50,359 nt of DNA, taken from the NCBI GenBank assembly GCA_003648765.1, contig QMPV01000004.1:1-50359 (forward strand), written 5' to 3'. The notes under the pieces are model-generated. The model had not been told where the DNA came from and ran no database searches. It worked only from the letters and a program-made list of their open reading frames with translations. Below, piece by piece: positions 1-50,359 of the stretch. Each line of letters starts with the position of its first letter. Position 1 is the stretch's first letter. Both the position numbers and the translations under genes were made by a program. The DNA is from Candidatus Aminicenantes bacterium. GTDB taxonomy: Bacteria; Acidobacteriota; Aminicenantia; Aminicenantales; Aminicenantaceae.

Positions 1-1
1 G

Positions 2-331
2 TTTAGTTGGCCTCTGGCTTGGGTGATTTTGCTTCTTATTGTTCTGAAAATTTTGGTTCTCATTGGACTGATCTCTCCTTTAACAAGTCTTCTCCATTTC
101 CCTTTTCCTTTTTCCCCTTGGTATGGCTTATGTTTTCTCTCCTCAGGAGTTATGGGGGTGACTTTCACCGTTTGTGTCTATCTTTGGTGGGGGTTGACTC
201 TCAGCCAGCTCTTTATGACTCTGGGGTTAATCAGTGTTATCTGTCTTGACTTTCTTAGTCCTTGGGTATTGCGTCTGGCTGTGGTTTGTAACAAGAAGGT
301 CTATGCTTGTCTCGACGAGGAGAACCAATGA
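2..331 (+). CDS. Integral membrane protein, 5'-truncated by the window edge; possibly partner of the downstream antiporter
   Basis: Frame is open from position 2 (FSWPLAWVILLL...) and very hydrophobic; its TGA overlaps the antiporter ATG (ATGA at 328-331). Confidence 0.6.
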   Translation, partial: FSWPLAWVILLLIVLKILVLIGLISPLTSLLHFPFPFSPWYGLCFLSSGVMGVTFTVCVYLWWGLTLSQLFMTLGLISVICLDFLSPWVLRLAVVCNKKVYACLDEENQ

Positions 332-1617
332 TTGAATTGTTGATTCTCTTGGCGGGTATGCTTCTCTGGCGATCAGAGATAATCCAGGTTTCTTTAGGGC
401 TGCAGTCAAGTCTAGCTCTTTCCTTTGGTTTTATCCTTCTCTTTGCTTTTTTAGTGGGGCAAAGAGTGGCTCGCTTCCAACTGCCTCAGATCACAGGTTT
501 TATTCTAGCTGGGATCCTGGGAGGGCCTTATTTATTGGGTTTTCTTTCCCATCACGATGTCCAAACGCTTCAGATATTTGATGGGCTCGCCTTGAGTTTA
601 ATTGCTCTCATTGCTGGTGGAGAGATGCGTCTCAGCCGTTTGAAACAGCAGTTGAGGGCTATTTTTCATCTTGTTTTCTGGCAGACGTTTTTTATTATCG
701 GTGGTTTCATAATGATTGGTTTTCTCCTCCCTTTAAAAATTTTTCACCAGCAAATCGGATATTTTGCGCCTTTGCCTTTTTTTCTCCTGTTAGGGACTTT
801 GGCCACAGCTACTTCTCCTTCAACTACTATTGCCGTCATTACCGAAACCAGATCCAAGGGGAGATTGACTGATCTTGTCTTAGGCACAGCCGTAGTTAAG
901 GATTTTGTGGTCATTCTCCTTTTTGCTTTTTCTCTTTCTTTGGTTAAATCGTGGGTGCAGGGAGGAGGTGAGTCCCCCGGGTTAGATTGGTTAGTTGTCT
1001 TTCGGCTTCTAGAGGAGGTTGGTGGCTCATTGTTGCTGGGGGTAGTTATCGGTGGAGGCCTGGTGCTTTATTTAAAATATATTCAACGGGAAGTGACTGT
1101 CTTTATTTTGAGCATTGCCTTTTTTTCTTATGAAATTTCTCATTCCTTGGGTTTCCATCCTCTATTAATTTGTCTCGTGGCTGGTTTTATCGTCGAGAAT
1201 TATTCTCCTTATGGGACTAATCTTATTAAGGCTATTAAGAAGGTGGCTTTACCCATTTTTGTTATTTTCTTTGCTATCTCCGGCGCCTCACTGGATATGA
1301 CTGCTTTACGGAAGAGCTGGCTGTTGGCTGTGGCTATAGTTTTAATTCGGAGCGCTTTAAAGTTTCTCGGCACCTTCAGCGGAGCCAGGTTAGGTGGAAC
1401 AAATTCCTTAATGAGGAGCTTTGGCTGGGCAGGCTTCATTTCCCAAGCAGGAGTGACCTTAGGTATGGCTATTATCATTGAGAAAGAAATTCCCCTGTGG
1501 GGAGCCCAGTTTAAAACTTTGCTCCTGGCTGTGATTGCTCTTAACCAAATCATTGGTCCCGTTCTTTTGCAAAAATTACTGGTTCGAAGCGGCGAGTCAG
1601 GCTGTAAGGAACTCTGA
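328..1617 (+). CDS. Cation:proton antiporter (Na+/H+ exchanger / Kef-type membrane domain)
   Basis: Many TM segments; motifs LPQITGFILAGILGGP, ATATSPSTTIAVITE, SQAGVTLG. Start placed at ATG 328 after GAGGAG. Confidence 0.85.
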   Translation: MIELLILLAGMLLWRSEIIQVSLGLQSSLALSFGFILLFAFLVGQRVARFQLPQITGFILAGILGGPYLLGFLSHHDVQTLQIFDGLALSLIALIAGGEMRLSRLKQQLRAIFHLVFWQTFFIIGGFIMIGFLLPLKIFHQQIGYFAPLPFFLLLGTLATATSPSTTIAVITETRSKGRLTDLVLGTAVVKDFVVILLFAFSLSLVKSWVQGGGESPGLDWLVVFRLLEEVGGSLLLGVVIGGGLVLYLKYIQREVTVFILSIAFFSYEISHSLGFHPLLICLVAGFIVENYSPYGTNLIKAIKKVALPIFVIFFAISGASLDMTALRKSWLLAVAIVLIRSALKFLGTFSGARLGGTNSLMRSFGWAGFISQAGVTLGMAIIIEKEIPLWGAQFKTLLLAVIALNQIIGPVLLQKLLVRSGESGCKEL

Positions 1618-2043
1618 CAATTGAGGATAAGCCCTGTTCTGCCTCTCTTTAAGGAGCTAGATTCTAAATTGGTCAATTGGAGTTGGGTCTTCCCCTCTCA
1701 TAAATCTTGTTTGGGAGTTGAGAAATTTGACTTCAAATCTTCATTTTTCCAGTTTGTTTAGACATGGCCCTCTGGATAAGGTCAGAAGGATTAAACTGAC
1801 TCAGGCCTTCACCCTTCACCTTTGGATAACATGGCTTTTTGTCATTTATCTCTTGGCCTCATCTAGAAATTCCTTTCTCTTACTAATCTACTGCCCTAGC
1901 CCAATAGAGATAATGGAAAGTTTTAGACCAGCTTGCCTGTAATTTTTTCTGTGAGAGGGCTGGCCTTTTGGTTAAAATTGAGAAATGAGAATTTGAGTCT
2001 AATTTTCAACAACTTTTGAATTTTTTAGTCAATCTTAGCCTCA

Positions 2044-2196
2044 TCTATTCATAAATTAAAAAATTTGATCCTAGAACAGCCAAAAATCTTAGGGGGTGAT
2101 TGGTCCAATCTTTTTTGGTTGTTCCCTCTCTCTTTTTTTTCTAACGTATTATATATCAATACGTTATGAAGGAAAAGATCTTTTTTTATGAATTAT
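2044..2196. repeat. Dispersed ~155-bp structured repeat, copy 1
   Basis: Aligns to the reverse complement of 26805-26961 with about 18 differences in 157 columns, including a 20-bp identical block AGAACAGCCAAAAATCTTAG. Confidence 0.9.
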
Positions 2197-2249
2197 CCAA
2201 GTTAGATGTTTATTAGTGGCGAAAGCTAAAACAATGAGCAGGAATTAAA

Positions 2250-3050
2250 TTAATCTTTTTCCCTCAAGATAAACACCCGTTGGCCTTGGCCTAGCTGGCG
2301 AGCCTTAGCTATCTGACGTTGGACGAAGTCAATGGCCTGGCCGACTGCTTCGATTAGTGATTTCTTTTGAGCCAAAAAGGCAACAATCGCCGAAGAAAGG
2401 AGACAGCCTGTGCCATGGACCGAGAAGGGGAATTTTTTATGGGAAAAGCAATAAATCTTTCCTTCCAGAGTCAGAATATCAGTCGGAGCACCTGAGAGAT
2501 GTCCGCCTTTAATTAAACAAGCACCTTGGGTAAAGGAGCTTATTTTTTGAGCAGCTTTTTTCATTTCGTTGACTGTTTGAATTTTTTGGGCTACCAGCAA
2601 TTCAGCTTCGTCAAGATTTGGCGTTATTAACGTAGCCAACGGTAGGATTTTTTTGATGTACTCAGGCAAAAATTGAGGCTTAAAAAATTCTTGACCGCCA
2701 CTTGAAGAGAAGACGGGGTCAATTACTCGAGGCAGAGAGGAATTTTCCTGGAGAATCTGAGACAGGGCCTCGAGCTGGGCCAGCGAACTGATAAGACCCA
2801 CTTTAATTCCCTGGAAAGAGAAGTCTTCTTTTAATGTCTTATATTGTTGCCAAATGAATTCAGGGGCAAGTGGTTGCCAAGATTTGACGCCTTGGGTGTT
2901 TTGGACAGTCAAGGTAGTCACCACCGCCAGACCATGGAAATTGAAGTGGTGGAAGACCTTTAAATCAAGAAGTAGGCCAGCTCCTCCGGAAGGGTCAAAC
3001 CCAGCCACACTTAAAAGACTTTTTCCCGAAAGGCCGACCGCAGCTTTCAT
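2250..3050 (-). CDS. thiD: Hydroxymethylpyrimidine/phosphomethylpyrimidine kinase
   Basis: AGFDPSGGAG, TVQNTQGV, LITPNLDEA, IKGGH and HGTGC motifs. Confidence 0.85.
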   Translation of the reverse strand: MKAAVGLSGKSLLSVAGFDPSGGAGLLLDLKVFHHFNFHGLAVVTTLTVQNTQGVKSWQPLAPEFIWQQYKTLKEDFSFQGIKVGLISSLAQLEALSQILQENSSLPRVIDPVFSSSGGQEFFKPQFLPEYIKKILPLATLITPNLDEAELLVAQKIQTVNEMKKAAQKISSFTQGACLIKGGHLSGAPTDILTLEGKIYCFSHKKFPFSVHGTGCLLSSAIVAFLAQKKSLIEAVGQAIDFVQRQIAKARQLGQGQRVFILREKD

Positions 3051-3526
3051 CTTTAGAAGTTTTCTACCAGAGTCGGACTACCAAGTCAAATCTGTCCCCT
3101 TTCCTTTAAATAAATAGCTTTCTCGTCAGAGCAAATTCATCTATCTTGTCTTCCAGACACTAAAGAAAATGGGAAAAACATCATTATTTCTGGGATGATC
3201 GAGCTGCCAGCGCAATTGGGAATTACATCTTCACCTTTCAATTTTGAAGAAAAAATTCTTTGTCCCGTCCCCAATAGACTAAGCTTAAAACATTTTCTCC
3301 CTTGGGGCTTTGCCCTATCCAAGAAGATAGTCAATAAAATAGAGGAAGAAAATCAAATTCCAAGCGAACCAAAATTTGCTTCATCAGCTTTCACCAAATT
3401 CAGGTCAAGGGGGGAAAAGTGAAGACCCGAACCCCTCTGTTGGCCCACTTATTTTCCAGAAATGAAGATGCTGACGAGAAATATTGGCTTCTTTATAATT
3501 TTGTGTTAACATGAATTTACTCAAAG

Positions 3527-3799
3527 ATGGTCAGGCTTCATGTTTATGTTTCTGGATTAGTTCAAGGGGTATTTTATCGGGATCATACCCGGAGATGGGC
3601 CGATTCCTTAGGAATTAAAGGTTGGGTTCGAAATCTGCCTGATGGTCGGGTAGAGGCAGTCCTGGAAGGGGAAAGGGATAAAGTAGAGGCTCTTCTTCAA
3701 AGAATGGAAGAAGGACCACCTTTGGCCCGAGTGGAAAAAATAGAGGTGGAGTGGGAAGATTATCAAGGGGAATTTAACGACTTTCGTATTCGCTGGTGA
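3527..3799 (+). CDS. acyP: Acylphosphatase
   Basis: VSGLVQGVFYR and GWVRNLPDGRVE signatures; 90 aa. Confidence 0.95.
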   Translation: MVRLHVYVSGLVQGVFYRDHTRRWADSLGIKGWVRNLPDGRVEAVLEGERDKVEALLQRMEEGPPLARVEKIEVEWEDYQGEFNDFRIRW

Positions 3800-3855
3800 T
3801 TCACCTCCCTCGGAATAGAAATGATAACATTCTTTTATGGTGAAGAGAGGTAAAA

Positions 3856-4179
3856 ATGCCTTATATTAAAAAGGACAATCATATTAAAGTAGAAGTTTTT
3901 GAAGGGGTGACCAGAATAACTTTGGCCTGTGGTAAAGATATTTTACTGGCTAGGTTTGAGTATAAAAAAGGTTCCCGGGTACCTCCTCATTCCCATGCCT
4001 ATGAACAGGTCACCCACGTGTTAAAAGGAAAACAGAGAATTATCATTATGATGGAAGATAAGCGGGAGGATTTTATCGTTGAAGAAGGGGATTCTTATAT
4101 TGTCCCCGCCAATCACGATCATGAGCAGATTACGTTGGAGGAGGCAATTACCATAGATTCATGGAGTTTAGCTATTTAA
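3856..4179 (+). CDS. Cupin domain protein
   Basis: PPHSHAYEQ...G and GDSYIVPANHDH cupin motifs; GAGAGG RBS. Confidence 0.85.
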   Translation: MPYIKKDNHIKVEVFEGVTRITLACGKDILLARFEYKKGSRVPPHSHAYEQVTHVLKGKQRIIIMMEDKREDFIVEEGDSYIVPANHDHEQITLEEAITIDSWSLAI

Positions 4180-4467
4180 ACTAGGTCTTGTCTTTTTATC
4201 TTTTTTAACTTCGGCCAAAAATTTCTGCTGACATTTTTCTGAACAAAAATAATATGTCTTTCCTTGAAAATTAAGTGAAATGGCTTCATCCTGGGGGAGA
4301 TAAGTTTGGCAGACCTCATCTTTGACCATAATCTGAGAGGAGACAGCTGTAGAGGCTTTTTTGGAACGGGCTTGGCTTTTTTTTAAGGCCTGAAAAAACC
4401 GTAGGACTTGGTAAATAAGATAAAAAAGTAAGACGTAGAAGATGAGACGAAAAAAGCTAGACATCAT
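4168..4467 (-). CDS. YHS-domain small membrane-anchored protein
   Basis: N-terminal TM helix; MVKDEVCQTY...YYFCSEKC YHS/TRASH motif. Confidence 0.85.
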   Translation of the reverse strand: MMSSFFRLIFYVLLFYLIYQVLRFFQALKKSQARSKKASTAVSSQIMVKDEVCQTYLPQDEAISLNFQGKTYYFCSEKCQQKFLAEVKKDKKTRPSLNS

Positions 4468-4473
4468 GAAGAT

Positions 4474-4502
4474 AATTTAGAGTAATCCCAGAAACTTGTC
4501 AA
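4474..4502 (-). promoter_or_regulatory. sigma70-like promoter of the YHS gene (probably leaderless)
   Basis: TTGACA-17-TAAATT; the ATG lies 7 nt after the -10 box. Confidence 0.65.
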
Positions 4503-5025
4503 ATAAGCTCTAATTTATGGTCGAAAGAGTTAGGACTTCCCTTTTCTCTTAATCCATCGAAGTTAACAGCAACTCCAGCCAGAACATCCAGGTAGAGTTA
4601 GGATTTCCCCTTTAATGTTGGGGTGGACAGGGCAGTGAGAAAGATTATTTCCTTGCTTTCAAATAAATTTTTCTTCCCTTTTTTGGGACTCAAAGGGGGG
4701 AGGTAAAGTCTTGATCCCGCTTAGCTATTCTGGCTTGATTTAAAAGAACCTATCAAAATAAAGGTATAAGGTGAAGAGTTGTCCCTAAATTTTCTATAGA
4801 GAGCCTCAAATTATAATAAACCAAAGCCAACTAGACTAAAGGGAAGAGCCAAAAACTTAACCCCAAAAAGCTGGGGAGCTAAAATATTAACCTCCATCTC
4901 TCAGGCATTCATTAAGACTATGAATCTAAGACATAGACTTGATTTATCTCCAGGGAGAAGATAAGATGAACACAAAGATGATGTTTTATTCAGAATTTTA
5001 TAACTCTTAAGCGAGAGGGTGTAAT

Positions 5026-6171
5026 ATGGATTTTTTATTTTCAGAAGAACAACAACTCCTCAAGGAGTCCATCCGGAACTTTGCTGAAAAGGAAATTCTT
5101 CCTTATGTCCGAGAATGGGATCAACAGGGTCGGTGGCCGAAGGAATTAACTCGGAAGCTGGGAGAGATGGGGCTTCTGGGAATTATTATTCCGCCTGAAT
5201 ATTCAGGAGCTGGATATTCCAATGTTGATTATGTAATTATTTTGGAAGAATTGTCCAAAGTTGATCCTGCCGTTGGCCTAGTGGTAGCTGCCCATAACTC
5301 CCTTTGTTCCAATCATATTAACCTTTTTGGGAGTGAGGCTCAGAAAAAGAAGTATCTAACTCGTCTAGCCGCCGGAGAGACGTTGGGTGCCTGGGGCTTA
5401 ACCGAAGCCGGAGCTGGGTCAGACGCGGCGGCCATTAAGACAAGAGCTGTGAAGAAAGGAGATAAGTATATTCTCAATGGTTCTAAATTATTTATTACCA
5501 ATGGCTCCCTAGCCGAAATCTTAGTTATCATGGCGGTTACTGATCCGGAGAAGAAAAGACAGGGGATTTCGGCTTTTATCGTAGAAAAAGATATGCCTGG
5601 TTTTCGGCCCGGAAAGAAAGAAGATAAACTGGGAATTAGAGCTGCTGACACGGCGGAATTAATTTTTGAAGATGTAGAAGTGCCAGCAGAGAATTTAATC
5701 GGTCAAGAAGGTCAAGGTTACCGGCAGGCCATGGCTATTCTCGATGGAGGACGGGTAAGTATTGCTGGCTTCTCTCTGGGGATTGCGGCGGGAGCTTTGG
5801 AAATGGCTCTTAAATTTGCCAAAGAAAGGGAACAATTTAATCAGCCAATTGCTAATTTTCAGGCTATTCAATGGATGCTAGCTGATGGCTTTACTGAACT
5901 GGAAGCGGCTCGTTTATTAACCTATCGAGCTGCCTTTTTAGAGGATCAAGGGAAAAAAATACCCAAAGAATCGGCTATGGCTAAGCTATATGCCAGTGAG
6001 CTGGCTGTCCGGGCTTCTTCAATGGCTGTTCAAATTCATGGGGGCTATGGTTTCACCAAAGATTATCTGGTGGAAAAATTTTATCGTGATTCCAAACTAG
6101 CCACTATTGGTGAGGGGACTTCTGAAATTCAGAGATGGATTATTGCTCATCGTATTCTCCAGGAGTTTTAG
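5026..6171 (+). CDS. Acyl-CoA dehydrogenase (short/branched-chain type)
   Basis: GLTEAGAGSDA, LNGSKLFITNG, QIHGGYGF, IGEGTSEIQR motifs. Confidence 0.95.
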   Translation: MDFLFSEEQQLLKESIRNFAEKEILPYVREWDQQGRWPKELTRKLGEMGLLGIIIPPEYSGAGYSNVDYVIILEELSKVDPAVGLVVAAHNSLCSNHINLFGSEAQKKKYLTRLAAGETLGAWGLTEAGAGSDAAAIKTRAVKKGDKYILNGSKLFITNGSLAEILVIMAVTDPEKKRQGISAFIVEKDMPGFRPGKKEDKLGIRAADTAELIFEDVEVPAENLIGQEGQGYRQAMAILDGGRVSIAGFSLGIAAGALEMALKFAKEREQFNQPIANFQAIQWMLADGFTELEAARLLTYRAAFLEDQGKKIPKESAMAKLYASELAVRASSMAVQIHGGYGFTKDYLVEKFYRDSKLATIGEGTSEIQRWIIAHRILQEF

Positions 6172-6217
6172 CTCTCTGCCTCCTTTTTCCAACTATTCAC
6201 CACGTGAATAATAATAG

Positions 6218-7165
6218 GTGAGGATGGAAATATCAGAAGTAGCGGCGGGAATTTTAGCGGGCCACCCTCGAGCTATAGCCAAAGGGATATCTCTATTCGA
6301 AAATAATTCCCGAAGAGCCAAAGAATTAATGAAGCAGATATTTCCTTATTCAGGTTCAGCTATAGTGATTGGGCTGACTGGCTCACCAGGAGCTGGTAAG
6401 AGCACCCTTTTAGACCAATTGATTGCCTCTTTCCGGAAGATAGGCAAGAAAATTGGCTTGATTGCTGTGGACCCTTCCAGCCCTTTTACCGGAGGGGCAA
6501 TTCTCGGGGACCGCATCCGGATGATGCGTCATAGCCTCGATGATGAAGTTTTCATCCGCAGTATGGCCACCCGAGGTAATCTTGGCGGGTTGGCCAAAGC
6601 TACAGGCGAAGCCGTGACTGTACTTGAGGCTGCAGGTAAAGAGATAATTTTTGTGGAAACAGTGGGGGTGGGACAGGATGAGGTGGAAATCGTCAAGCTG
6701 GCGGATATAGTTGTTGTGGTTTTAACCCCGGGAGCTGGGGATGATATTCAGATTTTTAAGGCCGGTTTAATGGAAATAGCAGATATTTTTGTTCTCAATA
6801 AAGCCGATTCTCCTGAAACAGACCGGACCGAAAGACAGCTCCGGGCCATGCTCGAGTTAGGCGGTTCAGGAGATAAAGAGATTCCGGTAGTCAAGACTAT
6901 CGCCACTGAGGGCTTCGGAGTGAAGGAATTAACTCAAGAATTATTAAAGTTTATTCAGACTCCGAGAAATTCAAAGCAGGCAAGAAAAAGACAACAGTTG
7001 TTAGAGGCCATGGTCAGAGATATTGTCAGTCAGGAAGTCTTTGGGTTGATTCAAAAGAAAATAAATGCCAAGAAACTTGGTGAGTTGATGCAGAAATTGT
7101 GGTGTCGTCAGTTAGATCCTTATTCTCTGGCGGAAATTCTTTTGCGCACGGCTTTGGAGGAGTAA
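6218..7165 (+). CDS. meaB: Methylmalonyl-CoA mutase-associated GTPase
   Basis: GSPGAGKST, VDPSSPFTGGAILGDRIRM, RSMATRG, ETVGVGQDE, NKAD. Confidence 0.95.
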   Translation: MRMEISEVAAGILAGHPRAIAKGISLFENNSRRAKELMKQIFPYSGSAIVIGLTGSPGAGKSTLLDQLIASFRKIGKKIGLIAVDPSSPFTGGAILGDRIRMMRHSLDDEVFIRSMATRGNLGGLAKATGEAVTVLEAAGKEIIFVETVGVGQDEVEIVKLADIVVVVLTPGAGDDIQIFKAGLMEIADIFVLNKADSPETDRTERQLRAMLELGGSGDKEIPVVKTIATEGFGVKELTQELLKFIQTPRNSKQARKRQQLLEAMVRDIVSQEVFGLIQKKINAKKLGELMQKLWCRQLDPYSLAEILLRTALEE

Positions 7166-7585
7166 ATGTCGCGGATAAAAGGTTTGGATCATATCGCTGT
7201 GGCTGTCCGGGATTTGGAAGAAGCTCTCAAAATCTGGCAAGAGAAACTCGGTTTAATCTTAGAAAAAGTAGAAGAGGTGGAATCGGAAGGAATTAAAGTA
7301 GCCCACCTCCGTACCCCTGAAGGCTTCACCATTGAGTTGATGACTCCCCTTGTTTCTGGTTCCTCTCTGGAGAAGTTCCTTGCCCAAAAAGGAGAGGGGC
7401 TTCATCATCTATGTTTTGAAGTGGAAGATATTGACCAGTGGGAAGAAGACCTTACCAGTCGAGGAATTTCATTTTTACCTGGATATCCAAAAGCGGGCTC
7501 GCGCCAAACCATTATTGCCTTTGTTCATCCCCGCTCTATGACAGGGGTACTGGTTGAGTTTGCTCAGCCAAAGGGAAGTAAATAA
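7166..7585 (+). CDS. mce: Methylmalonyl-CoA epimerase
   Basis: LDHIAVAV, GEGLHHLCFEV, FVHPRSMTGVLVE; adjacent to meaB. Confidence 0.9.
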   Translation: MSRIKGLDHIAVAVRDLEEALKIWQEKLGLILEKVEEVESEGIKVAHLRTPEGFTIELMTPLVSGSSLEKFLAQKGEGLHHLCFEVEDIDQWEEDLTSRGISFLPGYPKAGSRQTIIAFVHPRSMTGVLVEFAQPKGSK

Positions 7586-7592
7586 AGTTACT

Positions 7593-8090
7593 TTAACTGT
7601 AATAAAGGGCTAGAACCCAACGAGCGAAATCTTGAGCGTCGGCAATATCGTTTTTGTCAGGATGATGTTGGGCACTAGCGGCCATCACCGCCCAAGCTCG
7701 ATGCTCGGGTAGTTTTTGGAATAGTTCCCTGGCTTCGGGGGAGACTTTCCCTCGACAGGTGAAGGATCCTAGAAGATGAGCTTGCGGCAATAGAGAAAGG
7801 GCATGTTCCAACGCTTCTCGGGAAAAACGACTCCCTGTGTGGGACCCATGAGTAGAAAAAAGGGCAATTTTTTTCCCTGGGGGGAAAGATTTCAAGAAAT
7901 TTTCCACCGGATAAGGGACACTGTGAGTGTGGACAGGAAAGCCAATAAAGAAAAGATCATAGCCTTCAAGATATTTCACCTGGTCAAGGGGTTGAATTTC
8001 CTTGGGGTTAGGTAAAACATCAAAAATTGCTTGAGCGATAGTCTGAGTGTTGCCGGTAAGAGAGAAATAGGCTACCAGAATCTTGGCCAT
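7593..8090 (-). CDS. Flavodoxin-family protein
   Basis: VAYFSLTGNT FMN loop; C-terminal HPDxxD motif. Confidence 0.85.
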   Translation of the reverse strand: MAKILVAYFSLTGNTQTIAQAIFDVLPNPKEIQPLDQVKYLEGYDLFFIGFPVHTHSVPYPVENFLKSFPPGKKIALFSTHGSHTGSRFSREALEHALSLLPQAHLLGSFTCRGKVSPEARELFQKLPEHRAWAVMAASAQHHPDKNDIADAQDFARWVLALYYS

Positions 8091-8111
8091 GGGTAATTCC
8101 TTTACTATTTA

Positions 8112-9026
8112 TTAAAAATTGAATCTTAATCCTATTTTAAAACTGAAACCTCCAAAATTGAAGATTGCCTGGCGAACATCACGGATGTTCTCCCCAGAGG
8201 GGCGTTTTTTGGCTCCTTGGAGAAATCGGTAATACTGGGACAGGTTCCCTGGTTTGCTTTCATAGAAATAAAGACTGGCTTTATCGGTTCTATTTTCGCC
8301 GGTGTAATCACTGTAATTAAGGGTTCCTTTAAAACCATCGGTGGAGTTCCAGATTTGTTCCAGGGAAGCAAAGATACTGAAAAAGCGAAAAGGCGAGTAT
8401 TCCAGGCCTAATTCAGCAAAATAGCCTAGTGATTCTGAGCGGTAGGAGCAATCTTTGTTAAACCAGTAAAGGAATTCTTTTCCGAGGACATCAAAACGAG
8501 CTTCGTATTCTTCGTATTTTTTATAGGAAATAAAAATAATGTGACGACCAAGAGAAATATTAACGGCCAAAGGTTGGAAAAAAGGGAGGGCTTGACGATA
8601 GTTAAAACCAATCTTTAAAGGCAGGAAAGAAACCTGGTTGCGAAGGAAGTGAGTTTCTGTTTGGTTGTTCTCAGTTTTAAGGAATTGCACCTGACCTTCG
8701 GCTTGCGAAGAAAAATGACTGCCTGAAAAGGCAAGGGAAAAGCCAGGCAGAATAGCTATTCTGAGTCCCATTTCTAAGGAAGGAGAATATTGGAGGGTAG
8801 GAAATTGCCCATTTAAGCTACCCTTTTTGCTGGCAGCCCAGTCCTGCCAAAGTTGATTGTAAGAGGTAAGCCATTGATCTAGATCATTAACCGGAAAGGA
8901 AGGAAAACAATAATTGACTTGAAAACTAATTTTTTCAGCAGGCAGGTAACTGAGGGATAAAGTTAAAAAGAAAATTATCCCTAAGGCTAGTGAACGAATG
9001 GTTTTGTTCTTCATTGGATTAATCAT
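8112..9026 (-). CDS. Exported protein, probable outer-membrane beta-barrel
   Basis: Signal peptide, amphipathic beta strands, C-terminal FSFKIGLRFNF with terminal Phe. Confidence 0.65.
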   Translation of the reverse strand: MINPMKNKTIRSLALGIIFFLTLSLSYLPAEKISFQVNYCFPSFPVNDLDQWLTSYNQLWQDWAASKKGSLNGQFPTLQYSPSLEMGLRIAILPGFSLAFSGSHFSSQAEGQVQFLKTENNQTETHFLRNQVSFLPLKIGFNYRQALPFFQPLAVNISLGRHIIFISYKKYEEYEARFDVLGKEFLYWFNKDCSYRSESLGYFAELGLEYSPFRFFSIFASLEQIWNSTDGFKGTLNYSDYTGENRTDKASLYFYESKPGNLSQYYRFLQGAKKRPSGENIRDVRQAIFNFGGFSFKIGLRFNF

Positions 9027-9056
9027 TCTCCCATAAAATTGATGAAATTACCATCT

Positions 9057-12000
9057 CTATTTTTTAGTCGGTGATTCGGCGGTAGTGGGAAGAATTATTA
9101 CTACTTCAGTCCCCCGAAATTCTTCACTGTCAATTTTTAATTGACCGCCATGTTCTTCAATGATTTTTCGGGCAATAGGTAGCCCCAAACCTGTGCCTCC
9201 TTCTTTAGTCGAGAAATAGAGGTCAAAAATTTGCTTTAAAGTCTCGGGAGGGATACCTCGACCAGAGTCTTTAATTGAGATAACTATCTGTTTCTGACTT
9301 CTCCTGATTTTTATCCAGATATTACCTTGACCGGAGATAGCTTCAATAGCGTTGGTTAATAAGTTGCGCAAGGCTGTTCTAAGTTTAGCTGGGTCGGCTT
9401 CCAGAGTGAAGTTATCGCCAATAAAGTCCAAGTGGAAGGAAATTCTGCCTTCGAGAATGGATTGGTAAGGTTCAATCAAATTAGTGATAAATACCTTCAG
9501 GTCTATTGGTTCTTTTTGCAGGGAAGCTTCTCTGGCCAATTCTAGGAACTCCTGGGCGGTCCGCCGGAGATTATCCACTTCAGAAGTGATGTAAGCAATG
9601 GATTGTTGAAGTACTTCTTCAAAGTCATCCCTTTTATCTTGATAAACTCGAAGAATATGCTCGGCTGAAAGTTGAATTGGTGTTAAGGGGTTTTTAATTT
9701 CATGGGCTACTTTACGGGCCATTTCTGCCCAGGCAGCTTTTCGACTCATTTCAGCTAATTCTTGCTGGTGTTGTTTAAGGCTTTTAACCATGAAATTGAA
9801 GCGGTCGATCAGAGTTTTCATTTCGTCTTGACGCGGGTAGTAAATAGAAACTTCGAGATTGCCCATGCTGATTTCTTTGGTGGCTTGAAGAAGAAGTTGG
9901 ATGGGATGGATGATGCTCTGACCTAGAGCCCGAGCTAGAAAAGCCACAATAATGATGAAAAAGAAGGAAATAAGTAGGAAAAATTCAAATAATATCTGGG
10001 AGGTTTGGTTTAGCTCTTCTGTTTCTAAAGGAAAGGGTAGAGAAAGGAGGTAATAGCGTCCGCCGAAGGAATAAGCTGTGGTCAAAACCCGAAATGAATA
10101 GCGTCCGATTTTCTGTTTTTGGGTCACCAAGGGATAATGCTGATGACGAATCCGATAATAGACTTCACCGTCTAGCAACTCGGGAAGGAGCCCATAATCA
10201 AAAAAGTCGCGGCGACTGGAAGCAATTAACCGGCCCTCTTGATAGAGGTTGACATCAGAGGAAATAGCTGAGCTTATCCAAGAGACAAGGGTCTCAGGTA
10301 AAGAAGTTTTTTGGGTGGTTAAAGAGTCAGGTTGGAGTAAGAGGTAATCTTCCATTATTTTTTGAGCAAAGCGGGCTTGATTTTCAGTATTTTCTGTTAT
10401 TTTCTGGGAAAAAACACGATGAAAAAAGTCTTTGGAAGTAAGAGTAAAAAGGACCATAGGAATAAGGGCAATAATTAAGAAGGAGAGATAAACCCGGGTA
10501 GAGAAGGAGGGGGCCAAGGAGAGGGAAGCAGGTCGTTGAACTAGGATAAGAAAACCAAAAAAGAAGAGAGCTAAGAAAATGTAAAGAATGAATGTTTTTA
10601 AGAAAGAAGTCACCAGAGAGAATAAATTTTGTTGGGGAAGAAAAAAGGCATAAGTAAATTCTGATGATGGAATTAGATAGCCCCAATATTTTTTCCCTTC
10701 AAAATAGAAAGATTCCCAATGAGGTGGGGAATCCAAGTATTTAGTCATTTGATTAGGAGAGAGAAAACAATTGAGCCGGTGAGGGTTAAAGAGAAGGTGG
10801 CCTTTATTGTCCAGGATGACAAAGAAAAAATTTGTTTCAATCAGAGAAGGCAGAGGATTGCTCCGGAGAAGTTCAAAATAAGGATTGGCTGAATAAAGAA
10901 AAGGTAGGTTCCGAGGATCAAGAGAGAGAAAAAGCTCAACTCGGCCCAGATGCTCTTCAGCTGAAAAAAAGTCGCGATAAGCGATTAAAAAAGGACGCCT
11001 TTCGTTAAAAAAATTCAGGTTGGTGGTCATAATTTGCCAGGCCGGGCTAACAGGTAGTCTCTCTTCTAGAAGGAAGGCTTCGGGAACATTGAGACTGAAG
11101 TAAGACACTGGTACTCCTTCGGCATCAATTATTTCCAATCGTGAATACCAATTAAAGCGGGCCAGGGGCGTTTTTTCCCAGAGATTCTGAGCCAGAAAGG
11201 AATTTCTCGGGGAGAGAAGGAAGGAGCGAATCCGCTCTTCCTCTTCATCAATGGTGGCTGTAGCTTCTTGGAGGAGAGTTTTTCCCCAAGCGCTCTGCTG
11301 GAGAACCAAATGGGAGAGAGAGGTTTCGATGACTCGACGGCTGCGTTGGTTAGTTGAGGTATAAAGATAAGTAAAGGTGACCAAAATTAGGGCCGAGAGG
11401 GTAGCTAAGGCTAAAATTCTGGTCTTTACTTCTTTTGGATGGATAAGTAAGGAGAAGGCTAAAATTGCTAGTAGGATCAGCTCAGTTAGAGCTGGCAGGA
11501 GGCCGTGCTGGGAGAAAGAATAGAAAAAATATCCTAGAATAATGGTTAGAAAAAGGAAGATTTTTATTTTTAAGCGAAAAGGTTGGGCCACCAAAACATA
11601 GTGGAGGATAATCATCAGCAAAGTGATGAGACTTAAGCCAACCAAAAAAATACTGAAATGAAAAATAATGAAGAGAGGGTCAAGACGGAAAGTCAGGAGA
11701 TTGAGATTAATATGAGCCACCATTTTCTGGAGAAAAAAGGTGAAAAACCAGCTCCCGCTGGGAATTAAGCAGATTAATCCGAGTTGAAGTACTAACCAGG
11801 AGTGATGACCTTTAGGAGAGGAGAGGGTCTGAGGTTTAAGATGTAAATAGAAGATTAGAATAAGGAGAGTAATAGCTCCCCCAGCGAGTGAGGTTAGAAA
11901 GATGTCTAGAGGAGATTGGGTTAGCCCTCCCCAAGAAAGAAAGCCCCCCTTGGCGGGGGAGAAAAGGGAGAGATTCTGACATAAATAAGTTCTGGCCAGA

Positions 12001-12920
12001 AGAAGAGTCACGGCTCGTGAGCCCAAGATAAAACCTAGGCTGGCTCCTAAAGCCATGAGTTTTGAGGAGAGTGGAGATGGAGTAGATATCTCACGCGAGA
12101 AAGCTACCGCCAAGCAAATTAATCCCGGCAGAAATAAGAGGAGGGCGCTAGCAAAAAGGTGGCTTTTTGTCCGGGAATATTTGTTGGCTGGCGGAGGTGA
12201 GTTTAAGGTGACCGTGGCCAGAATTTTATTCTTCTCATTCCGTAAAGGAAAGAAAAGTGATTGAATATTCCCCTGGAGACGGGGTTGACCTAAGTATTCA
12301 TCTTGATAACGGGAGAAAAAATTTTCAAAACCGCTGACATCTTCTCTAAAGTCCCAGTAATCGATTCTGACTTCACTAGTTGGCCGGGAAGAGAAGAACT
12401 GATAGTCATCGAGATAGGAAGATTTAAATTGAGGATGGAAGGACAAGAGGCGATAATAGATCAGCATCTGGGTTGAATCTAACAAGATCGGGTGGACGAG
12501 ATAGACAGAAGATTTCTCTTTGACACAGACGCTAATATTTTCTTCGAGCTGTGGCAGTGAATCTTCGAGATTAATGACTTCGCCTCGCCAAAGGGTTAAT
12601 TGACCTGAGCGATAAAGAGCCAGGCCTTCGTGATTTTTTAAATCAATGGCCCGCTCGAAATAGTGATAAATATCTTCGGGATTGGCTAGCTGGGAGAGGG
12701 AGGGGAGTTGTTCCTTTTGCTGTTTGAATCTCAATAAGATTTGAGCCATTTCGCCTTTGATTTGACGCGAATGTTGCCGCAAGTGTTTAACGAGAGAAGT
12801 GGAGGTGGGTTGGGATAGAGGCTGGAGCAAAGCGAATAGCATCAGGAGAAAGGCTATTCCTAAAAAGAAGAGGCCCAATTTCAGCCAGAGCGAGAGAGGA
12901 AATCTTTTATCTTTGGCCAT
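9057..12920 (-). CDS. Very large multi-TM sensor histidine kinase (HAMP-HisKA-HATPase, NtrY-like transmitter)
   Basis: AWAEMARKVAHEIKNPLTPIQLSAE H-box, NLLTNAIEA, DSGRGI, GTGLGL; ~1000-aa sensory N-terminus. Confidence 0.9.
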   Translation of the reverse strand: MAKDKRFPLSLWLKLGLFFLGIAFLLMLFALLQPLSQPTSTSLVKHLRQHSRQIKGEMAQILLRFKQQKEQLPSLSQLANPEDIYHYFERAIDLKNHEGLALYRSGQLTLWRGEVINLEDSLPQLEENISVCVKEKSSVYLVHPILLDSTQMLIYYRLLSFHPQFKSSYLDDYQFFSSRPTSEVRIDYWDFREDVSGFENFFSRYQDEYLGQPRLQGNIQSLFFPLRNEKNKILATVTLNSPPPANKYSRTKSHLFASALLLFLPGLICLAVAFSREISTPSPLSSKLMALGASLGFILGSRAVTLLLARTYLCQNLSLFSPAKGGFLSWGGLTQSPLDIFLTSLAGGAITLLILIFYLHLKPQTLSSPKGHHSWLVLQLGLICLIPSGSWFFTFFLQKMVAHINLNLLTFRLDPLFIIFHFSIFLVGLSLITLLMIILHYVLVAQPFRLKIKIFLFLTIILGYFFYSFSQHGLLPALTELILLAILAFSLLIHPKEVKTRILALATLSALILVTFTYLYTSTNQRSRRVIETSLSHLVLQQSAWGKTLLQEATATIDEEEERIRSFLLSPRNSFLAQNLWEKTPLARFNWYSRLEIIDAEGVPVSYFSLNVPEAFLLEERLPVSPAWQIMTTNLNFFNERRPFLIAYRDFFSAEEHLGRVELFLSLDPRNLPFLYSANPYFELLRSNPLPSLIETNFFFVILDNKGHLLFNPHRLNCFLSPNQMTKYLDSPPHWESFYFEGKKYWGYLIPSSEFTYAFFLPQQNLFSLVTSFLKTFILYIFLALFFFGFLILVQRPASLSLAPSFSTRVYLSFLIIALIPMVLFTLTSKDFFHRVFSQKITENTENQARFAQKIMEDYLLLQPDSLTTQKTSLPETLVSWISSAISSDVNLYQEGRLIASSRRDFFDYGLLPELLDGEVYYRIRHQHYPLVTQKQKIGRYSFRVLTTAYSFGGRYYLLSLPFPLETEELNQTSQILFEFFLLISFFFIIIVAFLARALGQSIIHPIQLLLQATKEISMGNLEVSIYYPRQDEMKTLIDRFNFMVKSLKQHQQELAEMSRKAAWAEMARKVAHEIKNPLTPIQLSAEHILRVYQDKRDDFEEVLQQSIAYITSEVDNLRRTAQEFLELAREASLQKEPIDLKVFITNLIEPYQSILEGRISFHLDFIGDNFTLEADPAKLRTALRNLLTNAIEAISGQGNIWIKIRRSQKQIVISIKDSGRGIPPETLKQIFDLYFSTKEGGTGLGLPIARKIIEEHGGQLKIDSEEFRGTEVVIILPTTAESPTKK

Positions 12921-12921
12921 C

Positions 12922-13380
12922 TTAGCGGCGGAGACCTTTTATTTCTATTATTTCCCAGAGATTTTTTTCAGGTGAGGGTTGATGGTTTTTTTCTGAGGAA
13001 GGATAAGCTTGTAGAAAAAAGTAAACATCTAGAACATATCTCTTGTTGGTTTTTTTGTCTTGGAAAGCCCAACGACTTTTAAGAATGGCGGTTGGGGAGG
13101 GCTCTAAAGAGTAGAGGTGAATGGAATAAAATTCCTGCGTTTTAAATCTCGCGAAAATATGCTTGAAAATGAGATAAGTTTGTTCTGCTGAGAAAGTATC
13201 AGAGAAACTAAGGGGTGGAGGGAAGGAAAGATTTAAATAACGTTTTTCAGGGAGAAGATTTTTTAAGAGGGAGACTTTGTTAAGCAAAAAAGCTCTTTCT
13301 ATAGTGGCTAACGAGTCGGTGGCCAAAGCTTGGCCGGTCAGTCCCAGGAAAATTAAAGTTACTAGGAGAACCTTTTTCAT
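12922..13380 (-). CDS. Exported hypothetical protein
   Basis: Signal peptide ending GQALA; stop 1 nt before the kinase start. Confidence 0.7.
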   Translation of the reverse strand: MKKVLLVTLIFLGLTGQALATDSLATIERAFLLNKVSLLKNLLPEKRYLNLSFPPPLSFSDTFSAEQTYLIFKHIFARFKTQEFYSIHLYSLEPSPTAILKSRWAFQDKKTNKRYVLDVYFFLQAYPSSEKNHQPSPEKNLWEIIEIKGLRR

Positions 13381-13470
13381 TCATAAAGATATTATCATAC
13401 CGCTGAAAATTCCTGCAAGAAATTCTCTCCATCTCCCCGCAGCTCAACCAAGCACCCTTGAGGAGCTGGA

Positions 13471-13863
13471 TTATTTTTGATCACGGCTGGATATTTCCTG
13501 ATTAACTATCTCTTTTAGTTCTTCTCGTATTTGGTCAATTTTTTTCAATTTGCTGGCTATTTTGTCGAATAAAGACCGCTGGCTTTTGATGCCCTCTTGA
13601 ATAAGGAAAGCAGCGCTTTCCGAACGGCTCCGAAATAAGCCTGCCTCAACCAACATGTTAAGTTTTTGGTTACATTCGTCATTTACCCGAATAGTTAACA
13701 CAGTATTTCTGGAGGCTAAGGCTTTATCGATAACCCGGCGAATGGAGTCAGCTGTTTTAGCGGCCAATTTTTCCACCTGATTCCCAATATCTTCCAAAGG
13801 GGAAGAGGATTCGCTGCCGGCAGTGGCAGAAGATTGGTTTTTGGGGTTGTCTTGATGAGTCAT
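13471..13863 (-). CDS. Uncharacterised ribbon-helix-helix-type DNA-binding protein
   Basis: TVLTIRVND...LNMLVEAGLFRSRSESAAFLI resembles the CopG/RHH pattern; AGGAG RBS. Confidence 0.7.
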   Translation of the reverse strand: MTHQDNPKNQSSATAGSESSSPLEDIGNQVEKLAAKTADSIRRVIDKALASRNTVLTIRVNDECNQKLNMLVEAGLFRSRSESAAFLIQEGIKSQRSLFDKIASKLKKIDQIREELKEIVNQEISSRDQK

Positions 13864-13874
13864 CTTAGTACTCC

Positions 13875-13933
13875 TTGTAATTTGTAATCCTGATTTACAA
13901 TTACAATATAACGATAAGTTTTCTGGCTGTCAA
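13875..13933 (-). promoter_or_regulatory. sigma70 promoter with overlapping operator-like palindrome
   Basis: TTGACA (13933-13928)-17-TATATT (13910-13905); TTGTAA-T-TTGTAA-N7-TTACAA-TTACAA at 13875-13906. Confidence 0.75.
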
Positions 13934-14104
13934 GTCTGCTTTTCGGGTTTGCCTCCCTTTCTGGGAATCTAGTCCGGGTTAATAATGGAGTCGTGACTAA
14001 TTAATTTTCCAAGTGAGCCAATAAGACTAAGTTCCCCCTTAAATTAGAAAGAGATAAAGAAGGAAATTGATAAGAAAAATTAAGAGTTAATTTTTCAGTA
14101 TTTT

Positions 14105-14359
14105 TTAGGCTTCTTCTTTTTGTTCTTCCTTTTCTTTTTGTTCTTCTTGAGCCACTTCCTCTTCGAGTTTCTTGGTTCTGATAGCGTCTTTAATGCTACT
14201 AATGCCAGCAATTAAAGCAATAAGCCCTCCAAAAAAGAGAAGGGGAGGGATAGCCCCGAAAACTAACTCATAGAATTCTCGCCACCAAACGAAAATGACG
14301 AGATAAACTCCTCCAGCCATCGCAATTAAACCCCCGATAATCGCCAAGTATTTACCCAT
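14105..14359 (-). CDS. Small two-TM membrane protein with acidic tail
   Basis: Two hydrophobic helices; GGAGG RBS; TTGTTC-17-TATAAT promoter at 14441-14413. Confidence 0.8.
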   Translation of the reverse strand: MGKYLAIIGGLIAMAGGVYLVIFVWWREFYELVFGAIPPLLFFGGLIALIAGISSIKDAIRTKKLEEEVAQEEQKEKEEQKEEA

Positions 14360-14979
14360 TTAAACCTCCCTCTTTTATTATGGCGTTTGATCCCATCATG
14401 AGTTGCCCTGCGATTATATCAAATTCATTTCCGCAGAACAATACTCTAGAAGAAGGGTTGAAGAAGTTTTCATAAGAAAAAAGGCTTAAGGGAGTGAATT
14501 TCAAGAAAAAGAGAAACTCGTTCAAGCAAGTGAGGGGAGGGTTTATAATATTTTCTAGATCTTACTTGGTTCTAAGGGAAAAGAATTATTGGCAGAAAGA
14601 AACAAGAGTCAGGGCTGGCTAACTCTGGAAATTTACTAATTTAACCGGTAGAATGGAAAGGATTCTATTTTGGAGATTATTGATGAGCCCTAGGGAAAGA
14701 GGCTGGTCAAGCTTGTTCTTCTTGTTTATCTTTAAGGATTTTTTTATTTCAATATAAAGACTGATGAAGTTTGCTGATTTGAAAATTATCTCCTGGAGAG
14801 AGGTTGTATGTTTTTGCCAGTAGCTGCAGAAACCAGGCGGAGAAGAAAACTTCTTTGGGGTTCTTCTCTAGACGGAGTTTTCTGGATGATAAAAAACTCT
14901 GGGACTAGCCGGAGAGTCTTTATTTGGCCTCTGATATCTTCAGCCAAAATGATCTGCCGATTTATTTAGGTCGACACTT

Positions 14980-15567
14980 ATGGGTTTGAAATGCTTTATT
15001 TTTGATCTGGATGGCACGATTGTTGAAACAGATTATGATTGGGCCCGAATTAAGGAAGAGATAGGCACGGGAGGTCAGCCCATTTTGAGTTATCTCCAGC
15101 AACTGCCTCCTCCTGAGCGCCAAAAGAAGTACCAACTCCTTGAACACTATGAGAAAAAGGCCACAGAACGGGCCCGTTTAAGAAAGGGAGTCAAAGACTT
15201 TCTTAATTTTCTTCGCCAGAAAAAAGTTAAAATTGCTTTAGTAACTAATAATTCCAGGGGTAACACCGAAATTTTATTAAGGAGATTTGGGCTCAGTTTT
15301 GACCAGATAATTACCCGGGAGAGTGGGCTTTGGAAACCCTCAGGTCGTCCTATCCAATGGGTAATGAACTATTTTCAGTTTTGTCCAGAAGAATGTGCTG
15401 TAGTTGGGGACTCACTGTTTGATATTTTAGCCGCCAAGGAGGCTGGAGTGGAGAAGATTTTTATTTTAGCTGAAGAAGCAAGTTATTTTTCCACCTTTCC
15501 CGTCAAAGTCTTTGCTTCGCTGGCGGAGCTTCAGGAATTTGTCCGGAGAGAATATTTTCCGGATTAA
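14980..15567 (+). CDS. HAD-family hydrolase (phosphoglycolate phosphatase-like)
   Basis: FDLDGT, VTNN, KP and VGDSLFDI HAD motifs. Confidence 0.9.
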   Translation: MGLKCFIFDLDGTIVETDYDWARIKEEIGTGGQPILSYLQQLPPPERQKKYQLLEHYEKKATERARLRKGVKDFLNFLRQKKVKIALVTNNSRGNTEILLRRFGLSFDQIITRESGLWKPSGRPIQWVMNYFQFCPEECAVVGDSLFDILAAKEAGVEKIFILAEEASYFSTFPVKVFASLAELQEFVRREYFPD

Positions 15568-15858
15568 AAACCACCAATTTTAAAAATGGGCAGACATTTT
15601 CCTAGAATTTAGGTGGATGGGGCTGAAGTTGACCCAGCAGATTTGCCCAAGATTAAAGCTTCGCCTCAGGCAGTATGGGCAGATTGGATTATCTTCCCTG
15701 ACCTGAATTCTTGACCGAATTTAATTCCTAAACGAAGGCTCGAGCTGAAGAGATGAGGTCCGTGAGTGTTTTGAATTCAGGACTAAGGTCCTCTTGTGAG
15801 ATTATTAATCTAGCCCAATTGAAGTGTTGGTTAAACTCAAAGTCCAAACCAGGGCAAA

Positions 15859-15887
15859 TTGACTTGTCCGGGTGATTCTGTTATAAA
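15859..15887 (+). promoter_or_regulatory. sigma70 promoter of tRNA-Ile2 and the zinc-ribbon gene
   Basis: TTGACT-17-TATAAA with TGn extension, ending 10 nt before the tRNA. Confidence 0.75.
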
Positions 15888-15897
15888 ATTAATACTC

Positions 15898-15969
15898 GGG
15901 CCTATAGCTCAGCGGTAGAGCCACCGGCTCATAACCGGCAGGTCCCAGGTTCGAATCCTGGTAGGCCCA
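15898..15969 (+). tRNA. tRNA with CAT anticodon, most likely Ile2 (lysidine-modified)
   Basis: Cloverleaf with GGGCCTA/TAGGCCC acceptor, CTCATAA loop, GGTTCGAATCC. C4-G69 and C5-G68 fit TilS determinants; G1-C72 argues against fMet. CCA not encoded. Confidence 0.9.
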
Positions 15970-15990
15970 TTTTAAGAATGAGGCAAGAAT

Positions 15991-16740
15991 GTGGGTATCG
16001 AGTTCGAGAATTTAATTCGTCTACAGCAGATTGATAATGAACTGAGAGAACTATCTTCTTTTTTAGAAAGTTTACCTGCTCGCGAAAAGGATATAGATAA
16101 AAAGATAGAAACTGCCTCTGCCGAGGTAGAAAAAGCTCGAGAGAAGCTTTCACTCAACCAAAAAAAGCGGCGGGAGCTAGAAGGGGAAGCCCAAGATCTA
16201 AGAGAGAAAATAAAAAAATATAAACATCAACTTAATGAAGTAAAAACAAATTTAGAATATCGGTCCCTGCTTAAAGAGATCGAAGAAACTCAGCAGCGAA
16301 TAGATAAAATCGAAGAAGAAATCATCGCCAAATTATTAGAAGCTGATGAAATTGAAGAAGAAATAAAAAAGGTTTCCAGTGAGGTTGCCCAAGTCAAAGA
16401 ATTAGCTGAGAAAGAGAAAGAAGCTTTACACCGCCAACAGCAATTAGCTGAAGATAAAAAGAAACAGCTTCTGGAAGAAAAAAGTCAGTTAACTCCTCAA
16501 ATTCCTCCTGATCAGCTGGAGTTGTATCATAAAATTGCTGCTAAACGTCAGGGTATAGCCCTTTCCCCAGTCCATGACGAATTTTGCTCCCTTTGTCACA
16601 TGAGAATTAGGCCTCAGGTAATTAACGAACTCAAAGCAGGCCAAACAATTATTCTCTGTGAAAATTGTGGACGCATTCTTTATTGGGAAGAATTAAGTGA
16701 GGAGGAAACTGAATCTTCCAAGCAAGCAGTTAAATCTTAG
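15991..16740 (+). CDS. Coiled-coil protein with C4-type zinc ribbon (DUF164/CT398-like)
   Basis: LIRLQQID N-terminus, long coiled coil, CSLCHM...CENCGRILY. Confidence 0.9.
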   Translation: MGIEFENLIRLQQIDNELRELSSFLESLPAREKDIDKKIETASAEVEKAREKLSLNQKKRRELEGEAQDLREKIKKYKHQLNEVKTNLEYRSLLKEIEETQQRIDKIEEEIIAKLLEADEIEEEIKKVSSEVAQVKELAEKEKEALHRQQQLAEDKKKQLLEEKSQLTPQIPPDQLELYHKIAAKRQGIALSPVHDEFCSLCHMRIRPQVINELKAGQTIILCENCGRILYWEELSEEETESSKQAVKS

Positions 16741-16777
16741 CCAGCCGAGTTAGTTTTAATTTTCTGGATAACTAGCT

Positions 16778-18559
16778 TTAATCTTCTTGATAAAGAGAAT
16801 CAATTATATCTTTGTATTTTTCTTCGATTATTTTTCTTCTGACCTTAAGAGTAGGGGTAATTTCTCCCTTGGCCAGTTCAAATTCTCTTTCTAGAAGAGC
16901 TATTTTTTTGATTTTTTCATAGGAAGCTAGGTTGGGAGTGGAGCGGTCGATTTCCGCTAGGATAAAACGCTTTATTTCTTCATTGTTAACTAGGTCTTTT
17001 CGCGATTGAAAAGGAATATTGTTGAAACGAGCGTACTCTTCTAATTTCTCAAATTCAGGCACTACCAAAGCCGAGACAAATTTCCTTTTATCACCAATAA
17101 CTACCACATTGGAAATATAAGGGTTGGTTTTGATCATGTTTTCAATCGGTTGAGGAGCTACATTTTTGCCTCCGGCAGTGACGATGAGGTCCTTTTTTCT
17201 ATCAGTTATAACCAAATAACCTTCTTCATCCAGAAAGCCGATATCCCCGGTGTGAAACCAGCCACCGGCAAAGGCTTCCTGGGTTTCGGCTTCCATTTTG
17301 TAATAGCCCTTCATGACATTGGGGCCGCGAACAAGAATTTCGCCATCTTCAGCAATCTTAACTTCAACTCCAGGGATAGGTTTACCAACTGTGCCAGATT
17401 TGATAGCGTCGAAAGTATTAACGGCGACGACGGGCGAGGTTTCCGTCAGCCCATACCCCTCGAGAATGACCAGTCCAATGGCGTAGAAAAATTCAGCGAT
17501 ATCAGGTGAGAGAGGAGCTCCTCCAGAAACGAAGAAACGGACCCGTCCTCCAGTCCGCTCCAGAATTTTAGAAAAAACGAGCTTATGGGCCAGATTATAC
17601 TTGAACTGCAGACTTCGGGGCAGAGGTTTTTTAGCCAGTCGATAAGGGGAAGCTTTACGACCAATCTTCACGGCCCAGAAGAAAATTTTTCTTTTGAGAG
17701 GCGAACTTTCCAGGACATTATCCATCACCCGGGCGTAAATTTTTTCAAATACGCGAGGCACACTGACCATAATGTGAGGTCGAATTTCCAGAAGATTCTC
17801 AGCCACAGTCTCTACACTTTCGGCAAAAGCAATGGAGGCTCCCTTGTAAAGATAACAGAAGACCACCATTCTCTCCAAAACATGAGACAGGGGCAAGAAA
17901 GAAAGCACCGTATCTTTTTCTGAGATCTGGAAAAGGGGAGCGCAGGTGGTCACATTACTGACAAAATTCTGGTGAGTCAGCATGACTCCCTTGGGCACGC
18001 CGGTTGTGCCTGAGGTGTAAATAATCGAAGCGATATCATCAGGCTTAATAGAGAGAGCCATCTCCTTGAAGAGATGAGGATTTTTCTCATCAATTTTTTT
18101 GCCCAATTCGAGCACTTGCTGAAAAGTCAGAATATTCGAACCTCTCTTATCAAGGAAAACAATATAGGTGGAAATCTTCTTGAGCTTGTCTTTAATAGCT
18201 ACAATTTTTTCCCATAATTCAGGTGAAGAACAGACTAATAGTTTAGCGTCTGAATTATCCACAATATAGAGAGTTTGTTCTGGAGTTAGGGAAGTATAGA
18301 TGGGGACGGTAATCCCGCCTTGACACATGGTCGCCAAATCGACCATGACCCATTTTGGTCCATTTTCAGCCAGCAAGATTAATTTGTCCTCGCGATTAAG
18401 TCCTAACTCCCGGAGACCTAAAGAAAAATACCGGATTGTGTCGAAGGTTTCTTGGGTGGAAATGGGGTGATATTTGCCTTGGCTTTTGTAAAGAAAAAGA
18501 TCTTCTTTGGGAAAAGAGTGAGCGGTGTTTAAAAGAATCTGGGGAAGTGTTTCAACCAT
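16778..18559 (-). CDS. Long-chain fatty acid-CoA ligase (AMP-binding)
   Basis: IIYTSGTTGVPKG, EGYGLTETSP, FHTGDIG, TPTLKVRR. Start moved to ATG 18559 after GGAGG. Confidence 0.92.
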   Translation of the reverse strand: MVETLPQILLNTAHSFPKEDLFLYKSQGKYHPISTQETFDTIRYFSLGLRELGLNREDKLILLAENGPKWVMVDLATMCQGGITVPIYTSLTPEQTLYIVDNSDAKLLVCSSPELWEKIVAIKDKLKKISTYIVFLDKRGSNILTFQQVLELGKKIDEKNPHLFKEMALSIKPDDIASIIYTSGTTGVPKGVMLTHQNFVSNVTTCAPLFQISEKDTVLSFLPLSHVLERMVVFCYLYKGASIAFAESVETVAENLLEIRPHIMVSVPRVFEKIYARVMDNVLESSPLKRKIFFWAVKIGRKASPYRLAKKPLPRSLQFKYNLAHKLVFSKILERTGGRVRFFVSGGAPLSPDIAEFFYAIGLVILEGYGLTETSPVVAVNTFDAIKSGTVGKPIPGVEVKIAEDGEILVRGPNVMKGYYKMEAETQEAFAGGWFHTGDIGFLDEEGYLVITDRKKDLIVTAGGKNVAPQPIENMIKTNPYISNVVVIGDKRKFVSALVVPEFEKLEEYARFNNIPFQSRKDLVNNEEIKRFILAEIDRSTPNLASYEKIKKIALLEREFELAKGEITPTLKVRRKIIEEKYKDIIDSLYQED

Positions 18560-18826
18560 ATAACCCTCCGTCATAAGGTTGGACTCATTTTATTGATAAT
18601 CAAAGGAGAAAGTCAAGAATCTTCTGCTTCATTGTCGGCATCCTTATTTCCGTGAGAGAGGGGATCAGATCTTTAACTGTCATTTATTTTCAGTCAACTT
18701 ATCTAGAAATTTGGCAGTATTCATTGGGAGGCACATCAGAACATCATATTATTTTTATCTAAAAAAGAGACAAGAATTTTTATTAATTTTCCGATAAAAT
18801 AGGCTTCATTTTTCTTCCTGCAGGAT

Positions 18827-18849
18827 ATTGGGGTCAACTTGACCCCAAT
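18827..18849. repeat. REP-like palindrome
   Basis: ATTGGGGTCAA-C-TTGACCCCAAT with perfect 11-bp arms, flanked by CTGCAG on both sides; no U-tract. Confidence 0.7.
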
Positions 18850-18865
18850 TCAGCTGCAGAAATTA

Positions 18866-21295
18866 TCAATCTTCTTTAACTTTAGCTAAGGAAACAACAC
18901 GGTCTCCGTTTTCTAGCTGGATGATTCGGACCCCCATGGTCGCCCGACTCAGAGGACGGAGGTTAACTGTTTTAATGCGAATCACCTTGCCTTGTTCCGT
19001 GACTAATATTACATCTTCTCCATCTACACCTACTACCCCCACGGCCGGACCATTTTTCTTGGATATTTTCAGATTAATCACACCTTTGCCCCCCCGGCGA
19101 TGGCAGGGATAATTCTCAATAGGCGTTTTTTTGCCGTAGCCTTTTTCAGCAATGGTGAAAATATACTTTTCCTCTTCACCAACAATAACCAGGCCAATTA
19201 TTTGGTCATTTTTAGCCAAAGTGATAGCCTTGACCCCCGCCGCGTTCCGACCCATGGGTCGAACCTCCTTTTCGTGGAAACGGATAGCTTTGCCTTGACG
19301 GGTAGCGATAAGGATGTCTTTCTGGCCATCAGTAAGTTTGGCGGCTAGAACTTCACTCCCTCGGGGAAGATTAATGGCAATGATGCCACCTCGGCGGATA
19401 TGTCGAAAATCGTAAAGACAGGTCTTCTTAATTAAGCCGGTTGAAGTGAGCATAACGACATATTTATCTCGCGAAAATTCCTTAACCCCTATCACTGAGC
19501 TGACTTTTTCATCTTGTTCCAGAGGAACCAGGTTTTTAATAGATTTGCCCCGGCCGGAGACACCCACATCGGGAATATCCAAAGCTTTTAACCAATATAA
19601 TTTTCCTTTGTTGGTAATAATAAGCAGATAGCTATGAGTAGAGCAGATGAAGACATTTTCTACTACATCTTCGGGTTTCATACTGATTCCCCGCCGTCCT
19701 TTACCACCTCTTAATTGGAACTGATAATAGCTTAGGGAAGTTCTCTTCATGTAGCCAGAAGCCGTATAAGTAACTACAACTTCTTCCTCTTTAATTAAAT
19801 CTTCGGGTTTCAGTTCCGTGATTTCTTCAGTAATAATTTCTGTTCTTCTTTCATCGGCATATTCTTCTTTGATTTTCTCTAATTCCTCAATTATGATGTC
19901 GAGAATCATTTTTTCACTGCCGAGAATCTTTTTCAGATGGGCAATTAATTTCTTCAGTTCAGCATATTCTTCTTTGATTTTATTTCTTTCCAGTCGGGTT
20001 AATCGTTGAAGTTGCATTTCTAATATGGCCTGAGCTTGAGTGTGAGTCAGGTGGAAGCGGGTAATCAAGCCGTTGCGGGCTTGTTCGACAGTCCGGGAAG
20101 AGCGGATAAGAGCAATTATTTCGTCTAAGTGGTCTAAGGCAATAATTAATCCTTCGAGAATGTGAGCTCTCAACTCGGCTTTTTTCAAGTCATAGCGTGT
20201 TCTCCGCCGGATAACGTCTTGACGATGGGAAATAAAATAACGGAGCATGTCGATAAGGCTCATCACTTTGGGTTGGCGGTCAACAATAGCCAGGAGGATA
20301 ATACCAAAGGATGTCTGAAGAGCCGTGTATTTATATAAGTTATTCAGAATAATTTCTGGCAATTCTCCTTTTTTTACTTCAATCACCACCCGCATCCCTT
20401 CGCGATCTGACTCATCTCTGATATCAGCAATGCCTTCAATCCGCTTTTGGTTGACCAATTCGGCGATATTTTCTAGCAGCCTGGCCTTATTTACTTGATA
20501 AGGAATTTCTGTGATCACCACTCGGTCACGGTCATTTCCACGGCCTCTTTCAATCGTGGCCCGGGCCCGGAGAATTATCGTACCTTTACCCGTTTGGTAA
20601 GCCTGTCGGAGACCATCAAGGCCAAAAATATAACCACCAGTGGGGAAATCTGGACCGGGAATAAATTCCATGATTTCTTTCAGGGTGGCTTCCGGGTGTC
20701 TAATGAGATGGATGACCGCATCAATAACTTCTCCCAGATTATGAGGAGGGATGTTGGTGGCCATCCCTACAGCTATACCCGAAGCCCCATTGATGAGAAG
20801 ATTGGGTATTTTGGCCGGCAGAACTTCAGGAACGGTCAAGCTACCGTCGTAATTAGGGACAAAATTAACGGTGTCCTTTTCAATATCGGCTAACAGTTCA
20901 TGAGCTATTTTGCTCATGCGGACTTCGGTATAGCGCATAGCCGCTGGGGGATCGCCATCTACGGACCCAAAGTTTCCCTGTCCATCAACTAGAGGGTAGC
21001 GCATACTGAAGTCCTGGGCCATCCGGACCAGAGCATCATAGACAGCGGCTTCTCCGTGAGGATGATATTTACCGATGACATCACCCACAATCCGGGCGGA
21101 TTTCTTGTAGGGTTTATTCCAGGCGTTGCCAGCTTCATACATGGCATAGAGCGTTCGGCGATGGACTGGCTTTAAACCGTCTTTAATGTCAGGAATAGCC
21201 CGGCCGATGATGACGCTCATCGCGTAATCAAGATAGGACCGCTTCATTTCTTCTTCTAAGCTGACCTCAATTGTCCGTGTAGTTGGCTCCATCAT
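18866..21295 (-). CDS. gyrA: DNA gyrase subunit A
   Basis: [33 protein letters not shown]; GyrA-box QLRGGKG. Confidence 0.98.
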
Positions 21296-21337
21296 TTTCT
21301 CCTTTATTGATTAAGCTGGATTTTGGGGCAGGTGAGA

Positions 21338-23899
<2,562 letters not shown>

Positions 23900-24207
23900 T
23901 TAAATATCAAGTTAATTTAGAGAAAAAAATGAGCTAGAAATAAAAATATTTGGTCGCAGATTGATAGAAATTTTGAATATAATAAATATATTATAAACCT
24001 CTTAAACAAATCTTTTTATATATCGAGAGATCGGCTTCTTGTTTGGTTTAAAAAAATACATTTATAAAAATATATGTCGCCTCAAATTTTTTTGGAATAA
24101 AATTTTTATCTCTAACCTTCTTTCCTTGAAAGAGAATATAGAATTATTAGGAAGAGACATTTGAGTTATAGCTGAAAAATTTACCAGGGGAGCCTCAGAC
24201 ATCTCTT

Positions 24208-24236
24208 TTGAAAAGACGACCGAGTTAGTTTATAAT
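24208..24236 (+). promoter_or_regulatory. sigma70 promoter of the GTPase gene
   Basis: TTGAAA-17-TATAAT. Confidence 0.7.
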
Positions 24237-24267
24237 TCTCATCGCCTGTGATAGGGAGAGAAAAGAA

Positions 24268-25263
24268 ATGCCGGCCAATTTGCCTCCTCAATATTTTGAA
24301 ACCGAAAAGAAGTTAAAAACAGCTAAAACTCCTCAGGAAAAAATTGCTATTTTAGAAGAATTATTGGCCATAGTGCCCAAGCATAAAGGGACGGAAAAAT
24401 TACAAGCTCAGCTCAAGAGTAAAATTGCCAAACTTAGATCGCAAGCTCAGAAAAAACCTGTTGTGGCTAAACGAGGGCCAATTTTTTTGGTGGATAAAGC
24501 TGGGGCTGGCCAGGTGGTCTTAGTTGGTGGGCCCAACACAGGCAAATCAAGTTTGTTGGCCGCCTTGACCAACGCCAAGCCCGAAATTGCTGATTACCCT
24601 TTTACTACTCGATTACCCCAACCAGGTATGATGCCTTATGAAAACATTCAAATTCAGCTAGTTGACCTTCCCCCGGTGACTGAAGAATATTTCGAATTCT
24701 GGCAAGCTGAGCTAATAAAAAATGCCGATGGCATTCTTTTACTTCTTGATCCTACCGGCGAAGATCCGGTGGGAGATTATTTGGTTATTTTAGCTAAATT
24801 AGAAGAGAGGAAGATTGAGCTGGTTAATGAAGAAGTGGCAATTCCTCCCGACAAATTTCTTTTTCAGAAAAAAACATTGGTCGTCATCAACAAAAAAGAT
24901 TTAACTCATGAGGAAAGCAAATTACGGGAATTACAGGATGCCTTGAAACCGAACTTCAACCCTTTGCTTGTTTCCGTAGTTCAGAAAGAAGGTTTGGAGA
25001 GACTTAAAGAGAGAATATTCAACTTTTTGAGAATTTTACGGGTTTATAGCAAAATTCCGGGCAAGAAACCTGATCTGGATGAACCCTTTATTTTCCGTCA
25101 AGGAAGCACTGTGATGGATATGGCCCGAATGATTCATAAGGATTTTGCTGAAAAATTGCGCTACGCTCGCTTATGGAAAAAGAATGACCTTCATCTTCAG
25201 GGGGTGCGAGTCAATCGGGAATATCTCCTCCAGGATGAAGATATCATTGAGCTTCACCTCTGA
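24268..25263 (+). CDS. DRG/RBG-like OBG-family GTPase with TGS domain
   Basis: PKHKGTEKL, GGPNTGKSS, YPFTT, NKKD; C-terminal TGS (IHKDF...L.DEDIIELH). Confidence 0.88.
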   Translation: MPANLPPQYFETEKKLKTAKTPQEKIAILEELLAIVPKHKGTEKLQAQLKSKIAKLRSQAQKKPVVAKRGPIFLVDKAGAGQVVLVGGPNTGKSSLLAALTNAKPEIADYPFTTRLPQPGMMPYENIQIQLVDLPPVTEEYFEFWQAELIKNADGILLLLDPTGEDPVGDYLVILAKLEERKIELVNEEVAIPPDKFLFQKKTLVVINKKDLTHEESKLRELQDALKPNFNPLLVSVVQKEGLERLKERIFNFLRILRVYSKIPGKKPDLDEPFIFRQGSTVMDMARMIHKDFAEKLRYARLWKKNDLHLQGVRVNREYLLQDEDIIELHL

Positions 25264-25354
25264 AAGATTAAATCACGAGGTCTTTAGCGATTTTAAACTT
25301 CTCTCTGGTAGTTTTGTTCCCTCCCTAAGTATCTCTTTCCTTTCAGTCAAGAGA

Positions 25355-25377
25355 CACGCCTCATTGGATGAGGCGTG
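25355..25377. terminator. Hairpin between convergent genes, possible bidirectional terminator
   Basis: CACGCCTCAT-TGG-ATGAGGCGTG, perfect 10-bp stem; no clear U-tract. Confidence 0.5.
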
Positions 25378-25401
25378 GTGAGGAATGGGTTGGAAGAGGA
25401 A

Positions 25402-25875
25402 TTAATAAAAAATATAAGTAAAGGAATAGTTTTCTAAATTATTAAGGGCGGATAAAGATTGGCTGGGGGTGGTTGGTTTAAATTCAACATAGCCATATTT
25501 CCCAAAATCAACCGAAATAGAATAGCACTCCTCTTTCTGGATAATATCGTGAACGATTTTTTGGGCAATGGCTTTGAGTTGAGTTTGGGTTAAACCCGTG
25601 GGTACTTCAACTTCTAGATAAATATTATGAATCCCCTCATGGTCAATATTGTTGCGGTGAGTAATATAGAAAGGAATGGAAGAGGCCATTGAAAGTAAAG
25701 AAAAAAGATTCCGACGGAGTTTTTGGTCAGTAGCTTTCTTCTTTGAAGATAAAGGAGAAAGACTTAAAAAAATGAAAAAAGAAAAAGAAAGAATGAAAAT
25801 CCAGAATAATGGTCTGGAGATAGAGAGGCTAGAACTGGGTGCGCCCCCCTCTTGCTTCTTGGACATGGACACCAC
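25402..25875 (-). CDS. Hypothetical single-pass membrane-anchored protein
   Basis: One hydrophobic helix followed by a small alpha/beta domain; exact start uncertain. Confidence 0.65.
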   Translation of the reverse strand: MVSMSKKQEGGAPSSSLSISRPLFWIFILSFSFFIFLSLSPLSSKKKATDQKLRRNLFSLLSMASSIPFYITHRNNIDHEGIHNIYLEVEVPTGLTQTQLKAIAQKIVHDIIQKEECYSISVDFGKYGYVEFKPTTPSQSLSALNNLENYSFTYIFY

Positions 25876-25934
25876 CTTTTATCCCTCACTTTCTTATTTA
25901 AGCATACCTTTTAGAAAATCAATATTTGGGAAAC

Positions 25935-25983
25935 ATTTGTCATATTTTGTCGCATTTTGTCGCATTTTGTCGCTTTTGTCAGC
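25935..25983. repeat. Tandem 10-bp direct repeats (ATTTTGTCGC x3 plus 2 degenerate units)
   Basis: TTTGTC cores start at 25936, 25946, 25956, 25966 and 25975. Confidence 0.85.
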
Positions 25984-26191
25984 TGAGTTAATGGGTGGAT
26001 AGCTTATTAATTTTCTTTAAAAATATAGATATTTTGGAAGATATGGCCAAGGCCGAGCTTTTGGGAGGGAAATTGACCAAAGGCCTTCTGGCTGAAAATG
26101 GGACTTTTTAAAGATGCTCTAATTTCCGACGCGGCTATTGAGCTGGCTCTTTAAAAATTGTCCTTTTCTGTCTATAATATCAAGCACTAGG

Positions 26192-26266
26192 CGGGGCGTA
26201 GCGCAGTCTGGTTAGCGCACAGCGTTCGGGACGCTGGGGTCATGGGTTCGAATCCCATCGCCCCGA
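26192..26266 (+). tRNA. tRNA-Pro(CGG)
   Basis: CGGGGCG/CGCCCCG acceptor, CAGCG-TTCGGGA-CGCTG anticodon arm, GGTTCGAATCC. CCA not encoded. Confidence 0.95.
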
Positions 26267-26804
26267 TTTTTATTTTGCTCAGAAATTATGGCGAAAAGTC
26301 AGGGCTTGGCTCAATCCTCAAGAAGAAAGTCTTAATGGTTCTGGATTGATGGAGGTCCAGAAATAGAGAAAAGCTAGATTTTTCCAAAAAAGATTTAGAA
26401 TGGCAGGCGGCAGCTATAGCCAGATATTAATTTCAGGCTAAGGGGGTCGGCTTTCCTCCTTTCACCTTGGACTTTGAGGAAGGCCTGAGAAAGGAAAAAT
26501 TCTTTGGTTGGCTGGTTCAAAATTTCCCCTTTTTGCTGTCTTCTTTGAGACTCTCCTGGGCTATTACAAAAGGCTGGCTAGGGAAAAGAGTTTTTTAACT
26601 AGACTGACTAACAAATGGAAGAAAATTTTATTTTTCAAACGTAAAAGCCAGCCCCCAATTCAACCACCCCAAGGTAGCTATTATTATGAGGGGTTCTATA
26701 TTACCAAAGTTAAGCTGCTCAGTCTTGGCCTTCCTAACTTGCCCTCTACCCAGTTCAACTTCAAAGGTGAGGGGGTGGCCAGGACAATAGATGTTTCAGC
26801 CTGA

Positions 26805-26961
26805 ATAATTCATAAAAAAAGCTGTTTTTCCCTTCATAACATATTTATATATAATATGTTAGAAAAAGAAGAGAGAAAAAAACAACCAGAAAAGATTGGA
26901 CCAATCATCCGCTAAGATTTTTGGCTGTTCTTGGATCAATATTTTTTAATTTGTGAATAGA
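26805..26961. repeat. Dispersed ~155-bp structured repeat, copy 2 (inverted)
   Basis: Reverse complement aligns to 2044-2196. Confidence 0.9.
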
Positions 26962-27019
26962 CCAGGTTAGAAATTCATTCCTCCAAAAAAATAAAATTAT
27001 CTGGTAAGTTGTAGATTTA

Positions 27020-28096
27020 TTATTCCGAGGTTAACTCGATTAATTCATATTCCCGGGAGCCTAGGCCAATTTGTTGAGCGTGCTCCAATTGAATTTCCCA
27101 GTTGATGCCAGTTAATTTTCGCAATAAATCTTCTCCGGCTTGCTGGTTAACCAGGTCGACTGAAGCTTGGTCAATAGCCACGGGATCTTGACTGCTCAAA
27201 ATTCCAATATCATCCACAATGAAGTGCCTTTCTTTAGACATACAATCGCAATCTTTAGTGATTTTAACCAAATAATTCAAGTAAACAGCCTGAAGAGGTA
27301 GCCCTTGGTGGACAGCCCAAGCATATTCAGCCATTTTTTTCTGAATAAGTTCAGAACTTTCACTCCAACGAAGTTTAATAGCTCCGACTGGGCAGACAGC
27401 CAGGCACTCCCCACAACCGATACATTTTTCATCGTCTATTCGGACATGGCCTTCTTCGGGAATAATAGCTGCGGTAGGACAGAAAGCCCGGCAGAGGAGG
27501 CAATACCGGCAAGACTTTGTTTTTACCCAGGGATGAACGTCAGAATGTTGTTCCAGTTTGCCGACTCGAGCGGCGCAGCCCATGCCTAAATTTTTAATGG
27601 CGCCCCCAAAGCCGGTCAAAATGTGGCCAGTGAAATGGCTGAGACAGAAGAGATAGTCGATGGTAGCTAGCAAGCTCGCGATTTTTGCTTTTTGAATATG
27701 AGGGAGATGTACTTCGATTTCATATTTATCCCGGCCAACGAGACCGTCGGCAATAATGACAGGGATGCCAGTGTTTTCTTGGCTAAAACCATGTTGAGCG
27801 GCCAATTGAAGGTGCTCAGCTGCATTGGAGCGGAGTCCTGTGTAAAGGGTATTGGTGTCAGTCCAGAAAAGACGCTTGGTTCGAGTGGCCAGAAAATTAA
27901 TAAGAGTTTTTAGCCAACTTGGCGTAATAAAGCCGTAATTATTCTTCTCGCCAAAATGAATTTTTAGAGCCACGAAAGAGGAAGAATCAAGCGCGGATAA
28001 ATCCACCAGAGGTTCAGTGACTTGCCATGTTTTCTGGGCTAAGATGTCGTCGTTCTCCCGATGATTAGCCCGGAGAAAATAAACCCTACTTTTCAT
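27020..28096 (-). CDS. DUF362-domain Fe-S protein with two 4Fe-4S motifs
   Basis: KIHFGE, TDTNTLY, SHFTGH..GFGGAIKNLGMG, two CxxCxxCxxxCP motifs, CDC. Confidence 0.88.
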   Translation of the reverse strand: MKSRVYFLRANHRENDDILAQKTWQVTEPLVDLSALDSSSFVALKIHFGEKNNYGFITPSWLKTLINFLATRTKRLFWTDTNTLYTGLRSNAAEHLQLAAQHGFSQENTGIPVIIADGLVGRDKYEIEVHLPHIQKAKIASLLATIDYLFCLSHFTGHILTGFGGAIKNLGMGCAARVGKLEQHSDVHPWVKTKSCRYCLLCRAFCPTAAIIPEEGHVRIDDEKCIGCGECLAVCPVGAIKLRWSESSELIQKKMAEYAWAVHQGLPLQAVYLNYLVKITKDCDCMSKERHFIVDDIGILSSQDPVAIDQASVDLVNQQAGEDLLRKLTGINWEIQLEHAQQIGLGSREYELIELTSE

Positions 28097-28117
28097 CCTG
28101 GCCTAGGCCGAAAATAT

Positions 28118-29272
28118 TCAGTGAATTTTTTCTGAGAGTATTTGCTCAGCCCGTTCGATGGCTCGACCTTTTTCTAATTTATAGCCTAAAGCAAGCAATG
28201 TCTTTTCAATGGCTTCGAGAGCAAAGATGACTTGGGAAGAAGAAAGGTTGCCCATATGTCCCAGACGGAAGACTTGTCCCTGTAATTCTCCCAGACCACC
28301 AGCTACAATAACTCCATTTTCAGCCAGAAGCTGACGGAATTCTTTGTCTTTGATCTCCGGAGGATAGAGGATAACCGAGAGCGTATCGGCTAGGAAGGCT
28401 TCTTGAGTAAAAAGCGATAAGCCCATCGTGGTTAGAGCAGCTCGAATGGCTCGGGCGGTTTGGGCGTGACGGCGGAAGCGTTCGGGCAATCCTTCTTCTA
28501 TCACTAGACGAAGTCCCTCATTAAAAGCCCTGATTTCATTCACACAGGGGGTTGAAAAATATTTAGAGGGGTCTTTCATGACGGGCAACCAGCGCAGAAT
28601 ATCTGAATAGTAAGCAGGGATTTTAGCCATATTTTTTCTTTTGACCATGGCCCGGGGTGAAAAAACTAAGATGGCCAATCCAGGAGGAACCCCAAAACAT
28701 TTTTGGGCAGCAGTCAATACCACATCAATTCCCCAATCATCCAACCTTTCTTCAATGCCTCCAGTGGCGCAGACTCCATCAAGGATAAAGAGGGTGCCGT
28801 ATTCTTTACAGATTTCAACATAACTTCGAATAGGAGCACAGGCACCGGTGGCTGTATCCACATGAGTTGAGACAACCACAGCGTAATTGTTTTCAGCCAG
28901 CTTATTTTCCATTTCTTCAGGGGTCACGGCCCGACCCAGGGGACTTTGAATTATATCTCCTTGGAGATCAAAACTGGCTAGAATCTCCTTCATCCTTTGG
29001 CCGAAATATCCTTGCGAGAGAACCAGGACGCGATCTTCGGGGGAGACTGTATTCAGGAGGGCAATTTCCATCGCTAATGTTCCAGCGCCCGCGATGATAA
29101 AGGGTTGTCCTTCAGCAGTAAAAACGACTTTTTTCAAATTGGCCAGAGCTTCTTTGAATTCGGCCACAAAATCTGGACTCACGTGAGAGATGGTAGGTAA
29201 GGAAAGAGAATGAATTATACGGGGATGGACAGGCGTGGGTCCAGGAATTAAAAGTAATTTTTCTTGTGACAT
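28118..29272 (-). CDS. Class V aminotransferase (alanine-glyoxylate/serine-pyruvate type)
   Basis: LLIPGPTP, HVDTATG, AAQKCFGVPPGL, FRLGHMG; start at ATG 29272 after GGAG. Confidence 0.92.
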   Translation of the reverse strand: MSQEKLLLIPGPTPVHPRIIHSLSLPTISHVSPDFVAEFKEALANLKKVVFTAEGQPFIIAGAGTLAMEIALLNTVSPEDRVLVLSQGYFGQRMKEILASFDLQGDIIQSPLGRAVTPEEMENKLAENNYAVVVSTHVDTATGACAPIRSYVEICKEYGTLFILDGVCATGGIEERLDDWGIDVVLTAAQKCFGVPPGLAILVFSPRAMVKRKNMAKIPAYYSDILRWLPVMKDPSKYFSTPCVNEIRAFNEGLRLVIEEGLPERFRRHAQTARAIRAALTTMGLSLFTQEAFLADTLSVILYPPEIKDKEFRQLLAENGVIVAGGLGELQGQVFRLGHMGNLSSSQVIFALEAIEKTLLALGYKLEKGRAIERAEQILSEKIH

Positions 29273-29788
29273 GAGTTTTTCTCCACTATGAATTAAGAAT
29301 ATATTGTGGGCCATCCTTTTCTATAAATCAAGGCTTTTTCTCACAGCCAGGATGATTTATGAATAATCCGTTAGTCCAGAGTGTCTGGAATAATTGAAAG
29401 ACAAATATCTAGAAATTATAAAATTTGTCAACATTAATTATTCAAATGTTACTCTGACCTTGACTATAATTATGCGTTTACTCCTCGATGACCCCAATTG
29501 GATTTTTGCTCACCTCGAGTGATTTGCGAAAGATAAAAACCTGGTCCTGTAACCCTGTTTCACTAGGGGAAGGTAGATGTTCCTCTCTTGTTAAAATAAT
29601 ACAATTGATTCCGAGTCGGGTTCTTGGGGACAATTATTAGGTGGACAATCTCAAAATCGGAGTCAAGTGAAGTTTCTTTTGGGCTTAAATCGCTTAGATT
29701 ACTCTTTTCTTTTTTCTTGCCCTTCTTCTCATCAAAATTATTATTCTTTATCGGCTAATTTTGAATTGAGTTTTGGGAATGTTCTCTT

Positions 29789-31432
29789 TCAGTAATTATC
29801 CAGAAAAGAACGAAGCTTCTTACTTCGACTGGGATGCTTAAGTTTCCGGAGAGCTTTAGCTTCAATCTGGCGGATTCTTTCTCGAGTGACTTTAAATTGC
29901 TGCCCCACTTCTTCCAGAGTATGCTCGTTACCATCTCCCAAACCAAAGCGCATTTTCAGGACTTTGGCTTCTCTTTCGGTGAGGGTTTTGAGGGCCTCTT
30001 CAATTTGTTCCCGGAGATTACTGTGGATGACAGCATCAGGAGGAGAAGGAATACCTTTATCTTCAATAAAGTCACCCAAATGGCTATCTTCTTCTTCGCC
30101 AATAGGTGTTTCCAGAGAGATAGGTTCTTGAGCTATTTTGATTATCTTCCTGACTTTATTGACGGGCATATCCATTTTTTTGGCGATTTCTTCACAGGTG
30201 GGTTCGCGGCCGATTTCTTGCACTAGAGCTCGCGAAACTCGGACTAGCTTGTTGATTGTTTCGATCATATGGACTGGGATCCGAATAGTTCGGGCCTGGT
30301 CGGCAATAGCTCGGGTGATGGCCTGACGGATCCACCAAGTAGCATAAGTAGAAAATTTGTAGCCCCGGCGATATTCAAATTTTTCAACTGCCTTCATCAA
30401 GCCCATATTGCCTTCTTGGATCAAATCCAAAAATTGGAGACCTCGATTGCTATATTTTTTGGCGATTGATACGACTAAACGTAAATTAGCGGCCACCAAT
30501 TCTTTTTTGGCTTGGTCACTTATTTTTTTGCCGGTGGTTATGGACCGAATAATGCGCCGCAATCCATGAGAGTCAAGACCAATTTCTTCTTGAAAAGACT
30601 TTAACAGCTTATTGATTTCCTTGATATTAGCTTCGATGGCTTTTTTCTCTTTGGCATTTTTAGTTGAGGTCAGAGAGGCAGTTAATTCATCTCGGCTTTC
30701 TTCCAATTCATTAATCGCCCGGAGTTTTTCCCGCAGATTCTCAATGATTCTTTCCTGCTGAGTGGGTTTAATGTTCATGTTCCGGATAATTCTTGACATC
30801 TTGACGATGAGTCTTCCCCGGGCAATGGTATTTTTTTTCTTGCGAGGGATTTTTTCTAGTTGTTGCCCCAATTGCTTTATTTCAGCTATTTTAGCTAGAA
30901 TTTTGTTTCTGTTTTCCTCTAGCTTGCCTTCGGATAAATCTTCCTCGGTGAATTCAAACATATCCTGGAGGATAAGGGGGTTATCCTTGATTTTCTCTTC
31001 TAACGCTAAGATTTCATTGAGGATAATTCGGGTTTTAGATAAAGCTTTTATTACCTGTTTTTCCCCCCGCTCAATTTCTTTAGCAATGGCGATTTCTCCC
31101 TCCCGAGTCAGCAGGGAGATATTGCCCATTTCTCGCAAATAAAGTTTTACCGGGTCAGTCGTCCTTTCTAGACCTTCTAGTGAGACTTCATCTGCTTTGC
31201 GGCGTTTGGGGATAACGGCCCGGTGTTTATCCAGGATTTTTATCCCGTAATCATCCATGGAACTGAGGAAATCATCGAAATCTTCTTCTGAATCAAATTC
31301 ATCCTGGAGGGAGTCCAATTCGTCGATTAGGAGATATCCCCGGCGTCGTCCTTTGGAGATAAGTTCAGCTATATCATCAATTTCGTTCTCATGAATTTTT
31401 TCATCGTCAGACACTTTGGCACCTCGTTCCAA
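29789..31432 (-). CDS. rpoD: Primary RNA polymerase sigma-70 factor
   Basis: [62 protein letters not shown]. Confidence 0.98.
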
Positions 31433-31445
31433 ATGTTTATTTTAA

Positions 31446-33188
31446 TTATAGCATTGATTCCTGATTCAACAGCTCTGATTGCAGCTTTTTTTTCTCCTGG
31501 AGTTCAGCCAGGAGGGGTGTAATCGCTTCTTTTTGCCCAGTTTTTTCTAGCTTTACGATTTGAGTTTTAAGCTCTTTTATTTGTTTTTCCAGAGAGTGCT
31601 TCCGGAGACAAAGTAGACAATCCAGAGCTTCTTGCCTGTCTCCCGGGGGCGAGGTTTCTTGAAGAATGGCGGAGAGGGCCGAGAATATCTCGGGAGGAAG
31701 AGAGGACTTGATTTCGTGATAAACGGGTGCTTTTCGCTGATCTAGTTTTTCTAGGATAAATTTTATTACTGGTTGACTTTTTAAGCCGGTGAAATCATCT
31801 AAGCTGATTTGCTCTAGAATTTCCGGTGCTACTTCGGGATTAGTAAAGATTATTTGCAGGAGACGCTTTTCGGCTGTCAGAAAGAGCTGTTGACTACTTC
31901 GGGGACTTGGGGCTGTCTCTTTTTTAAACAGGGACCGGAATAATGTTTCTTCCAGATTGAGAAGTTCACTGGCTTTTTTGATATATTCACTTTGGATGAG
32001 AGGGTCCGGAATACGGGCAATTTCAGCCGCGATTTCCCGAGCTAGAGAAGCTTTTTCTTCAGGTAGATTTAAGTTGCGTCCTTGAGCTCGATATTTCACT
32101 AGAAATTTAAAACCAAATTCCTTTTGTTCGTAAAGCCGCCGAAATTGTTGGTGACCGTAGCGTTGTAGATAAGTGTCAGGGTCCGTGTCTTCTGGAAGAA
32201 GGATCACGGCCACTCTTAACCCTTGGGATAATCCTAGGGAAACGGCTCGGAGGGCGGCTTTCTGACCAGCAGCATCTCCGTCGTAACAGACGGTTAATTG
32301 AGGAGCAAAACGATGAGCTAGGCTGGTTTGAGCCGGTGTCAGGCTAGTTCCAAGAGAAGCTACCACATTTTTGAATCCAGCTTGATAAAGAGCTAAGAAA
32401 TCAGTGTAGCCTTCCACCAAAATTATCTCGCGGGCTTCCCGGATGGCATTTTTATTGAAGTTGAGACCATAAAGCCATTGTCCTTTGGTATAAATGGGAG
32501 TATCAGGAGAGTTGAGATATTTAGGGGATTCGTCAAAGATGGTTCGGCCGCCAAAACCCAAAACTTGACCGGTTAAATTGAAAATGGGGAAAATTATTCG
32601 ACCTCGGAACCGGTCATAATACCGGTTTTCTTGAGATTTTTTGAGAACCAAGCCCGCCTTTTCTAAGAGGCTTTCCGGAATTTTTTTAGTTCGAAAAAAA
32701 GCAATGAGGGCTTCCCAAGAATGAAGAGCATAGCCAAGTTTGAAATAGTCAATAGTTTCCTTGGTTAGGCCTCTTTTTTTAAGATAAGCGAGAGCCTTTT
32801 GCCCTTCAGATGTGCTGTAAAGATTTTTTCGAAAATAGCCCAAGGCTAATTCATTTATCCGGTAAAGTTTTTCTTCCAGCTTTTGTTGTTGGCGAGAGGC
32901 TGACTTTGGGGAAGGAAGAGGAATGTTATACCGTCTGGCTAGGAAACGCACCGCTTCGGGAAAACTGAGTTGTTCCTTTTCCATAACCAGGGTAAAAATA
33001 TCTCCACCTCGGCCGCAGCCAAAGCAATGATAGAGTTGTTTCTCTTCATCAACATTGAAGGATGGCTCTTTTTCCGAATGGAAAGGGCAGAGCCCGACGT
33101 ACTTACTGCCTCTTTTTTTTAAATTGGTATAAAGAGAAGCGACATCAACTATACTAACAGTCTGCTTGATTTTATCGACGATTTCCAT
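31446..33188 (-). CDS. dnaG: DNA primase
   Basis: CPFHSEKEPSF...CFGC zinc finger, KYLNSPDT, EGYTD, YDGDAAG. Confidence 0.97.
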   Translation of the reverse strand: MEIVDKIKQTVSIVDVASLYTNLKKRGSKYVGLCPFHSEKEPSFNVDEEKQLYHCFGCGRGGDIFTLVMEKEQLSFPEAVRFLARRYNIPLPSPKSASRQQQKLEEKLYRINELALGYFRKNLYSTSEGQKALAYLKKRGLTKETIDYFKLGYALHSWEALIAFFRTKKIPESLLEKAGLVLKKSQENRYYDRFRGRIIFPIFNLTGQVLGFGGRTIFDESPKYLNSPDTPIYTKGQWLYGLNFNKNAIREAREIILVEGYTDFLALYQAGFKNVVASLGTSLTPAQTSLAHRFAPQLTVCYDGDAAGQKAALRAVSLGLSQGLRVAVILLPEDTDPDTYLQRYGHQQFRRLYEQKEFGFKFLVKYRAQGRNLNLPEEKASLAREIAAEIARIPDPLIQSEYIKKASELLNLEETLFRSLFKKETAPSPRSSQQLFLTAEKRLLQIIFTNPEVAPEILEQISLDDFTGLKSQPVIKFILEKLDQRKAPVYHEIKSSLPPEIFSALSAILQETSPPGDRQEALDCLLCLRKHSLEKQIKELKTQIVKLEKTGQKEAITPLLAELQEKKKLQSELLNQESML

Positions 33189-33273
33189 GAAATTTCAGGA
33201 ATAATTGACAGTATTAACTCATAAAATATAGGGAGAGCAGAGCTACTTGTCAAGCTAAGGAGCATTTTTTGTT

Positions 33274-34020
33274 TTATTCTAGATGATTTATCAAACTGGC
33301 CAGGTAACCAGCCCCAAAGCCGTTGTCAATATTGACTACAGCTACGCCTCCTGGGCAGGAATTAAGCATAGCTAGTAGAGCGGCTAACCCTTTAAAACTG
33401 GCCCCATAGCCGATACTAGTGGGACAGGCGATGACTGGGGCTTTGACCAAGCCGGCAATGACACTGGGTAAAGCTCCCTCCATGCCGGCTACTGTAATCA
33501 CTACTCGGGCCATCTTTAAGCGTTGATATTCTCCCAGAAGCCGGTGAAGACCAGCCACCCCAACGTCATAAATTTTCGCTACTTCATTCCCCAGAATTTC
33601 ACAGGTGACCACCGCCTCTTCGGCAACTGGAATGTCGGAAGTGCCCGCAGTCACCACCGCAATAATTCCCTTTCCTGGCGGAGGTTCATTCACTTGGAGG
33701 TAGGCGGCCTTAGCCAGAGAATTATATTCCAATTGGGGAATTTCTTTGGCTATCTTTTCAAAAGCAGGTGGTTCCAGGCGAGTAATGAGTAAATTACTCT
33801 GTTTTGCTACGATTTCATGAGCTATCTTGATAATTTGCTCCACTGTTTTTCCCGGCCCATAAATAACTTCCGGGAGCCCTTTGCGCAATTCCCGGTGGTG
33901 GTCAATTTTGGCAAAAGATAAATCTTGGTAGGGATAGTCTTGCAGTAATTCCAAGATTTCTTCCAGGCTGATTTCCCCTTGTTGGAACCTGGTCAGAATA
34001 TCTTTAAGCCTTGATTTCAT
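33274..34020 (-). CDS. larB: Nickel-pincer cofactor biosynthesis carboxylase (PurE-like)
   Basis: AGTSDIPVAEEA, DVGVAGLHRL, AGMEGALPSV, PTSIGYG, VNIDNGFGA. Confidence 0.93.
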   Translation of the reverse strand: MKSRLKDILTRFQQGEISLEEILELLQDYPYQDLSFAKIDHHRELRKGLPEVIYGPGKTVEQIIKIAHEIVAKQSNLLITRLEPPAFEKIAKEIPQLEYNSLAKAAYLQVNEPPPGKGIIAVVTAGTSDIPVAEEAVVTCEILGNEVAKIYDVGVAGLHRLLGEYQRLKMARVVITVAGMEGALPSVIAGLVKAPVIACPTSIGYGASFKGLAALLAMLNSCPGGVAVVNIDNGFGAGYLASLINHLE

Positions 34021-34102
34021 GTCCACCCCAATATAGCAAATGAAGATATATTTGACAATTAGCTAGGGAGTTAGCTTATACTTACAAAAAGATGGCGGTA
34101 AG

Positions 34103-34939
34103 ATGTACACTTTAGAGCGTGAACTTTTCTTCTCGGGTAGGGGGGTCCACAGCGGTCAAGAGACGCGACTTAGATTGAAGCCTTCAACGACAGGCAGTAT
34201 ATTGCTTCAACCTCATCTGTCGCCCATAACGCCAGTTCTATTAACAGCTTGTGAGTTCGAAGCCCATGGTGGTACTGTACTAAAGACCAATAATTTTGTT
34301 CTCCGGACGGTGGAACATCTCCTGGCCAGTTTAATTTGTTTACGGATTGGCAGCCTGGAAATTCTTTGGGAAGGAGAAGAAGTGCCCATTCTAGATGGTA
34401 GTGCCGCTCCCTTTGTAGAAGAATTAGAGAAGGCGAGAAGACCCTTAGAGCAGAAAATGCCTCTTTTAAAAATAATCAAGCCTCTCGAAATTAAAGATGG
34501 TCAGGCCTGGGTGAGAGCTGAGCCGGCCGAAACATGGGAAATAAGTTATGAAATAGAATTTAATCATCCTGTGATTGCTCGCCAAGCTTTGACTCTGGAA
34601 ATTAGTGAGGAAACTTTTAAGCAGGCCATTGCTCCGGCTCGAACTTTCGGTTTTCTCCAGGATGTGGAAAATTTGAGAAGGATGGGCCTGGCCCATGGTT
34701 CTTCTTGGGAGAATACGGTTGTTTTGGGGGAAAGAGAAATAATCAATCCTCCCCTTCGTTTTCCAGATGAGTTTGTCCGACACAAAATTCTAGATTTTAT
34801 TGGTGATTTGGCTCTCCTCGGATGTTATTTACAAGGCCGGTTTTCAGCCTTTCGAGCCGGACACCAACTCCATCAGCAGTTGGTCAGATTGATTCGGGAC
34901 AATAAAAATTGCTGGATTTTGAAGGACAATTTTGTTTAA
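34103..34939 (+). CDS. lpxC: UDP-3-O-acyl-GlcNAc deacetylase
   Basis: GRGVHSG, TVEHLLAS, PILDGSA, IAPARTFGF, RHKILDFIGDL. Confidence 0.95.
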   Translation: MYTLERELFFSGRGVHSGQETRLRLKPSTTGSILLQPHLSPITPVLLTACEFEAHGGTVLKTNNFVLRTVEHLLASLICLRIGSLEILWEGEEVPILDGSAAPFVEELEKARRPLEQKMPLLKIIKPLEIKDGQAWVRAEPAETWEISYEIEFNHPVIARQALTLEISEETFKQAIAPARTFGFLQDVENLRRMGLAHGSSWENTVVLGEREIINPPLRFPDEFVRHKILDFIGDLALLGCYLQGRFSAFRAGHQLHQQLVRLIRDNKNCWILKDNFV

Positions 34940-35188
34940 AATAAAGCCTTATTGGGGGGAAAGAGCTAAGGCTCCACTTAAGAATGAAGCAACTTTGAGG
35001 ATGATGGTCAAGAAGATGAAATTTTCTAGCTTAAGAGTTATCTTTTAATCTTAATTTCAAGAGCGGAGGTGGGAAAAAAGCATTTTTTCTAATTGGACAA
35101 CTAGAGAGAGTCTCTGTCTCCACTTGTCAAATGGGCTGAAGTCGGGTAGAATGTCACAATCTAAATTCTTGAAAAAAGGGAGATAAAA

Positions 35189-35698
35189 GTGGTTCAGAAA
35201 AATCAATCCAAAAAGGACAAATACGAAGAATCTTTAGTGGCTTTCCAAAAAGCAGTGGAAACCTTTCGTCGTGAAGATTTCGCCCGGGCAGCTGAGCTCT
35301 TCCGCAAATTTATTGAAAAATATGATGAGGAAAAAGAATTCGTTGACCGGGCTCAAATTTATTTAAGTATTTGTGAAAACCGTCTGCATCCTCCTGAAAT
35401 TAAATTAGAAGATTTTGAAGATTATTATTACTACAGTGTCTATCTTCTGAATCGGGGGGATTATGAACAAGCTCTGGAATATTTGAACAAAGCCCTGGAA
35501 AAAAAGCCGAAGGAGGCCAGACTTTATTACTTAATGGCCAATGCTTATTGTCGATTGGGCCAGACCGATGAGTGTTTGAAAAATTTAAAAAAAGCCATTC
35601 AATTGGATGATTTTTTCCGGATTCTGGCTCAGAACGAGCGCGATTTTGAACCCCTCTGGGAGGATAAGAAATTTAGACTTATTATTCGGATGGCATGA
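35189..35698 (+). CDS. Tetratricopeptide-repeat protein
   Basis: TPR helices (YEQALEYLNKAL, LYYLMANAY); GGGAG RBS; TTGTCA-17-TAGAAT promoter upstream. Confidence 0.85.
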   Translation: MVQKNQSKKDKYEESLVAFQKAVETFRREDFARAAELFRKFIEKYDEEKEFVDRAQIYLSICENRLHPPEIKLEDFEDYYYYSVYLLNRGDYEQALEYLNKALEKKPKEARLYYLMANAYCRLGQTDECLKNLKKAIQLDDFFRILAQNERDFEPLWEDKKFRLIIRMA

Positions 35699-37080
35699 AA
35701 AGGAAACCCATCGCCCTGGTCTTGGCTGCCGGTAAAGGCACCAGGTTTAAATCAAATTTAATTAAAATTCTTCACCCTCTTCTGGGAAAACCCATGGTCA
35801 GCCATGTCCTGGAGATGCTCCGTTCTTTAGGCATCGAAGATATATTGGTAGTGGTGGGCTACCAGAAAGAGAGGGTCATCGAGGCTCTTCAGGAGGAGGG
35901 GGTTCAATTTGTAGTTCAGGCGGAGCAACTGGGCACAGCTCATGCCGTCCTGGCCGCCCGAGACAAGCTGGCTTCTCTCCTTGACCGCGACCTGCTGATT
36001 ATCAATGGAGATTTACCTATTCTTCGGGCCGAATCTCTCCAGCCCTTGATTGAAGCTCATTTTCAGGGAAATAATGCTCTGACTTTTGTTGCGGCCACCA
36101 TGGGCAATCCTTATGGTTTTGGACGGGTGGTTGAAGTTGCCCCAGGGAAATACAAGGTCATTGAAGAACGGGAAGCCTCGCCTGAGGAGAAAAGGATTAA
36201 GCTGGCCAATGTGGGGATTTATTTGGGCCGCATCAGGGACCTTCTGGAGGCTCTGCCTCAAGTGAGCAATGACAACTCTAAAAAAGAGTATTATTTGACT
36301 GATTTAATTGAGATTCTTTCTTGTCAAGACAAGAAGGTCCAACCCTTTATTCTTCCCGAGAGTGAAGAGATTGTCGGGGTTAATGACCGCTTTGAGCTGG
36401 CTCAGGCCATCCGAGTTTTGCAGAGGCGAAGAAACAGAGAGTTTTGTGAAAAAGGGGTGACTCTCCTTGACCCTGACTCCATCTGGATTGAGATGGAGGT
36501 GGAGATTGAACCCGATACAGTGATCTGGCCGGAGGTGATTCTGGCCGGACGGACCAGAATTGGTCGGGAATGCGAAATTGAATCTTTTTGCCTGATTCGA
36601 GATTCGAAACTTAAGAATAAAGTCCATGTTTTCCCCTCTTCAGTTATTGAAGGTAGTTGTCTGGATGATGAGACTCATGTCGGACCTTTTACTCATCTTC
36701 GGCCGGGTACTCATCTTCGGCGGGGTTCCCGGGTGGGGAATTTTGTTGAGATGAAAAAGACGGATTTCGGGCCGGGTTCCAAAGCCCTACATTTATCCTA
36801 TCTGGGAGATAGTAAAGTCGGCCAGCGGGTTAACATCGGAGCCGGAACGATTACCTGCAATTATGATGGACTGAAGAAGTATGAAACCGTGATTGAGGAT
36901 GAAGTGTTCGTGGGCTCAGGCACCCAACTCGTGGCTCCCGTCAAAGTGGGCCGGGGAGCCTATATCGGGGCCGGTTCCACTATTACTAAAAACGTCTCCC
37001 CGGAGGCTCTGGCCGTGGCCCGCAGCCGGCAGATTGAAAAAAAAGGTTGGGCCAGACGAAAAAAAAGGAAAAAAGAGTAA
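35695..37080 (+). CDS. glmU: Bifunctional UDP-GlcNAc pyrophosphorylase / GlcN-1-P acetyltransferase
   Basis: LAAGKGTR, EQLGTAHAV, GNFVEMK, HLSYLGD, GAGTITCNYDG. Confidence 0.97.
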   Translation: MKRKPIALVLAAGKGTRFKSNLIKILHPLLGKPMVSHVLEMLRSLGIEDILVVVGYQKERVIEALQEEGVQFVVQAEQLGTAHAVLAARDKLASLLDRDLLIINGDLPILRAESLQPLIEAHFQGNNALTFVAATMGNPYGFGRVVEVAPGKYKVIEEREASPEEKRIKLANVGIYLGRIRDLLEALPQVSNDNSKKEYYLTDLIEILSCQDKKVQPFILPESEEIVGVNDRFELAQAIRVLQRRRNREFCEKGVTLLDPDSIWIEMEVEIEPDTVIWPEVILAGRTRIGRECEIESFCLIRDSKLKNKVHVFPSSVIEGSCLDDETHVGPFTHLRPGTHLRRGSRVGNFVEMKKTDFGPGSKALHLSYLGDSKVGQRVNIGAGTITCNYDGLKKYETVIEDEVFVGSGTQLVAPVKVGRGAYIGAGSTITKNVSPEALAVARSRQIEKKGWARRKKRKKE

Positions 37081-37084
37081 TCCC

Positions 37085-38914
37085 ATGTGTGGTATTGTCG
37101 GCTACGCCGGCCCAAAAAATCCAGTGACCATCCTGATAGATGGTCTCAAAAAACTTGAGTATCGAGGTTATGATTCAGCCGGATTAGCCATCATCTGCGG
37201 GGAGGAGATAAAAAGACTTCGGGTCAAGGGCAAAATTTCTCAACTAGAGGAGAAAGTCAAACAGACGGAGTTGAAGGGCTCCTGTGGTATCGGTCATACC
37301 CGTTGGGCCACCCATGGTTTGCCTTCTGAAGAAAACGCTCATCCCCATCAAAGTTGTGATGGAGGGATAGTCATCGTTCACAACGGCATTATTGAAAATT
37401 ATCATCGATTAAAACAGCAACTTCTCGCCGAAGGACATCATTTTGAATCGGAAACCGACTCAGAGGTTATCGCCCATCTCATTGAGAAATATTATTCAGG
37501 ACAGCTGGAAGAGGCGGTTCGACGGGCGACCAAAGAACTGGAAGGGGCTTACGCCATTGCGGTTATCTGTCGCCGGGAACCGGAAAAAATAGTTGTCGCC
37601 AAGTTGGGGCCCCCGGCGGTGGTGGGCTATGGAGAAGGTGAAAATCTGGTGGCTTCGGATGTCAATCCTCTTCTGAATTACACCAAAAAAGTGACTTTTC
37701 TTGATGACCGGGAAATCGCTGTACTGACCCCCCGGCAAGTCAGTTTTATGAATTTTTCTGGAGAGCCGCTGGAAAAGAGGGTGGAGTTTCTTTCCTGGTC
37801 GCCTTTAATGATTGAGAAACGGGGCTTCAAGCACTTCATGCTCAAGGAGATTTTTGAGCAACCCCAGGTCATTCGGGAGACCATGGAGGGGAGGCTGGCC
37901 CTGGATAAAGGCCAGGTCTTTTTAGAAGAGACGGGTTTGACGCCTGAGTTTTTCCGACAAATCAAGCGGATAATGCTGGTAGCCTGTGGAACTTCATTTC
38001 ATGCGGGTTTGCTAGGCAAATATTATTTTGAAACGCTGGCCCGGGTGCCGGTGGAAGTCATCTACGCCTCGGAATACCGCTATCATGATCTTATTCCAGA
38101 TAAAAACACCCTGGCTGTTTTTATTTCTCAGTCGGGCGAAACAGCCGATACTTTGGCCTCTTTGCGGCAGGTCAAAAAGCTGGGGGTGCCCACGCTGGCT
38201 ATTTGTAATGTAGTCAAAAGTTCCATTGCCCGGGAGGCGGATGGAGTTTATTATACTCATGCCGGGCCGGAAATAGGGGTGGCCGCCACCAAAACTTTCT
38301 CAGCTCAATTAACGGCGCTTTTTTTGCTGGCCCTGGGAACAGCTCAAATCAAAAAAGAAATAGGAGAAAAAGAACAGTTACACCTGTTGGAGGCTTTCCG
38401 CAAGATTCCCTGGCAGGTGGAGGCTTTACTCGGCCAGAAAGAGACGCTTGATGCCTTGAGTGCCCGCTTTCTTCACGCCGAACATTTTCTATATCTGGGG
38501 CGCTGGGTTAATTATCCCATTGCTCTGGAAGGAGCCTTGAAGTTAAAGGAAATTTCTTATATTCATGCTGAAGGCTACCCCGGAGGAGAGATGAAACATG
38601 GTCCGATCGCTTTGATTGATGAGAAAATGCCGACCATGGCCATCTGTCCCCGGGACCGGGTTTATGAAAAAATGTTGAGCAATATCATAGAGGTCAAAGC
38701 CCGTCAGGGCTTTATCATTGCCCTGGCCACCCAGGGGGATGAAGAAATAGTTGATCAGGTTGATGAAGTTATCTATTTACCTGCCACTCATCAGCTTTTA
38801 TCTCCCTTTTTGAGTTTAATCCCTCTCCAGCTCTTTGCCTATTGCCTGGCGGCGCGGCGGGGGGCTGATGTGGATCAGCCTCGCAATCTGGCTAAAAGCG
38901 TGACTGTCGAATAG
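37085..38914 (+). CDS. glmS: Glutamine-fructose-6-phosphate aminotransferase
   Basis: MCGIVG N-terminal nucleophile fixes the start at 37085; GHTRWATHG, SQSGETAD, PRNLAKSVTVE. Confidence 0.98.
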   Translation: MCGIVGYAGPKNPVTILIDGLKKLEYRGYDSAGLAIICGEEIKRLRVKGKISQLEEKVKQTELKGSCGIGHTRWATHGLPSEENAHPHQSCDGGIVIVHNGIIENYHRLKQQLLAEGHHFESETDSEVIAHLIEKYYSGQLEEAVRRATKELEGAYAIAVICRREPEKIVVAKLGPPAVVGYGEGENLVASDVNPLLNYTKKVTFLDDREIAVLTPRQVSFMNFSGEPLEKRVEFLSWSPLMIEKRGFKHFMLKEIFEQPQVIRETMEGRLALDKGQVFLEETGLTPEFFRQIKRIMLVACGTSFHAGLLGKYYFETLARVPVEVIYASEYRYHDLIPDKNTLAVFISQSGETADTLASLRQVKKLGVPTLAICNVVKSSIAREADGVYYTHAGPEIGVAATKTFSAQLTALFLLALGTAQIKKEIGEKEQLHLLEAFRKIPWQVEALLGQKETLDALSARFLHAEHFLYLGRWVNYPIALEGALKLKEISYIHAEGYPGGEMKHGPIALIDEKMPTMAICPRDRVYEKMLSNIIEVKARQGFIIALATQGDEEIVDQVDEVIYLPATHQLLSPFLSLIPLQLFAYCLAARRGADVDQPRNLAKSVTVE

Positions 38915-38952
38915 AGCTTTTTCTGAAAAAGTCGTCTCTTTAAGGGGATTGT

Positions 38953-41775
38953 TTACCAGGAGAGTTTTAAACTTAACCGGGCTTTTCGAGGTGCCTGACG
39001 AGCCCAGACTTGACCGAAAATAGGAATATCCTCTTTGACATAGGAGACAGGTTTCTGGCTGTTAAAAACGTTGAAAATATCGACTCTTAAAGTCAGGAAG
39101 ATGTCATCCAAGTTCAACCATCGGCCGAGAAGCAAACTTTTTTCCAGCCCCAGGTCTAAGTAAGTATGAGGTGGTGTTTTCCGGGAGCCGCGGCCTTCAG
39201 GAAAGGAATAATAGCCGCCAAAGAAGGGCACATAACCCAATTTTTCCCAGTAATAGCCGGAAATATATTCAAAAGCGGCCGAACAGGAGATGTTACCCGG
39301 GGCCAGGTAAATCAAATTTATCTTGAGATTATGGTCAATGGAATAGGGAAGTTTGCCGTACCAGCCCTCGTCGCCGATGCCTCGGCCCCCCAGACCGCCC
39401 AGGGCCCAATCGACATATTCTTTATATTCTTTTAATTCGGGTAGATTGGGCACGTAGAGATGATTGCCGAAAAGGCCGATATAAGTGGTGCTGCCTTCCT
39501 CCTGGGACCAGGAACCGGTTTCGGTTTGTCCGGGATTGGTGCCTTTAGCCGAAGAAAGGCAGTAAGAAGCTTTGAGGAAAAGACGCTGGCCGATTTTACC
39601 GTTTAATTCCAATTCCAGCCCGGAATAATCCCGACGTTTAAGTTCGAAATTGTCGTAGAGAAATTTATAGCCGGCCTCCAGGTCAAAAACAGCCAGCACT
39701 TCCAGTAAATCCCGGGCTTTGGTGCGGACATAGCGGGCCGAGAGAGCCCAGTTGCGGCCCAGACGTCGGTCGAATTGAATCAAATACCTGGTCAGGAAAT
39801 TGGGTTTAATTCCTTCGGCAATTTCAAAACGCTGTTTTTTCTGCTCGTTTTCAAAGACCCAGTTGTCAGGTTGATGTATCTCTTCAGGCTCAGGTGAAGC
39901 GGGTCCTATCCAGCGGTAAGTGCGAAAGCTCAATCCAGCTCCGGAGTTGAAGAGTCCCATAGGCATCGTCGTAATTAGATCGGAAAATCTCCCCCAACCG
40001 ACCTTGAGAATATTATTTCCGTCGCCTAAGAGGTCGAAAGTGAAGTAAAAACGGGGGGAAAGAAAGTCTCCCAGCCCCCAGCTCCAGAGTTTTTCCTGCT
40101 GGTCACTCAGACATACTTGAGTCTGGCTTCTTAAGCCCAACATCAGTCCGGCTCTTCCCCAGGAAACTTTATCTTTTAAGTAAAACCCGAACCCATGGGC
40201 GGAGTTAAGAAACCAGAAATCTCCATATTCATAGAAAAACGTAGGTGTACCTCTTTCATTACGCCAGGTATCGAAGTAATACTTGGTTCCGGCATCAAAA
40301 CCATTGTTGGGGAAGAGGTCTTCGTCCTGGCCGCTGAAGATAACCCCGAATTCAGAAGAAAAGGCGTAGTATTCCAGCCCGAAATTTAGCTCGTGATTAC
40401 CCAGCTCTTGGGAGTCAATATATTTGGTGAAACGGAGATTGGCATCCAGCCGCCACTGATTGTCAGTGATATTACCATAGGAGTTATGAATATTCCGGGC
40501 TAGGTCCTCAATGTAATATTGAGCCGGGCCGAGGTCGCCGTCCAGCGGCTGGGTGAAGGATTGGCGGCGGACATAGCCCAATCCGCCTTCGATAAACATA
40601 TCAGGACCGAAGATACCTTTGTAATTAATCCGGATAAGACCGTCGTTGAAATCCTTGCGTTCATAAAGGTCGGGCAGACCGGTGCCGCCTTTTTGGCTGA
40701 TGTCGGTATGATAAAGGGAAGTTAAACTGAGTTGATGATTAGGGGTCAATGACCAGGTTATTTTACTGAAGAGGTTATTCCTTTTGAAATTTCTCTGACC
40801 GGCCGGAATGAAGAGATAATCAATTGTGTTCTCTCTGGTTTCTTCGGAATCACTGTAAAGGTTATCCGAGAGAAAAAACCAGAGTTTATCCTTGATTAAG
40901 GGCCCGCCGAGATTGAGATACCAGTTATAATGGGAGAAATAAGCCGGTTCACTGACGATGGCCAGTTGAGGCTGCCGCTCGGCCTGGAGATTTTTATCGG
41001 TGAAAATCAGGGAGAATTGTCCGTGGAAATTATTACTGCCAGATTTAGTGACGATATTAATCACTCCTCCATAAGCCGAGCCGTACTCAGGGGAAAAGGG
41101 GTCGGAAATGACCTGAATTTCCTCGATAGCGTCCATATTGAGATTAACGCCGGAATTTTTGAGGCGCACCCCGGAAATAGAGAGCCCGTCAACCACCCAG
41201 TTGTTGCCCTCTTCACCTTCACCGCGGAAACTGGGTTGTCCTTCGGTCGAGGTTCCCCGGCGGGTATTCATTCGGACTCCGGTCACTCCGGGAGTTAATT
41301 TGATGACATCGACCACCGTCCGATTCAAGGCCGGTAATTTTTCCAGTTCTTCAGAGGTGAGGTGGAAGCTGGTATCGGCGCTGGTCCGGTCGATAAGCGG
41401 TGAGGGGGCCTGAACCACAATTTCTTCTTCGAGAGGGGCGATTTTCATGATGATTTTTAACTCGGTGACTTTACCCAGGTAAACCACCACGTTCTCTTGA
41501 ATAACCGGGGTGAAACCCGACAGGGTGAAAGTCAAGCGGTATTTACCCACCGGCAGCAGAGGCAGAGAGAAGAGGCCTCCGGTCCGGGAAAAAGAGGTTC
41601 TCTGTCCTTGAAGAGCCGGGCTTTCCGCCACGATTTTAACTCCTACCAGAGGGGAACCTTCTTCACTCAGAATAATTCCCTTGATTTCCCCGGTTTCGGT
41701 GGCCAGCAGGGAAGAAATGGATAAAAACAAGGCCAGTAGAAGGAAGAGGAAGGAGCCTCGGTTTGATTTGGTCAT
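38953..41775 (-). CDS. TonB-dependent receptor (Oar-like) with carboxypeptidase-regulatory-like N-domain
   Basis: Signal peptide, LPVGKY.LTFTLSGF, plug motif EYGSAYGGVINIVTKSG, IFNVFN, C-terminal LKLSW. Confidence 0.9.
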   Translation of the reverse strand: MTKSNRGSFLFLLLALFLSISSLLATETGEIKGIILSEEGSPLVGVKIVAESPALQGQRTSFSRTGGLFSLPLLPVGKYRLTFTLSGFTPVIQENVVVYLGKVTELKIIMKIAPLEEEIVVQAPSPLIDRTSADTSFHLTSEELEKLPALNRTVVDVIKLTPGVTGVRMNTRRGTSTEGQPSFRGEGEEGNNWVVDGLSISGVRLKNSGVNLNMDAIEEIQVISDPFSPEYGSAYGGVINIVTKSGSNNFHGQFSLIFTDKNLQAERQPQLAIVSEPAYFSHYNWYLNLGGPLIKDKLWFFLSDNLYSDSEETRENTIDYLFIPAGQRNFKRNNLFSKITWSLTPNHQLSLTSLYHTDISQKGGTGLPDLYERKDFNDGLIRINYKGIFGPDMFIEGGLGYVRRQSFTQPLDGDLGPAQYYIEDLARNIHNSYGNITDNQWRLDANLRFTKYIDSQELGNHELNFGLEYYAFSSEFGVIFSGQDEDLFPNNGFDAGTKYYFDTWRNERGTPTFFYEYGDFWFLNSAHGFGFYLKDKVSWGRAGLMLGLRSQTQVCLSDQQEKLWSWGLGDFLSPRFYFTFDLLGDGNNILKVGWGRFSDLITTMPMGLFNSGAGLSFRTYRWIGPASPEPEEIHQPDNWVFENEQKKQRFEIAEGIKPNFLTRYLIQFDRRLGRNWALSARYVRTKARDLLEVLAVFDLEAGYKFLYDNFELKRRDYSGLELELNGKIGQRLFLKASYCLSSAKGTNPGQTETGSWSQEEGSTTYIGLFGNHLYVPNLPELKEYKEYVDWALGGLGGRGIGDEGWYGKLPYSIDHNLKINLIYLAPGNISCSAAFEYISGYYWEKLGYVPFFGGYYSFPEGRGSRKTPPHTYLDLGLEKSLLLGRWLNLDDIFLTLRVDIFNVFNSQKPVSYVKEDIPIFGQVWARQAPRKARLSLKLSW

Positions 41776-41782
41776 TTAACGA

Positions 41783-42421
41783 CTAAAGTTTTTCTTTTCT
41801 TTGTTTTTCCACCTGGTAAACAAAGAATAACCTTTGCCAGGCGGTGATATTGGAAAAAAGAGCGATAATAAGCAAAGCGGCGATGATTAAAATATCAAAT
41901 TTATTAATCAAGACGCCTATTATGGCCGCCAGAGTTAAAATAACCAATCGTTCCGCCCGCTGCATAAAACCCACTCGGCATTCTATGTCTAGGCCTTCTG
42001 ACCTGGCCCGGGTATAGCTAACCATGGTCGAACCAAGGAAGGTGAAAAAGATGACCCACAGGGCCCAGTGATGGCGAAAATGGACGGCCAACCCCAGATA
42101 AATGGCGAATTCGGAATATCTGTCCAAGGTTGAGTCGAAGATAGCTCCAAAAAGAGTCCGCCGGTTACTCTGGGTGGCTACTTTGCCGTCGAGAATGTCC
42201 AGGAGTCCACAAAGAACTATAGCCAGGCTTCCCCAGAGAGGATGTTCGGTGGCGAACAGAAACCCAGCCCCGATGCCGGCCAGTAGAGCCAGGATGGTAA
42301 TAAAATTAGGATGGATGTTTAAACGGGCGAAAAATCTGCCTAAGGGATTGACAAAGTTAAGAACCGAGGTTCTCAATTTAGGAGGAAGTATACGGAGATT
42401 TTCTTTAATTTTATTTTCCAT
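41783..42421 (-). CDS. CDP-alcohol phosphatidyltransferase family protein
   Basis: HPNFIT, DILDGKVA...GAIFDSTLDRYSE, SYTRARSE. Confidence 0.92.
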   Translation of the reverse strand: MENKIKENLRILPPKLRTSVLNFVNPLGRFFARLNIHPNFITILALLAGIGAGFLFATEHPLWGSLAIVLCGLLDILDGKVATQSNRRTLFGAIFDSTLDRYSEFAIYLGLAVHFRHHWALWVIFFTFLGSTMVSYTRARSEGLDIECRVGFMQRAERLVILTLAAIIGVLINKFDILIIAALLIIALFSNITAWQRLFFVYQVEKQRKEKL

Positions 42422-42512
42422 ATTTTTCTCTTGCTTCGGGCTTTTCCTAATTTAATTCTCTCGCCTCTTTAAGTCAAGGGAAAAGGCGGTGGGGCTTGTC
42501 TTTCTTAGGGAG

Positions 42513-44513
42513 TTAAGAGGGTTTTTCCGGCCGGCGTTTCAGCCAAACGGCCATTTCATTGGCGCCGCGATTGGCCCAGTAGCAGTAAGGGATAAGATGA
42601 AGTTCCCGGGTTTTTGGCTTTTGATTTTTGGTTTCAATGACAAGAGCCTTTCCAGAAATGACGACTACTCCTCCCAGCAAGTCCGCTTGGAATTTCGCCT
42701 GTAAAGGGGAATTATCGGGCAGAAGGAGGTTAGTTACTTTTCCTCCATGGTCGACTCCTTCGGCACAATAAACCAGTGGGCCATACTCAATAGCCACTCT
42801 TCCCCGGTCGGCTTTTACATTGGGGTGGGCGATCACCCGGCGTGGCTCCAGGGGTAAGATGAGCTCGATGGTGTCACCCGGTGACCATTTTCGCTTCAAA
42901 TGTAGATAACCTTTCTCTATTTTTAAGGGCAGTTTTTTTTGATTCAAGCGGACAATAACGGGTTGACTGAGAGGTTGGAGATAATGGTAGAGGTCAGAGG
43001 GAACGGGTTTTCCCCGGGCCCATCCGGGGATTCGAAGATAAAGACCGAAATGGACGGGGTGAACGGGATTAAGCGTGACTTTGATTTTGCCGGCCCAGGG
43101 ATAATCGGTTTCTTGAGAAATCCTCACCGGAGTTTGATTGAGTGGGAGAGTCGTGCTGGAGGTGACAAAGAGGTTGAGGTAGACCGCTTTGTCTGTGTGG
43201 CCGTAAATATACTGGGGAAATGTAGCCAGGAAACGAGCGATATTGGCGGGACAACAGGCCACCGGAAACCAGGAGCTACGTTGGTAATTACCAGAGGAAG
43301 CCAGGGGGTTGGGATAGAAAAATTTATCCCCGCTCAAGCCCACTCCAGAGAGAAGACCGTTATAAATAATTCTTTCCAACACATCAATATATTGAGCTTG
43401 TCCTGCCAATTGCCAGAGTCTTTGGTTCCAGAAAGTGTTACCCACAGCCGCACAGGTCTCGGCGTAAGCTTTCTCATTGGGTAATTCATAAGGTTTTCCC
43501 AGGGCTTCGTAGTCGCTGGCTACTCCCAGGCCACCGGTCAGGTAAAGTTTGGAGCGCACCACATCCTGCCAGAGGCGGGCACTGGTGCGGGCGTATTCAG
43601 GCCAGCCACCCAGCACGCCGACATCCAGTAAGCCGCAGTACATATAGGTGGCCCGAACGGCGTGACCCACGGCCTCCTTCTGCTCTAAAACCGGTTGATG
43701 GTTCTGGAGATATTCATCGGAATTATAAATATGGAAAGGCGAACTCTCAGGGTAAACTTGACCACCGTAGTAGTGGCCTCGCTCGTCAAGAAAAAAACGG
43801 GCTAAGTAAAGATATTTTTTCTCACCAGTCAAGCGATAAAGTTTAACCAGACCGATTTCTATCTCCTGATGACCAGGGAAACCGCGGCGTTGGCCTGGAC
43901 CGAAAGTTTTGACCAGCAGGTCGGCGCTTTTCAGAGCGATTTTCAGCAGATTTTTCTTTCCCGTGGCCAGATAATGGGCGTAGGCGGCTTCAAAAAGATG
44001 TCCCAGGTTGTATAATTCATGGCTGACCCTGAGATTCGACCAGCGTTCCGGCCCGGAACCAGGAGCCGGCTGAGCTGGATTAATGGTTCGGGTGGTGAAA
44101 AGATAGCCGTCCGGCTCCTGAGCCAGACCAATCAAGGTGATTAACTCATCAACCTGTTTTTCTAAATGGGGGTCAGGATGAGTTTTTAAAGAATAGCAGG
44201 CGGCTTCAATGGCCTTGTAAACGTCGGAATCATTATAACGTTTTCCGGTGTGACGGCCTTTTTTGAGTCCGGCGGCTATTCGGAAATTGTCCACCCGACC
44301 GGTGGCTTCATTCATCCGGAAGAGATAGGGAATCGTCACTTCCCGGTTAGTTTTCATTCGGGGTGCCCAGAAATGGTCGTTGACTTTCACCTGCCAGAAG
44401 TTGACTGGTTTTAAAGGATAATCAGGTTGGTGAGTTAGAAATCTTTTCAGAAGAAGGGTTAGGCCTATCATCAGGATCAGACCTAAGGAAATTAAAGTAA
44501 TTTTTTTTATCAT
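42513..44513 (-). CDS. Glycoside hydrolase family 127 (beta-L-arabinofuranosidase-like)
   Basis: DSDVYKAIEA, HELYNLGH, GHQEIE, GHAVRA, YAETCA, ACCPAN, GPLVYC. Confidence 0.92.
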   Translation of the reverse strand: MIKKITLISLGLILMIGLTLLLKRFLTHQPDYPLKPVNFWQVKVNDHFWAPRMKTNREVTIPYLFRMNEATGRVDNFRIAAGLKKGRHTGKRYNDSDVYKAIEAACYSLKTHPDPHLEKQVDELITLIGLAQEPDGYLFTTRTINPAQPAPGSGPERWSNLRVSHELYNLGHLFEAAYAHYLATGKKNLLKIALKSADLLVKTFGPGQRRGFPGHQEIEIGLVKLYRLTGEKKYLYLARFFLDERGHYYGGQVYPESSPFHIYNSDEYLQNHQPVLEQKEAVGHAVRATYMYCGLLDVGVLGGWPEYARTSARLWQDVVRSKLYLTGGLGVASDYEALGKPYELPNEKAYAETCAAVGNTFWNQRLWQLAGQAQYIDVLERIIYNGLLSGVGLSGDKFFYPNPLASSGNYQRSSWFPVACCPANIARFLATFPQYIYGHTDKAVYLNLFVTSSTTLPLNQTPVRISQETDYPWAGKIKVTLNPVHPVHFGLYLRIPGWARGKPVPSDLYHYLQPLSQPVIVRLNQKKLPLKIEKGYLHLKRKWSPGDTIELILPLEPRRVIAHPNVKADRGRVAIEYGPLVYCAEGVDHGGKVTNLLLPDNSPLQAKFQADLLGGVVVISGKALVIETKNQKPKTRELHLIPYCYWANRGANEMAVWLKRRPEKPS

Positions 44514-44761
44514 TTGTGCCTCTTTTTCGAGGAGAAATTAGAGTGGATAGGGAAAACTCCTCTTAACCTGATTGCCGCTGGGTTAGCCGTTAGAAGAAAG
44601 AATGAATTCATGGTGTTTAGCGTCTTTGATGGCCGCTTCTCACATCCTTCGGATATCAGTTTAAACAAAAACGCTGACCAAATAAAGCGGAAAAAATATT
44701 GTTCAGAATTGTCTTCCTATGATATAATTCAAAACCTTAAAGAAAATGATTTTTTTCTTCT

Positions 44762-44848
44762 GCCGGGGTGGCGGAATTGGTAGACGCAAAGGACTTAAAA
44801 TCCTTTGGAAGCCGCGCTTCCGTGTGGGTTCGAGTCCCACCCTCGGCA
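44762..44848 (+). tRNA. tRNA-Leu(TAA)
   Basis: GCCGGGG/CCTCGGC acceptor, AAGGA-CTTAAAA-TCCTT anticodon arm, long variable arm, GGTTCGAGTCC. Confidence 0.95.
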
Positions 44849-44862
44849 CTTTTTCTGACCAA

Positions 44863-45975
44863 TCACCGATAACCGGCTCGAGATAGATCAGCTACGCTTT
44901 TAAAAGGATAAGGGGGATGGAGATAGCGAGCCAGAAAGCGGTATATTTTTAATCTGATTTCCCGGGCCAAGCGGGTGTCGAGACGGTCGAAAGAGTGTCC
45001 CCCCGGAGCAGCCTGGAAAATTTCGTATTCAAATTTTTTCCCGGCGGCTTTGAGTGATTTAATCAGATGTTCTACCTCCAAGACATTGACATCTTCATCA
45101 TTGGTGTTGGTGTGGATGAGCAGCGGGGTTTGCAATTTATGAGCGTTCCAGGCAGGAGAACGACGGCGGTATTCGTTGACATCTTCATAGGCGGTTTTAC
45201 CAATATGATAGGGAGCTGAGTAAAGGTCACGGTAAGCTTGGGTCTTGTAACCCATGCGAGCGATGAGGTCACTGACCGGCACTCCAGCGAAGGCGACTTG
45301 ATAGCTTTTCGGATGTTCGAAGATATTCATCAGGGTAATCAATCCTCCATGGCTCCAGCCGAGGATGCCGACACGGTCTTTATCCACGAAATCATAATTC
45401 TCTAACACATAATTCCGGCTGGCGAAGACATCCTCGACTTCTCTGCCTCCATAGTCGATGAGTTCGTACATCCGCCGACCGTAACCGGTGCTGCCCCGAT
45501 AGTCAGGAGCCACGACTATGTAACCCTGAGCCATAAGTTCTCGGACAATATGGGTGTAGTAAGTTGTGAAGTTGCTGTGTACACCGCCATGAGGAAAGAC
45601 CAGAAGAGGGTATTTTTTGCTCCGGTCGATTTTTTTGGGGATAAAAACGTAAGTGTAAAATTTGATGGGATTGCCGGCTCCTTGAGCCGTGGGATTAGGT
45701 TCTCTCCAGCGGGGAGGACCAACAATACGGACTTTATCTACATAAGCAATATCGCCCACTCGGTGATACCAGAGAACATCATCAATCACTTTCTGGAGAA
45801 CATCAAGGCGATGATTGAGATTTTCAAATTCACGCAGCAGTTTCTGGAGGCTTTTTTGATCAATCGCTGAATCTTCCTGAGCTTGGATCTTTTGTGTGAG
45901 AAAGAACATCAGACTCAGAGAAACCAAAAAAATTGCCAGGACTTTTAATTTGGTGGGAATTGAGGTGCATATCAT
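44863..45975 (-). CDS. Exported S9-family (prolyl oligopeptidase-like) serine hydrolase
   Basis: HGGVH, DYRGSTGYG, GWSHGG nucleophile, NDEDV, GGHSF. Confidence 0.88.
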   Translation of the reverse strand: MICTSIPTKLKVLAIFLVSLSLMFFLTQKIQAQEDSAIDQKSLQKLLREFENLNHRLDVLQKVIDDVLWYHRVGDIAYVDKVRIVGPPRWREPNPTAQGAGNPIKFYTYVFIPKKIDRSKKYPLLVFPHGGVHSNFTTYYTHIVRELMAQGYIVVAPDYRGSTGYGRRMYELIDYGGREVEDVFASRNYVLENYDFVDKDRVGILGWSHGGLITLMNIFEHPKSYQVAFAGVPVSDLIARMGYKTQAYRDLYSAPYHIGKTAYEDVNEYRRRSPAWNAHKLQTPLLIHTNTNDEDVNVLEVEHLIKSLKAAGKKFEYEIFQAAPGGHSFDRLDTRLAREIRLKIYRFLARYLHPPYPFKSVADLSRAGYR

Positions 45976-46107
45976 GCCAAACCTCCTTCTAACAAAGATT
46001 GGCTCAAGTTAAATAATCTAAGCCAATTATGGCTTCTATTCAAATTTATTTCTTGAAAAAAGTGATCATTCTTTTAAAAAGATAGGCTTGTCCTAGGAAA
46101 GACTTCG

Positions 46108-46455
46108 TTAGCCGCTTTTTACACGGTTTCCTGGTGAAAGAAGGAGGTAGAGACCAATAACAATTAGAATGAGAGGCCACCAGGTGAAATGGCCGAAGAT
46201 ATTGCCCGCCCCAATAATTATCAGAATTATTCCAGCCAGAATTTTCCCCATAGGCGAACGTTGAGCCCCTGGGGTAGACTTTAGACTTAAACCTTCCACC
46301 AGAAGGATAAGTCCCAACCCGAGGAGAAAATAAGCAGCCAGGTCGGACCAATCAAGATAATTAAGGTTAATCAACAGAAAAAGAACTCCTAAAAGGATAA
46401 GAGTTAGGCCTGAAGTGAAGGGGGAAGAACGCCTTCTTGGTGAGCGAGGACTCAT
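46108..46455 (-). CDS. Small membrane protein, LiaF/DUF5668-like TM region
   Basis: GLTLILLGVLFLL and WWPLILIVIG motifs. Confidence 0.75.
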   Translation of the reverse strand: MSPRSPRRRSSPFTSGLTLILLGVLFLLINLNYLDWSDLAAYFLLGLGLILLVEGLSLKSTPGAQRSPMGKILAGIILIIIGAGNIFGHFTWWPLILIVIGLYLLLSPGNRVKSG

Positions 46456-47481
46456 TTAATTCTCTCCCAATTTTTTGAAGCCAAGAAGATAAGCTAAATT
46501 AGCTTTTTCGTCAATTACTGGCTCAATTTTCCCTGTGGCGGAGGTAAAAAGTGTGGTTACGCCCGGGCCGTGGCCAGCCACATAACTGCGACTATGGACA
46601 ATAACCCCCACTGATATCGCCCCTTGGCGATAGATCCGGCCATAAGTGTTGTCAGCATCCATGATAGCTACGAGATCTCCAAAGCGGAGGCGGTCCAAGT
46701 GGTATCGGCGAACTGTTTCTTCATCGAAGAGTTGAATGTCATAGTCACCGCGGTAGACATGGTCTCGGCCGAGACCCGAGCCCATGATTTTAGCTGGAAT
46801 GATGAGAGCCACCGGAATTTTAAGTTTTCCCTCCGGAGTAATGCCCAGGCCGGCTTGAGTTAGAGCAGCCATAAGAGTAGGACTGGTGTTCATCACGGCC
46901 ACATCTTTGATGTTAGTTAATTTCATCCCTAATCCGTAAGTGTAAATCTGCATTTTATCCCCGATAACTAGCTTTTCCAGCACACTAGGGTCAGGAAAAT
47001 CGACCATCACATGTTCCGCTCCTCCATGTTTACCAATAACGTATCCCCAGCTTCCCTGAGCTTCACCTGTGATAACTTTAACTTTGTTACCGATGCAAGC
47101 CAGAGTATTGAGTCCATAGCTTTCGGCACTGGAACGACTGCCACTGGTACCCAGATTATAGAGAGTAACAGCTGGTTCCACATGGTCTCCTGCCAAATAA
47201 TAAGCTGTATCTCCTGTGCGAAAATTGAAGGTAATGCTGCCGGTGCCCGGAACAACATGAAGATGTCCGTTGGGGTCGATGCGATAGGGTGAACTGCCAA
47301 AGCCAGGCGGAGCGATGACACCCACAGCTGCTTGTTTAACTAATTCCTTCAAATTGTACTGAAGAGGCTTCAATGGAGAGGAAGAAGAGGCGAAAGAATG
47401 CGTTTGGAGGAAAAATAAGAAAATAAAGCTGGTAGCCAAGATGAACGAAAAGAATGTTTTAGGTCCAAACTTATTGTCCAT
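46456..47481 (-). CDS. DUF4438-family protein
   Basis: DHVEP, CIGN, GKHGGAEHV, IMGSGLG, GDYDI, LRFGDLVAI, GHGPGV. Confidence 0.85.
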   Translation of the reverse strand: MDNKFGPKTFFSFILATSFIFLFFLQTHSFASSSSPLKPLQYNLKELVKQAAVGVIAPPGFGSSPYRIDPNGHLHVVPGTGSITFNFRTGDTAYYLAGDHVEPAVTLYNLGTSGSRSSAESYGLNTLACIGNKVKVITGEAQGSWGYVIGKHGGAEHVMVDFPDPSVLEKLVIGDKMQIYTYGLGMKLTNIKDVAVMNTSPTLMAALTQAGLGITPEGKLKIPVALIIPAKIMGSGLGRDHVYRGDYDIQLFDEETVRRYHLDRLRFGDLVAIMDADNTYGRIYRQGAISVGVIVHSRSYVAGHGPGVTTLFTSATGKIEPVIDEKANLAYLLGFKKLGEN

Positions 47482-47825
47482 ATTTGCCTCCTTGGTGAGA
47501 TTGACCTTTTGAGATGGTGGAAATAAGAAACAAAGAGGAAAAATGGGGCAATAATAATTTTGGCATTTTGTTGACCTTTAAGAATAATAATTATTGAGAT
47601 TAATGACAAGAAATTCTTTTTTTGCCCTTTTAATCCACCTTTGTCGTAGCCTGAGGTGGGTGTTAAGGTCCTCGGCAATCCCCCTAAGGGTACTTTATTG
47701 ATAATTATAATAAGCGAAAGGAGGTGGCCCCTAGGGGGTTTTGTGAGGGGGAAAAGATGTGGGTAGGGTCCATTTTAAATAAGAAAAATCCCTTTTTTCC
47801 TAGGGATAAGTTGCCCGGCCAGGAA

Positions 47826-48035
47826 TTATTTTATGGGCACTTTTTTCCTGGTTCGGGTTGATGTTGTTTCCTTTTTTTCTAAAGCAGCAATTCGAGCATC
47901 AATTAAAGATCGGAGAGCCCGTAAGAATTCAATTTTGGCTTTTTTTAGATGACCTCTGGTCTCTTCGGGTAAAAATAGAGAAAAAAGTTCTTCAGGTAAG
48001 GTGATTTTGATTTCTTTGACCGATGATTCGTTCAT
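47826..48035 (-). CDS. Small helical protein downstream of the ArsA/Get3-like ATPase
   Basis: GGAGGAG RBS before ATG 48035; motif HLKKAKIEFLRALRSLID. Confidence 0.75.
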   Translation of the reverse strand: MNESSVKEIKITLPEELFSLFLPEETRGHLKKAKIEFLRALRSLIDARIAALEKKETTSTRTRKKVPIK

Positions 48036-48433
48036 TCTCTCTCCTCCCACACTTAACTCTTTATTATTTTAGCACTATTTTAGCCAGGAATTAAATTTCA
48101 GTTTCCTGGTCCTAGGCCCAGTTCTTCTTGTTTCACTTTTAACCTAAAAGAAGGCTCTTTAATCAGACAATAGGGCTGAGGTCTTCATCTTGGACCAATC
48201 ATCGAGGAAAATGAGTCCCAGGTCTTTATCTTTCCTTTTTGATTTGGATTTATCCAATAAAAAGATTATTGAATTGGGTTTATATGCCTTGGCCTTGTCT
48301 TTAACGTAAGTGGGTAAAGTGAAAACGTAATCCCCCTTGGTTGGCTGCCTTTGATGGGGAGACTAAAATGAGAGGTGAAAATCTGAACCACGCTGACCCC
48401 AACTGGACGTTCACAGCCTATCCCTGAATTTTC

Positions 48434-49603
48434 TTAGGAATCTAAGCTAAATTTAATCCGCAGTTTGTTTTTTTCGAAACTGGCCTCTTCAATATTATAG
48501 TGAGAGAGGAAATGAGGAAGGATAATGTTTCTTTTAAATTGACCCACCCGGATGGTCAACTCTTCCCCGTTTTGAGAGAGATCAAGAGTTTCCTTCTTGA
48601 CAAAAGGTAGCTCCACTATCATTTCAAACCCGACTTCGGTTTTGTTGATTTTAATTGGTGAACGGGCGTAGAAAATTTTGGTGGGGTCTTTGCCCTGATA
48701 GAGCATTCGACCTAACTTTTCCAGGAGATCTACACCAATAATCTCCTGGTCAAAGAGTTTAACCTTAAAAAGAGGTAAAGGAGAGAAACATTCTTCAATG
48801 AGTCGGATATTTTCTTCCTGTTTAAGTTTCCAGAAGTGGAAGTAAGAATCGGTAACTGCTGGAGGGAGCATCCGGTTGACCAGGATAGCGTCCACATTAT
48901 AGCCGAAAAGATGGAAGAAAGTGAAAGCTCGTTGGGCTTCTTTAATGACCATCTTTTCAGGGTTGACCACGAGACGAATAGAGGTTTTTTTCAAATCAGC
49001 TAGGATGTTTTTCATTTCAGCTAGCTGGAGGGTGAGGTTCTTAATAGCTTCGAAGAGGCTGTCTTCAGGAAAAGGGAAGGGGAGGAATCGGTTAGCCACC
49101 GGACGGACCGCTTTAGCTGCTGTGCGCTGGATAGGGAAGATATGTTTGAGATACCACTGAGTAATTTCTGGAGCGCTTAATAATCTTAAGGTGTCTCCGG
49201 TGGGGGCACAATCAACCACAATAACCTCAAATTCACCACTTTGGTCGTAAGTCCGAATCTCCATTAGACTGAAAAGTTCTTCCATGCCGGGGAAGATGCT
49301 CAATTCCTCGGCTTCGATGCTGTCAATGCCCTGAGAAGTGAAAAACGCCTTTAAATATTCCTGAATTTCTCCCCATTTTTTTTCCAATTGTTGAAGAGCG
49401 TCGACTTCCTGAGCAAATAAGTTGGGGAGAATTTCTTGGGGTTGGTTGCCCAGGGAAAGATTAAAGATGTCTCCTAAACTATGAGCGGCGTCAGTGGAGA
49501 TAAGGAGAGTTTTTTTGCCCTGTCGAGCCGCCAAGAGGGCCGTGGCCGCCGAAAGAGTAGTTTTCCCCACACCCCCTTTACCAGTAAAGAGAATTATCCT
49601 CAT
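48434..49603 (-). CDS. ArsA/Get3-family ATPase with C-terminal HSP20-like domain
   Basis: GKGGVGKTT, STDAAHSL, FPGMEE, DCAPTGDTLRLL; C-terminal ELTIRVGQFKRNIILP...ASF..NKLRIKF. Confidence 0.9.
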   Translation of the reverse strand: MRIILFTGKGGVGKTTLSAATALLAARQGKKTLLISTDAAHSLGDIFNLSLGNQPQEILPNLFAQEVDALQQLEKKWGEIQEYLKAFFTSQGIDSIEAEELSIFPGMEELFSLMEIRTYDQSGEFEVIVVDCAPTGDTLRLLSAPEITQWYLKHIFPIQRTAAKAVRPVANRFLPFPFPEDSLFEAIKNLTLQLAEMKNILADLKKTSIRLVVNPEKMVIKEAQRAFTFFHLFGYNVDAILVNRMLPPAVTDSYFHFWKLKQEENIRLIEECFSPLPLFKVKLFDQEIIGVDLLEKLGRMLYQGKDPTKIFYARSPIKINKTEVGFEMIVELPFVKKETLDLSQNGEELTIRVGQFKRNIILPHFLSHYNIEEASFEKNKLRIKFSLDS

Positions 49604-49654
49604 TGTCCCTGATTAAGAGAAATCTGGCAATATGGGATCACTCGATGAGAATAA

Positions 49655-49682
49655 ATTTTAACACGGATGGTGAATCTGTCAA
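49655..49682 (-). promoter_or_regulatory. sigma70 promoter of the ArsA-like gene
   Basis: TTGACA-16-TAAAAT with TGn extension. Confidence 0.65.
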
Positions 49683-49733
49683 TTTTCCTCATTTTCGACT
49701 TTTAGCCAATCGCCCGGAGTAAGTCAGGTGATT

Positions 49734-50359
49734 TTAAAGATTAAGAAATCTTCTAATTTGGTTAATATTTTCTTGTGTAGCTTTCTCCCCCAGTTTTATA
49801 ATAGTTGAACTTCGAGAAAAATCTAAAGAATCATAAGGAACATCAACTCGGAGAATGTAATCAGCTTCTTGAATTTTGGTCAATGATAAATGATGGCTCA
49901 TCGTTTCCATGAGTCGTTGCAGGAGTTGGAAAATATTGGCAATGTTTTCCTGAGGTATTTTCTGGAGAGGTCGATGAATATCTACCAAAAGGGTTTTGGT
50001 TACTCCCAGTTGACGGGCAATTTTTACCGGGGCATTATTTAAGATGCCCCCATCGACCAAAAGATGGCCATTCCAGTTTACTGGTTCAAAAATGAAGGGA
50101 AGAGACATAGAAGCCCGGATGGCTTTAGCTAGTTTTCCCCGAGTAAAGACTACCTCTGTGCCACTGAGAAGATCTACAGCATTGCAGGCAAAGGTCAAGG
50201 GTAGATCTTCAATGAGGGTTTCTCCTACAATTTTTTCAAAAACAAGTTCAATTTTATCCGGCTGGTTTAAGCCCATTTTTTTCATCAATCGATTCTTATA
50301 AGTATCAATGAGTAAAAAATCGAGAAGAGTGCGAGGCCGAGTGCGCATCATTCGGGAAA
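49734..50359 (-). CDS. Patatin-like phospholipase, 5'-truncated by the window edge
   Basis: IEDLP, AVDL, AIRASMSLP, LVDGGILNN; the GxSxG motif lies outside the window. Confidence 0.88.
   Translation of the reverse strand, partial: SRMMRTRPRTLLDFLLIDTYKNRLMKKMGLNQPDKIELVFEKIVGETLIEDLPLTFACNAVDLLSGTEVVFTRGKLAKAIRASMSLPFIFEPVNWNGHLLVDGGILNNAPVKIARQLGVTKTLLVDIHRPLQKIPQENIANIFQLLQRLMETMSHHLSLTKIQEADYILRVDVPYDSLDFSRSSTIIKLGEKATQENINQIRRFLNL

What the first reader, a model, noticed from the sequence alone, without database searches (positions are those of the whole stretch)
2044..2196. Structured ~155-bp dispersed element with nested palindromes, covariation and an IHF-consensus site (copy 1)
Seen: ~88% identical to the reverse complement of 26805-26961. 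It has terminal inverted repeats ATTCATAAA (2047-2055)/TTTATGAAT (2185-2193), a 13-bp imperfect stem (2074-2086/2112-2124) enclosing the palindrome GATTGG-T-CCAATC (2098-2110), and TAACGTATT-N7-AATACGTTA (2142-2166). In copy 2 the last one reads TAACATATT-N7-AATATGTTA, a double compensatory change. TATCAATACGTTA (2154-2166) matches the IHF consensus WATCAANNNNTTR and follows a T-tract. Both copies lie between convergent transcription units, about 55 bp from a stop codon. Inference: either a lineage-specific analogue of E. coli IHF-binding RIP/BIME-1 elements, a MITE, an orphan CRISPR-leader-like or recombination site, or a structured ncRNA. G-U wobbles point to different strands, which favours a DNA-level function.
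Basis: partly seen in the sequence, partly recalled or inferred. Interest (0 to 1): 0.75.

Follow-up and report, generated by a model that had tools for sequence, protein, structure and literature searches.

The report
Miniature transposon derived from IS1380
This is one of about fifty copies of a small, gene-less transposon left over from an IS1380-type insertion sequence in an uncultured sediment bacterium; its palindromes are inherited transposon parts, so it is an ordinary kind of element.

Summary
The two ~88% identical copies are real, but they belong to a family with 50 profile hits in this 2.77-Mb genome (30 full length). True ends lie further out than reported: copy 1 is 2039-2201 and copy 2 is 26800-26966. 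The ends are 17-bp imperfect terminal inverted repeats. Exact 4-5 bp target-site duplications flank 23 of 28 copies here and 14 of 16 in a congener.

A 1626-bp IS with the same termini and an intact IS1380-family transposase sits in that congener. The element is this IS with its middle deleted, so it is a MITE.

Each palindrome is inherited: the terminal repeats; the transposase leader, with a -10-like hexamer and an RBS-pairing stem that covaries across 14 IS relatives; and the deletion junction.

The "compensatory change" is not covariation. Uncompensated A·C occurs in 9 copies and compensated A·T in 2, and both sites are fast-mutating CpGs. The IHF match occurs in only 5 of 14 IS relatives. 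REP/BIME, CRISPR-leader and ncRNA readings fail their tests.

Verdict: a new member of a known kind, of modest interest. Side points are near-identical copies in two species with ~73% identical orthologous DNA, and a TTAA-biased target.

The parts
2039..2201 (+). MITE copy 1, 163 bp (163-bp subfamily), written in 'MITE orientation'. The parent transposase would read on the minus strand, from 2201 towards 2039.
   Evidence: Ends defined by an alignment of 28 copies with flanks and located in the window. nhmmer hit C4:2041-2199.
2035..2038 (.). Target-site duplication TTAG, left copy
   Evidence: Exact 4-bp repeat of 2202-2205.
2202..2205 (.). Target-site duplication TTAG, right copy
2039..2055 (+). 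Left terminal inverted repeat. It reads CCTCATCTATTCATAAA here; the family consensus is CCTGGTCTATTCATAAA. It corresponds to the IS end downstream of the transposase stop codon.
2185..2201 (+). Right terminal inverted repeat, TTTATGAATTATCCAAG. It corresponds to the IS end upstream of the transposase gene.
2039..2103 (+). Segment derived from the first ~65-75 bp of the IS (the end beyond the transposase stop codon). It includes GAACAGCCAAAAA (2074-2086).
   Evidence: Local alignments of MITE copies to the IS ends of G001, G007 and L075.
2098..2110 (.). Central palindrome GATTGG-T-CCAATC, straddling the internal-deletion junction. The left half comes from the IS left end (...GTGAATGG) and the right half from transposase codons 3-7 (TACAATC).
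   Evidence: alignments. The junction lies in an imperfect direct repeat, so the exact breakpoint cannot be resolved.
2104..2201 (-). Segment derived from the last ~100 bp of the IS: the terminal repeat, the leader, the Shine-Dalgarno region and the first codons of the transposase gene.
   Evidence: 86% identity over 104 bp to the G001 IS and 84% over 103 bp to the G007 IS.
2114..2126 (-). Decayed transposase start codon and Shine-Dalgarno region. The IS has GGAAACAGCCATG; this copy has GGGAACAACCAAA, so the ATG is lost.
   Evidence: sequence.
2142..2166 (-). Palindrome TAACGTATT-N7-AATACGTTA, inherited unchanged from the IS leader. Its loop carries TATAAT on the transposase strand (2148-2153). 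The IHF-consensus match 2154-2166 lies in it on the plus strand.
   Evidence: Invariant in 5 of 5 close IS relatives. A -10-like hexamer sits at the same distance from the IS end in 13 of 14 relatives, and the IHF motif is in 5 of 14.
2171..2184 (-). Decayed 'box' just inside the terminal repeat. The IS has AAAAAAAGCTGTTTCC; this copy has AAAAGATCTTTTCC. In the IS it pairs with the Shine-Dalgarno region.
26800..26966 (-). MITE copy 2, 167 bp, an older and more diverged member of the 163-bp subfamily.
26796..26799 (.). Degenerate target-site duplication of copy 2. In element orientation it reads CTGA, against CTAA at 26967-26970 (3 of 4 match).
26967..26970 (.). The other half of the degenerate target-site duplication of copy 2 (CTAA in element orientation).

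Best explanation
The element is a MITE: a gene-less internal-deletion derivative of an IS1380-family insertion sequence. About 65-75 bp of one IS end is joined to about 100 bp of the other end.

Mechanism, in three steps:
1. It carries both 17-bp terminal inverted repeats, which are the sites an IS transposase binds and cuts.
2. It can therefore be moved only by a transposase supplied in trans by a full-length IS.
3. It inserts into AT-rich intergenic DNA (TTAA, TTAG and similar) and duplicates 4-5 bp.

The shared ends, the target duplications, the parent IS and a nested insertion are shown. Actual trans-mobilisation is inferred.

The internal palindromes are inherited cis-elements of the IS, not a host device:
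- The TAACGTATT-N7-AATACGTTA hairpin and the pairing around it are the transposase leader.
- In the IS, a box beside the terminal repeat pairs with the Shine-Dalgarno region, and a -10-like hexamer sits in the apical loop.
- My reading is that transcripts entering from outside fold and hide the ribosome site, while transcripts started inside lack the 5' arm. This logic is recalled from IS10 and IS50; here it is inferred, with about 55% confidence.

In this genome the copies look like decaying relics. No intact transposase was found, and substitutions are spread almost evenly, with CpG sites hit hardest.
For: Copy number:
- 48 blastn hits and 50 nhmmer hits in G000. 30 are full length and 12 are cut by contig ends.

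Ends and target duplications:
- 17-bp terminal inverted repeats.
- Exact 4-5 bp target duplications in 23 of 28 internal full-length copies, against 9% in mismatched-flank controls.
- 14 of 16 copies in congener G001, against 20% in controls.

Parent IS:
- G001:C187 holds a 1626-bp element with termini CCTGAATAATTCATAAA and CCTGATTTATTCATAAA. It has one 446-aa ORF.
- The ORF scores 399 bits on NF033539 'IS1380 family transposase' (cut-off 180). It matches PF13701 at E 5e-157.
- A 1628-bp copy sits in G007.
- MITE positions 59-161 are 84-86% identical to the IS's last ~104 bp. Positions 1-58 match its first 58 bp.

Intermediates:
- An ~810-bp decayed element in G019 has a PF13701 remnant.
- A split copy in G000 (C17:19099-19156 and 19348-19457) flanks a 35-residue PF13701 remnant.

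Mobility:
- In G001:C249 a 163-bp copy flanked by TTGA/TTGA sits inside an older element, which is itself flanked by CTAA/CTAA.

Leader hairpin:
- In 14 IS relatives, RNAalifold finds the 8-bp box/RBS stem, and 3 of its pairs keep pairing through changes on both sides.
- All 14 fold individually with the box paired to the RBS.
- A -10-like hexamer sits at a fixed position in 13 of 14.

Copy age:
- Median identity to the consensus is 0.939 in G000 (n=19) and 0.963 in G001 (n=9), Mann-Whitney p 0.027. G001 is the genome with the intact transposase.
Against: - No intact transposase was found in G000, only a remnant below cut-off. Mobilisation in this genome is therefore not shown. However, the assembly is 92% complete in 288 contigs, and IS copies often fail to assemble.
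- No empty-site allele was seen. In 4 of 4 public runs (contigs only) at least one junction of copy 1 is occupied, and no contig skips the element.
- The G001 IS itself has no clean target duplication (flanks TTAAA / TTTAT).
- The consensus promoter scan finds no two-hexamer sigma-70 promoter and no terminator inside the element. The promoter therefore rests on a lone conserved -10-like hexamer.
- The terminal repeats and palindrome arms carry somewhat fewer substitutions than the rest (0.028-0.036 against 0.061 per site; nominal p 0.04-0.24). This could reflect weak constraint. Some of the counted differences are shared by descent.
Confidence: 0.93

Rival explanations
1. An exapted host element. 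The copies, or some of them, now serve the host as binding sites for an IHF/HU-type protein, or as regulatory or RNA-stabilising hairpins at gene ends, like E. coli RIP/BIME-1 (recalled).
For: - The IHF core consensus is kept in 38 of 44 copies.
- Three HU/IHF-fold genes exist in G000, and their best NCBIfam matches are IHF alpha/beta models.
- No copy lies inside a long ORF: 0 of 20 classifiable copies.
- The fold is stable.
- One compensated variant of the central palindrome exists: GATGGG/CCCATC in 2 related copies.
Against: - The motif is simply part of the inherited palindrome, and it is missing from 9 of 14 IS relatives.
- It occurs 312 times genome-wide, or 1 per 8.9 kb, against 175 expected from composition.
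- All three HU/IHF hits are below the curated cut-offs, for example 92.6 against 111 bits.
- Substitutions are spread nearly evenly: stem arms 0.044 and central palindrome 0.042, against 0.048 overall.
- Uncompensated changes outnumber compensated ones, 9 to 2.
- Orientation and gene context match the background.
- The element was not found in congener G002.
Confidence: 0.05
2. A structured non-coding RNA gene present in many copies.
For: The fold z-scores are -2.9 to -4.0.
Against: - No Rfam family reaches its gathering score. The best weak hits are at E 0.73 and 0.95, at 18-19 bits against a gathering score of 50.
- Wobble and mismatch patterns conflict between strands.
- There is no covariation within the family.
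- No two-hexamer promoter or terminator was found.
- Orientation relative to neighbouring genes is random (from the rows).
Confidence: 0.02
3. A REP/BIME-type element spread by a RAYT (Y1) transposase, an orphan CRISPR leader, or a site-specific recombination site.
For: - One PF01797 (Y1 transposase) gene exists, at C185:3434-3763.
- The element is palindromic and intergenic.
Against: - Terminal inverted repeats, 4-5 bp target duplications and a DDE-type parent IS are not REP features.
- No copy lies on contig C185.
- No tandem array with period 45-95 and at least 2.8 copies exists anywhere in the assembly.
Confidence: 0.01
4. A neutral, decaying two-copy duplication.
For: None after the census.
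Against: - 50 hits in G000.
- At least 20 copies fetched from G001, 16 of them full length.
- Target duplications at unrelated sites.
Confidence: 0

Closest known systems
Bacterial MITEs, that is IS-derived miniature inverted-repeat transposable elements. Examples are the eight MaeMITE families of Microcystis aeruginosa NIES-843 (PMC2779907, passages seen). A general definition is in PMC9330008 (passage seen).
   Same: - Under 600 bp with no ORF.
- Terminal inverted repeats and target duplications.
- Tens of dispersed intergenic copies.
- Dependence on a transposase supplied in trans.
   Different: - Here the parent is identified, and it belongs to the IS1380 family.
- My two searches ('IS1380' + 'MITE', 21 papers; 'IS1380 family' + 'miniature inverted', 3 papers) listed no paper whose title or abstract start describes an IS1380-derived MITE. 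In the 5 papers whose passages I read, IS1380 and MITEs are mentioned separately.
- That library is incomplete, and ISfinder was not searchable.
IS1380-family insertion sequences: IS1247 (1672 bp, IR 16/13, DR 5; PMC3281130 Table 2), ISEcp1 and ISPme1 (PMC9330008), ISMae30 (1991 bp).
   Same: - The parent IS has a single transposase ORF over the NF033539 cut-off.
- It is 1626 bp long, with short imperfect terminal repeats starting CC.
- Its derivatives make 4-5 bp duplications.
   Different: - The item in the window has no transposase.
- Its transposase is only about 40-43% identical to those in cultured proteobacteria.
- Outward promoters and one-ended mobilisation, as described for ISEcp1 and ISPme1, were not tested here.
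IS10 / IS50 protection against read-through activation, by hiding the ribosome site in a fold-back structure.
   Same: A 5' arm lies upstream of the element's own presumed start site and pairs with the Shine-Dalgarno region. The pairing is conserved, with compensatory changes.
   Different: It is a different IS family, with no experimental data here. In the MITE the stem is decayed and there is no gene left to control.
E. coli RIP/BIME-1 IHF-binding repeats.
   Same: An intergenic repeat with palindromes and a match to the IHF core consensus.
   Different: RIP/BIME are mosaics of short REP units without terminal inverted repeats or target duplications. This element has both, plus a DDE IS parent. 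The IHF match is not conserved in the IS lineage.
Eukaryotic piggyBac transposons. IS1380 transposases are used as their prokaryotic outgroup, and TTAA is their conserved target (PMC10813416, passages seen).
   Same: A 4-bp duplication with TTAA as the commonest target: 7 of 14 duplications in G001, and 5 of 23 in G000 contain TTAA.
   Different: The target is not strict (TTAG, CTAG, TAAT, ATTA and GGAA are also used), and 5-bp duplications occur.

Membership tests
MITE (non-autonomous IS derivative) | Small size, with no transposase gene | tested here: met
   157-175 bp in 28 copies. The former start codon is lost in copy 1.
MITE (non-autonomous IS derivative) | Terminal inverted repeats | tested here: met
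   17 bp, with 14 of 17 complementary in the consensus.
MITE (non-autonomous IS derivative) | Target-site duplication of fixed length at unrelated sites | tested here: met
   23 of 28 copies in G000, against 9% in controls. 14 of 16 in G001, against 20% in controls.
MITE (non-autonomous IS derivative) | Many dispersed copies | tested here: met
   50 nhmmer hits on 40 contigs of G000. Summed word depth is 60-120 times that of the flanks in 4 runs.
MITE (non-autonomous IS derivative) | A full-length IS with the same ends and matching subterminal sequence | tested here: met
   The G001:C187 IS (1626 bp) and the G007:C26 IS (1628 bp). Neither is in G000 itself.
MITE (non-autonomous IS derivative) | Evidence of movement (filled versus empty site) | tested here: inconclusive
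   A nested insertion with a TTGA duplication in G001:C249 supports movement. No empty allele of copy 1 was seen in 4 runs of contigs. The copy-2 interval is ~505 bp shorter in G002, but it is too diverged to align base by base.
IS1380 family (for the parent IS) | Transposase matching the family model over its curated cut-off | tested here: met
   NF033539 at 399 bits against a cut-off of 180. PF13701 at 521.9 bits.
IS1380 family (for the parent IS) | Single ORF, about 1.55-2.0 kb, 4-5 bp duplication, ends starting CC (the family table is recalled; IS1247 values from PMC3281130) | tested here: met
   1626 bp with one 446-aa ORF. The ends start CCTG. 4-5 bp duplications are seen in the derivatives and in relatives L080, L082 and L083 (read by eye).
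REP/BIME (RAYT-dependent) repeats | Short REP palindromes without terminal inverted repeats or target duplications, linked to a Y1 (RAYT) gene | tested here: not met
   Terminal repeats and duplications are present. The single PF01797 gene is on C185, which holds no copy.
IHF-binding site | Binding by IHF; conservation of the core motif where function is kept | tested here: inconclusive
   The motif is in 38 of 44 copies but in only 5 of 14 IS relatives. The host has HU/IHF-fold genes below the IHF cut-offs. Binding cannot be tested with these tools.
CRISPR leader | Abuts a repeat-spacer array | tested here: not met
   TRF found 0 arrays with period 45-95 and at least 2.8 copies in the whole assembly.
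Known ncRNA family (Rfam 15) | Match at or above the gathering score | tested here: not met
   The best match is 18.7 bits against 50.

The most novel reading that the evidence does not exclude
Two linked claims.
1. This clade of IS1380 elements carries a conserved fold-back leader that keeps the transposase silent in read-through transcripts.
2. The MITE, which retains the -10-bearing hairpin but no gene, acts as a portable promoter or antisense source, or as an RNA-end hairpin. It would have been scattered through Aminicenantes genomes by a recent horizontal arrival.

The arrival is suggested by copies up to 96% identical in two species, while the one orthologous coding stretch aligned between them is ~73% identical.
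Probability: 0.2. Interest if true: 0.45.

Novelty: new member of a known kind. Interest (0 to 1): 0.25.

Why it matters
- For annotation: about fifty such copies break this assembly. 12 of the 50 hits sit at contig ends. They would otherwise be reported again and again as 'structured conserved intergenic elements'.
- For transposon biology: this is a clean, fully traceable example of how a MITE arises from an IS1380-family element. The deletion junction, intermediate forms, subfamilies and a nested insertion are all visible. I did not find such an element described in my literature searches.
- For IS regulation: it exposes a leader hairpin with compensatory changes across IS relatives from several phyla. 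That is a testable regulatory device for a family best known for ISEcp1.
- For ecology: near-identical copies in two deeply diverged uncultured sediment species hint at recent exchange of mobile DNA in that habitat.

Tried and rejected
- An IS4/IS5-type parent: PF01609 in G000 gave only a sub-threshold hit, unrelated to the element.
- Looking for the parent inside G000 by terminal-repeat matches. This led instead to a second, unrelated repeat family inserted into copies, and to two ~240-bp single-copy elements with related ends.
- Empty-site comparison with congeners. Coding DNA is only 68-75% identical, so intergenic DNA could not be aligned base by base.
- Public runs. No RNA holder was listed. 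Only contigs were available, with no joint across the element.
- Consensus promoter and terminator scan: nothing inside the element.
- A literature search for the IS-family review table did not return the review itself. The family ranges are therefore recalled.
- 'Aminicenantes' + 'transposase' returned 10 papers, none on this element by title or abstract start.
- No structure prediction, complex prediction or large protein-database search was needed.

Full report
OBSERVATION

The two stretches are there and align at about 88% identity. The sequence folds better than dinucleotide shuffles. As DNA the plus strand gives -22.3 kcal/mol, z -3.99, with 0 of 200 shuffles as good. As RNA the minus strand gives -35.6 kcal/mol, z -2.89, with 3 of 200 as good.

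Two corrections are needed. The homology between copies extends further out, and there are far more than two copies.

CENSUS

The window is contig C4 of a 2.77-Mb assembly (288 contigs, 92% complete).
- blastn finds 48 matches.
- A profile built from 33 near-full-length matches finds 50.
- Of the 50, 30 are full length, 12 are cut off by contig ends, and 8 are internal fragments or halves of split copies.
- The repeat evidently breaks the assembly.

ENDS AND TARGET DUPLICATIONS

I aligned the 28 full-length copies that have 40 bp of flank; 2 of the 30 were dropped for lying at contig ends. Similarity starts at CCTGGTCTATTCATAAA and stops at TTTATGAATTATCCAGG.

Immediately outside it, 23 of 28 copies have an exact direct repeat: 4 bp in 16 copies and 5 bp in 7. 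Pairing each left flank with other copies' right flanks gives a repeat of 4 bp or more in 9% of cases.
- Copy 1 is 2039-2201, flanked by TTAG/TTAG.
- Copy 2 is 26800-26966, with a decayed CTAA/CTGA.
- In the congener G001, 14 of 16 full-length copies show the same thing at different sites, against 20% in controls. The control is higher there because TTAA is so common a target.

PARENT

Only the right ~100 bp of the element matches DNA in other genera of the family. One such locus, in G019, has the two ends ~650 bp apart. Between them lies a broken reading frame that hits PF13701, the IS1380-type DDE domain, at E 1.7e-8.

Searching PF13701 in 61 genomes of the family gave hits in 34, with 24 over the cut-off.
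- The best is an intact frame in same-genus G001 (C187:2794-4062, E 5e-157). It lies directly beside a match to MITE positions 58-160.
- That IS is 1626 bp, with termini CCTGAATAATTCATAAA and CCTGATTTATTCATAAA and one 446-aa ORF.
- The ORF scores 399 bits on NCBIfam NF033539 'IS1380 family transposase', against a cut-off of 180.
- G007 has a 1628-bp copy with one in-frame TAG.

MITE positions 59-161 are 84-86% identical to the last ~104 bp of these ISs. Positions 1-58, or up to ~75 against relative L075, match the first part. So the MITE is the IS minus ~1.46 kb.

The junction falls in a short imperfect direct repeat (...AACATGTGAATGG in the left end...AGCAATTGTTTGG at transposase codons 1-5). 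The exact breakpoint cannot be resolved.

G000 itself has only a 35-residue remnant (22.9 bits, below cut-off) at C17:19230-19334. It lies between the two halves of a split copy, which is a longer deletion derivative.

WHAT THE PALINDROMES ARE

1. ATTCATAAA/TTTATGAAT is the inner part of the terminal repeats.

2. TAACGTATT-N7-AATACGTTA lies, in the IS, between the terminal repeat and the ribosome site of the transposase gene.
   - It is invariant in 5 of 5 IS copies whose transposases are 80-100% identical, although the adjacent bases differ.
   - On the transposase strand its loop reads TATAAT.

3. Across 14 IS relatives (transposases about 50-100% identical, from bins of several phyla), a box next to the terminal repeat (AGCTGTTTC...) is complementary to the Shine-Dalgarno region (...GAAACAGC[C/T]ATG).
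   - RNAalifold predicts this 8-bp stem.
   - 3 of its pairs are kept through changes on both sides. For example, two Latescibacterota copies have GGTAGTTTCC...GGAAACTACC.
   - All 14 fold individually with the box paired to the ribosome site. Their interiors are self-complementary even though the sequences differ.
   - A -10-like hexamer sits ~49 nt from the IS end in 13 of 14.

4. The deletion brought the two together.

5. GATTGG-T-CCAATC straddles the deletion junction.

LIKELY WORKING OF THE LEADER (INFERENCE)

Transcripts that enter from outside the IS contain both arms and hide the ribosome site. Transcripts that start after the -10-like hexamer lack the 5' arm. This is the logic described for IS10 and IS50, which I recall and did not look up.

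Against it, the consensus scan finds no two-hexamer promoter in the element, and there is no expression data.

COVARIATION AND CONSTRAINT IN THE MITE COPIES

- The double change is no more frequent than expected from the two single changes.
- Both positions are CpG.
- In the 163-bp subfamily (28 copies from both genomes), CpG positions differ from the consensus at 13.3%, against 4.8% overall (p 1.6e-5).

Substitution rates per site:
- Left terminal repeat 0.028.
- Right terminal repeat 0.036.
- Palindrome arms 0.030.
- 13-bp stem 0.044.
- Central palindrome 0.042.
- Everything else 0.061.

This is at most weak sparing of the ends and the leader palindrome. Some differences are shared by descent, so the tests are generous.

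IHF

- The motif is kept in 38 of 44 copies. It is simply part of the inherited palindrome.
- It is present in the 5 closest IS relatives and absent in the other 9.
- It occurs 312 times genome-wide, against 175 expected.
- The genome has three HU/IHF-fold genes. Their best models are IHF alpha/beta, but all are below cut-off.

Binding is untested.

OTHER RIVALS

- Rfam gives only three tRNAs in the window at gathering score. Two chance-level hits (E 0.73 and 0.95) overlap or adjoin the element.
- No CRISPR-like array exists in the assembly.
- One Y1-transposase gene exists, on a contig without copies.

CONTEXT

Using crude gene calls (ORFs of at least 100 aa, 85% coding), 0 of 20 classifiable copies lie in an ORF; 10 more had no ORF on one side.
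- 13 lie between tandem genes, 4 between convergent genes and 3 between divergent genes.
- Background gaps number 677, 144 and 208 respectively.
- From the same rows, the former transposase direction points sense to the next gene in 9 copies and antisense in 11.

So the convergent setting of copy 1 is not a rule.

DISTRIBUTION AND AGE

Full-length copies were found only in G000 and G001 among 96 genomes of the family. Nine others carry only the IS-end part, and the third congener G002 (93% complete) has none.

Both subfamilies (163 bp, and ~172 bp, the latter closer to the IS and still carrying the CATGG of the start codon) occur in both genomes. Copies cluster largely by genome.

G001 has the intact transposase, and its copies are closer to the consensus: median 0.963 (n=9) against 0.939 (n=19) in G000, p 0.027. 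A G001 copy sits inside another element with its own TTGA duplication, which is direct evidence of transposition.

Copies in the two genomes reach 95.8-96% identity.
- The one coding stretch aligned between G000 and G001 is 73% identical.
- Two stretches aligned with G002 are 68% and 75% identical.
- This suggests recent horizontal arrival of the source element. It rests on very few loci.

A contig carrying the identical transposase is titled Candidatus Aminicenantes bacterium. An earlier scan note calls this genome an uncultured Aminicenantes bacterium.

PUBLIC RUNS

Twenty runs from 19 studies hold the stretch; none is on record as RNA. I laid four (contigs only). Each shows at least one flank contig running 30 bp or more into copy 1.
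- Left junction: X2, X12, X20.
- Right junction: X2, X13, X20.
- No contig skips the element.
- Summed word depth inside it is 60-120 times that of the flanks.

LITERATURE

- IS1247 (IS1380 family) is 1672 bp, with IR 16/13 and DR 5 (PMC3281130 Table 2, passages).
- ISEcp1 and ISPme1 carry outward promoters and mobilise adjacent DNA (PMC9330008, passages).
- The same review defines MITEs as elements without a transposase that depend on one supplied in trans (PMC9330008).
- piggyBac studies use IS1380 transposases as an outgroup and note the TTAA target (PMC10813416, passages).
- Two searches listed no paper describing an IS1380-derived MITE by title or abstract start. I read passages of five papers.
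- The family-wide ranges (1.55-2.0 kb, 4-5 bp duplication, ends CC) are recalled from ISfinder-based reviews that I could not retrieve.

VERDICT

This is a MITE of the IS1380 family, a new member of a known kind. The 'structure' is inherited transposon anatomy. The covariation and the IHF-site reading are not supported. Interest is modest.

The points worth keeping are the conserved, covarying leader hairpin of this IS clade, the traceable birth of the MITE, and the cross-species near-identity.

Noticed in passing
G000 contigs, e.g. C61:2408-2662 and C17:13296-13545; also C115:1-100 and C235:1-130: A second, unrelated dispersed repeat of ~250 bp gives about 26 half-length matches at 92-98% identity. 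Some copies are inserted into the A-run just inside the left end of the IS1380-MITE. It was not characterised.
   Followed up: partly
G000 C13:11454-11695 and C91:4632-4869: Two ~240-bp single-copy elements have termini like the MITE's (CCTGGATTATTCATAAATTA ... TGAATAATYCAGG) but unrelated interiors. They may be other non-autonomous passengers of the same transposase.
   Followed up: partly
MITE copies of G000 and G001 (e.g. window 2145-2146 and 2162-2163): CpG positions in the copies differ from the consensus 2.8 times as often as the average site (13.3% against 4.8%, p 1.6e-5). This would fit cytosine methylation and deamination in this lineage.
   Followed up: no
L074, L075, L076 (genome contigs): A 99% identical transposase sits on a 2-kb contig binned as an Aenigmatarchaeota archaeon. 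Transposases 80-86% identical sit on IS-length contigs (1627 and 1629 bp) binned as Desulfobacter. This is either mis-binning of IS contigs or real transfer.
   Followed up: no
L085-L096 (one Latescibacterota chromosome): Twelve copies of an IS relative, 53-54% identical at the protein level, lie in one genome. Their box/RBS stem carries fully compensated changes relative to the Aminicenantes IS.
   Followed up: partly
window 26192-26266 to 27020, compared with G002:C14:54993-55381: The interval between the tRNA and the Fe-S protein gene is 766 bp here and 261 bp in congener G002. Besides the 167-bp MITE, another ~340 bp is extra in this genome, including an unassigned 98-aa ORF at 26508-26804.
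   Followed up: no
window 1718-1942: A 74-aa ORF between the cation/proton-exchanger-like gene and copy 1 has no NCBIfam match. It may not be a gene.
   Followed up: no
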